Assembly (NCBI RefSeq): GCF_006345805.1
Contig: NC_043006.1
Location: 37,014,001-37,078,000 of the forward strand
Length of the DNA: 64,000 nt
Reading direction: 5' to 3'
DNA from: Octopus sinensis
Taxonomy: Eukaryota
Shown one piece after another: positions 1 through 64,000 of this stretch (positions are counted from its first letter, which is position 1; each line of letters opens with the position of its first letter). A program made the translations under genes and the position numbers. Under the pieces are notes generated by a model, which searched no databases, was not told the DNA's origin, and worked only from the letters and a program-made list of their open reading frames with translations.

Positions 1-43
1 TGTGTGTATACGTGGGTGTGAATGCATGTCTATATATATGTGG

Positions 44-74
<31 letters not shown>

Positions 75-882
75 CGTGGGTGTATATATATATTTATATC
101 CACACACCCACATGTGTATACACAGTGTGTAATATCAATGTTTCAATATTTGCCTGTTTTACTTGCTCGTAACATTCACCAAACAACATACATACATTAT
201 TACACACGTTGTGTGGTAGAACAGAAAGAAACTTGTGGTGTGCTACTATCACTCAGATTCAACATACCATTATAGTATAGACAGCTATTGTCAAGATACT
301 GTATTTTCTTTCGTCGGTAACATTCCTATAAATGAAAATAGCCATCAAAACACAGCACAGCTTATCGCAAATATCATTATTATTAACTGATTGATTATAT
401 ATACCTTTACTATTAAATAAAATAGAAATTTATTTTTAAAAGGTTATCAAGCTTAGGAAAAAAATGAGCTGGACTTTGGCTGTGTTATTAACGACTCTGG
501 TCAGTATAGCAACAGAATTTTGCCGTTGTTACATACAGCAAGTGTTTATTCATTTATTTATGCAGAGTATAGATATCTGATACCGAAGTATGTTATATGT
601 ATGTGTGTGTCTGTGTGTGTATGCTATAATCCTTGGAGGCGAATTTTTGTATTTTTTTCATCAAGACCCATCGATCGACAACTAGTTCATTAATGCTGTT
701 GCAAGCTTTATATGACAAAAATGTGTATGTATGTGTGTGTATGTATGCATATAAATATGTGTGTGTGTGTGTGTATATACACATATACGTACATTTTTGT
801 CATTGATAATTATGTGTAACTACCTGATGCATTTGAATAACAATTTGCATACGCTGTTTGCAAGTCAAGCTGTGTATGTATG

Positions 883-917
<35 letters not shown>

Positions 918-1498
918 AATTTCTTTAGCTGTAAGAATCATGGATTTCTTCAACAAGACAACCACACATGGATACCTCTATACAAGCTAATGAGTGTGAG
1001 CCACTTCATAGTCGCTCGAAGCGCTAGTAATAGCAGCTAAATACCCTTTAAACCATATTCTACTATCGTGGACAAGGAAATGTTACAAAAATGATCCTAA
1101 AACATAGGGAAAATGCTAAAACATGATGTTCATGACAAGAATGCCTTCGATCATAGATAGATCTCTGCTCGATCCGGGCAGACCTGGGGCTAAACAACAG
1201 TCTCTATCATACATTTATTTAAAACATATTCAACAATGCCGTGTAAGGTATCCAAGATGGGAATGGAATTATCATAGAAACCGATTCAATAACGATTTTC
1301 TTAACGTAGGCATAAGATCGGCCTCAGTATCAGAAAGGCTAGTAGGAGTTCATTGAGACCGCATTTCATGTTCATGCTTTTCCTCGTTGACTCGAGTGAC
1401 ATAAATATCCATCATAATCATCATCATCGATAAAAATCAACAGCCAAAGTGTTAAACAGGAAACAGTAGTATTTAATCATTCATTACACACACATTAT

Positions 1499-1541
<43 letters not shown>

Positions 1542-1679
1542 CATATATATACACATACATACATACACACACACATACATAAACGGTATACACGCCATGC
1601 TTGCGTGTATGTTACATGAAAAAATTGTATTTGACCGCTGTGTTAAATATAGATTATATATAATATACACATGCATACA

Positions 1680-1998
<319 letters not shown>

Positions 1999-4785
1999 AT
2001 ACACACACACATTATATATATTATATATATATATATAATATATATATAGATAGATAGATAGATATACCGTAGCTATACTATAAGCACAGACACAAATATG
2101 ACTAAATTTATGATATCTACCAAATAAATTCTTTAAAATACACATTATTATACCTATACAAATAATAATGGTTGTTTCTGGTTTTTGATAATAATAATAT
2201 AAGTATCTTTACATTTTCAATGCCTTTTGTGAAAGCAAATTACTTATCGATGTAAATTTCTTTTGTCATTTGGTATTGTCTTTCTCCTAAGAAAGAGAGC
2301 TGAGATATTCCAAAGGAATACATATATATGAGATATTATGGTATTCATGTAATTCCCGGGGTATTCTAAGTGACATTAAGTGAAGTAAAATAGCTAAAAT
2401 TATGAATATAAACCGCGAAATCCCTTCCCCCACCATCTGTTTCCATTAGGAGCTTTACCTCTTGATCTACAGGCACTTGCCAATTAATTGATTAATATAC
2501 AATAATGATATATTTTTGTTTGTTTACTATGCAAACATAGAATTAGAATAGAGGCTAAAAATATAAAACGAAGCGGTTTTGATGCCTTTCCAAAAAGCAT
2601 TATTTTATGTGAAATGGTTTCGCAGCCAGGAATCGAAACCATGTTTGGTCGCAGACTCGACCAGCCGATATGGTTTACATATAAGTGATACGTTAGCGAA
2701 TGATTTCCTGAGATTGGCAGAAAGCCAGAAATTTGTTAGTAAGGATTTTGGGACGATATGATAAACTGAATCGTCCACAGTATATATTACCAGGTACTTA
2801 TTTTGTTCGTCCTAAAAGAACTGAAGGTGTAGCGAATTCCAGCGAAATCTGAACTTGAAAATAAGACAACAAAATTCGATCTAGTTTTTAAATTCCGATA
2901 TCGAACACATTTGTTCACTCCATGCTTAGCCCTGGTCGAGTAAAAAGAAAACATGATTAAAAACATTCCAACAATGGCCATCTCTCCTTTTTCTACAGGC
3001 AACATCGGTCATCTAATACAAAGATCAGTTTATCGAATGTGTCCGTTACCTTTTTTAAGGTGATAGGTTGTGATATGAAGATTTGGCTGCTATTTCTAGA
3101 AGATCGGTCAACCATGTAGAAATTACCTTATTGGCAGGCTATTTATCTTAACCGGTTTCTTTTTACAATAAAATTAGCTAAGTGGTTCACCAAATATCTT
3201 TACTGTTTCATCGCTTCAGATTGGGTTGCTGTAGCTTGTACTGACCAACACTAGTAAACAACGTCCTCAGTATCCCTACAAATGGGGTGGTCACTGTTGG
3301 TCTGCTTTCGATCATAGACCTGCTCAATTAGACTTGACTTGAGGCTGAATAAACATCTGTTAGACGAGCCATTAAAGGAATCTCTATGTGGTCCGATCTG
3401 CTAGAAAAAACAACTAACTTTCAGATCCTATACTTTATCATCTTAAAAAACAAAAACTGAAAAATATAATGTAGTCTTAGATACAGAATCTTAGAAATAA
3501 AAGATATGGTCGTGGATGGAACGACTCTATAGATCTGTCTTGCTCGATAACTGAATGAGACGACTGGGGTTGCTAAACATCAACCCCAACCGGCATTAAC
3601 CCCTTCGTTTAATTATTCAATTCTTTATTTTGTATTCCTGTAGAGAAAAGAAAACCATCTATTTATACATGAAGAATATTTTTTTTAAGAGAGCAAAAAG
3701 CGAAAGTTGTGAAGGAGAACGGATTTCTATTCCAATTTTTTCTTCTTCAAACAGAAATACAGATCTATGTAAAGGAATCTATTTAAAGAAAAATGCTTGA
3801 AATAACAACAAAGGTGGCGACAACAGGAGAAAAAAATAACCCACACATGCACAATTATAATTCATCTTCATCATCATTATTATTTTTAATCCTAGACACC
3901 AAGGCCAGACATTGGGGAAGGATTACAGTGGATTAATTATATCATCGAACCTCATCCTCTCCAACTGAAGGAATGAAAGACCGACTCGATCCCGGCGGGA
4001 TTTGAACTCACAACCTGAGGGGACGTTAATCATTAGTTTGTCCGTTCCGTTACCGAGTCTGCTAATCCAGTAATGATAATTATTTCTTTACTTAAAATTA
4101 AACAGCAATTAGCAATACACATACACACACAAAATCGCACGCATGCAGGATTACAATAAGAAAAACAAATCGAATTCCTCACCCAAAAACCGTTGGTACA
4201 AGAATTGAATATCCAGTATGGTAAATGTGTTTCAATATATATATATAATATATATATAAAATCCAAAAGTTTTGCGGACAGACTTCACCACTCACCACCA
4301 CACGTGGGGGTTAAAAAAGGGGCTAGCTAAAGCAGATTTAACTGGCCCCGTTTAACCTCAATATTCCATATTCCTTTTCAGTCGTATCTCTCCCTTTCTT
4401 TTTCGGGGTTTTTCAAGTCTTGTGATTGAGTAACGGTTGAATATATACCACCAGGAGGTAGATAACCTCTTACGTAATAAAAGCTGTCTGTTTTCTTAAA
4501 TTAGGAAACCCTGCTTAAGGTTTCAGTTGAGATATAATTTTCTATTATATATATATATTCTTCCCGGTGAATGTCGATCTGTCTGTACATGAGAGATAGA
4601 AAGAAGAAAACACAAGCAGTCAGTAATGAGAATCAATCCATGATAGAAAATATAGTAACGATAAATAGCTCCAATGTTGCTTTAAATAAATATCTGAGTT
4701 TGTGTCTGTGTGTGTGTGTATATATCTATATCTATATATATATAATGTGAGTGTGCGTACGAGTGTATGTATGTATATATATAAT

Positions 4786-4832
<47 letters not shown>

Positions 4833-6112
4833 AGGGTGTGTGTGTATGTGTGTGAATGGAAATGTGCTTCTAATATATCAAATACGTTCTTCAAAACATC
4901 AACTGGTGACAATGGCAAGTTTAAAAGATATCGTTTCAGGTATGTTGTAGATAAGATATGAGTGTGTGCAGAAGGAAAAAAAAATTGGTTAGATGGACAG
5001 ATGTATATACATATATATATATGTGTGTGTGTAACTAACTACTTATAGACATATAAATGTTATTTACAAGATCCGTGTGTAATTCCTGGTCTTCTCTCCG
5101 TATCAGTCTCTCCCGATTTATAAAAATATATATATATAGTGTTGTGGTTGCGGCCAAAGACAACTGTTATAAAGCTTATCAGCTTTATAACGTGCCGTAG
5201 TGTCCTGGCCTTCAAAATTCATCTGCTTCTGTTCATGTCTCGTCAGCCGGGCTGAGTGCTAGTATGAAGGGGAGGAGGTGTGCTAACAAAGAGAGGAAAA
5301 GACAGAGGGGAGGGAAAAGTGAAAGATAAGAGAGATAGAAAGATAGAGACGAAAAAAGAGGTAAATTAGTATCTGTCGCCTAATAACTAAGGTTGTAGTG
5401 GCAGTGGCAGCAGTCACAGTAGGAGTAGCGGTAGGAGGAGATATGGGGAAAGAGTGTGAGTGAGCGAGCGAGTGAGTGAGGATGCAGAGAGATAAAAAAT
5501 TAAAAAGAATAGAAATAAAATAGAGAGAGAGGGAAAGATATGCAACAGTAGACAGAGAAAAGAAAATACGGAAAACAAAAATAAGTGAGGAAGATAAGAT
5601 AAAAGAAATGAAGAAAATACAGGAGAGGAGGATAAAAAGCAAGAAAGAGGAAACGAGAGAAGACGAGTGTGACAAGGAGAGGGAGGGGGAACTTACACAC
5701 ACATACACATATGCTCTCTCTCTCTCTCTCTCTCTCTCCCTCCCTATACACACGCACTGTTGAAAGGCTGGTTACAGCAGTATTTGTCGTGAGATAACAT
5801 CTCTCATGGACGTGCTGTGTTAAAAGCAATAAATATCGGAAGGAGACGAGAAATTACATTGGCAGCAGCCGGCGAGAAAGCGAAATGGATTTCGGCCATT
5901 TTGGACATTTTCAATGCGGAATGAGACGATTGGGCGTGGCTGTTTAGACGGTGACAACTTGGTACGGCTGACTGGACATTCAGCCTGTTTTGGTGACGGT
6001 ATAATAGACAAGTAGAAAGGCATTACACAGGGAGAAAAAGAGAGAGAGAAGGGGGATATTAAGACATCTGATGTCAAATAAGTCAGCGTCGAATCATTGA
6101 TGTCAAATAATT

Positions 6113-6427
6113 GGCACTCAGTCGGTTATGACGATGAGGGTTCCAATTGATTCGATCAGCAGAACAGCCTGCTCGTGAAATTAATGCGTAAGTGGCGGAA
6201 TACTCCGTAGGTACACGTATTCTTAACATAAATTAAGTGAGATTCAGTGTGTCACAGAATGTGACAAGGACGGCACTTTGCATTACACGGACTACTCATT
6301 TTTGCCAGCTGAGTGGACTGGAGCAATGTGAAATAATGTTTTGTTCAAGATCACAACGCACCGCAGGAAATCGAACTCACGACCTTATGATCGTGAGCCG
6401 AATACCCTAACCACTAAGCCACGTACC
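6113..6427 (-). mobile_element. tRNA-derived SINE, family C
   Basis: Head ggcttagtggttagggtattcggc..gttcgatttcc; shared body. Confidence 0.88.
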
Positions 6428-7571
6428 ATCGATGCCAAATAGACAGTGCCATAACGACTCGTGACTTTCTCAAAGACGTGTACTCGTAGCCAGCCATATG
6501 CTTGAACAAGAATTCGTAGCCTACTGTATAAGAAGCAATGAAAATAGCCGTCCGGCTGAATAAAAGTCCGCTATTCGGAAGTGTATACACCAGGCACATG
6601 CCATCAGTAATAGCTCAGGGTAGGCAGTTGGTAACTGAGTTGAAGGCAGATTTACTTCTGCCTTTATAGCCCGTAAAGAAAACGTTGTTATAGGAATGTA
6701 CGTATTACTTATGCGTAGCTTAAGTACTGAAATTGAAAGGAAGGGGCGAATTATGCCTACCTAATCTACAAAAAAAATTTAATATTTTGTATTTTATGCA
6801 TAGTAATCAGAGTAACCTTCATAATTTTATTGAATTATGTGCATATTTTGCCATGAGAGGAAAATGTTGCTATCGATCTATTTTATTCAAGGTAGGCACT
6901 GTCTACCTTGCCTACCTTGGCGACACGTCCGTGGTATACACATTATGTCTAATACACAGACAGTTGTTTTAATTCAATACTGATTCAGCTACGCAAACGG
7001 AATTTTTATTCAGCTGGGCAGCGCTTCACTTTATCAGTGAATGGTTTATTCATTTTCCCTACATTGAAGGCGACATGCATGTGAATGGTTGCAAGTAGCC
7101 ATCATTCAAAAGGTCGAACTACATCAGGCGTTCGCGCTAGTATCTTCCAGCGCGAATTTTCGTTTCTCTCCAATCTTTATTGTGTTTTTAACATAGCACG
7201 TCCATAAGAGATGTTAACTCCGGGCGAATATCGCAGTAACTGGCCTTTCAACAGTGTGTATACATTAAATATGATACATAGGTGGGCATTTTAATTTACT
7301 ACTGCCTCATTTGTATATAGCGAGTATCTGTTAGCTTTTAGTTGTTTCAGGTATTAAACAGCGGCTATTCTGGGGCATCGCCTTGAAGGGCTTAGTCTAA
7401 AAAATCGATCTCAGTACTTATATTTTTTCTCAAGTCTGGTACTTTTCTATTGGTCTCTTTTGCCGAACCGCTAAGTTGCGGAGATGTACACAAGCCAACA
7501 CCTGTTGTTACGCGGTATTTTTTTTGTGGGGGGGTACAAGCACAAAGACATACACACATATAGAAGGTTAA

Positions 7572-8757
7572 GTGGTAAGTCAAACATTATACGCCCTCTT
7601 GTTTCTGTTATTAAAATAGAAGCAAGACTTGAACAATTACATCATATTTCGACATAGTCTCTGTGCTTATCGATGTACTTCTACCAGTGGACTACAAATT
7701 TGCTTATTGCATCGGAGAAGGAGGTTTTCGGCTCGCAGCCATTTATGCTCTGTTTCCTACGGAAGGGATGAGATCTGGATTATATGCAAAGTGTTCCAGC
7801 AGTTCGAAACCCAATTTTTCAGAGGTTTCAACGGTGTGGGCAGCCGTATGTGGGCGTGCATTGACATGCAACAACAACACTTGCTTTGACCTCGGCGTTT
7901 GGTGTGAATTGTTGGTTTTCAGTTTGTAGACCAGCGTTTCACTGTAGCCTTCACCGGTGACTGTAGACCCCTTTTCCATGTAATGTTCTAGTATAGAAAC
8001 ATTTTGCGTCCCATATCACTTTTTCTGCGGAAGGTTGAGTCTTGAATTTCTTATTCACCGGCGATTCCGGTACTTTCCACTCTATACTCTGCCTTTTGGG
8101 TTCTGATTCACAATAATGGACCCAACTTTCATCTCCTGGAACTATTCTTCCCCAAATAGCTTCGCTTTCATCGTTATAGCTGTTGAGTAAACGACGACAT
8201 GATCTTTACGCGATTGCACTTATGTGCTCCGATTAGTTCCCTTGGCACTCATCACGCGCAGACTTTACAGAAGCGACGCCTGTCGTGGATGAATTCCTAT
8301 GCAGAACCATGACTAATTCTGTAGAGATTATGCCACCACATCGATGGTCACTCATCTGTTCGCCAGAACCATCTCTCAAACTTGTTGAATCTTCACGCCA
8401 GTGGTAGAGGTTGATGGACGTCTTGCTCCCTCTTCGTGTTTCACACTTGTCCGGCCATTTTAAAACTCATCGATCTACCCATACACACTTCTATGCGGTA
8501 GAATGCTGCCCCCGTATTATAATGAAATCCTGCGAGGAATTTCAGCCCTGACACACCTTCAGTCCAGAGAAATGGGATCACTGATCTTCGTTCTTCCTCG
8601 GTGTACACTGCTAGTAGAGCTGCCATGTTTACTCTATAACACAAGAAAGGGAGATTAAGGTGTCAAACTTCGGTTATGAAACCTCAAGAATACTACCTTT
8701 TAGCACGCGAGCGGTGAAGGTTTCGGTAAAAGTGCGGAAAATTCTGATATCCCCCCC
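7572..8757 (-). mobile_element. Decayed mariner element, near full length
   Basis: MAALLAVYTEEERRSVIPFLWTEGVSG (N-terminus) and HVNARPHTAAHT..LEHFAYNPDLIPS (HDNARPH / YSPDLAPSD-like motifs); degenerate inverted ends. Confidence 0.88.
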
Positions 8758-8929
8758 TCTCTCTTTATATATATATATATATATTCCATCTTCCGTCTTT
8801 CATTTGCTATATATATATATATATCAGGAATCCGGGGAAGGAGTGACGTTAAGCAGAGGTTACATTACTCGAAATTGGAGGTAAAATTTTAAGTTTAAAG
8901 TATTAGGGATAATGCCTGCAACATGAAGG

Positions 8930-9125
8930 ATCAATTTTTCAGAGAGCAGCTGATGATAGCACTCCTTCGGTATTGGTAAACATCATCATTCAGCCACACA
9001 ACCTTCCCTCATGACATAAATAAAGAGGCTGGCCTGGAAAAGAGGGTGAATGACATCATCTCCTCATACTAAATATTGAAGGGTCGCCTTAATGGCAAAA
9101 CGAAGAGGTGTGTTTGTTGCTTGGT
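8930..9125 (+). mobile_element. Possible piggyBac C-terminal remnant
   Basis: FREQLMIALL and RLNGK..TKRCVCC fragments; heavily decayed. Confidence 0.3.
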
Positions 9126-9346
9126 ATTTCTATTTTCTTTTTCCCATTGATATTTTCCCTTTTTTACATACATAAACATGGTGTTATTCTAAAATTTCAA
9201 AATATAACCAGTTTTCGGCCTTTTATCTGAAAGCTCACATTTTTTCTTGATTTTTATCCAAGTTCATTGTCATGAGAGTAAAACTATATTTCATATACAA
9301 TTATACGCACATAACGGGTTTCCACATAGATTCCGTCGGCGGAGGC

Positions 9347-9419
9347 AAAGAATACGCACACCACTTGTCTTCGGCGTAACCCTAACCCTAATCCTAAACA
9401 CTGGGTGTGCGTATTCTTT
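9347..9419. repeat. 16-bp perfect inverted repeat enclosing telomere-type (TAACCC)n
   Basis: aaagaatacgcacacc / ggtgtgcgtattcttt; taaccctaaccctaatcctaa at 9377-9397. Confidence 0.9.
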
Positions 9420-9577
9420 ACTATCGCCGTCTCCGTCAACCACATTCACTCACATGGCACTGGTCGGCTCGGAGCTATAGTAGAAGACACTAACCCAATG
9501 TGTTGTATAGTGCGACTGAACTTGCAACCACGATGTTGCAAAAGCTACCTTCTTAACTACACAGCTATACCTGATAT

Positions 9578-9654
<77 letters not shown>

Positions 9655-9814
9655 TATTATATATATATATATATATAATTATATATTATACAAATTGAAT
9701 AGGGGTTGTAAATGCAACCCTCGGTAATTGATATTTGATTTAGATGTATTTCTCCATTTCTTATCTTGTATATATATATATATAATACATATATATATAT
9801 ATATATATAGTGTG

Positions 9815-10043
9815 TATTTCTTTACTACCCACAAGGGGCTAAACATAGAGGGAACAAACAAGGACAGACAAAGGGATAATTCGATTACATCGACCCAGTG
9901 CGAAACTGGTACTTTATTTATCGACCCCGAGAGGATGAAAGGCAAAGTCGACCTCGGCGGAATTTAAACTCAGAACGTAACGACAGACGAAATACCGCTA
10001 AGCATTTCGCCCGGCGCGCTAACGTTTCTGCCAGCTCGCCGCC
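9815..10043 (-). mobile_element. tRNA-derived SINE, family B, full length
   Basis: ggcggcgagctggcagaaacgttagc..agttyaaattccgccgaggtcgac..gtagtaaagaaata. Confidence 0.92.
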
Positions 10044-10147
10044 ATATACATATATATGTATAAGGATGAAAAGGGACACACGAGTTGATATATATGAAAA
10101 AACAAGTCAAGATAGAAAATGCTAAAATAATTTTATAAAAGACATTT

Positions 10148-10184
10148 CAGTATTGGTTTCGGTCATTTGAGACCTTTTCAACTG
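10148..10184 (-). ncRNA. Degenerate hammerhead-like motif with U3/A8 core
   Basis: Minus: CAG-UUGAAAA-GGUC-UCAAAU-GACC-GAAA-CCAA-UA-CUG; perfect stem II, stem III mismatched. Confidence 0.5.
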
Positions 10185-10694
10185 TAACTATTAAATAATT
10201 AAATTTAGAAAAATTAAAAGAAAAGTTTTTTTAAAAGAATATTTGTATAGTTTTCAAATATAAGTGGCATTTTCCTTGTTTCTGCCTTTCTCTGTCTCTT
10301 GTTTACTCTTGTGGGGTCAAGGTCCATGTGAATTCTTGGCAGGGAAGAAGAAGGAGGGGAAGAAGGGGAGGAAGAATTTGGGATTGCCTTGATTGTCGTT
10401 GGTCAGTGGTGGCTAGCAGTTCCTGCTGTTCAATTTCATGAAAATATTTCTATTCAAAGTTTGTTATAGAATTTGCGTAGGTGTTATACTAAAAAGCAAG
10501 TGAGTAAGTTAGGAAGAAGAGGGATGAAAATGAAGAAGGGCAAACGGATCACAGGAGTTGAAGACCCTTTGACAAGTCGCCTCGGGGCGACCCAAAATCT
10601 TTCAGTGGATATGGAAGACAGAAACTGAAAGAAGCCCCCGTCGTATAATATAGATATATATATATTAATATATATATATAGTATAATATATATA

Positions 10695-10995
10695 TCACGT
10701 GATCACGTGACCGACCAGGCTATCAGATGTGTTACACATCGCTGGTCCACAATGCGTTCGCATGTTTAGCCTTCGAATGACGCCACCCCGCTGGCCAAGC
10801 GAGCAGGCCAACAGAAGAAAGAGTGGGAGAAAGAGTGGTGAAAGAGTACAGCAGGGAACACCACCCCCTGCCGGAGCCTCGTGGAGCTTTTTAGGTGTTT
10901 TTGCTCAATAAACACTCACAACGCCCGGTCCGGGAATCGAAACCGCGATCCTGCGACCGCGAGTCTGCTGCCCTAACCACTAGGCCATTGCGTCT

Positions 10996-10998
<3 letters not shown>
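10695..10998 (-). mobile_element. tRNA-derived SINE, family C variant (second tail copy at 11064-11182)
   Basis: Head gcaatggcctagtggttagggcagcagac..gtttcgattcc; tail ends cacgtgatcacgtga. Confidence 0.9.
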
Positions 10999-11035
<37 letters not shown>

Positions 11036-11985
11036 CACACACACACACATATATATATATATATCACGTGATCACGTGACCGACCAGACCATCAGATGTT
11101 GTTACACATCGCTGGTCACAATGCGTTCGCATTGTTTTAGCCTTCGAATGACGCCACCCCGCTGGCTAAGCGAGCAGGCCAATATATATATATATGTAAT
11201 ATATTAATAAATAAAACATATGCATATATATGTACATATATGTACGTATCTACCTCTACATGTATATATACACGCATATATGAGTACAGGACACCAAAAA
11301 AACGTCGAACGCAATGAGAAACGAAAACATAGACACAAACCCAAGGAACTGGACATTTTTAAAAAAAAAAAAAAATAGAGTACAGGACAAATAACACAAG
11401 GAAAAAAACCCTTCTTCAGTCGCCATGGTTTCATCTACTCTACGTTTCGAAGGTGAAGGCGAGACGTATCTTCGAAAGAAACTTTCCTTCCTGCGAAAAG
11501 CAAATCAAATAAAATTTGAGATCTTTTGCAGAGGGGTAAAAATGGTACAAAACCAGGACAGTAACGACAGTACAAAATTATAAGCAGTAAAAGACAGGAC
11601 AAGGAAAATAACAAGACAAGAAGGGCTGTTAGCCGAACGAAAAAAGTTTACGAACGTTATTTCTGTGAACGGCGATGGAGCAAGAAATTGCCATCCACAC
11701 CTCAAGAAAGTCAGGCCCAGAAAAGACAGTAGCAGAGCTCGTCGCGGGGTCAACGACGGGAGGGGAGGAGGAGTAAGAGAAAGGGAGAGAAGAAAGGGGA
11801 ATGGTTGTGAGGAAACCATGAAGAATGAGAGAGAGGGAGAGAGAGAGGGAGAGAGAGAGAGAGTGAAGAATGAGAGAGAGGGAGAGACAGTTAAGTAGAA
11901 GAAAAGGAAATCAAAGAATGAAGGCTGAGAAAGGGATGGGACAGAAAAGTTAAGAGTGCGCATCAAAATTAATATCAAGAGCAAT

Positions 11986-12016
<31 letters not shown>

Positions 12017-12209
12017 CGTAAGTAAACAAACGAAAGAAGGGCACTCAACACATTTATTGAGAGTTACATGAAAGGTCGAAGATTTGCGACACTCTTAAAA
12101 CTCAGAGTACCAAAGAGTTTCAATCAAACTGTTTTGATCCATACATCTATATACATACATACATACATACATACATACATACATACATACATACATGTGT
12201 GTGTGTGTG

Positions 12210-12418
12210 TTTCTTTGTGTCTGTGTTTGTTCCTCGCCATCGCTTGACAATCGGTGTTGATGTGTTTACGTTGCTGTAACTTAGCAGTTCGACAAAAGAA
12301 AACGATAAAATAAGTACTGGGCATAAAAAAAAACAATACTGAGGTCGATTCATTCGACTAAAAATTCTTCAAAACGGTGCCCCAGCATGGCCGCAGTCTA
12401 ATGACTGAAACAAGTAAC
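12210..12418 (+). mobile_element. SINE family A, 3' half
   Basis: ccatcgcttgacaa..ccagcatggccgcagtc..ctgaaacaagtaa. Confidence 0.88.
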
Positions 12419-12727
12419 TTTATTCCCTGACAATGAAGAAAGTTACGTGAAAACACAATTCCTCATTCTTTGTCTGGTTGCTATTATACTCTGCAATTAA
12501 TGCACCGAATGATCGATTGGTGAATGACCGCGAATTTACAGTTTGTACGCGTTGTACAGTGTATTGAACTTAGATTACTATTCTCTTCAATTGACGTTCT
12601 GTTAGCCAGGTTCTTTGACATAGAATACTGAGATATTTGCTTGGAATTCTTCAATCCTTATTTCCCTTCGCTCTTTCTCTCTTTCCCACTCTCTCCTCCC
12701 CTCTCTTCCTGTATGTATGTATGTTTG

Positions 12728-12786
<59 letters not shown>

Positions 12787-12792
12787 CCCCGT

Positions 12793-12824
<32 letters not shown>

Positions 12825-12844
12825 TACATATAAGATGGATGACA

Positions 12845-12963
12845 ACAACGTGGACAACCCTTATGCTAGAAGTAGATCCGCGTTTGCTGAATTTTCTTGA
12901 GAACATTTCATAGTGGTAAGACCATAGAGAATCTACTTCTAGCATAAGGGTTGTCCACGTTGT
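12845..12963. repeat. Perfect 33-bp inverted repeat with 53-bp spacer
   Basis: 12845-12877 is the exact reverse complement of 12931-12963. Confidence 0.95.
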
Positions 12964-13085
12964 GATCATCCTTCTTATTTGTATGTAATATAATTTTCTG
13001 AACCTTTAGATTTTAATATGCTACACCACTGGTTTTAAATTAATATTCAATTTTTCACCCTCATTTTAAATTACACACATATATA

Positions 13086-13287
13086 TTTATTCTTTTACTT
13101 GTTTCAGTCATTTGATTGCAGCCATGCTGGAGCACCGCATTTGGTCGAACAAATCGACCCCAGGACTTTTTATTTGTAAGCCTAGTACTTATTCTATCGA
13201 CTCTTTTGCCGAACCGCTAGTTCACGGGGACGTAAACACACCAGCATCGGTTGTGAAGCAATAGGGGAGGCAAACACAGACACATAA

Positions 13288-13369
<82 letters not shown>

Positions 13370-14135
13370 CGACGGGCTTCTTTCAGATTCCGTCTACCAA
13401 ATCCAATCACAAGCCTTTGGTCGGCCCGAGACTATAGTAGAAGACACTTGCCCAAGGTGCCACGCACCTATAGCCTTGGACCTCGGGCCTTGTGACTGGA
13501 TTTGGTAGAGGGGAACTGAAAGAAGCCCGTCGTATATGTGTGTGTGTATATGTTTGTGTGTCTCTATTTATCCTCTCCCCCCACATCTGTGTTTGTCTCC
13601 ACACCATCGCTTGACAATCGAATACCGGTATGATTACGTCCCCGTAACTTAACGGTTCGGCAAAAGACACCGATAGAATAAGTACTAGGCTTACAAAGAA
13701 TACGTCCTGGGGTCGATTTTCTCGACTAAAGGCGGTGCTCCAGCACTGCCTTAGCCAAATGAATGAAACAATAAAAAGAGTAAAAGGAATAATGTATATA
13801 TATATATTCTTTTATTTTTTACTTGTTTCAGTCATTTGACTGCGGCCATGCTGTAGCACCGCATTTAGTCGAGGAAATCGACCCCAGGACTTATTCTTTG
13901 TAAGCCTAGTACTTATTCTATCGATCTCTATTGCCAAATCGCTAAGTTACGGGGACGTAAACACACCAGTGTCGGTTTTCAAGCGACAAACACAGACACA
14001 TACACACATATACATACAACGGATTTCTTTCAGTTTCCCTCTATCAAATCCACTCACTAGCCCAACGTGCCACGTAGTGGGACTGAACCCGGAACCATGT
14101 GGTTGGTAAGCAAGCTACTTACCACACAGCCACTC
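13086..14135. mobile_element. Three family A SINEs in alternating orientation (-,+,-): 13086-13466, 13468-13788, 13806-14135
   Basis: Each matches the family A body and tail. Confidence 0.9.
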
Positions 14136-14144
14136 ATATATATA

Positions 14145-14184
<40 letters not shown>

Positions 14185-14193
14185 ATACACGCC

Positions 14194-14273
<80 letters not shown>

Positions 14274-14859
14274 TCCTAGTCGCCTAATTTTACGGAGGTT
14301 AAACGTGAGGTAGAGTGTAACAAGATTGTCGCTTTGAAAGACTATTAATATTCACTTTTGCCAGCTGAAAGCAATGAAACAACATGTAAAAAAGTGTCTT
14401 GCTCTAGGACACTGCACACCGCTGTGAATCGAACTCAGGATCTGACGATCGTGAGCCGAATATCCTAACCAATAAGCCGTGCGCCGTCATATGTATGAAT
14501 ATATATATGCCGTATGCCTATGCAGAACTAGTATAAGCACACTCCCTTATACTAGTTCTACATAGGCATGTGTGGGTGTAGGAAGAATGACATGTCGATG
14601 AATACGATTATATGGCATTGGTGTATATACTGACCGATCACACGCACCTGGTGTTTGTGTGGTTCAAACTACGGGTAGTAATGAAATGAGATAGTTAACG
14701 GTTTTTCCGATAAATACAAACTTATGACTAAAAGAAAGATTCACCAGGTGGTGCTATTAAGTTAGACATGGCCTGGGCCTATACATGCCGAAACCTATCA
14801 AAGTCACACACACACAAATACATATTTATATAATTAATATATATGTGATATACATACAT

Positions 14860-15033
14860 AAGCGCAGGAGTGGCTGTGTGGTAAGTAGCTTGCTTACCAA
14901 CCACATGGTTCCGGGTTCAATCCCACTGCGTGGCACTTGGGCAAGTGTCTTCAACTATAGCCTCTGGCCGGCCAGAGCCTTGTGAGTGGATTTGGTAGAC
15001 AGAAACTCAAAGAAACCCGTCATAGGTGTGTGT

Positions 15034-15085
<52 letters not shown>

Positions 15086-15288
15086 TGTGTCTGTGTTTGT
15101 TCCCCCACCATCGCTTGACAACCGATGTTGGTGTGTTCACGTCCCCGCAAATTAGCGGTTCGGCAAAAGACACCAATAGAATAAATACTAGGCTTACAAA
15201 GAATAAGTCCTGGGGTCGATTTGTTCGACTAAAGGCGGTGCTCCAGCATGGCCGCGGTCAAATGACTGAAACAAATAAAAGAATAAAA
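14860..15288 (+). mobile_element. SINE family A, full length
   Basis: gcgcaggagtggctgtgtggtaag A box, ggttcaatccc B box, internal (TG)n, aaagaataaaa tail. Confidence 0.93.
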
Positions 15289-16116
15289 AAAGAATATGTA
15301 CGTACATACCTATATACATGTACCTATGTATGTCACTATGTATATATATATATATGTGTGTGTGTGTGCGTGTACAGAATATGTATATATTAATTCATGT
15401 ATGTATGTGTATATATATATACAAATATGCATGTATATGTGATATGTACATACATGTATGTATGTATATTATTTATATATATACATATGTATATATATAC
15501 ACACATATACATATACATATATACATGTATATTGAGACATAAATACATGTATGTATATCCATATGTACTTGTATACGTACACATACAAATGCATACCCAT
15601 ATCTATATACCCACACACACGGACACACACACACACAGAGCACACATACACACAGATGCAAACCCATATTTAAATGCACATACACTCACATATGCCTACA
15701 TTCATGTGCACAGACACACGCACTCGCAAATATTGTGTGAGTATTGATGTCTGAATGTCCGTTAATTTATGATCTGTGGCGTCAATGCCTGAGTATATGG
15801 GTATGTATTTGTACATATGTGTGTGAGTCCGTGTATGTGTGTTTGTGTATGTGTGTGTGTGGGAGGGTGGTGGCTGAGTGAGAAAATTAAAAGCCAGTTT
15901 GTACTTCCTTCAATGAATCCGTTATTGACACATTTGAGTCACTAAGAGTGATAGTAAGAGGGAGTTTGAAGATCACGGTGACATATTAAAGAACGGGCGA
16001 AATTATAGCGTACCTCATGCACAGACATACACGCCTACTTATATATGTATTTATGCTCATATGAGCGGGCTATGTGTTACATTACAAATACATACATACA
16101 TACATACATACATACA

Positions 16117-16181
<65 letters not shown>

Positions 16182-16230
16182 GATGATTTGATTTTTTTTT
16201 GATTTTTCCAGTTTCAGCTAATGAGCTGTG

Positions 16231-16275
<45 letters not shown>

Positions 16276-16281
<6 letters not shown>

Positions 16282-16537
16282 CTAGATTGGTTTCGGCCAG
16301 TATTGGCCCAGGCCATGTCTAACTTATAAACTTGGCGAGTCTTTGAATTCAGGTTTGGGCACCAGGCCATTCGTGCAGAGAGTTATTGTTTGCGGAGACA
16401 TATCCGGGTGTGGGTGGTCTGTCCGGGACTGTTTGAAGGAATTTGTCCAAAGACTTCTTGAATTTTGTGTAGTCAGTTTCTGTTTTCATGTGTCCTGGTG
16501 TAATGTTGAAGAGAGCGGGTCCAATTGAGGTGAAGTT
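16276..16537 (-). mobile_element. 3' end of a CR1/L2-group LINE
   Basis: GPALFNITPGHMKTETDYTKFKKSLDKFLQTVPDRPPTPGYVSANNNSLHEW*, followed by short UTR and (TA)n. Confidence 0.72.
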
Positions 16538-16825
16538 TTTGTGTGTCTGTGGTTGTCCCCCTACCATCGGTTGACAACCAAGTTTGTTGTGTCTACGTCC
16601 CCGTAACTTAGCTGTTTAACATAAACCTTGTGGTCTCTGTAAAACACACTCGCCAGGGAGCGAAAAGGATCGTTTGTAAAAAACATAAATCCGAAGGAAG
16701 CACACCTTAAGATGTGGTGCAGTATATATTAAAAATGGGGAAGGCTGGTTTATGGGATTCACGTAGAGGTCTTGGGCCAACAGGTTTTTGGGATCTGGCG
16801 ATACGGCCTTCATATACATACATAG

Positions 16826-17370
<545 letters not shown>

Positions 17371-17520
17371 TATTTAGACATATATATATATGAGAGAGTG
17401 CGAGAGAGAGAGGGGGAGAGAAAGTGTAGGTGTATTTGCATGGTAAGATGTTTGCTTCTCAGTCACATGGTTCTGAGTTCTGTCCCACTGCATAGAAGAC
17501 GGAAGTTGCAAGAAGCCCGT

Positions 17521-17613
<93 letters not shown>

Positions 17614-17628
17614 TTATCTATCTATCTA

Positions 17629-17665
<37 letters not shown>

Positions 17666-17692
17666 GTAGTTTTAGCAAATGTTGTAGGTTAG

Positions 17693-17732
17693 GACTCAAA
17701 ACTTTTCGGACGTTAGTCCTTCATCCAGAGTC
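17693..17732 (-). ncRNA. Degenerate Penelope-type hammerhead-like motif
   Basis: Minus: GACUC-UGGAUGA-A-GGAC-UAAC-GUCC-GAAA-AGUUU-GAGUC; perfect stems I and II, damaged core. Confidence 0.5.
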
Positions 17733-18437
17733 AGACAGTGGAAGAGTGCTTGAAAAGTAAAGAAAGAAAAAAAACGGGCGAAGGGTTACAAGCCCGTTGG
17801 GAATGCTGTCCTACAAAGGAGATAATAAAGGGGGACGGTGTGTGTGTGTGTGAGTGTGCGTATGTTTGTGTTCACAGTTGAATGTGTATGTATATATATA
17901 TGTATATCTGTGTGAATGTGTGTCCGTGTAGATGTGTATGTACATATACATTTATGTAGCCTCAATATGGAACATGTACAAAATGGTTAGAAACGGGTCC
18001 CATAACCACTGTTTATATTTGTATTAAGCAAGATGGTATTATTTACTCCATTACTCGTTTCAGTCATCTAACTGTGGCCAAGCTGGGGCACCACCTTGAA
18101 GGATTTTACGAATCAAACCGACCCTGTACATATTTTAGGCCTGACCTGCTACTTATTCTAATGGGCTGTTTTGCAGAACCAACTTCAGGGACGTAAGCAA
18201 ACCAATACCGGTTGTCAAATAGTGTAGGGACAAACACAAAGATATGCACTCCACCTCACTCCACAAATATATCATTTTACTTAGCTTGTTTTTAGTTCAT
18301 TGTAATAATGATGATGGTGGTGGTGATGATGATGGTGGTGGTGGTGGTGGTGGTGGTGGTGGTGGTGATGGTGATAGTGGTGGCGGCGGTGGTGGTGGTG
18401 GTGATGATGATGGTGATGATGATGGTTGTGATGATGA

Positions 18438-18852
18438 TGCAATACTTGGCAGTGGCTCTCATGGCTTCTGATCGTAAAAGATGGTCGACAGCACATATTC
18501 CGCTGAAAACCGCAGATTTGCTTGTCAGTTGCTTGAGCTTAACTCAACCCGATGAGTAGGTCCCTTAGCAGCTGACGCATGTACGATCAGAAGTAGCAGG
18601 GGAAGTATCATAGCCATGTGTTGAGAGGAATTCTTTGGGGTTAGAATAATTCACCTCTGGAAACATGTGTGTTTCATTCATCAGCCTTAAACAAGCCTTA
18701 TTCAGAGACCTTTTGAGCTGGATGGACTACTTGACCTGAAGAAAATTCTAACTGCTCCTCACACCTGCAAGGTCATGCCGTGTTTATCTTGATATGAGAT
18801 CACCATGTTGTCCACATATGGTTGTGATGCATGTGCCTGGTGTACACTTATC
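18438..18852 (+). mobile_element. Diverged, internally deleted copy of element X
   Basis: Shares ggcagtggctctcatggcttctgatc through catgtgcctggtgtac with 22383-22855; flanked by (TGA)n and (TAA)n. Confidence 0.8.
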
Positions 18853-18869
18853 ATAATAATAATAATGAT

Positions 18870-19015
18870 GATTTAAAATTTTTGCCACAAGGGCAGCTTG
18901 AGGGAGGGGATTAAGTCGATTACATCGTCCCCAGTGCGTAACTGGTACTTATTTAATCGACCCCGAAAGGATGAAAGGCAAAGTCGACCTCGCCGGAATT
19001 TGAACTCAGAACGCA
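18870..19015 (-). mobile_element. SINE family B, truncated
   Basis: ggatgaaaggcaaagtcgacctcg..tttgaactcagaac. Confidence 0.85.
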
Positions 19016-19043
19016 GCACTATATAATAATAATAATAATAATA

Positions 19044-19130
<87 letters not shown>

Positions 19131-19170
19131 CGATGACGATGACGATGACGATGATGATGATGATGATGAT

Positions 19171-19524
19171 AAGAAGAATAGAAAGCAAACTGTGCTGGAT
19201 CATAGAGATAGCATGCCCAGCTGACAACAAGGTATGCGATAAGGAAGAAAGAAAAGTCGATAGCTATGACAGGTTAGCTTAGGAGGTTGAGCAGTTGTGG
19301 TCGATGAAAAAGGTGGTAGTATACCAATACTTGTCGGAGCCCTGGGAACAGTGAGTAAAAATCTTGAGAAGTACATGGAACAAATAGGGGCTGCAATAAG
19401 GGTAGAGCACTTGTAGAAAACAGCACGGCTTGGAACCGCTCGAATATTCCGGAACGTGCTCGAAAAATAGGAGGTGTTACCTTAGATCATTGGTAGTGAA
19501 CAGCTAACAACGTAGTACAAAGGC
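19171..19524 (+). mobile_element. 3' fragment of a second, divergent R4/Dong-type element
   Basis: Translates with stops/frameshift as CWIIEIACPADNKVCDKEERKVDSYDRLA*EVEQLWSM..PILVGALGTV..TARLGTARIFRNVLEK*, parallel to the C-terminus of the downstream element; ends in (TAA)n. Confidence 0.82.
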
Positions 19525-19593
<69 letters not shown>

Positions 19594-19596
<3 letters not shown>

Positions 19597-22228
19597 CAAC
19601 TCTAACCCCCAAAAGTTCTACCAAGAACTGGGAAAAAATAAAATCAACTCTAACCCCAAAAAGTTCTACCAAGAACTGGGAAAAAATAAAATAGAAGTCA
19701 CTGCAGCACCAACGGCAGAAGAATTGGAAGAATTCTGGGGAGAAATATGGTCGGCGAACGAAGCACCAAAAAAAAAGAAGTATCAGAATAACAAACTCGG
19801 CATCTGAACAACTTTGGACCCCCATAACAACTGAAGAGGTCACCCAGGCACTGCAAAGACTAAGCAACTGGAAGGCACCTGGGCATGACAAGATCCCCAA
19901 CTTCTGGTTGAAATATCTAACAGGAATGCACAAAAAGCTGGCTGAAAACTTTAACAAAGTACTAGCAGAGCCAGAGACAATGCCTGAATGGCTCACGAAG
20001 GGGAAAACCATCTTAATTCTCAAATCAAATGAAACAGAAAAACCAGAAAACTACAGACCAATAACCTGCCTCCCTACTATGTTCAAGGCATTTACTGCAG
20101 TGATATCACAAAGGCTGAACAAGCACCTGGACGAAAACAAACTGTTCCCAGAAGAGCAGAAAGGGTGCCGCAAAGGCTCATATGGCTGTAAAGATCAACT
20201 AATGATTAATAAAGCCATAACTGAAGACAGCCACAGAAAGAAGAAAGGCCTCAGTATGGCCTGGATTGACTACAAAAAGGCGTTTGATAGCATCCTCCAC
20301 ACATGGATCCTCGAAACACTAGCCATTAACAAAGTAGCACCAACAATCATAAAATTCATAGAGCACTCTATGAATAAATGGCAAACAGTCCTACACCTCC
20401 AAACAAAAGAGGGACTCATGAAAACCAAAGACATCCCCATTAGAAGAGGAATATTCCAGGGAGACACGCTCTCTCCACTCCTTTTCTGCTTGGCACTGTC
20501 ACCTCTATCTGATATGCTAAATAGAACTGGATGTGGATATAAATGTTACGGCAAAACGATCAGCCACCTTTTATATATGGATGACCTAAAACTATACGCT
20601 GCAAATGACAAACAGCTGGAAACACTATTAAAGACTTCATGGATTTACCAAAGAAATAGATATGAAATTTGGATTAGAAAAATGCGCCAAAGTAACCCTG
20701 AAAAGAGGAAAACTAGTTAAGAGTAACAACATCACACTAGATAAAACCAATGAAATAAAAGAATTAGACCAAAGCCAAACTTACAAATACTTAGGAATCC
20801 ATGAACTAGATAAGACACAACACACCACAAATGAAAGAGAAAATAAAAAAAGAATATTATAGACGAGTTAGATCAATACTAAACACAGAGCTCAATGCTA
20901 AAAACAAGATAATAGGTATCAACACTTTAGCTGTCCCAGTTATAAGTTACAGCTACAATATCCTTAACTGGACACGAAATGAACTGACCAAAATAGATAG
21001 GAAAACAAGAAAAATAATGACAGGATCTAGGATGTATCACCCAAAATCTGACATAGAAAGACTATATATACAACGTATAGAAGGTGGTAGAGGCCTTATA
21101 CAGCTGGAAAACTACTATAAAATAACCACCATAGGACTGCAAAAATATCTACTTCAGAAGGAAGGAAAACTGATCCAGATAGCGGCAAAACACGAGCAAA
21201 ACAAAAAACTGTTCTCAGTATTTAAGGAAGCTGACAAATACAAACAAGAAATCATACCACCTAATAAACATGAAGAAGAAGAAGAAGATGAAGAAACAAC
21301 AAAAGCTATAAAACAAATGAAATCCAAACTAAAAATAGAACAGCAACGAACCATGATAAAACGATGGCAAGAAAAGCCCCTTCATGGTAAATACTGGACT
21401 AAACTAAACGCAAAAGAAATAGACAAAGAAAAATCCCAGCAATGGTTGAGAAGCTCAGGACTCAAAGCAGAAACAGAGGGATTTTTAATTGCAGCACAAG
21501 ACCAAAGCCTCCCCACCAGAAATTACCAAAAACATGTAATGAAAAGAAATATTACAAGTAACTGCAGAATATGTGGAGATGGACAAGAAACAATAAATCA
21601 TATTATCTCTAGCTGCCCAGTCTTGGCTAAGAAGGAATATATTCACAGACATGACAGAGTTGGAACCTACATACATTGGAAGCTATGCCAACATTATGGA
21701 ATAACAACAGAAAAAAGATGGTATAGGCACACACCAGAAAAGGTCACAGAAAACGAGAAAGCAACCATACTCTGGGATATGCCGATACACACAGATAGAG
21801 AAATTAAGGCCAACAGACCAGATATAGTTGTCAGAGATCATGAAGAAAAAAATGCTTTCTAATTGATGTATCAATACCGGCTGATGACAACGTGTCTCTA
21901 AAAGAAATGGAGAAACTCTCAAAATACAAAGACCTGGAAATAGAGGTAACTAGAATGTGGAATCTGAAAACAGAAACAATTCCTATCATAGTAGGTGCAT
22001 TAGGCATGATAAAAAAATATTCAGACAAATACATAACAAAAACACCAGGACTTACAAACACATATAACATACAGAAAATTGCACTACTAGGCACTGCACA
22101 CATCCTACGCAGAACACTTTCCATACAATAACCATCAGAGCATCACAACAAATCACAGCACATACCCAAGGCACACAGAGCTGTGCTCGGTAGTGAAGTG
22201 AAAGCACGCTATAAAAATAAAACTACTG
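19594..22228 (+). mobile_element. 5'-truncated R4/Dong-clade (R2-superfamily) non-LTR retrotransposon in (TAA)n
   Basis: RT, zinc knuckle and restriction-like endonuclease motifs in the expected order; (TAA)n on both sides; ~100-bp 3' UTR. Confidence 0.92.
19690..22131 (+). pseudogene. Frameshifted RT / CCHC / REL endonuclease ORF
   Basis: NWKAPGHD, NYRPITCLPT, WIDYKKAFDS, GIFQGDTLSPLLF, LYMDDLKLY, YKYLGI, GGRGL, CRICGDGQETINHIISSC, RHD, RPDIVV, KLSKYKDLEIE; split across ORFs 19908-20720, 20662-20862, 20831-21862, 21892-22131. Confidence 0.93.
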
Positions 22229-22255
22229 AATAATGATAATAATAATAATATAATA

Positions 22256-22939
22256 AATGCCCTGATGCAGTACCAGGCAGTGGCTCTCATGGCTTCTGAT
22301 CTTAACTGATTGGAAGTGTTATCATGTACATTGTTTTGTCTTGGTATAAAAGATGGGCTACAGCAAATATTCTGCTCAATACAATGCCCTGATGCAGTAC
22401 CAGGCAGTGGCTCTCATGGCTTCTGATCTTAACTGATTGGAAGTGTTATCATGTACATTGTTTTGTCTTGGTATAAAAGATGGGCTACAGCAAATATTCT
22501 GCTCAATACCACAGATTTGCTTGTCAATTGTTTGACCTTAACCAGTTGAGCATGTTCCTTAGTGGCTGACGATATGTGCATCTCTGATCACGAGCAGAAG
22601 TAATGGGGGAGCATCATAGCCATGTGTTGAGAGGGATTCTTTGGGGTTTGAATAATTCACCTCTGGAAACATGGGTGGTTCTTTCAACATCCTTAAACAA
22701 CCCTTATTCAGGGACCTTTTGAGCGGGATGGGCTACTCAACCTGAAGAAAATTCTAACTGGGCCCCACCTGTAAGGTCATGTGCTGTTTATCTTGATATG
22801 AGATCACCATGTCGCGCACATATGGTTGTGATGCATGTGCCTGGTGTACCCTTATCAGACGGGTAGTCATGATGGGTATATTGGGCTTCGTATATTTTAC
22901 CCCAGTGTCACTTTGATGGCATGCACTGCTCTCTCACTC
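22256..22939 (+). mobile_element. Non-coding (TAA)n-flanked repeat (element X, ~560 bp) with 127-bp tandem duplication of its left end
   Basis: 22256-22382 = 22383-22509; (TAA)n at both ends; homologous to 18438-18852. Orientation assumed. Confidence 0.8.
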
Positions 22940-23105
22940 AATAATAATAATAATGGGTATTGAGTATCTTCCACGATAATTAATATCTAAGTATTAAGTC
23001 TTTTAATTTGCGGAAAGACTCTGTGAGACTTCTGACAACAGGCTGCTGTTCACTCTCACAGAATCAACCAGAGCAAGCAAGACCGAGAGCTCCGCGGAGC
23101 AAAAT

Positions 23106-23485
23106 ATTCTTTTACTCTTTTACTTGTTTCAGTCATTTGACTGTGGCCATGCTGGAGCACCGCCTTTAGTCGAGCAAATTGACCACAGGACTTATTCTTT
23201 GTAAGCCAAGTACTTATTCTATCGGTCTCTTTTGCCGAACCACTAAGTTACAGGGACGTAAACACACCAGCATCGGTTGTTAAGCGATGTTGGGGGAACA
23301 AACACAGATACACAAACATATATATGTACATATATATATATATACGACACGTTTCTTTCAGTTTCCGTCTACCAAATCCACTCACAGGACTTTGGTCGGC
23401 CCGAGGCTATAGTAGAAGACACTGGCCCAAGTTGCCACGCAGTGGGACTGAACCCGGAACCATGTGGTTCGTAAGCAAGCTACTT
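23106..23485 (-). mobile_element. SINE family A
   Basis: Near full-length match to other copies. Confidence 0.92.
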
Positions 23486-23927
23486 GTAGGCCAGCAATTT
23501 TGAGGGTGGTGGGGGTGGAGGCTAGTCGATTGGCCCCTGTGCTCAACTAACACCTATTTCGTTGACTTTGAAACAATGAATTTGAGGCACGCAGAAGTGC
23601 CAGAGAAAATGTAAAGTAGTATTTTATCCGACGTTCTGAGAATGGTGTCAGTTCGCCACCTTAATGATAAGTTTCAAATGTTGGCACAAAGCCAGTAGGT
23701 TTTAATATTTCCATTTTTGGTGGAGGTGTGGAAGTCGATTACATCGTCTCCAGTACATGACTGGTACGCTGTTTTATCAACTCCAAAATGATGAAAGGCA
23801 AATTCAACTTAGGCAGAATTTGAATTTAGAAGATCGAAAATTTGAATTCAGAAGTCGAAAGAAATGCTGCTTAGCATTTTGTTCGACGCGCCTAAATAAT
23901 TCTGCCTCCTCGTCCGCCGCCTTAATA

Positions 23928-24187
23928 TTAGGTTGGTGCATAATTATTGCAGCTTTTTTTCAATAAATTTTATTCAACAAAATCAATAACAACATTTAAC
24001 AAAAACATCTTTAAATGATTATTCCGACCGGCTGCCAAGCAAATGGGAAGCGGTAATAGAAGTAGATGGTGAATATGCTCCGGAATAATCATTTAAAGAT
24101 GTTTCTGTTACATGTTGTTATTCTTTTTGTTGAACAAAATTTTTTGAAAAATAAAAAAAAACCCACGATAATTATGCACCAACTTAA
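23928..24187 (+). mobile_element. Mariner-derived MITE (260 bp)
   Basis: TIR ttaggttggtgcataattat / ataattatgcaccaacttaa, TA TSDs; retains C-terminal RLPSKWEAVIEVDGEYAPE*. Confidence 0.9.
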
Positions 24188-24628
24188 TAATAATTATTGT
24201 TTAAAACTTTGGCAGAAGACTAGTAATTTTAGGGACAGGGGGCGTTTAATCGATGACATTGGCCCCAATATCTGACAGGATTTCGTTCTTTTAGATCCCG
24301 ATAGAATAAAAGGCTAAGTTGACTTGGCGGGAAAGAACCGGAAGAAATGCTGCTAAGCATTTTGTGCGATGCACTTAAAGTGTCTGCCACCCCGCCGCCT
24401 CAATAAACATATAACACGCACACACACACGCACGCACATGCACACGCACACACATTTATATAACGTGTGTGCATTTGAGTGTGTGTAAATATTATATTAG
24501 TTTGTGGAGCTTAAGACACGTTCACCCACGTGTGTCTATACAAACAAATCGCGGTATATTTATAAACACAGAATATCGCTTATGTTGGAAAACATTTCAC
24601 TCAACGTGTGAACCAAATTTACAAACGG

Positions 24629-24663
<35 letters not shown>

Positions 24664-24683
24664 AGGGTGAGAGATAGAGAGCG

Positions 24684-24725
<42 letters not shown>

Positions 24726-25164
24726 TAGGAAGACAGTGGGGAGTGGTTTCTGAAGTCGTAAGAAGAGTTGTGTATGTGCGAAAGTATATTTGGAATACAG
24801 CTGGTTATATTTGTCTGTCTGTCTAGGTTAAGCGTCCCATTGCTAAACATATCAATATATTAAACAAGGTAACGTATGAGCGGTTCTCTAAGCAGTCGCT
24901 CAAGCTGTTGTATGAAATAGCAGCCAAATCTCCCTCCGTCGAACTACACTCCACCCCACTGGTTCTCGAATCTGTTTTCATATTTTTATTTATAAGGTGT
25001 GCACACGAGAACAAAAAAAAATAATGTTGCCGTAAAAGCATGGCTGTGTAGTTAAAATGTTCACTTTGCAACCACTTCGTTATGAGTTCGGTCCCATTTG
25101 CGAGGCACCTTGAGTAAGTGTCATCTAAAACGCCCCGGGCCGAATAGTGTCTTGTAAGGGAATT

Positions 25165-25204
<40 letters not shown>

Positions 25205-25206
<2 letters not shown>

Positions 25207-26770
25207 CGTGCGTGTATGGTTGTGTGATGAGCTTGCCTCTCAACCACTTAATTCCGGGTTCAATACCACTGCGTGGTGCTTCGTTCCAGTGTCTTTTACT
25301 CTAGCCTAAAGCCGACCAAAGCCTTGTGGGTGGATTTGGTAGGCGGAACTGAAAGAAGCCTGTCATGTGTGTGTGTGTGTGTGTATGTGTATATGAGTTT
25401 GTGTATGTTTCCCCCCCTGCCACTGCTTGACAATCGGTAATGGTGTGTTTATGATACAAAATATGAACCTTAATTCCCAGGTTATTATATGGAGATAGTT
25501 TTCAATGGGCTAATCCTACTCCTAAGCTAATCCTATCAGTAAGCTAATCCTTTCTTGGTAAATTTCAACATAACTATTTCCTACAGACACAAATCCATTC
25601 ACATTATTTCCATAAAACGATTCTTTCAAATACAGGCACACAAGTCCTGAAAATTTAGGGGCAGTGTCTAGTTGGTTATATTGACCCCCTCAATTCAACT
25701 GATTCTTTTACGTCCCTGAAAGCATGAAAGGCAAAGACGAACTCTGCAGAATTTCTGCTCAGAACGTAAAACCAGAAAAAATGCTGGCGTAGGAGTGAGT
25801 GTGTGGTAAGTTTGTGTCTGTGTTTGTCCCCCCACCCCAACATCGCTTGACAACCGGTGCTGGTGTGTTTACGTCCCCGTAACTTAGATGTTCGGCAAAA
25901 AGAGATCGATAGAATAAATACTAGACTTACAAAGAATAAGTCCTGGAGTCGATTTGCTCGACTAAAGGCGGTGCTCCAGCATGGCCGCAGTCAAATGACT
26001 GAAACAAGTAAAAGAGTAAGCATTTTGTCCAGTGTGCTAACGATTCTGCTCGTTGATGGTGGTGGTGGTGATGATTATGATGATGATAATGATGATGATG
26101 GTGACGATGATGAACCCTCTACAACAATGGTTTCATATTTTAGCACAAGGCCTGCATTTTTAAGGGAGTGAGTATGTCAATTACATCGACCCCCAGTGTT
26201 CAACTAGTACTTATTTCATCGATCCCCAATAAGATGAAAGGCAGAGTCAAACTCGGCAGAATTTGAACCCAAAATGTAAAATCGGAAGAAATGCCGCTAA
26301 ACATTTTGTCCGGGGCGGTAACGATTCTGTCAACTCGTCACCTTCACCGGCTTTGTAATAATTCTTTGTACTATAGTCAGAAAGCCTGGAATTTGTGTGT
26401 GTGTGTGTGTGGGGGGACTAGTCGATTACATTGGCCCCGGGGTTCAACTAAAAGGATGAAAGGCAAAGACGACTGCGGTGAGATTTGAATACAAAACGTA
26501 AAGCCGGATGGAATGCAGCTAAGCATTTTGTTCGGAATTATTACGATCCTGTCCTTTATAATCTTTTTTTACTCTAGGCTAGGCACAAGGCCTGAAATTT
26601 TGGGCGAGGCATCCAGTCGATTAGATTGACCCCAGTACTCAACTGGTACTTAATCTATCGACCCCGAAAGGATGAAAGGCAAAGTCGACCGCGGCAGGAT
26701 TTGAATGTAAAACGTAAAGCCGGATGAAATGCAACTAAACAGTTTGTTCGGTGTGGTTATGATCCTGTTA
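25205..26770. mobile_element. Cluster of family A (+) and family B (-) SINE fragments
   Basis: A at 25205-25450 and 25780-26012; B at ~26130-26350, 26370-26540, 26580-26770. Confidence 0.8.
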
Positions 26771-26940
26771 GCTCGTTGTCTTCGGGCCTTTACAATAATA
26801 AACCTAATGTCGATAATCTTTCGTCTGATAAACATTATTTAGATAAAATAATAAAAATGCATTATTACCTCGTATTACATATGGCTTCATTGCACAACGA
26901 TAAAATATATATTCATCAAGAGAGACATAATCATTGTCAC

Positions 26941-27013
26941 GTCACCATATGCAAAAGCCTATCGTCAGGTCACCATATGCAAAAAGCCTATCGTCAGGTC
27001 ACCATATGCAAAA
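26941..27013 (+). repeat. 29/30-bp tandem repeat x2.5
   Basis: gtcaccatatgcaaaa(a)gcctatcgtcag. Confidence 0.92.
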
Positions 27014-27534
27014 GATGAACAAACATGCTGTATATAAAACAATTGCTGTCTACGGGCGACGTTTTTTTCACACGGTTTCGCTAAAATGCTTTGTCATTCG
27101 ATAACGTCCAGAGGAAAAAGATGTTTACGGTAATAGTTTATAGATCAGCAAAACTCGACAGTTATCGTCAGCACATGGTAATTTAATACAGTGACTAATA
27201 GGCGTCTAGCCAAATGACAGGTTTCACAGCAAGCTTTAGAGAAATTCCGCCACCTACCACTAGTGAGTTTGGGAGGTCTCCCACTCGTGCTTTCATAAAT
27301 TAATTGCAAGCAGTCTTTTTCTTGTCATCACAGTAACTGTAATTAAACAAAATATAACGATGGTTTGGAATACCACCCAAAACTACATTCATTTACCCGT
27401 TTCCTGCCCCGTGCATAACACAGAACATATTTCCCTGGCATCCTCGTATATGATACACGTCAATCTCAGCTTTTGCCAACCACCAGAATTATTTGGGGCT
27501 TATGAAATGAAAGCTCTATAGTACTCAGAACATA

Positions 27535-28069
27535 TTAGGTTGTCCGGAAAGTTCTCAGCGTTTTAAAGCTAAATCGTTTAATGCCGCATTGAACACACCT
27601 GAAACATAACACAGTTAAAACTTTGGCGTTGCTTGAAGTGGAATTGCATCTCTTCTTTGTTCCTGACTAAAAATAGATTTATCTTCCATTCCGCTTACCT
27701 TTTATTGACATTTGAAATGGATAACCAAAAATTTCATATTTGCGTTATAATACTTTTCTTTTTTAAAAAAGGAAAAAATGCTGCAAAGACTTGCAAAAAC
27801 ATTTGTGAAGTTTATGGCGATGATGCTGGAGATGAATCAACTGTTCGAAGGTGGATTGCAAAATTTAAAGCTAGAGAGTTTAGCTTGGAAGATGACAATC
27901 ACAGTGGAAGACCTTCAAAATTGGATATTTTGAAGGTAAAAATCCAAGAAAATTTAAATATCAAGACTAGAGAACTTGAAGAGTTGGAAGTTTCTAAAAG
28001 TACGGTTCATGAAGTATTCTCTTTTTGCATATTAAAAAAATAACGCTCAGAACTTTCCAGACAACCTAA
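27535..28069 (+). mobile_element. Internally deleted mariner (HTH region only) with TIRs and TA TSD
   Basis: ttaggttgtccggaaagttct / agaactttccagacaacctaa flanked by TA; MDNQKFHICVIILFFFKKGKNAAKTCKNICEVYGDDA..SGRPS. Confidence 0.92.
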
Positions 28070-28614
28070 TAATAAATAAGGACTAACTAAATGCCTGAAA
28101 ACAAACATAGACGTTTGGAACAAATTTATGAAAATGCTTTGGCCAAGTAAAGATTTTTAAGTCCTCAACTGAAGCCTCACTACTGAGAATTTTTGTTTTT
28201 TGCTTGTTTTCGTGTTGGTCATGGCGTACTTCTCTTTTCAATGCTTTTTCTAGTTGTTCATTTCACGATTTGAGGAGCTATTGAAAGAATCGCTACAGAA
28301 CTTCTAAACTTGCTTTGTATCAAACAATTGCTCATCACATATAGGACGACCCCGACTATCAGCTTAATCTATCAAGAGGAACGGACCACTTTTCCACTGG
28401 CAAGGAAGTTGGATGCATTTCTTCAGTCTGGTGGCTATGACGAAAGAAATCCTGTGATTGATGCTGTTGAAATGTTTGAGAGTATAGCTTTCCCTCTTAC
28501 GCCAAACTCTCATCAATTTTTCCAAGACGAAGGTGAAAGGAGAGTGGGAAATGCATTCCTCCAATGTATTTTCTGAGAACTGGTTAATAGCAGCAAAAAT
28601 TGTCATAGCTAGAT

Positions 28615-28942
28615 CAGGGGTTCTCAACCATTTTTATCTATGGACCCCTTGGATTACTATTTTATTCTGATGGACCGCCATAGCCATTCGATGCTTGAAA
28701 ACTAGTTTTATGGAAAATTCTTTCAAATTCCTATATTGTTTTTCCTACATTAAACTCGTGTAGATTGAACTATGTAAAACGTTAGAGAAAGAAACGCAGC
28801 TGTTTCTTGCAATACATAATCAATACATACATCTAAAGCAAAATTTATCCAGGGGCCCTATAAATACTATTGTGGACCCCCAATTTGATATTTTGTTGCA
28901 TGGACACTGAGAGGCCATACGGACCCCGGTTGAGAACCACTG
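28615..28942 (+). mobile_element. hAT (Charlie-like) MITE, 328 bp
   Basis: caggggttctcaacc / ggttgagaaccactg TIRs; 8-bp flanks agctagat / tactagat with CTAG core. Confidence 0.85.
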
Positions 28943-29268
28943 TACTAGATGGTACTACTTTATCGACCTCAGAGAAATGAATAGCAAAGTTGGGATTTGA
29001 TCGTTAGTACTCCTGCCAAAATGCTTAGTGGCATTTCGTCCTTGTTTACGTTCTGAGTTCAAATTCCAGTGATGTCGACTTTGCCTTTCATCCTTTCGTG
29101 GTAAAAAAAAAAAAAGTACCAGTAAAGGGAACTTTTCTGTTTGAGTGCACTAGTGGAAATTTTAAAGTTTAGTGAAAATTAAAAAATTTGATGTATTGAT
29201 GCAATTTTCCACCCTGAATCTCGAAGGGCTAATTCACATCTTACTGAAAAGTTTAAAAAAAAAGTTAC

Positions 29269-29435
29269 AGGCGCAAGAGTGGCTGCGTGGTAAGTAGCTT
29301 GCTTACAAACCACATGGTTCCGGGTTCAGTCCCACTGCGTGGCATCTTGGACAAGTGTCTCCTACTATAGTCTTGGGCCGACCAAAGCATTTTGAGTGGA
29401 TTTGGTAGACGGAAACTGAAAGAAGCCCCTCGTAC

Positions 29436-29481
<46 letters not shown>

Positions 29482-29695
29482 ATATATGTTTGTGTTTGTG
29501 TTTGTCTCCCCAATATCGCTTGACAGCCGATGCTGGTGTGTTTACGTCCCCGCAACTTAGGGGTTCGGCAAAAGAGACCGATAGAATACTTACTAGGCTT
29601 AGAAAGAATAAGTCCTGGGGTCGATTTGCTCGACTAAAGGCGGTGCTCCAGCATGGCCACAGTCACATGGCTGAAACAAGTAAAAGAATAAAAGA
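29269..29695 (+). mobile_element. SINE family A, full length
   Basis: Complete head, internal microsatellite and tail. Confidence 0.93.
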
Positions 29696-30561
29696 GGGGT
29701 TTCAAGTTTGATAATTTTTACTCACAACCACGACCACCACCTCCACGACGACGACGACGACGACGACGACGACCACCACCACCACCACCATCACTACTAC
29801 TACTACTACTACTACTACTATCACCACCACCACCACCATCCTTGTCATGGTCAACATCATTAGCTTCCTCCTTCCCTCCTTCTTCTCTGTCTCCTCTTCA
29901 GCAGCATTATCATCTCCACTACTGTCTTCCATGTTTTTCTTTTTGTTGCGCTCTTTCAATGAAGTGTCTGTCACGTTATAATTTTGATTATATTTGAACG
30001 AAGCAAAATGGTAAGAGAAAGGAATCGGAACAACCACTCATTCTCTCTCCCCCTATCTCTCCCTCTCTCTGTACGATACCCGTTCAACTTCATTCTTTGT
30101 TTTTAATCCAGCTTCCCTTTGCCATCCCCCTTTCAAATCGTAGAGGTCATTTCTGGGTCAGAGCTTGTGTCCTTTGGCCTTGATCTTTGAGCATTCTTCA
30201 AGACCTACAGTTCACCGATTGTCTCTGTTAAGTCTTTTTAAATATACACAGGCAAACTGTATACAAATAAATTCAAAGAAAGATATAAACATTTTATACA
30301 TTTGTGCATAAACTCGTTTGTATATATGTGTGTGTATATACTTACGTATACACATTGATATGTGTGCGTGAGCGCTCACATACATATAGAAGTATAGCAA
30401 ATATATGTATGGATGTATGTGTGTATGTGTGTGTCTATGGATGGATGGCTGTATAGATGGATGTACGCCTGTCTTTGTGCTTGCGCACGTGTAATTTGTG
30501 TGTGTATTTATTATATCTATCTATCTATCTATCTATATCTATCTATCTATCTATCTATCTA

Positions 30562-30603
<42 letters not shown>

Positions 30604-30620
30604 CCTACCTACCTACCTAC

Positions 30621-30693
<73 letters not shown>

Positions 30694-31100
30694 AATCTAT
30701 CTATCTATCTATCTATCTTTATCATCTTTTTATCTTTTTACTTAGACTGTGGCCATGCTGGGGCCGTTTCCTTCTTTCACTTCACAATTTAGTGGAGGCG
30801 TCACTTTGGGCAAAGTACTTCCCCAAGGGAAAACAAAATTGGGATTTAACCTTAGGAATCTTGAAAGTTTACTTTCTTCTGTTCTGACCTTTCATTTACT
30901 TCGTCCTTTATCACCGTGACCACTCTCTCCTACCACACCGCAACCAACACCGCCGCCACCGCCGCCATCAGCTGATATTAATAAGAACTAACGTGGGGGC
31001 TGCTACATAGTTTCTTGACCTTCTTTAGCAACCAAATTCTCTCAGGTATCGTTCTGCTGTCCTATATAAAGATATATACATTATACAGGGCAATCCTCGA

Positions 31101-31295
<195 letters not shown>

Positions 31296-31305
31296 TTGTT
31301 GTCTA

Positions 31306-31524
31306 CGAAGGGGTGCTGAAAAGTTCCTGGCTGCGTGTAAAAGAAAATACTGGAGGATCAGTTAATTATGATTTTTTTTCAACATATTCCCTTCTCAGAT
31401 TAAACACCCTTATTGCAGCAGTCCTTAAGTTTTTCTAAACCCTGTAAAAGAACTCGGTAGTTTGGGTCTTCAACCAGGCCTTTCGCGACACCCTTAAAGC
31501 CAGAAACTTTTCAGCTCTCCCTCG
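31306..31524 (+). mobile_element. Mariner-type MITE (219 bp)
   Basis: cgaaggggtgctgaaaagttcctggct / agccagaaacttttcagctctccctcg with TA flanks. Confidence 0.85.
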
Positions 31525-31589
31525 TATGTCTGTCTACATATGTGTATTCACATGTGCGTCATCAAAATATAAAAACAACTTACCTTATG

Positions 31590-31760
31590 GAGATGGGTGG
31601 GAACGACTGTTTCCAGTTCTCCTAACATGACATTTACTTTCCGTCTTGTTTGTATTTTCCTCCTGAAACATAAGTCGAAAAACCAAATACAATATATATA
31701 TGTATATGTATTTTAATCGTGTATTTCTTAAATTTTATCATTGGTTCATCTATTGAAATA
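31590..31760 (-). mobile_element. piggyBac-like remnant interrupted by the 31761 mariner
   Basis: ISIDEPMIKFK resembles the piggyBac SIDESM catalytic motif. Confidence 0.4.
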
Positions 31761-32592
31761 CGAGGTCTGATCAATAAATATCCGGACTGTGGCCATAGTA
31801 ACGAAGCTAAAGCACGCAGAGTGAAGCCGCTTGACAAAGATTGACCTTGGACTCCATTGTGCACGCGCACTAAGTTTTAACGTTCTGGCTCACTTCCGCT
31901 GTTTACAGCTGTGTTTGAAAGGAATAGAGAAAGTTGTCAATGCGATACCTGCTCAGAGGCCTACGGGAAGTTGCAGAAAGTGTATGGAAAGGAGTGTATG
32001 AGCCGCACACAAGTGTGCGAATGGTTCAGACGATATTGATGAATGTTCTGGGAGACCCGCAACCAGCAGAACTGAGAAACACATCGCAGATGTACGTGCA
32101 GCTGCGAGGGAAATCGTCGAATCACCATCCATAAGTTATCAGAGGATGTGCAGATTAGTTACGGTTCACTTCAGTCCATTATTACTGACGATTTGGGTAT
32201 GAGACGCGTGTATGCAAAGTTTGTGCCAAAAATGCTTTTAGCTGGCCAAAAAACACACACGGGTTTCAGTTGCACAAGATCATCTTGATTGTGTCGAGAA
32301 CGATGAAAACTTTGGATAGGCCTCTGAGCAGGTATCGCCAAACTTTTGGCAAAATTTGATGCAGATTCTCTTATAAAATTTCTCTGTTATGGTCAATGCG
32401 ACGATCACACGCTACACACCTTCCTTCCAGTAAATCTAGAAGTGATCTAGAACTTTAAAACTTAGTGTGCAAGCACAGTAGAGTTCAAGGTCAATCTATG
32501 CCAAGCAGCTTTACTCTGCGTGCTTTAGCTTCGTTACTATGGCAACAGTATTGATACTTATTGATCAGATACTTATTAGATACTTATTGATC
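31761..32592 (+). mobile_element. Mariner deletion derivative
   Basis: Long inverted ends (cgaggtctgatcaataa..gaagctaaagcacgc); EAYGKLQKVYGKECMSRTQVCEWF and DLGMRRVYAKFVPKML fragments; right end damaged. Confidence 0.88.
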
Positions 32593-32919
32593 TTGGAAGT
32601 AGCAACTTTTGCTTCCAAGACCATGTATATCAAGCTTCGCGTTACTTTTCTAAATTGAGTATTCAGAATGACACTTATACTTTTCATAACTGGAAAATGA
32701 CAAAGAATCTCACAAAAGTGCTTGTCATCGGCGAGTTATGTTGAAATGGATAGGCTATTGAGAGAATGAAAAGCTCAAAACGTCAGAGTTACGTCATCTA
32801 AATATTATACAAGTGCAACAAGTAGCGTAGGACGGAGATTGTTACTGAACTGTCCATCTACCCTCGTTAATCACGAGAGTTTGGTTTTTAAAAAATAAAT
32901 AATAGTGAAGAATAAATCA

Positions 32920-33060
32920 TGTTTGTGCATTTTGCAAATGGAATAAAAGGTAGATTCACCAACGCCAAACTTGCGGCCTACAGCAAACGAAGCTTCCACC
33001 GTCGCGTGTTTTCTTGATCATCTCTCCTTCTCCCTCTAGAGAATACACTCGGCTGCGTTA
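32920..33060 (-). mobile_element. pogo/Tigger-like HTH remnant
   Basis: Frameshifted YSLEGEGEMIKK..AVGRKFGVGEST. Confidence 0.5.
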
Positions 33061-33309
33061 TTTGTTAGGATCAAGCGCCCACGTATATTTTTTCTGTTCA
33101 TGAGTACGAGAATGTTAAACACAAGCGATAGTCAGTGCATTCTTGGTAGCTAAGAATTGGGAGTGGTTGCTGTGGTGCGTTTTTGCGGTACAAGCAGAAT
33201 CTTTTGACTGACCGCCGATCCGTAATATCACAGATCATTCCGTGATAAGCGTAACATGGTTCACTCTTGAGCGTACCGTGCTATCCTGAATCAGTGATGA
33301 ATGAATTGG

Positions 33310-33460
33310 TGACACACGAGGCTTAGCCCTTTTCCTCCAGGCACTTGATAACACCACGATACCAAATTTTGTCCATTTTCAAGGGAAGTCGCTACTAGTT
33401 ACTTTTGAAGTCTTCTTTGAACGGTCAGATGTCAGATTACCTGTAAAAAAACAATGTAGT
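33310..33460 (-). mobile_element. Mariner 5' remnant
   Basis: MDKIWYRGVIKCLEEKG* (ATG at 33376) resembles a mariner N-terminus. Confidence 0.55.
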
Positions 33461-33840
33461 CATTAATAAGAAGAGTTGAAATTACTGCATACAAGATTTC
33501 ACTTCACTACTCTAGCATCATTCCTTCATAGTCAACCTATGAACTTTTCAGCCCACCCATGTATAGACATACGAGAAAACGAAACCAGTTTCCTCTGAGA
33601 GAAAATGAAATAAAAAAAAAGAAAAAAAAAGGAAAAGAAAAAAGGAAGGACACATTGAGCGCAGTCTAAGATATACATAGAAACGGAATCTTCACAGGTG
33701 GAATAGCTTTGATTATAGGTCTGAGACGGCCACCACTAGAACTACTTTGGTTAAATATGTCTGCAACAGCGGGGTTGGCATAAGGCTACAAAAATACATG
33801 AATAACAGCAGCGACATCATCATCATCTACAACAACAGCA

Positions 33841-33883
<43 letters not shown>

Positions 33884-33985
33884 TACTACTACAAAAAACT
33901 TATCAATTATGAAAATCTGAGAAAATGTGGAAAAAAAAAAACAGATGGTACTGTCGAAGATCAGATGAAGAAATATAATAACAAG

Positions 33986-34048
<63 letters not shown>

Positions 34049-34069
34049 GAGGCTTAACATAGACATTGC

Positions 34070-34165
<96 letters not shown>

Positions 34166-34411
34166 TTACATATGATGTTGTTGTGGTTGAAGGGCAACGG
34201 TACAAAGAAATGGTTTGGAGTTTCAAGTGGAATCGGGCTTCAGTTACAAGAATAACAGAAGTAAAAACAGACAAATGGCGGAGGGGGAATAATAAGTACA
34301 AGAAAAAGAACTGTGGCCCTTTGAGGCTTACGCACTTTAAAATGTGTTAGTTTGTAACTGATTATAAAAGCTTCTCTTTCTTTCCCTCTGTGTGCATGTT
34401 ATATGTGTGTA

Positions 34412-34444
<33 letters not shown>

Positions 34445-34557
34445 ATATGTGTGCGTGCATGAACGTATGTACATATATATATATATATATATACATACAT
34501 ACACACGCACACATGTAAGTGTATGTATGAATGTATGAATGTATGCGTATATGTGTA

Positions 34558-34588
<31 letters not shown>

Positions 34589-34681
34589 GTATATATTCAG
34601 CCTAACTTGGATGTGTTAGTTAATATTAATCACAAAAGCTGTTTCTATCGTTAATAGCTCACACACACACACAGACACACA

Positions 34682-34756
<75 letters not shown>

Positions 34757-35004
34757 CCCTTCTTAAAGCTATCTCTACAGATCTTCTTTAGAAATTAGAG
34801 CCAGCAGTGAAAGTTAAGACGTTTTGTATACGAATACATCTACGAAAACAATTCGATCGAAGATAAAGAAACATGTAACGGATGTATTATATGCATATTT
34901 CAGGAGTTCTTGGCCCTTCTTGCAACTGCAACTCCCAAGATATGAACAACCTTAATATTTTCCTTGTCATCCACATGTCAAAGATAAGAAAATGAAAAGA
35001 TTCG

Positions 35005-35203
35005 TTGGTTCATCTATTGAAATACGAGGTCTGATCAATAAGTATCCGGACTGTGGCCATAGTAACGAAGCTAAAGCACGCTGAGTGAAACCGCTTGACA
35101 AAGATTGACCTTGAACTCTGTTGTGCATGCGCACTAAATTTTAACGTTCTGGCTCACTCCCGCTGTTTACAGCTGTGTTTGGAAGGAATAGAGAAAGTTG
35201 TCA
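35005..35203 (+). repeat. Copy of 31741-31939 (mariner left end plus 20 bp of its flank) between 42-bp direct repeats
   Basis: ~95% identical to 31741-31939; 34964-35005 repeated at 35198-35239. Confidence 0.9.
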
Positions 35204-36583
35204 TCCACATGTCAAAGATAAGAAAATGAAAAGATTCGTCGTTGTTCCCGGCAGAATCGATTGTCGAATGCACTCTTCCAGTGTGTCACGATCTTGAAAT
35301 GATATATCGGACAGAAGTCACCTCTCCTGTCTCGAAATCTCATTGTTTAGGTAACATTCTTCCTTTGTTATATTTTCGCCTCCAAAATACTTTCGTTAAT
35401 TTCGACAATTCAAGATTAGACCATCAAGGTATAGATCCTCCTAATCAACACCTGTAGTGCAACTGATTCCTAGTTTCTTTACGTAAAATCGGGATCTACT
35501 AAGTTCTTTCATTCAGGAATATAAAACAGAATCGCAATCCTAAAAGGAAGAGCGATAATATTTATGTTGTTCCATGGAAACAGACAATTGCGATTACTGA
35601 TATGAAGGTAATTAACGCTTCTGATTAGCTAAACTTATAAACATCTTTAAACGCCTGTAATACTTTTATTATGAAATTCTAGAGAAAATGATTGCAATTC
35701 TCGTTATCAACATGAAAATCACATCATTGTAGAAAATCCGAGAATACTCTGGTGGTTAGAATAATTTTTAATATCTTTTAAACATCACAAATAGGCACAA
35801 GTTTTGTTTTTTGAAATATCAGTATTTAAATAACCTCAGATAAATATCTCAAATTCATTCCTGACAATCTTTACTAAGAACTCTTCATGCGTTATAAAAA
35901 CACGTTATAAAAACAAAACAAATTCACTAGCACAAACAAAGAATTAAAAGATCTTTCCAAACTAGCTGACCGAAGTGGTGTGACGCTATCTATCTGTCTG
36001 TCTGTCTGTCTGTTAACATACACACGCGCGCGCATGCGCAGACATACACACATACACACATGCACACCACATCGCTCGGTGACCGGCGTTGGTTGATGTG
36101 CTCACGTCACCGTAGCCTAGCGTTTCGGCAAAAGGGAACGATTGGACAAGACTTAGAAGAAAACACTTAAAAAAAAAAAAACTGAAATACTCAGGCCGAT
36201 TTGTTCAACTAAATCCTTCAAGGCGGTGCTCAATCATGGCTGCTATCCAATGACTGAAACAAGTAAACGATGAAAGCTAAAAGCTAGAAGCTAGATATTC
36301 TTATAGAGAACTATTCAATCTAGTGTGAGATATGTGGAAGAAGCAAAACTACTGTCGCTACAGAAATGTTATGTCAACATTAACAGATGACTAAACATCA
36401 ACTTTTCGGACCGAAATCTGTAGTTATCTGAGAATATTTTGTATTTTTATAATACTCTTATCTCAATTTTGGTTACGTTACATCGCTTTCATTTTATATG
36501 GCAGGTCAAGGAAATTTTGGAAATGAGTGAACATTGTATGATTACCACACTTACACACACATACTTCTATGCACGCATTAATA

Positions 36584-36934
36584 TGGTACTCCGTCGGTTA
36601 CGACGACGAGGGTTCCAGTTGATCCAATCAACGGAACAGCCTGCTCGTGGAATTAACATGCAAGTGGCTGAACACTTAACGTAGATCTCGGGGAGATTCA
36701 GCGTGACACTGAGTGTGACAGGGCTGGCCCTTTGAAATACAGGTACAACAGATACAGGAAGAAAGAGTGAGAGAAACTTGTGGTGGAAGAATACAGCAGG
36801 GTTCGTCACCACCCCCTGCTGGAGCTTTAGGTGTTTTCGTTCAAAAAACACTTACAACGTCCGGTCTGGGAATCGAAACAGCGATCCTATGCCCGCGAGT
36901 CCGCTGCCCTAACCACTGGGCTATTGCGCCTCCA
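36584..36934 (-). mobile_element. SINE family C
   Basis: tggaggcgcaatagcccagtggttagggcagcggac head; tail tggtactccgtcggttacgacgacg. Confidence 0.92.
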
Positions 36935-37925
36935 TATGCGCACATACATACGTATGTATGTATGTATATATGTATGTATGTATGTATACGCGCACGTGTA
37001 TGTGTATGTGTGTGTGTGTACATGCATGTGTATGTGTGTTGCGCGCGTGTCGCTCGTTTTCGTCACCGTCCTTTACGTTTGCTCACTTATTCCATCAGCT
37101 TTTTGTTCTTGACGCCACCAAAATGAACAACCTTATCGTTAAAAGCACGAAATGGCTATGACTTTTGGACGATAACTGACGAGGGATGAGCATATCTAGG
37201 TTTTGTTTGTGAATTTTCCGCGTCTTCTTTTGTCGCCCTTCTGTGCATCTTTCGAATATTATTTAATGTAGCCTCATGCACCACACCTCTTGTTCCCACT
37301 CAGTGGCACCCCACACAGCGGGTAACATTGATTGCGATGCCTCTGTTTCCCTTTCTCTCTCTCTTTGCTTCTCTCACGCTTTCCCTTTTCCTTTCTGTCT
37401 ATTTTTCCCTCACTCATCATCTTACGAGATGAAGATTGCTTAGAGACACAAAACGTGTTATAAAAATCTGACCCGCGCGTATATGCCTCTGCGTTCGCGC
37501 GTATATTTGTGTGTGCGTGCGTGTGCGTGTACGCGTGCTTGTGTTTGTGTGAGTGTGTGTTTGTGTGTGTATGTGTGTATGTCTAAAATATTTTTTAAAG
37601 AGCACTTTCGTTGCTACCTACTTCAGAATCGATCTTTTATTTTGTATTTAGACAAACAGCCACGCATACACACATGCACGCACACACATATTAACACACA
37701 TATACCCCCCCCCCACACACACGCTTAAAAACTCCGAGGAAACTCGAAGGTGTGTGCGTCTACAAATACAAAAACAAAACTAAAAAAAAAAACAAAAATA
37801 TCTATGCTCTGACCTTCTTGTGTTCGGATAAGTTCGTATGGCTTTTCTGAGTACACGTTTACGAGTGCACTCAAATACGTTAAAGACGTACATATACATT
37901 TCACCATTCTCTGTATGTATGTATG

Positions 37926-37959
<34 letters not shown>

Positions 37960-38544
37960 TGTATGTATGTATGTATGTATGTATGTATGTATGTATGTAT
38001 GTATGTATGCACTGCAAACACGTATTAAAAGCCATGGGAACCTATGTAGGTGTATGTACAATACATTCTTGTTATAGAGAAATTCCCATTTTATTTAACA
38101 AGTGGCCTCATTCTTTCATAGCTGTCACTGTTTATGTTTTCTACGACGTGTGGCCATGCTGAATTTGGGTGGCTCTAGAGTGACTTCGGTAATAGCAGCA
38201 GCAGCAGCAGTAGTCATAGTAGTAGTAGTAGTAGTCGTCGTCGTCGTCGTCGTCGTCGTCGTAGTAGTAGTAGTAGTAGTAGTTGTTGTACTTGTTCAAC
38301 TCTGTCGCTTGTAAGACGTTTGAAGTTAACTTTTCTGTCGCCAAATCAACGGAGCTTTTACGTTGTTTTCTCGCTTCCCTGGATAAATCTTTCAGAAATT
38401 GTACTCAGTCGTGATAAACCAAGAGAGGACCCAGCGGTTCTGAAGCAGGGTCCATGTGATCCATATACGATGCTCTTGTTCAAATTTATGCGAAACAAAC
38501 TGGTTATATTTCTCCGATACGCAAGCCATTTTACTCATTTCTTT

Positions 38545-38750
38545 TTAATTTGTTTCATTCATTTGATTGCGGCCATGCTTCAGCACCGTCTTTAGTCGAG
38601 AAAATCGACCCCAGAACTTATTCTTTGTAAGCCTAGTACTTATTCTATCGGACTCTCTTTTGCCGAACCGCTAAGTTACGGGCACGTAGACACACCAGCT
38701 CGGTTGTCAAGCGAAGGTGGGGTGGGGAACAAACAAAGACACACAAATAT
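38545..38750 (-). mobile_element. SINE family A, 3' half
   Basis: Tail and body match. Confidence 0.87.
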
Positions 38751-38760
38751 ATATGTATGT

Positions 38761-39157
38761 ACAGTTCTATATTTAAGAGATGAGGAATTATTTACATTAT
38801 TTACATTATTTACATTTGACAGATATTTGTCCTTATCATGCAGATACGAATAACATATGGGAAACGGTATTAAGGAAAGATAGGAAAATATTGGATTTAT
38901 AAGCCCTAAAAGTCACTCTATAATTGCCCACTGGCGTATGGTGTAGTAGTTAAGAGCGTGGGCTATTAACCCCCGAGTTCGATTCCAGGCAGTGACCTGA
39001 ACAACAACAACAACAACAACATCGAAAAATACTTTAGGAATGAGATCCCATGTTCGAAATTTCTCCAAGACACCTGATGAAGGCTGGAGGGTATATTAGC
39101 CGAAACGTTGTGTTAACAACAAACAAGATGAGGACAAATATCCATCAAATGTAAATA
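38761..39157 (+). mobile_element. tRNA-headed SINE-like element with Penelope-type hammerhead tail and an inverted tail fragment upstream
   Basis: A-box-like tggtgtagtagt 38939-50, B-box gagttcgattcc 38975-86, cactg/cagtg closing stem, (AAC)n linker, HHR 39069-39114; ~38806-38837 is an imperfect inverse of 39127-39157. Confidence 0.7.
39069..39114 (+). ncRNA. Minimal Penelope-type (type I) hammerhead ribozyme
   Basis: GACAC-CUGAUGA-A-GGCU(12-nt loop)AGCC-GAAA-CG-UU-GUGUU: intact core, palindromic ACGU stem III, GUU triplet, 5-bp stem I. Confidence 0.75.
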
Positions 39158-39336
39158 TATATATATATATATAACAAAAGGGACATTAGCCATTTGAATG
39201 TGGCTAGGGACAGGGCAGGGCGGTGGGGGTGTTACTGATGCATTTAGCCCCAGGCGATCATCAACGTCACCAGATAGGCTTGACACCATCACGGTGTCCT
39301 CTATCCTGCAAAGGGAGATCATTCCCCGAAGAAGCG

Positions 39337-39397
39337 GATGCCACATACGGACCCAGGTTTCAAGGTGTTTGCCTCTCGTCAACGTATGGTAGGCACC
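39337..39397 (-). ncRNA. Type I hammerhead ribozyme, copy 1 (best stem I)
   Basis: Minus strand: GGUGCC-UAC-CAUACG / UUGACGA / GAGG-CAAACA-CCUU / GAAA-C-CUGG-GUC / CGUAUG-U-GGCAUC. Core, stems I-III and GUC site present; C3 is U. Confidence 0.82.
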
Positions 39398-39557
39398 GCC
39401 CCTCGACGAACGACTCTCAGTGCAGGATATTTATATATAGATTTTCACGTAAATACATTTACTGATTTCGAAAATCTGTTCGACAGCAATAATAATTCTC
39501 TAAACGAGATATAGACAGTAACTGCTCCATAACAAAAGGAGCAGTTCGTCGAGGGGC

Positions 39558-39645
39558 GGTGCCTACCATACGTTGACGAGAGGCAAACACCTTGAAACGT
39601 TGACGAGAGGCAAACACCTTGAAACCTGGGTCCGTATGTGGCATC
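39558..39645 (+). ncRNA. Type I hammerhead ribozyme, copy 2, with 27-bp internal duplication of core and stem II
   Basis: Same motif; cgttgacgagaggcaaacaccttgaaa occurs at 39571-39597 and 39598-39624; GUC at 39630-39632. Confidence 0.75.
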
Positions 39646-39942
39646 CGCTTCTTCGGGGAATGATCTCCCTTTGCAGGATAGAGGACACCGTGATGGTGTC
39701 AAGCCTATCTGGTGACGTTGATGATCGCCTGGGGCTAAATGCATCAGTACACCCCCCCCCGCCCTGCCCTGTCCCTAGCCACATTCAAATGGCTAATGTC
39801 CCTTTTGTTATGGAGCAGTTACTGTCTATATCTCGTTTAGAGAATTATTATTGCTGTCGAACAGATTTTCGAAATCAGTAAATGTATTTACGTGAAAATC
39901 TATATATAAATATCCTGCACAGAGAGTCGTTCGTCGAGGGGC

Positions 39943-40003
39943 GGTGCCTACAATACGTTGACGAGAGGCAAACACCTTGAAACCTGGGTCCGTATGTGGC
40001 ATC
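39943..40003 (+). ncRNA. Type I hammerhead ribozyme, copy 3
   Basis: UUGACGA 39958-64, GAGG/CCUU stem II, GAAA 39979-82, GUC 39988-90, stem I AUACG/CGUAU plus GGUGCC/GGCAUC (one C>A in stem I). Confidence 0.8.
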
Positions 40004-40633
40004 CGCTTCTTCGGGGAATGATCTCCCTTTGTAGGATAGAGGACACCGTGATGGTGTCAAGCCTATCTGGTGACGTTGATGATCGCCTGGGGCTAAATGC
40101 ATCAGTAACACCCCCACCGCCCTGCCCTGTCCCTAGCCACATTCAAATGGCTAATGTCCCTTTTGTTATGGAGCATTACTGTCTATATCTCGTTTAGAGA
40201 ATTATTATTGCTATAATATATATATATATATATATATAATATATATACAATATATATATATACACCACTGCATTAGAATAATAACTCTGCTACTAAAACC
40301 ACATCCTATTCAACGTTAGAATGCATTTAATTTTAAATGTTTGCACTGGCATGTCTTACCGAGGGTTAAGTGAAAACAAAGACATTTTTTTTTGCTCGAT
40401 TGAAAGAAAGCTTCGGCCGTGACCTTGTTCGTAATATTCTTTTCGTTTTTTATTCGCTTAACATATTGTTCGCAAGATTGAATTTTCCAGTATATTAATA
40501 AATTCTATTGTCGTTTCTGTTGTTGTTGTTGTGATTTAGTCCTAGGTTGACGCCACTGGTTTAACAGACTTTTGTTCGGGTTACTGTACCCCTACCCACA
40601 TAAGTTTCTTTAGGTTTGTGTGTGTGTATATAT

Positions 40634-40664
<31 letters not shown>

Positions 40665-40804
40665 TATATAAATTATATATATATATATGTGTGTGTGTTG
40701 TATGTGTATATATATATATATATTATATATATATATACACACACACATACAGACACACACATATATATATTATATATATATAATTATATATACATATATA
40801 TATA

Positions 40805-40835
<31 letters not shown>

Positions 40836-41005
40836 ATATATTTAGAGATAAAACCACTATTAGGCAAATCAAACAATGAAAAACATAAACCAAAACATAG
40901 AAATAAAAATAATTAATATAATATACAAAATATATAAAATACAAATTTAAAATTTAAATTATATATATATATAGATATATATATATAGATTATATATATA
41001 ACATA

Positions 41006-41522
41006 TACAAGGTAAGAAAATGGAGAAATACATCTATATCAAATATCAATTACCAGATAATACTCAATCACATACTTTATTAAACCACCACATAAGAGAC
41101 TGTAGGGTTAAACATAAAAAAGCAGAACAAATCAGTGTACATAAAGGAATGTACATAAAAAAGTGTACATAAAAGTGTAATGTTGTATAATAAGTAGAAT
41201 ATATATAAAAAAGAGAATATACATATAAGTAAATATAAATATAAGTATAGATTACATCTTACAGCTGTTTCGATGTAATCTATACTTATATTTACTTATA
41301 TGTATATTCTCTTTTTTTATATATATTCTACTTATTATACAACATTATTCTTTTATGTACACTTTTTTATGTACATTCCTTTATGTACACTGATTTGTTC
41401 TGTTTTTTTTTTATGTTTAACCCTACAGTCTCTTATGTGGTGGTTTAATAAAGTATGTGATTGAGTATTATCTGGTAATTGATATTTTATATAGATGTAT
41501 TTCTCCATTTTCTTATCTTGTA
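41006..41522. repeat. Long near-perfect palindrome (~250-bp arms, 13-nt loop)
   Basis: 41006-41258 is the reverse complement of 41272-41522 with few mismatches; loop ttacagctgtttc. Confidence 0.95.
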
Positions 41523-41694
41523 TTAGTAATTTGTGGTAAATCATTTTACCTTTGCCCATATAATACAGTAAATGAATTGATTGCATCGCAATCCTTAACA
41601 TTTATGTATTAACTTTGTTGGGTACTTCACTAGCATTGGATATATGTTATCCCATGGAGGGTTGCATTTACAACCCCTATCTCAATTTGTATAT

Positions 41695-41748
<54 letters not shown>

Positions 41749-42045
41749 ATATATATATATATATATATATACATATATACATATATATATATACATGTAT
41801 ATACACCACACACACCCACCACAACACCATCCCTCGACTATCGCGGTTGTTACGTCCCTCAAACCCCCGCGATAGGTGAACCGCGATATGGCGAGGGATT
41901 ACAGCTGAGCACTCATTTCATCGTTCTACATTTATGTATAAATATATATAGGCACAGGTGTGGCTGTGTGGTAAGTAGCTTGTTTACCAACTACATGGTT
42001 CTACGTCCAGTCCGACTGCATGGCACATTGGGCAAATGTCTTCTA

Positions 42046-42126
<81 letters not shown>

Positions 42127-42230
42127 TACACAATATATATAGTTCAAATTTACACAAAACAAAAGACGAATACAGGTGAAGGAACAACAAGCAGGTGTAT
42201 TAATTTAACGCTTGGGAAGAATGGAAAAGT

Positions 42231-42263
42231 CTTTGATGTTTCGAGCTTACGCTCTATGACAGA
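42231..42263 (-). ncRNA. Degenerate Penelope-type hammerhead-like motif in a repeat tail
   Basis: Minus: CUGUCAUA-GAGC-GUAA-GCUC-GAAAC-AUC-AAAG; perfect stem II, core decayed. Confidence 0.4.
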
Positions 42264-42364
42264 CACGATTGAGAGAGAAAAAAATGGAGAAAGAACGAGG
42301 AAAAAAAAGCGGCGAGAGAAAACAGTGTGTAAGGATTAACGGTTCAACATGATGAAATGACCTG

Positions 42365-42397
<33 letters not shown>

Positions 42398-42985
42398 TAT
42401 ATACGTGTGTGTGCACGTATATATAGATATGTATATGTCTGTATATATGTTTATATCTGTACACACACGCACATATATATATACATACATATACATATAT
42501 ATAGGAAGAGAGAGAGGAGAGAGAGGGAGACAGACTTTCCCCTTCTTTGGAAGCGAAAATAAGTTCAATAACTCAAGAATACTTCGCGTTCGATATTTAT
42601 TAGCAAACTTTAAGCCATTTCTTTTACCTCAATTTTGTCTTAATTATGAAAAGTACCTCGACCATAAATTTTCTCTGTTATTTTTATATATGTCGCCTAA
42701 AAGTCTTTATCTGTTGGAGTCAAGGTACGTAGACTGATGTGCTGATTGTGTTTCTTGATGCAGAAACATCCATCCATAACCTTCCTTTTGTCTGTAGGCG
42801 ATCACGCTGCTTTTCCTTTTTCCATAATGGCAGGTCGATTACAGAGAAGTTGTTTATTTTTTTTCTTCTTGAAGTAATGTCTTCTTCTCATTCGGTGTTG
42901 ATCCTGATTGCTACCAGGTGATTGCTCTAACTTTTCTTGCAGACGAAGATAAATTCAATAAATCTAGAATTTACCTTCGTTTCTG

Positions 42986-43152
<167 letters not shown>

Positions 43153-43272
43153 GTGTGTGTGTGTATTATCTATATATGTATGTATGTATATATATATATG
43201 TCTATGCATATGTATATATATATATATATTATGTGTATATATATATATAATATATATATATTATATATATAG

Positions 43273-43592
43273 TGGTACGCCGTCGGGTCAACGGAACAGC
43301 CTGCTCGTGAGATTAACGTGCAAGTGGCTTAGCACTCCACAGATACGTATAACCTTGAAGTATTTCTAGGGGAGATTCAGCGTGACAGAGTGTGTGACAA
43401 GGCTGGCCCTTTGAAATACAGGTACAACAAAAACAGGAAGAAAGAGTGAGAAAAATATGTGGGGAAAGAGTACAGCAGGGTTCGCCACCACCCCCTGCCG
43501 GAGCCTCGTGGAGCTTTAGGTGGGTTTTTTTCAATAAACACTCAGAACGCCCGGTCTTGGAATCGAAACCTCGTCCCATGACCAATACGTCT

Positions 43593-43595
<3 letters not shown>
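43273..43595 (-). mobile_element. SINE family C
   Basis: Body matches 36584-36934; head decayed. Confidence 0.88.
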
Positions 43596-43638
<43 letters not shown>

Positions 43639-44459
43639 TAAGCAAAATATGAGTTAGAGGTTATTCAACCATCCAAGGGATAAAAGTATCCATAGACTCT
43701 GCTGGTGTATTACCTCACTATGTTTGGCTATAAGGTATACAGTAGTTGATAATTTAAAGGTAAAACCGTGATGTAATATATATAGAAAAGAAAAGAAATG
43801 GAGCAATAATTAACAATAAGAAGTTGACCATTGGTATTAAAAAAAAAAAAAAAAAACAAAGTCATAGTTCAGAACTATTTACAGCTGTTTCTGATTATCA
43901 AATCGAGGTAAATTCGTATTTATCTCGTTCAATTTAACAAACATCGTCCGAATGATTTAGAGGAATATAAATAGGAGAAAAGGGAAAAGAAAGAAAAAGG
44001 AACAAGCAAAAAGAAAAGGAATGAGGTTAGTTAAGCTTTTAGGCTTACATTTTAGTGACTTTTTGGGTTCCACGTGTGTGTAAGATTCCCCAATTAGATG
44101 AATGGAGCAGTAAGTGGGGAAAATGACTAGTTGACCGGCGATGTATATACTGGCGTTCTGGCGATCAACGGAACAGCCTGCTCGTGAAATTAACGTCCAA
44201 GTGGTTGAGTATTCTAAAAACACGCGTACCCTTAACGTTGTTCTCAGGGAGAAACATTATGACAGAATTTTTTTGCCAACTGAGTGAACTGAAGCAATGT
44301 GAAATAAAGTGTTTTGTTCAAGGACACACTTTGTCGTCGGGAATTCTTCCGTTAATCGGATCAACTAGAACCCTCTCCGTCATAACAGACGGGGTGTCAG
44401 TTTTTTTTTTTCGCAAAAAAGAGAAAGCATTAGAAAAAGAGTGAAAGAAAAAAACAGAC

Positions 44460-44850
44460 ACAGGCATGGCTGTGTGGTAAGAAGTTTGCTTCCCAACCAC
44501 ATAGTTCCGGGTTCAGTCCCACTGCGTGGCACCTTCGGCAAGTGTCTTCTACTATAGTCTCGGGCCGACCAAAGCCTTGTGAGTGAATTTGGTAGACAGA
44601 AACTGAAAGAAGCTCGTCGTATACACACACACATATGTGTGTGTGTGTGTTTGTTTGTCTGTGTTTTCCCCCACCATCGCTTGACAACTGATGTTGGTAT
44701 GTTTACGTTCCTGTAATTTAGCGGTTCGGCCTAAGGAACACTAAAATAAGTACTAGGCTTACAAAGAATAAGTCTTGGGGTCATTTGTTTGATTAAAGGT
44801 GCTGCTACAGCATGGCTGCAGTCAAATGATTAAGACAAATAAAAGAAAAA
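44460..44850 (+). mobile_element. SINE family A
   Basis: Head, body and tail present. Confidence 0.9.
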
Positions 44851-45240
44851 GAAAAAAAACACCGAAAACTGAATGGGAAACCAGACGTTTTTCGTGCACC
44901 GTTATCGTTTAAAACATTTACGTCATCAACTTATAATAATAATAATTGAAGAGTAGGAAAAGTACTTCCACCGATTCATATTATATTTAAAGTGAATAAG
45001 CAAAAAAAAGTGTCGGAAATGTTTGGTAGGTCAAAAGTTATTTATAACCTGGGGATTGTCTTTATTATTTATCCTGAATCATTATTATGGGATCTAAGTC
45101 AGTGAACTGTCAGAATCGTTATCGTGTAGAACAAAATAAAAAAAAACATGCTTAGCCGCGTTTCTTCCGGCTTTTTACCGTCTCAGTTCAAATTCCACCG
45201 AGGTCGATTTGCTTTTAATTCTTTCAGGGTCGATAAGAAA

Positions 45241-45472
45241 AGGCGGCGAGCTGGCAGAAACGTTAGCACGCCGCGCGAAATGCTTAGCGGTATTTCGCCT
45301 GCCGTTACGTTCTGAGTTCAAATTCTGCCGAGGTCGACTTTGCTTTTCATCCTTTCGGGGTAGATTGAATAAGTGCCAGTTACGCATTGGAGTCGATATA
45401 ATCGACTTAATCCGTTTGTCTGTCATTGCTTGTCTCCTGTGTGTGTAGCCTCTTGTGGGCAGTAAAGAAATA
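45241..45472 (+). mobile_element. SINE family B, full length (further fragments to ~45960)
   Basis: Matches reverse complement of 9815-10043. Confidence 0.92.
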
Positions 45473-46414
45473 AGATAATACCAGAACAGGTCCTATATTA
45501 GAATGGCCTTATTATGTGATCTAAAGCTGTATGCTGGCAGAATCGTTAGCTTGAAGGCAAAACAGTGCTTGGCCGTATTTCACCCAGCCTTTTCTCTTTA
45601 TCTTCTGAGCTTAAATTCCGCCGAGGTCGACTTTGCCTTTCATCCTTTCGGGGTCGATACTTATAAGTATCTGCTGAACACTGGTGTTGATGATACCGTC
45701 TTATCCAAAAATTGCTGACCGTGTGCCAAAATTTGAAATAATTATTGGATCCAAATTTTAGCACAAGGCCAACAAGTTTGGGAAAGTGGGGAAGTCGATT
45801 ACATGGGCTCTTGTACTCAACTGGTGCTTATTTTATCGAAACTGAAAGGATGAAATGTAAAGCTGACTTCGGCGGAATTTGAACTCAGAACGTAAAGACG
45901 GACAAAATGCCGCTAAGAATTCTTTCCAGCACGATAACACTTCAGTCAGTTCATTGCCTTTAACGGAAATCACGTAATAGTTATTTCAATATTTTATTTT
46001 TGAAGACAGAGAGCTGCTTCTCCTCCAAAATTTCAGACCTCATGTTTATAATAGAAAGGATTATGTGATCTCCGTTAGTCCGGTAAAACGGATAATCTAG
46101 CATCTGTTTCGAAACAAGGAAATCGATTGCGTACTGCAGATAAAGACACACATGTTCATAATTATTCTCTCGTTGTTCGTTGAATACGCGGGACCTGAAT
46201 ATCCCTTCATTCTTTCCTGTCAGATAGGGAGGTGAAATGATTAGCCAGGAAAATTATTAGCTGGAATATTTGACCACTTTGCATAGGCGGTTTCCGGTTC
46301 AGTTCTACTGCGAAGCACCATGAGCAAGTGACTTCTCCTATAGCCCTGGGCCGGCCAATATCTTAGTGAATTTGGTGAACGGTAACTATGAAGAAGCCCG
46401 TCGTTTATATATAT

Positions 46415-46627
46415 TCTTTTACTCTTTTGCTTGTTTTAGTCATCTGACTGTGGTCATGCTGGAGCACCGCCTTTTAGTCGAACAAATCGATCCCTGGACT
46501 TATTCTTTGTAAGCCTGATGCTTATTTTATCGGTCTCCTCTGCCGAACTACTAGTTGTAAACACAACACAACAACATCGGTTGACAAGCAGTAGCGAGGG
46601 GAGCACAGACACATACACACATAAATA

Positions 46628-46677
<50 letters not shown>

Positions 46678-46870
46678 CACAACACACACACATATATATA
46701 GATATACGATAGGCTTCTTTCAGTTTCTGTCTATCATATCCACTGAAAGGCTTTGGTCGGCCTGAGGCTATAGTAGAGGACATATTACCCAAGGTGCCAT
46801 GCAGTGGGATTGAACCCAGAACCTTGTGGTTGGGAAGCAAGCGTCTTACTACACAACCACTCCTGTACCT
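46415..46870 (-). mobile_element. SINE family A
   Basis: Full-length decayed copy. Confidence 0.88.
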
Positions 46871-47161
46871 GTACGTGTGTGTGTAGGTAGGTGCGTTCCA
46901 TGAAAGACATAAGACTACGTTTCAGATTTATGTTTTTTCAAACAGACACTGACTTTTGATATTTTCGTATCAGTATCTTGCAGCCGTTTGGAACAATTGG
47001 ATTTAGGAAATTTATTGTTCCAAACTAACTGCAAGAAGCTGATACGAATATATGAAAAATCTGCTGTAAAAAAATGAGATAAAACTGGAACTAGTCGTGT
47101 CTTTAATGAAATACGTATAGAAGTAAAGCTGTTCCTCGTGTGCGCGAGTGTATATAAATGT

Positions 47162-47199
<38 letters not shown>

Positions 47200-47241
47200 T
47201 CCCTGTTTTTTCCTCTCTCCATTGCTTTCATCTCCTCATCC

Positions 47242-47277
47242 CTTTGTGTAGAAGGGCGTAGGTTCGAAACGTCAAAG
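47242..47277 (+). ncRNA. Degenerate Penelope-type hammerhead-like motif in a repeat tail
   Basis: CUUU-GUGUAGA-A-GGGC-GUAG-GUUC-GAAA-C-GUC-AAAG; same repeat family as 42231-42263. Confidence 0.45.
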
Positions 47278-47376
47278 TCCTCCATTTTTCTTAAGCGTCA
47301 AACTAATACACCTTATATATTGTTTCCTTACTTGTCATCGTGCTTTGTTTTTTTTGTTCCTTTCTGTACATTTTTG

Positions 47377-47424
<48 letters not shown>

Positions 47425-47711
47425 CTGTGTGTGTGTGTATGTATGTATGTATGTATGTATGTATGTATGGATGGATGGATGGATGGATGTACCTATATAT
47501 ATATATATGAGGGAAGAAGTAGCATAGGAAAACCATGGTTTAATTAGAAGGTTAATCTTAAAGCTAATCTGATTTTGAGAAAGATTCCTGCAGAAATATT
47601 TGGGAAAAACTGCATCAAATCCCAACTAATGGGGATTAACTTGCTATAGGGCCATGAATAACTAAGAATTGGGCCATCTGGTTCACGTTAATGAATCGAG
47701 AGCAACACAAA

Positions 47712-47811
47712 NNNNNNNNNNNNNNNNNNNNNNNNNNNNNNNNNNNNNNNNNNNNNNNNNNNNNNNNNNNNNNNNNNNNNNNNNNNNNNNNNNNNNNNNN
47801 NNNNNNNNNNN
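47712..47811. other. Assembly gap (100 N)
   Basis: Run of N. Confidence 1.
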
Positions 47812-47830
47812 GTTATTATTATTATTATTA

Positions 47831-47862
<32 letters not shown>

Positions 47863-48868
47863 TATAGTTGTTATTTATTAAATAATATTATCGATATAAT
47901 TTCATGGAAATTTTGCTCATTGTCATACTCACCCTCCCTCTCTTTACACAAACACACACACATATATATGTATGTATGTATATATGTATGTATGTATATA
48001 TATATGTTATATATAATATATATATATATATATATATTATAATATAGTTCCCGAACTATCTTTCACTTGTTCGTCTTACCTTCTTTCTATCTAATCCTTC
48101 ACTAAATGCCACTGTGCCATTCCATCCACAATTAATTTTCTGATATTATACGTTTACCTATTTATTTACATTGCATGAAAATTTTCGGCAAGATTCGTTT
48201 ACTTTCACTTTCACTTTCACATTCAATGTTCAACTATTATTGATCACATCATTCCTTCCCCATACTAGCTTAAAAATATTATTTTGCTAATACCTTTTCT
48301 CTACTCTTTCATCTATCTGCCTCTCACTCTTTCGATTGCTGTTACCTCTCCCTATCCAGTCACAGTTTCTCCAATCACAGTTAATCTCTCTTTCTCCTTC
48401 TTATCCCCCCCCTCATTCTCTCTCCCTGTCATTACTCTGACTTTATCAATACAACAAACAAACGTACATATGAACAACTAACGGCTGATAATAATGAATT
48501 TCATAACATACATAAATCTGGTACACATATGACGCACACACATGCACACACACAAATGCACTCACACACACACACACACATACACACACACACACACACA
48601 CACGCATATATGTGTGTGTATGTGTGTGTGTGTACGCGTGTATATGCATATATGTATAAATGTTTATATAAATCTCTATATATTCATATAAATATGTATA
48701 ATCTACGTAAAGACATGTATTTTGTATATAATCGTATGTATATGTTTCTGTTAATCTAACTCTGTTTCTTTCTCCCCCCTGCTCCTCTCTACACTAACTC
48801 ACATAAGCAACGAAAAAAAATGCACATACATACATTTATGTATGTATGTATCTATGTATTTGTGTGTC

Positions 48869-48949
<81 letters not shown>

Positions 48950-48960
48950 GTGTATATGTA

Positions 48961-49003
<43 letters not shown>

Positions 49004-49484
49004 ATATATGTACAGATAGATAGATAGATAGATAGATAGATTGATAGATAGATAAAGCGAAAGAGAGAGCGAGAGAGAGGGGGGAAGGGTAAACAGACTG
49101 CAGTATTTCGAAATATGCGTGTGTGGGCAATAGGCTTATTGCTGGCCCTTGTTATACGCATCTGCATATACATATACGTACATACAAACACATGGACGTA
49201 ACTGAGGACATACACATATACACGTTTTCGCATCTGCATCTAAATATATTTATGTGGACGTATTTGTATACACACATATACACACAAAGACAAACTGTTT
49301 CGGGAAACCAGTGTGTTCATGTTTGTGAGTGTGTGTGGGTGTGTGCACATGCGTGTGGAGAAGGTTATTTGTATGTGTGTTTGTTTGTATATCGAGAAAA
49401 TGATATTTGTAAAACCAGTCAAGTAAGAAATTCAAAATCTATTTGATACTGAAGATATCATTATAGACAGACGGAGATCGATAC

Positions 49485-50000
49485 GTACATACATACATAC
49501 ATACATACATACATACTTTACATACATACATACATACATGCATACATACATGCATACATACATAATACATACATACATACATACATACATACATACATAC
49601 ATACATACATGCATACATACATACATACATACATACATACATACATACAACATAATGCATGCATACATACATACATACATACATACATACAACTACATAC
49701 ATACATACATACATACATACATACATACAACATACATACATTGCATACATACATAATACATACATACATACATGCATACATACATGCATACATACATACA
49801 TACATACATACATACATTTATATGTGTGTATATATGACATATTTGCATGCGCGTTCTTGTTTGTGTGAATGTATGTATATATATATATGTATGTATGTAT
49901 GTATGTATGCATGTACGTAGTATGTATGTATGTATGTATGTATGTATGTATGTATGTATGTATGTATGTATGTATGTATGTATGTATGTGTGTGTGTGTG
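49485..50000. repeat. Large (TACA)n/(TATG)n microsatellite field
   Basis: Direct reading. Confidence 0.97.
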
Positions 50001-50279
50001 TGTGTATGTATAATATATGTGTATGTGTGTGTTTATATGCGCATATGTATGTGTGCTTATGTGTGTGTGTGTATGTAAGAATATATATACATATAGTTAA
50101 ACATGCGCATATATGTATAGATATACTGTTCATGTATCTATGTACGTATATATAAGTGCGTGTGTGTGTGTATGCCTACATGTGTGTATAGATGTGTGTA
50201 TGTGTATATATAATATGTGCATGTGCACATGTGAATTTGTATGTACAAGTGTGTTTGTCTTTGTGTGTGTGTATGTGGG

Positions 50280-50315
<36 letters not shown>

Positions 50316-50420
50316 ATATTATATATATAATTTTAATCCAAACGGGAAAACAGAAAAAACAACAACACGTGGAACAATTACAGTATTATTATTAATAGGC
50401 GCTCGAAAGATGGAAGCAGG

Positions 50421-50510
<90 letters not shown>

Positions 50511-50727
50511 CAGCGTCTGCGTGAGTTAGACAAATAGAAAGAGAAATTGTTGTGTATACATAGTGACAAAAAAAAAAAAAAGAGAATAAGGAACAGGTGA
50601 ACAACAGCAAGAACAAAAATAAAAATAAAAATAACTGTAGGTAGCAAGAATAAAACCATAAATTTGTATCTTACCTTCGTTTCTGTGGAAGAGAACCAAA
50701 AAGCTAAAAAATCTGAAATCGGCGAGG

Positions 50728-50789
<62 letters not shown>

Positions 50790-51454
50790 GTTGGTGGTAA
50801 AATTCTTCTTAAGGGCTCATCCTCACAATAACAGTATCTTCATGTCACGAGCCCCTGACCGTCATTTTATATGTTGTTATATATATACAATCCATCAACT
50901 AATTCATGTATACTTCCATACACACACACACATATATACACTATCATATTCATTCACACACGCACATACATACAGCAATATATACATATATATATATATG
51001 TATGGTATATTATAGTGTATGTTTGTATGTATACACGTTATCATATACACACAAACACAACACGCATACACATATACATATATAAATATATATGCGTATA
51101 CATACACTCAAACATGTAGACATATATATCTACGTTTGCACAACAAGTCTACATAGCCGTATACAAGGCATAAACGACGTACATATTCGTACGCTTACTC
51201 GCATTACGTTTCACTTTAGACAAGTCAAGTACATCTTTCTTCTGCTGCATCATAACAGACCAGAGTGAACGACAGTCTCCGTCTGCCTGAATGTCTGCAC
51301 GTCTGTACGCAATTACATTTCTCTCCTCCTCCATCTCTCTCTGGGTTTCTCTCAGTCTCTCACTTAACATCTCTCTTGCTATCGCTAATTCTCTTTCCCT
51401 AGCTACATACATATATACATGCATACATACATACATACATACATACATACATAA

Positions 51455-51498
<44 letters not shown>

Positions 51499-51527
51499 AC
51501 ACAGACATATATATGCTGAGACTCTCT

Positions 51528-51858
51528 TCGATCATGACAGACCATGGATTGCACCTAGAAAGTTACCCTCCCAGGCACAAGTCCGAGCAAAGGTTGTTTA
51601 TGGAAGACCAGCAGCCGCCCATGCATACCGGCCTTCCCTCTCAACGCCACCAGTGTTATCTAAGGGAAAGACAAAGGCCGATACAGCTTGTCACCTGAGT
51701 GAACTGGAGCAACGTGAAATAAAGTGTCTTGCTCAAGAACACAGCACGCAGCCCGGTCCGGGATTCGAACTCACAACCTCGCGATCGTAAGCTTGACGCT
51801 CTAACCACTAAGCCATGCGCCTTCATATATATCTATATATATAATATATATTATATAT

Positions 51859-51906
<48 letters not shown>

Positions 51907-51919
51907 GTATATGTGTGTG

Positions 51920-51954
<35 letters not shown>

Positions 51955-52402
51955 TAGATAGGGAAAGAGTATTAGCGATGTGAGGGCGCGTGGCTTAGTG
52001 GTTAGGGTATTGGGCTCACGATCGTAAGGTCGTGAGTTCAATTCCCGGCGATGCGTTGTGTGCTCGAGCAAGACACTTTATTTCACATTGCTCCAGTCCA
52101 CTCAGCTGTGTACTCCACAGTACGTGTACCCTTAACGTAGTTCTCAGGGAGATTCAGCGTGACACAGAATGTGACAAGACAGGTCCTTTGAAATACAGGT
52201 ACAACAGAAACAGGAAGAAAGAGTGAGAGAAAGCTGTGGTGAAAGAGTACAGCAGGGTCACCACCACCTCCTGCTGGACCCTCGTGGAGCTTTTTAGGTG
52301 TTTTTGCTTAATAAACACTCACAACGCCCGGTATGGGAATCGAAACCGCGATCCTACGACCGCAAGTCCGCTGTCCTAACCACTGTGCCATTGCGCCTCC
52401 AT
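51528..52402. mobile_element. Family C-related SINEs: 51528-51825 (-), 51981-52088 (+ head), 52089-52402 (-)
   Basis: tRNA-like heads and shared gtgtcttgctcaag / ccactcagctg central block. Confidence 0.87.
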
Positions 52403-53051
52403 GATGAAAGATAGACTCATCGCTGAACTATAAGTTTTCCAAGAACTGAGAGGCGTTTTTGTTATGGTGGAGGAGTGATCCACACATTTCCTTACGAGCA
52501 TAATAATCTTCCACTTGAAGCCTTTGAACAATCTGAAGTCGGTACGATTAGAGCTTTATCGCTCTCCGAAGCATCCACTGAATCAAGCTTTTGTTGATAC
52601 CAAGTTCCAGCGCAATCCTCCGGATGGACTTATCATGAATGTCTTTTCGCTTTCTGGATGGCTTTTTGCGAATGTCTGCTTCAGGAGTTCGGTGGTTTTA
52701 TCAATGTTGACAGTAGCAGGCCTTCCGCTGCATGGTTTGTCAAGAACAGAGCTTCTTTCGAGAAACTTATTATGGATAACATAAATTGTGCTACGCGTTG
52801 GAGCAGTGTGACGGCTATTAACCCTCTCAAACTTGCGATGAACTGCAGTAGGGGACTGAAAAACTTCTTGCCACGTGGCAATTTTGCAACGCTGCTCTAA
52901 CGTCAATTGGCGAGCCATTGGCAAGGAAATGATATACTTACAGAAACTGCAAAGCCTAAGGTGTCAAATGTCGATGGCCTCACGTTTCTCCGGATGATAC
53001 CTGAAACGAAATAGAAAAAAGAAAGCGTATAGTGACTTTTGGGACACCCTG
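52403..53051 (-). mobile_element. Truncated Tc1/mariner-superfamily element with DUF4817-type HTH
   Basis: TIR cagggtgtcccaaaaagtc after TA at 53052-53; LTLEQRCKIA..PTRSTIYVIHNKFLERSSVLDKPCSGRP, then KSIRRIALELGINKS..FSDESIFH; cut at 52402 by a SINE. Confidence 0.85.
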
Positions 53052-54124
53052 TATTGATCAAATATTTGTGTTGTACGTAAGCTCACTTCCTCCAACAAAT
53101 CGACGTTGTCTGTACAAACGCACGATGTGCAACACGTCAGATGTCGAAGTGAGCACATAAAAACGTGAAATGAATTGTTTTGATCAATAACACAATGTAC
53201 AGCCCCGTCTAGGAATTGAAACCATGATCTTGCGAGTGACTCTTTAACCACTAAGCTACGTGTCCTCACTTGTGGCAGTAGCTAGTAACAAAAGTTCTTG
53301 TTCGGCATCAGGTGAGCACTGCTCTAGCAGACCTATGCTTAAAGACTTTCCAATCGTGACTGTTCCTACTTTTTAATGATAACTAGGACTTCATTTCCCA
53401 ATGTGATCTTTTCCCTTTTTTTAGCATAGCCCTTCACTTGTTATAAGCAAGTTCGAATCAGTTTTACAAAATAGTTAGGTGTGAGTTGAGGGAGGTTAGG
53501 CTGGTATTGCTAGCAAGTCAAGAGGTCGTATTGAGACCGCCTTCTTTGTGTAGTATAGGTACTAGTAGTTGTAGTAGTAATAGCAGCAGCAGTAGTAGTT
53601 GTAGTAGTAGTTGTAGTAGTTGTAGTAATTGTAGTAGATGACTGAAACGGCACGCTGCTGAATGAGCAGTGATTGTACTCCAAAGAAGGATACAAAAACG
53701 AAAAAAAATGAAGGGAAACACGTATTCATACGCGCGCTTACGTACACACACATGTTTACCACGTTAATCGCTAATCCGCTTTAAACTTGAACTAGGAAGC
53801 TTCCCTCGCTATACTAATAATAATAACGAAAAAAAAAAACAGAAATAAAGCGAAAACTAAATAAAACAACGAATTCCGATTAAAAAACAAACATCTTCTT
53901 AGCTTTTGTTATTGAAGTGAATCTATTTCTTCGAAAAGGGTGGGGGTGGGGGCAGAGAGATTGTAAAGCTAAATAGTGGGGGCGGAGGGTCCAACCTTCT
54001 GTGATTACATATCGTGTTTGATATCATATAAGACGCACTTTTTCTCAAAAAGGAAAGAAATATGTCTCGGCGAAATCATTCTGGGCTCTATATACGAACT
54101 TGGGTCGCCCATACGAGCGTGGCT

Positions 54125-54485
54125 TATCTTTTATCAGTAACTTGTTTCAGTCATTTGATCTCGGCCACGCTGTGGCACCATCTTTTAGTGGAACGAATCG
54201 ACCCCGGTATTTATTCTGTCGATCTCTTTTACCGAACCGCGAGGTTTTGGGGATGTTAACATACCAACAGCAGTTGACAAACGGTGTTGGGGCACACACA
54301 TGTCTGTCTGTCTATCTATATCTACGACGGGCTTCTTTCATCTTCTATCTACCAAATTCAGTCACAAGGTTTTGATCGACCCGAGGCTATAGGAGAGGAC
54401 ACTTGCCCATGGTACTATGCAGTTGGACTGAACCTGGAACCAGGTGGCTGGGGAGCAAGCTTCTTACCAGACAGTCACGCCTGTA
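54125..54485 (-). mobile_element. SINE family A, decayed
   Basis: Recognisable tail, body and head. Confidence 0.82.
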
Positions 54486-54559
54486 CTGCTAACCTCCTTA
54501 TACCGTAATGTTTTCAGTTATAGTTAAGGTTTCCGAATATGCTACTGCTAGACTGCTTT

Positions 54560-55151
54560 CAATTTTACATGCTTTTATATACTAAAACCTTAATTTGCCC
54601 TGAGCAATGCACTGCTGGAATCTGGGTGCGTCTAATATGTGCATCATGCGTCTTTGATTCCATCAAATACGGTCTAGTGTCAGTGCATTCAGGAAGCAAA
54701 TAACTGGGGGTGGGTACAGTTGTGAGGTTTTTAAGGAGTCCCGGGTTACTAATGGAGAACATATGAAACGCTGCGAGTTTTTAAGTGACACGCAATGGAT
54801 TAAAAGAAAACGAAAGAAAAAAGAAATTAAGTCTGGTTAAGAAGCTCGCTTTGCAACCACGTGCTTTCGAGTTCAGTCTCATTGCACGCCACCTTCGGCA
54901 AGGGTTTTCGACTATAACCTTGAAACAACCAGTACCTTGCGGGTAAATTCGGGAGAACCTGAGATAGCATGAAAGACCCCTCTACCACCAACAAATGTCT
55001 TTAAAAAATCATTCCGGATCCTAAACACGCAATTGGGTCTACATTATATGCTACAATGCACTAAAAACCATTTTTCTTTCTGAATATGTATTGCTGAACT
55101 TGGGGTGCGTCTAATCCGCCTGTGCGTCTATTAAACATCGTCAAATACGGT
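54560..55151. mobile_element. Two pogo-like terminal remnants (gggtgcgtctaat..tgcgtct..aaatacgg)
   Basis: Similar ends at ~54620-54672 and ~55100-55151. Confidence 0.35.
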
Positions 55152-55179
55152 ACTTATTTCGCTTACTACTAATTCAAAA

Positions 55180-55325
55180 GCTGGTATGGTTGTGTAGTTA
55201 TGAAGCTTACTTTTCAACCATGTGGTCTTGAGTTCGGTCACAATGCGCGGCATCATGGGCAAATGCCTTATACTTTAACCCCGGATAGACCAAAGCCTTG
55301 TGAGTATATATACAAGTGTGTGTGC

Positions 55326-55422
<97 letters not shown>

Positions 55423-56305
55423 TCTCCCACCACTATTTGACATGCGCTTTGGTTTATCTACGTCCTCGTATCTAATCGGTTCCTTAAAAATAAGTATAGA
55501 AGCCGATTGTTCAGTTAAACCCTTCAAGGCAGTGCTCCAGCATGGCCGCTATCCAATGACTGATAAAAGGTAAAAGATTTACGGCGATCGTAAGCTCTAG
55601 AGGACTGGTCAGAAAAAATGGTCAGACTTGGCCGTGCATCTTCACATATATGCGCAGGAGATGACATTTTTAAAGATAGACTAACAACTGTCCAATGCTT
55701 ATAAGATTTCGGTTGATACAACCTGGCATCAGAGTCACCGCAGGATTTGCTGTAATAACGCAAAGAGTCGGAACAGATGCCACAAGACATTCTACAGTCG
55801 GCACGGGCAACCTTCTTCGAGAAGCGGACCGCATAAAACGTGGCTTATCATCGGGCGAGCCTCACTACGAAAAAAAAATTCAAGGTAATTCCCCCCCCCC
55901 CGCATTGAAAACTTAAGGCGGCGAGCTGGCAGAAACATTAACACGCCGGGCGAAATGCGTAGCCGTATTTCGTCTGCCGTTACGTTCTGAGTTCAAATTC
56001 CGCCGAGGTCGACTTTGCCTTTCATCTTTTCGGGTTCGATTAAATAAGTACCAGTTACGCACAGGGGTCGATATAATCGACTTAATCCGTTTGTCTGTCC
56101 CTGTTTGTCCTCTCTGTGTTTTGTGTGGGTAGTAAAGAAATAGGTATTTCATCTGTCTTTACGTTCTGCGTTCAAATTCCGCCGAAGTCGACGTCGCATT
56201 TCATCCTTTCGAGGTCGATAAATTAAATACCAGTTGCATGCTGGGGTCGATCTAATCGACTGGCCCCCTCCCACCAAAATTTCGGGCCTTGTTCCTTGAG
56301 TAGAA
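55180..56305 (+). mobile_element. Family A SINE (55180-55580) and tandem family B SINEs (55916-56142, 56143-56305)
   Basis: Match to other copies. Confidence 0.87.
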
Positions 56306-56569
56306 AAGAATTTTTCATTGAACTTGTTATGTAGAAAGTCCTGCGGACCGCAGGTTGCTCATGACTGTTCAACAGTTCCATCAATCCATCTCTCGGGATC
56401 AGTACTCTTTATCGACCCCGAAAGAATGGGATGGGGTGTGAAATAATCTTGCCAAGATTTGAACTCAGAGTACAATAATAGAATACCGCGATATCCTTTA
56501 GGAAGCTGTTTTTTTTTATAATTTGTTATTTCACATTTAACAGTTATGTCTTACTTATTATTTTGTCAG

Positions 56570-56646
56570 ACAGGATCCAGATAGAACCACTTTTGGAGTT
56601 AGTGTATCAGATGGCTTCAATGCGGCTCTACCGAGAGGAATAAACA
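56570..56646 (+). CDS. Candidate isolated exon of an unidentified host gene
   Basis: Unique sequence between ttattattttgtcag and gtaagt; one frame reads QDPDRTTFGVSVSDGFNAALPRGIN; no homology recognised. Confidence 0.3.
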
Positions 56647-57699
56647 GTAAGTTGACCCGCGATGGGCTTTCAACTGAGAACACAAAAAGAACGTAGCGTT
56701 CTACTGACTGTCACCTCCATTGAACTACACTATTAGAAATTATAGTTTCTGACTTAGGCAGAAGACAAGCAATTTTGAAAAGAGCGGCTAGTTGGTACTA
56801 TCAACCCACTACTTGGCTGGTGCTTTATTTTATCGATGCCAAAAGGATGAAAGCAAAGTTGACCACGAAGTGATTTAAGCTTTGAATGTCATCTAATGAT
56901 TCTGGCAGTTCACTGTCTTAAAAAGGAAAAAAATTGTTTCTAATTTAGACAAAAAAAAAAAAAAAAGAAAATTAAAAAAAACTAGTAGTTTTGAGGGGAT
57001 AGGTTTTGTCGATATCATCGATGCTAGTATTTGACTGGTATTTTACTTTATCGTCTTAGAAAGATAAAAGGCAAAATCAGCCTTGGCAGTGTTTGAACTC
57101 AGAACGCGAAGCCGGAAGAAATGCCGCTAAGCATTTTGCCCGACGCTCTAACGATCGTGCCAGTTAGACGCCTTGAGAACGGGGAAATAATTCTTTCCAC
57201 TATAGGCTCAAAGCCTGAAAAAGGATGTTAGTCGATGGAATCGACTACTCGACTAATACTTATTTCATCGACCCCAAAAAGATCGAAGGCAAAGTCGACA
57301 TCGACGGAATTTGAACTCACAACGTAAGGACGGACGAAATGCCGTTAAGTATTTTGTCCGGCATGCTAACGATTCTGCCAGGTCCGCTGCCTTTAGAACG
57401 TGGAAATAACAATAACAGATCAACTTCAGCCAAGGAAAGAGCTTCAAATGTCAATCGGACGGCTAGAAAGAGCAGCCAAATCTTTCTCAAATCATATATC
57501 CTATCTATCGTCTTATAAGCGGAAGGGCACATTGATTACTGCAATCCACGGAAAGAAGGGTTGGTCGCGGTTGGTATACTTTTGATTGTAGGCTGACCTT
57601 GGGCTAAAAAAGCAATAGTAACAAACCGCAATAGTAGCTGCAATGGCAACAACAACAACAAAATGCAGGAGCTAATGTGGGAGTCTCTACATGGTTGGT

Positions 57700-58280
57700 T
57701 GACTTGCTAGAAATATCAACCAAATCTCTATCAAAACGTACCCTACCGTCTTTAAAAATACGTTGGATAATGGTTTTATAGTATTTATGACAGGAATACT
57801 TTTGATCGAGGCTTTGCTCAGTCAGGACTGACCTGGGGTTAAACAATAACAGCAATAAACAACTACAAAAATGTCCGCAACAACAGAGCCTTTATATTTG
57901 CAGCGACAGATGCTGCACAATAGCTACGGTAGTTGCACCAACAAGTGCAGTAGAAGCAGCTAATTGCATGAACAATCCCGACATCAGTAGCAACAACAAT
58001 AATAACAACGACAACAACATTACAATCATATCAGAAACAGCAGTAACATCGATAACAACAAACGAATCGAGGAAGGGTCGTATGTGTGGCTGCTCAACCC
58101 TGTTAGAAATAGAAGCCAAATCTCCCTCAGGGCTCACCTTACAATCTTAAAGAGATGAATGGAATCTTAAAGAGATGAATGGAAGGGCTCGAACACTATT
58201 CTTGAAAAAGAAGGGACGGTCATGTGTAGATCGCTTTCGATCATTTGACATGTTCTAACAGGCCTGACTTGGGGTTAAAG
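57700..58280 (+). repeat. Old abundant dispersed repeat (ctagaaat..caaatctc..ccctaccgtctt..agacct..ggggttaaa); other copies near 430-500, 1000-1230, 3050-3570, 24900, 61860, 62780, 63570
   Basis: Many diverged fragments in both orientations; class not determined. Confidence 0.65.
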
Positions 58281-58536
58281 AACCGTAACGACGACGACAA
58301 TGACGATGTCAGTGATAACACATTTACAGTAGCAGATGTAATTACAACAACAACAACAACAACAGCGTTAGAAGCGTCATCAACATCCGGAACATCTGTG
58401 TATTTCATGAGACTAAGGATTTCCGCATAGAAAGTCCCTTCGCAAATCGTAGGCCCTGGACAATTTTTTTTATTATAAAAGCTCATCAGTTGCTCCTTTA
58501 TGCAAGTCTCTTCACTTCCTGCCTTCAGTTCTGGCC

Positions 58537-58569
<33 letters not shown>

Positions 58570-58937
58570 ATATATATATTATTATATATATATATATTAT
58601 ATTGTGTGTGTGTGTATATCTGTGTGTATTTGTGTTTGTCCCTCCACCATCGCTTGACAACCGATGTTGGTGTGTTTACATCCCCGTAACAGTTTGACAT
58701 CGGTATTATTGCAGGCGTTGCTATCAAAATAGTAAAAGCCTAAACAAAGATCCTTTCTCCAATAGACACAAGGCCTGAAATTTTAAGACAAGGTTCTTAA
58801 TCACTTGTTGCTGTTCAGAATCCCTTTGATTCCTATTTTGGTCGAGTGAACCTTCACAAACTTTCTAGGGTTAGGGAACTCCTTTAATATTTTTTATAGT
58901 TAGATATTATTAAAGATTTTATAAAAATGATTATTAA

Positions 58938-59401
58938 TAGGCGCAGGAGTGGCTGTGTGATAAGCAGCTTGCTTACCAACTACATGGTTCCAGGTTCAGT
59001 CCCACTGCTTGGCACCTTGGGCAAGTGTCTTCTACTATAGCCTCGGGCCAACAAAAGCCTTGTGAGTGGATTCGGTAGACGGAAACTGAAAGAAGCCCAT
59101 CTGATACGATCAACGGAAAAGCTTGCTCGTGAAATTAGACACGTGTACCCTTAACGGGGTTCACAATGTGTGACAAGGCTGGCCCTTTTGAAATACAGGT
59201 ACTACTCATTTTTGCCAGCTGAGTGGACTGGAGCAACTTGAAATAAAGTGTCTTGCTCAAGGACACAAAACATCACCGGGAATTGAACTTACGACTTTAT
59301 GATCGTGAGCCGAATGCCCTAACCACTAAGCCACGCGCCTTCACACGCACACACACACACACGCACATACATATATATATGTATATATATATATATATAT
59401 A

Positions 59402-59448
<47 letters not shown>

Positions 59449-59910
59449 TTATGTTTGCCCCTGCCACCATCGCTTGGCAACCGATGCTGGTGTGTTTACG
59501 TCCCCGTAACTTAGCTGTTCGACAAAAGGGAGTCCGATAGAATAAGTACTAGGCTCACAAAGAATAAAACCCCAGGACTTATTATTTGTAAGCCTAATAT
59601 TCTATCTGTCTCTTTTGCCGAACCCCAGAGCGTAACTGGTAATCAACCCTGAACGGATGAAAGGTAAAGTTGACCTCGGTGGATTTTGAACTCAGAACGT
59701 AACGGCAGGCGAACGAGTTAAACACATACACACACACAAATACATATATAAACATATATACGACGGGCTTCTTTCAGTTCCGTCACAAGGCTTTGGTCGG
59801 CCCGAGGCTATAGTAGAAGATGCTTGCCCAAGGTGCCACGCAGTGGGACTGAACCCAGAACCATGTGGTTCGTAAACAGGTTACTTACCACACAGCCACT
59901 CCTACGCCTA
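58938..59910. mobile_element. Nested SINE cluster (A head +, C -, A tail +, B fragment -, A head -)
   Basis: Diagnostic blocks of all three families. Confidence 0.82.
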
Positions 59911-60152
59911 TCTATTACTCATAAAATTTAACAGCAAAATCTTATGGGCCTCGATTGAGATCCTCTGGGCTTGTCGATTACATCGACCCCAGTGCTCAAA
60001 TGGGACTTATTTCTTGAACTCCAAAAAGGACAAAAGGCAAAAATCGACTGAGGTGGAATTTGCACTTAGAATGTAAAGACAAACAAAACGTTGCTAAGTA
60101 TTTTTGTCCGGCGCGCTAACAATTCTGCCAGTTCACAGATTTAACAAATATT

Positions 60153-60333
60153 CATTTCTTTATTGCCCACAGGGGGATAAACATAGAGGGGACAAACAAG
60201 GACAGACAAAGGGATTAAGTCGATTACATCGACCCCAGTACGTAACTGGTATTTTTTTTAATCGACCCCGAAAGGATGAAAGGCAAAGTTGACCTCGGCG
60301 GAATTTGAACTCAGAACGTAACGGCAGGCGAAC
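60153..60333 (-). mobile_element. 5'-truncated family B SINE with 15-bp TSD
   Basis: gatttaacaaatatt at 60138-60152 and 60334-60348. Confidence 0.9.
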
Positions 60334-62170
60334 GATTTAACAAATATTGCAAGGCATCTTGTTCAACGCCAATCCATCGGCCTGGAGGGTCTGGTATTTT
60401 ATCTTTTGACCCTGAAATGATGAGAAATAAATCTGACCTCAGTGGAATTTAAATACCAGAGAACAAAGAACAGTCAGTTTTCAGTGATGTTGCAGTTGTT
60501 ACTGCTGCTGCTGCTGCTACTGCTGCTGCTGTAGACTGAAAATGTAACCGATGGAAGAAGTTTTGTTGCAGAGCATGCCGGGAGATTCCGAAACACGAAA
60601 TGTGTGCGCGCAACTAGACACACACACACACATTCACTTACTTACACACACATATATAGACACAAATACACACACACATATTTACTCACACAAACACACA
60701 TTCACTCACACACGCACACACACAAGTGTGGGCTGGTATTTTATCTTTCGACCCCGAAATTATAAAAAAAGCAAAATTAATCTCAGTGAATTTAAATCTC
60801 AGAGTACAAGTACAGTCAGAATCGTTAGCACTCCAGACAAAATGTTTAGCAGCAGTTCAGATTCTGCTGAGGTCGATTTTGCGTTTCATCCCTTTCAGGG
60901 TCGATAATATAAAGTACCAGTTGGACCCTGGGGTCGATGTATTCGGATTACTCTCTTCCCCGAAATTTCTGGCACTGTGTCAAAATTTGAAATCAATATG
61001 ATTATATATTCTGTTCATGATGGCTGGCCATAAACGGTCAAGCTTGGCCGTACATCGTCAGACTCACTCCCGGCCTCATCACCCTGGGCCCAACGCGACA
61101 TCGAGGACATAACTGCTGGAAGGTAAAAGAACCCCTTCAGCACCCTACGTGGTACTGATTTACAGCAGACTGGAGTAAATTGAAATGAGAAGCCTAAATC
61201 AAGGACGCAACGCGCTGCAGGCCCTGATATTGAAGCCACGAACTTACAACCACTAAACTATGCGCCTTCACTTGTACCACTACCATAAGCCATTCTGTCT
61301 GATGTTTTCTCAGCTCTACTAATTCCTCAACAGCAGCAGCTCCAACAACAACAGCAGAAGCTAAATGTCTGTAGCCAGAATCCGCTGCAATATTTGCAGC
61401 AGAAACTTCAATTGTATTACACTCGCAGCAGCAGCAGCAGTTATAGTCGTCGTCGTCGTCGTAGTAGTAGTAGTAGTAATAGTGGTAGTAGTAGTAGTAG
61501 TTATACGATTGCTATACCATTGCAGCTATATGCTGCTTCAACTGTCGCTGTTGCTGTTATTGTTAGCGTTGTGTAACTTGGGCCAGTTCTGATCCAATCG
61601 ACCTTATGGTCAAAGGTGTTGCAGCAGTATCGAACGCGGAACCCGGCTCTTCCCGCTATGTACTGGGAACCCACGGCAGCCTCATCGAAAGCATCTTTTT
61701 CTAAGATGGAGAGAAGTGGTTTGCATTGGCATTGTTTGTAGTAGTTATTGTTGGTGTTGTCTAGCTCCAAATTAGATCCGAACCTACAGAATTATGATCA
61801 AAACTTTCCAGATATGACCATCGAGTTTAAATTTAAGAAGTATGAAACTGGGACCACCATAATGCAAGACGGTAGGATGTAATTTGAATGAGATTTGACT
61901 GTTATTTCTAACAGATCGCACGGCCACGTACAAGTTTGCTCGTTAGCTGTCGAGTGTGTTGCTTGTGTTCTTAATTATTCAAATAGGACCTATGACTTAA
62001 AACAAACCAGCGCGACCATCCTATCTTTTTGGACTTCACAGACCCAATGTATCTAGGATCATATTATCTAATATTTCTTTCCTTGAGCTGTAGGGTGTTG
62101 TTGGCTTCTATTTCTAGCAAATTCGGTTCCATATAACGGCTTCCATTACTGTTGTTGCTGTGATTGCTTC

Positions 62171-62225
<55 letters not shown>

Positions 62226-63011
62226 GCTGCTGCTGCTGTTGGTGTTGTTGCTTGTGGTTTTATATATTGTTATTGTTGTTGATGTGCTCTGTTATGTATG
62301 TCCTGTAGTTTAGTTTTCAACAATTCCAAGGTTTGGCTGCTATCTTTAGCCGGTCGTTCAACCACCGTCACTGGTTCGTGTTCTTGTCATCTCATTACCA
62401 ATGTTCATGTAGTTGTTGTTATTATTTTTACAATTGTTATTACCACTACTGTTGTTGTTTAGCCCCGGTCAGCTCTGATGGAATAAACTTATCAAAAGAC
62501 ATTCCACCTGTGGCCACCACATTTTTTCTTGTGAGATCATGCATCAGACACAAAGCAGTAACGCAGCTGGAGACGGGAAAATCCAAACCTTTCCTCGGAT
62601 GACGCTTTTATGGGGCCAGCACCTTTGGATTGCTGTATAAGCTTGTATAGGATTGGGGGTCTGGCTGAGGGCGGAAGGGTAAAATTCAAGGGCTGCCCCG
62701 GGAGGGCACACACTTTAGTCGCACCGCAGCATCAAAGGCTACATTATCCAATGTGTCATTCTTTTTCTAAAACAGAAAAGTAAGGCTTGAAGAAGATTTA
62801 GATGCTATTTTTAGCACGTCCAATGACTAAATTGAGATAGAGACTTCCTTGTTATTATATTATTGTTGTTGCTGTTGTCACTAATAATGTTTTTGAGCAT
62901 CAACTCAGCCTGAATCCAGAGCACCTGTAATGAAAAACATCGCAGCCCTGACTCTCCCATCTTTTTGTATATCTAATACTATATTATTCTCAGTGGTCCC
63001 TTCCTTCCATC

Positions 63012-63107
<96 letters not shown>

Positions 63108-63144
63108 CTCTGCCTAGTACTTTTTTTTTGGGTGGGGGGTCACA

Positions 63145-63460
63145 GAGATAGAGTTCTCTGGCACCATCTACACAAGGTCCTATCGAAAACAACAACCATT
63201 AAACTTCTGGCCAGATTCCCAAGCTTTGACCAACTAAGACATTGGCTATCATCCAACCATCTCGTTCTTGGTCTCTACCCCTAGGCTTCGTACCGGTTGA
63301 CTCGGCTTGATGAATCCGTCTTGCGATTCTTTCTAACCACATGTCCGTAATACGAGACCTGTGTGCAGAAGTAGTGGCTTGATCTGAGGAAACTCCTTGA
63401 TCTCCTAGCTATGCACCCGTCCGAACATGAACTCTACGCCTCAACAATGAATGACGACAA
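63145..63460 (-). mobile_element. RTE-like LINE 3' remnant
   Basis: Decayed YYGHVVRK..RPRTRWLD motifs. Confidence 0.6.
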
Positions 63461-63543
63461 CAGCAGCGGCCTCCGCACTAACCGACGCGCTTTACTTCCC
63501 AGTGGGGCATTTGTCAAATTTGAAGGCTGGCTATTTGGGTCTC

Positions 63544-64000
63544 AGAACTTCCTTTTTGTTTAAGGCATGTGGCTGTATTTGGAAGAGGATTTGACTGTTA
63601 TTTCTCGCAAAAAAGTGCATCCATGTAGAAGCTGCTTCGCTGATGTCTACTGCTGGTTCTGGTGGTGGTGGTGGTGGTGCTGCTGCTGCTGTTGGTTCTG
63701 GTGCATTACTTTGCTTGCTAGAACCTTAGGGTCACTCGTCACATGTGGTCAGCATTCATGAGGGACGTTGGTCAGAGCCGGCTCGACCTACCCCGGGTGG
63801 ATGCCACCGCAGGTACAGGTAGATATGCACCTTGTCAAGTAACATTAATTCAGAGGGACCCCATTTTCACTGCTTGTATTCGCGATAGAACTTCCTTTTT
63901 GTTTAAGGCACGTGGCTGTAATTGGAAGAGGATTTGACTGTTATTTCTCGCAGAAAAGTGCATCCATGTAGAAGCTGCTTCGCTGATGTCTACTGCTGGT
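63544..64000 (+). repeat. 114-bp direct repeat at 343-bp spacing, running off the window
   Basis: 63544-63657 vs 63887-64000, about 3 mismatches. Confidence 0.9.

What the first reader, a model, noticed from the sequence alone, without database searches (positions are those of the whole stretch)
39171..40212. Candidate cephalopod retrozyme: 358-nt tandem monomer with one type I hammerhead per unit
Seen: a GC-rich, ORF-less 358-bp unit in tandem, each unit with a complete hammerhead fold. Predicted GUC cleavage sites at 39632 and 39990 are exactly one monomer apart. The unit has further pairings (gacacc/ggtgtc, tagcca/tggcta, long-range tgcaggata/tatcctgca) and stem I extends to ~13 more bp. 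Established: metazoan non-LTR retrozymes and newt satellite 2 are few-hundred-bp tandem repeats with type I hammerheads whose multimeric transcripts self-cleave to monomers that can circularise. Inference: this is an octopus member producing a ~358-nt linear or circular RNA; I do not know of it being described but cannot check.
Basis: partly seen in the sequence, partly recalled or inferred. Interest (0 to 1): 0.93.

Follow-up and report, generated by a model that had tools for sequence, protein, structure and literature searches.

The report
Hammerhead-bearing retrozyme insertion, Penelope-style layout
This is one young insertion of a small non-coding mobile repeat carrying a hammerhead self-cleaving RNA motif, a known animal element type (retrozyme); its head-to-head layout matches Penelope-like retrotransposon insertions, and its ribozyme core has one non-standard base, so self-cleavage is uncertain.

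Summary
The repeat and the hammerhead-like motif are real, but the description needs correcting. The locus 39171-40212 is not a plain tandem array. One full 358-nt unit lies on the minus strand (39171-39539). It abuts, head to head, 1.8 units on the plus strand (39544-40212). Both outer ends sit in (TA)n. Each arm carries a type I hammerhead fold with helix I of 6 bp, helix II of 4 bp and a short palindromic helix III of the kind that works as a dimer. This is the architecture of experimentally validated coral, mussel and axolotl retrozymes. A generic descriptor finds no such motif in 300 random 64-kb sequences. However, all three copies have U instead of the invariant C at core position 3, and G10.1-U11.1 instead of G-C. 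Rfam scores 21.8 bits against a threshold of 34, and one copy is further disturbed by a 27-nt internal duplication. Head-to-head arms, multi-unit length, no poly(A), a (TA)n target and 3' ends 44 nt apart match the published insertion signature of Penelope-like elements. Best reading: a non-autonomous, Penelope-mobilised retrozyme insertion with uncertain ribozyme activity. It is a new member of a known kind. The source organism, copy number and expression could not be checked.

The parts
39155..39170 (.). Left flank: (TA)n microsatellite abutting the 3' end of the inverted arm
   Evidence: Sequence read directly. (TA)n tracts cover only 3-5% of the window.
39171..39539 (-). Inverted arm: 1.03 units on the minus strand. 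The sense 5' end is at 39539 (unit position 169) and the sense 3' end at 39171 (unit position 179).
   Evidence: blastn of the unit against the window; inverted repeat I1, 369 nt, 99% complementary; alignment to the tandem reference shows 5 differences.
39344..39388 (-). Hammerhead of the inverted arm: helix I CAUACG/CGUAUG (6 bp), core UUGACGA, helix II GAGG/CCUU with loop CAAACA, GAAA, palindrome CCUGGG, UC. Predicted cleavage lies between 39350 and 39349.
   Evidence: The core and flanks match the plus-strand copies except one base in helix I, C versus A at unit position 320. Descriptor hit 39382-39350. Fold -30.1 kcal/mol, z=-2.8. Not listed by cmscan, for a reason I could not establish.
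39520..39543 (.). Head-to-head junction of the two arms, with a 9-nt fold-back (AACTGCTCC ... GGAGCAGTT) around ATAACAAAA
   Evidence: Sequence read directly (printout of 39515-39560).
39544..40212 (+). Direct arm: unit positions 297-358 (carrying a 27-nt duplication), one full unit, then positions 1-223. This is 1.8 units, with the sense 3' end at 40212.
39570..39625 (+). 27-nt tandem duplication (2.1 copies, 100% identical) of the hammerhead core strand plus helix II. It moves the 5' strand of helix I 27 nt away from the core of the first plus-strand hammerhead.
   Evidence: TRF; fold of 39556-39648.
39598..39634 (+). First plus-strand hammerhead, disturbed by the duplication. Its GUC ends at 39632.
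   Evidence: Rfam RF00163, 15.9 bits, model positions 5-41 only. Fails the descriptor because helix I is shorter than 5 bp.
39633..39990 (+). One full 358-nt monomer between the two predicted cleavage sites. It folds into a long helix I rod of about 42 bp plus side hairpins.
   Evidence: Linear MFE -110.9 kcal/mol, z=-2.4. Circular MFE -107.1, z=-2.5, 59% paired.
39952..39996 (+). Second plus-strand hammerhead. Its GUC ends at 39990. Helix I here has an A-G mismatch at its sixth pair.
   Evidence: Rfam RF00163, 21.8 bits against a gathering score of 34, E=0.029. Descriptor hit 39958-39990. Fold z=-2.7.
40170..40212 (+). Segment of 43 nt in this copy (44 unit positions, 180-223, with a 1-nt deletion) present at the 3' end of the direct arm but absent from the 3' end of the inverted arm. 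It is a candidate Penelope-type 'tail'.
   Evidence: End mapping. Published tails are 30-40 bp and correspond to two adjacent reverse-transcription start sites (PMC11167929; PMC8557442). Two ends falling this close by chance has a probability of about 0.25.
40213..40262 (.). Right flank: (TA)n microsatellite
   Evidence: TRF row 40212-40262.

Best explanation
The locus is a single, young retrotransposition product of a 358-nt non-coding repeat that carries one type I hammerhead per unit. This makes it a non-LTR retrozyme, a non-autonomous relative of Penelope-like elements (PLEs).

Inferred mechanism:
1. A multimeric or circular RNA of the element was copied by a PLE reverse transcriptase/GIY-YIG endonuclease.
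2. The enzyme cut both strands of an AT-rich (TA)n target and primed cDNA synthesis from both nicks.
3. Synthesis started at two nearby internal sites of the RNA (unit positions 179 and 223), with no poly(A).
4. The two cDNAs, each longer than one unit, met head to head at 39520-39543.

In a transcript holding two or more units, two hammerheads could pair their palindromic ACCUGGGU segments into a shared helix III, the 'double hammerhead'. They would cut after GUC, releasing a 358-nt RNA. Its ends are held together by a helix I rod of about 42 bp, ready for ligation by a tRNA ligase.

Shown here: the layout, the fold and its non-random nature, the lack of coding capacity, and the target and end positions. 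Inferred: who mobilised it, that it is transcribed, and that it cleaves. Because all three copies have U3 opposite G8 and G10.1-U11.1, cleavage by this locus is probably slow or lost.
For: Layout:
- The minus arm spans 39171-39539 and the plus arm 39544-40212. Their 5' ends are inward and their 3' ends outward, and each arm is longer than one unit.
- The arms differ at 5 or fewer positions, so they stem from one recent event.
- Both flanks are (TA)n, which covers only 3-5% of the window. Neither 3' end has poly(A).

Published PLE signature:
- Partial tandems, an inverted 5'-truncated copy adjacent to the 5' end, a 30-40-bp tail at one end and a (TA)n target bias (PMC8557442).
- Purified PLE protein cuts and extends both DNA strands at AT-rich sites and starts reverse transcription at two adjacent internal sites (PMC11167929).
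- Animal retrozymes co-occur with PLEs and resemble their pLTRs (preprint 10.64898/2026.07.22.740005; PMC7229834).

Hammerhead:
- Rfam RF00163 is the only plausible family hit.
- The descriptor finds 2 hits here against 0 in 300 random windows and 0 in 3000 random arrays.
- The architecture is the same as four validated retrozyme hammerheads.
- Loop 2 is CAAACA, against the Rfam consensus CAAAUA.
- Co-folding two copies gives an 8-bp intermolecular helix III, -25.0 kcal/mol against 2 x -10.0.
- The monomer is highly self-paired, z about -2.4 to -2.5.
Against: - Only one locus is available. No other copy exists in the window and none was found in the collections I could search. Family membership, copy number and conservation of the hammerhead relative to the rest of the unit are therefore untested.
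- The invariant C3 is U in all copies. The Rfam score is below the gathering score.
- No PLE ORF is present in the window. The only reverse transcriptase found is LINE-like, RVT_1 plus zf-RVT.
- The 44-nt offset between the 3' ends has about a 1 in 4 chance of arising by coincidence.
- LINE 'twin priming' also produces head-to-head inversions.
- My hammerhead descriptor was written after seeing the sequence.
Confidence: 0.65

Rival explanations
1. Same element, but mobilised by a LINE through twin priming rather than by a Penelope-like element. In twin priming the second-strand nick primes internally on the same RNA, which also gives a head-to-head inversion.
For: A LINE-like reverse transcriptase (RVT_1 plus zf-RVT) lies at 19908-21862 in the same window. 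The head-to-head geometry alone does not separate the two mechanisms. The retrozyme paper leaves both LINEs and PLEs open as mobilisers (PMC7229834).
Against: There is no poly(A) or A-rich tail at either 3' end. The two 3' ends fall within 44 nt of each other in unit coordinates, as expected for defined internal start sites (PMC11167929). The hammerhead and the (TA)n target are PLE hallmarks.
Confidence: 0.12
2. A dead relic. The insertion is a retrozyme copy, but the hammerhead is inactive (U3, G10.1-U11.1, 27-nt duplication) and the locus makes no processed or circular RNA. This concerns activity rather than identity, and it overlaps with the best explanation.
For: U replaces the invariant C3 in all three copies. 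Changes that break the C3-G8 pair abolish cleavage. All four validated retrozyme hammerheads have C3. The score is below the Rfam gathering score.
Against: U3 can still form a wobble pair with G8. The other core positions, the helix lengths and loop 2 are intact. Natural extended hammerheads are fast enough that a large loss could still leave useful activity (rates in PMC6155905; a mussel retrozyme works at about 0.1 per min). The copies are young and near-identical, so the parent carrying U3 was itself successfully mobilised.
Confidence: 0.4
3. The region is not a mobile element. It arose by local tandem and inverted duplication, or it is a foldback/MITE-type DNA transposon with TA target sites, and the hammerhead-like motif is a chance resemblance.
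For: Only one locus was seen. The Rfam score is below threshold, and scaled to the whole 64-kb window and all families its E-value would be about 1. There are long inverted repeats and TA flanks.
Against: The descriptor finds no such motif in 300 random windows. Loop 2 and the helix III palindrome match the family pattern. The outer termini are not inverted repeats of each other, being offset by 44 nt. Each arm is a circular permutation longer than one unit, which fits copying of a multimeric or circular template.
Confidence: 0.07
4. The inverted arm is an assembly artefact of a plain tandem array.
For: Tandem/inverted PLE structures are known to cause mis-assemblies in shotgun genomes (PMC8557442).
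Against: The junction is a specific sequence with a 9-nt fold-back. The two arms carry their own private differences. The left arm joins unique flanking DNA through (TA)n.
Confidence: 0.05

Closest known systems
Metazoan non-LTR retrozymes (Cervera and de la Pena 2020, PMC7229834), e.g. mussel Mg353, coral Amil224, axolotl Ax353/Ax330, newt satellite 2
   Same: The unit is a 358-nt ORF-less repeat, close to mussel Mg353 at 353 nt. It has one type I hammerhead per unit. The ribozyme has a 6-bp helix I, a 4-bp helix II, GAAA, a short palindrome, then UH. The monomer is highly self-paired, and helix I joins the two ends.
   Different: Only 1.8 direct units plus one inverted unit are present, rather than a long array. 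The core has U3 instead of C3, and G10.1-U11.1. There is no sequence similarity outside the ribozyme (blastn E>0.3). Expression, circular RNA and copy number are untested.
Penelope-like element insertions (Penelope/Poseidon, Neptune, Naiad; PMC8557442, PMC11167929, PMC4209133)
   Same: The locus has a partial tandem, an adjacent inverted copy joined at the 5' ends, a candidate tail at one end only, insertion into (TA)n, no poly(A), and a hammerhead of the dimer-dependent kind.
   Different: There is no RT or GIY-YIG ORF. The whole repeating unit is 358 nt, so the element is non-autonomous. The hammerhead is the 'canonical' metazoan form with a helix III palindrome, not the minimal form typical of PLE pLTRs. 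The candidate tail is 44 nt against the published 30-40 bp.
Hammerhead ribozyme type I, Rfam RF00163 (Schistosoma Sm-alpha, newt, cave cricket)
   Same: The topology, 12 of 13 invariant core positions, GUC at the cleavage site and loop 2 (CAAACA against consensus CAAAUA) all agree. From my memory of the Schistosoma ribozyme, not checked here, the UAC/U internal loop six pairs up helix I is also shared.
   Different: U3 opposite G8 is a wobble pair instead of Watson-Crick, and G10.1-U11.1 replaces G-C. The score is 21.8 bits against a gathering score of 34.

Membership tests
Hammerhead ribozyme type I (RF00163) | Three-helix junction with helix I open and helices II and III closed | tested here: met
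   cmscan alignment, RNAfold and descriptor. Helix III is only 2-3 bp on its own but reaches 8 bp in a dimer.
Hammerhead ribozyme type I (RF00163) | Invariant core C3 U4 G5 A6 N7 G8 A9 / G12 A13 A14 / A15.1-U16.1 H17 (PMC7151607) | tested here: not met
   All three copies read UUGACGA, so position 3 is U. All other core positions match. A strict-C3 descriptor finds nothing in the window.
Hammerhead ribozyme type I (RF00163) | Score at or above the Rfam gathering threshold | tested here: not met
   21.8 and 15.9 bits against 34.
Hammerhead ribozyme type I (RF00163) | Site-specific self-cleavage after H17 | not testable with these tools
   Needs in vitro transcription or RNA ends from the animal.
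Metazoan non-LTR retrozyme | Short head-to-tail repeat, monomer about 150-450 bp, from dimers to large multimers | tested here: met
   358-nt period with 1.8 direct copies. An extra inverted copy is not part of the published definition.
Metazoan non-LTR retrozyme | One type I hammerhead per monomer | tested here: inconclusive
   The fold is present in every unit but with the U3 core change, and one copy is disrupted by a 27-nt duplication.
Metazoan non-LTR retrozyme | No protein-coding capacity and no LTRs | tested here: met
   ORFs reach 102 aa at most and have no Pfam hit or homologue.
Metazoan non-LTR retrozyme | Low GC (<45%), as drawn in Figure 1C of PMC7229834 | tested here: not met
   The unit is 47% GC. 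The validated constructs themselves range from 37 to 58%, so this is not a strict criterion.
Metazoan non-LTR retrozyme | Many dispersed genomic copies; expressed as linear and circular monomer RNA | not testable with these tools
   There is one locus in the window. No collection on hand holds the source genome or its RNA.
Penelope-like element insertion signature | Partial tandem plus an inverted 5'-truncated copy joined at the 5' end | tested here: met
   compared with PMC8557442.
Penelope-like element insertion signature | Optional 30-40-bp tail at one end, reflecting two adjacent RT start sites | tested here: inconclusive
   The 3' ends lie at unit positions 179 and 223, 44 nt apart. The chance probability is about 0.25.
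Penelope-like element insertion signature | AT-rich / (TA)n target, no poly(A) | tested here: met
   Both flanks are (TA)n, which covers 3-5% of the window.
Penelope-like element (autonomous) | ORF with RT and GIY-YIG endonuclease | tested here: not met
   None in the unit. Among ORFs of 110 aa or more in the window, the only RT is LINE-like. The element is therefore non-autonomous at best.
Penelope-like element (non-autonomous derivative) | Sequence similarity of the unit to the pLTR of an autonomous PLE in the same genome | not testable with these tools
   The source genome is not available.

The most novel reading that the evidence does not exclude
The element belongs to a live retrozyme family whose hammerhead works with a U3-G8 wobble in the catalytic core. 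That natural core variant is not described in the papers I read, which report only U3-A8. On this reading, the locus would also be direct structural evidence that the Penelope machinery inserts retrozyme RNA, because it carries head-to-head arms, a tail and a (TA)n target. So far that link rests on co-occurrence and pLTR similarity. Read-through transcription would additionally make a 369-bp near-perfect hairpin, a ready substrate for RNA editing or small-RNA pathways.
Probability: 0.12. Interest if true: 0.6.

Novelty: new member of a known kind. Interest (0 to 1): 0.35.

Why it matters
Retrozymes and their circular RNAs are known from cnidarians to amphibians, so another family is not a surprise in itself. 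The layout of this insertion is the useful part. A non-coding hammerhead repeat inserted with the tandem/inverted, tail-bearing, (TA)n-targeted signature of Penelope-like elements gives structural support to the proposal that PLEs mobilise animal retrozymes. The retrozyme papers I read argue that proposal from co-occurrence and sequence similarity.

The locus also shows what standard surveys miss. TRF does not call this array, and strict CUGANGA descriptors reject its core. The pipeline described in 10.64898/2026.07.22.740005 detects tandem repeats with TRF first, so it would probably skip this locus.

If the U3 core proved active, it would add a natural variant to a very well studied ribozyme.

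Tried and rejected
1. Finding other family copies through spurious ORFs:
- A 75-aa minus-frame ORF covering the hammerhead gave no candidate in the 5.8-billion-protein index.
- A 79-aa plus-frame ORF searched against 1.84 billion representatives gave only one marginal hit (E=5e-4, 36 bits, over residues 31-61, which include the proline run), which I took to be low-complexity.

2. Exact-pattern scans:
- The hammerhead region was scanned with C/T allowed at core position 7 (the variable N7) and at position 11.1; position 3 lay outside the pattern. It found nothing in JGI metagenome contigs or IMG/VR.
- The helix I 3' strand found nothing in JGI metagenome contigs.

3. Identifying the organism. 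The window's LINE reverse transcriptase has its best match at only 58% identity, with no informative names. 'Cephalopod' remains unverified.

4. A whole-window Rfam scan at a permissive E-value is swamped by microsatellite-derived false microRNA matches and was of no use.

5. cmscan never listed the minus-strand hammerhead, although it matches the plus-strand one except for one base in helix I (against 24, 50). I relied on sequence identity, my descriptor and folding instead.

6. Similarity of the unit to validated coral, mussel and axolotl retrozymes: there is none outside the ribozyme.

7. Rejected readings:
- A coding gene.
- A tRNA or other known RNA family.
- A terminal-inverted-repeat DNA transposon, because the termini are offset by 44 nt.

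Full report
WHAT IS THERE

Reading 38600-40900 and comparing the region with itself gives a layout that differs from the one reported. Coordinates below use a 358-nt unit, with position 1 being the base after the predicted cleavage site at 39632.
- Minus arm: 39171-39539 is a slightly more than full-length copy on the minus strand. Its sense strand runs from unit position 169 at 39539 to position 179 at 39171. It spans 369 nt and is 99% complementary to 39801-40169.
- Plus arm: from 39544 the plus strand carries unit positions 297-358, then a full unit (39633-39990), then positions 1-223 (39991-40212).
- The two arms therefore meet head to head, with their 3' ends pointing outward.
- The junction (39520-39543) contains a 9-nt fold-back.
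- The first plus-strand unit carries a perfect 27-nt tandem duplication at 39570-39625.
- The copies differ from each other at five positions or fewer, so this is one recent event.
- Both outer ends abut (TA)n, and neither has poly(A).
- There is no other copy in the 64-kb window.
- TRF does not report a 358-nt period.
- GC content is 47-48% against 38% for the window, with an internal segment of 17-38%.

THE HAMMERHEAD

Each arm contains this sequence: CAUACG UUGACGA GAGG-CAAACA-CCUU GAA A-CCUGGG-U C | CGUAUG.
- Rfam's type I hammerhead model aligns it end to end at 39953-39995, with 21.8 bits and E=0.029 for the 1.6-kb stretch after multiplying by all 4227 families. That is below the gathering score of 34, and nothing in the window reaches a gathering score.
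- A generic type I descriptor required helix I of at least 5 bp, YUGANGA, helix II of at least 4 bp, GAAA, a closed helix III and UH. It finds exactly two sites in the window, 39958-39990 (+) and 39382-39350 (-). It finds none in 300 random 64-kb sequences or in 3000 random sequences with the composition of the array. I wrote the descriptor after seeing the sequence, which is a caveat.
- The third copy (GUC ending at 39632) fails because the 27-nt duplication displaces the 5' strand of helix I. It scores 15.9 bits.
- Placed beside the four retrozyme constructs tested experimentally by Cervera and de la Pena (supplement of PMC7229834), the architecture is the same part for part. That means a 6-bp helix I, a 7-nt core strand, a 13-14-nt helix II hairpin, GAAA, a 4-8-nt palindrome, then UH.
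- The palindrome (ACCUGGGU) cannot close a stable hairpin on its own. Two copies pair into an 8-bp intermolecular helix III, at -25.0 kcal/mol against 2 x -10.0. This is the 'double hammerhead' known from newt and viroid RNAs (PMC6155905; PMC4209133).
- Beyond helix I, pairing continues for about 42 bp and brings the two ends of the monomer together. The linear monomer folds at -110.9 kcal/mol (z -2.4) and the circular one at -107.1 (z -2.5, 59% paired).

WHAT IS WRONG WITH THE HAMMERHEAD

- In all three copies core position 3 is U, not the invariant C, and pair 10.1-11.1 is G-U rather than G-C. A strict-C3 descriptor finds nothing anywhere in the window.
- C3 pairs with G8. C3G or G8C abolish cleavage and the double change partly restores it (PMC11167929).
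- The compensated U3-A8 pair occurs naturally and is active (PMC4209133; PMC3088659). I found no report of U3 opposite G8.
- All four validated retrozyme hammerheads have C3.
- A U-G wobble may retain some activity. Extended hammerheads can be very fast, and a mussel retrozyme functions at about 0.1 per min, so a large loss need not be fatal. Even so, activity of this locus has to be called doubtful.

HOW IT GOT THERE

The layout matches the published signature of Penelope-like element insertions.
- That signature comprises partial tandems, an inverted 5'-truncated copy joined at the 5' end, a 30-40-bp tail at one end only, and a bias for (TA)n targets (PMC8557442).
- Purified PLE protein cuts AT-rich DNA on both strands and extends both. 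It starts reverse transcription at two adjacent internal sites of the RNA that define the tail (PMC11167929).
- Here both arms are longer than one unit, which implies a multimeric or circular template.
- The 3' ends fall at unit positions 179 and 223, 44 nt apart. By chance this has a probability of about 0.25, so it is only suggestive.
- The target is (TA)n, which occupies 3-5% of the window.
- There is no poly(A), which argues against LINE twin priming, the main alternative. A LINE-like RT does lie 18 kb away.
- No RT/GIY-YIG ORF is present in the unit or among the window's larger ORFs. The unit's ORFs have no homologues. The element is therefore non-autonomous.
[quoted passage not shown] That preprint does not discuss inverted copies or tails.

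WHAT COULD NOT BE DONE

- No collection on hand holds the source genome. Searches with ORF translations and with DNA patterns found no relatives.
- The window's LINE RT has no match above 58% identity. The organism, the copy number, conservation of the hammerhead across copies and expression are all untested.
- In the searchable literature I found no description of hammerhead repeats in cephalopods. That is weak evidence of absence.

VERDICT

- This is best read as a new member of a known kind: a retrozyme-type, hammerhead-bearing non-coding repeat inserted in Penelope style.
- Its ribozyme core is non-standard and possibly crippled.
- Its main value is as a clean single-locus example linking retrozymes to the PLE insertion mechanism, and as a pointer to a family worth a genome-wide look.
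- Interest is moderate to low (0.35).

Noticed in passing
window 19908-20720 and 20831-21862 (+): Two adjacent ORFs of 270 and 343 aa carry reverse-transcriptase (RVT_1, E=8e-26) and zf-RVT domains, so this is a LINE-type retrotransposon fragment. Its best match among 5.8 billion proteins is only 58% identical. It has no GIY-YIG domain, so it is not a Penelope-like element.
   Followed up: partly
window 38925-39021: A tRNA-like stretch with a B-box-like GAGTTCGATTCC is followed by (CAA)n, just upstream of the insertion. It looks like the head of a tRNA-derived SINE. ARAGORN calls no tRNA anywhere in the window.
   Followed up: no
window 22252-22509: A 127-bp unit is repeated twice at 99% identity, just downstream of the LINE fragment. 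Its nature is unknown.
   Followed up: no
window 19588-19692: A 48-bp unit is repeated 2.2 times at 96% identity, directly upstream of the LINE ORFs and next to an (AAT)24 tract.
   Followed up: no
whole window: Microsatellite density is very high, with 136 TRF rows, mostly TA, CA/TG, TATC and TGTA repeats. These generate hundreds of spurious sub-threshold microRNA matches in Rfam (mir-297, mir-466, mir-3149). None reaches a gathering score.
   Followed up: yes
window 39171-39539 versus 39801-40169: The two arms form a 369-bp, 99% complementary inverted repeat separated by 261 nt. A read-through transcript would fold into a long near-perfect hairpin, a possible substrate for RNA editing or small-RNA production. 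This is inference only.
   Followed up: no
window 39744-39762 versus 39224-39233 and 40107-40116: The C-rich tract at unit positions 116-126 exists in two versions. The middle plus-strand unit has one version. The inverted arm and the last plus-strand unit share the other. These two are the 3'-most units of the two arms. That would fit both arms having been copied from the same end of one template, but it could also be a later change in the middle unit.
   Followed up: partly
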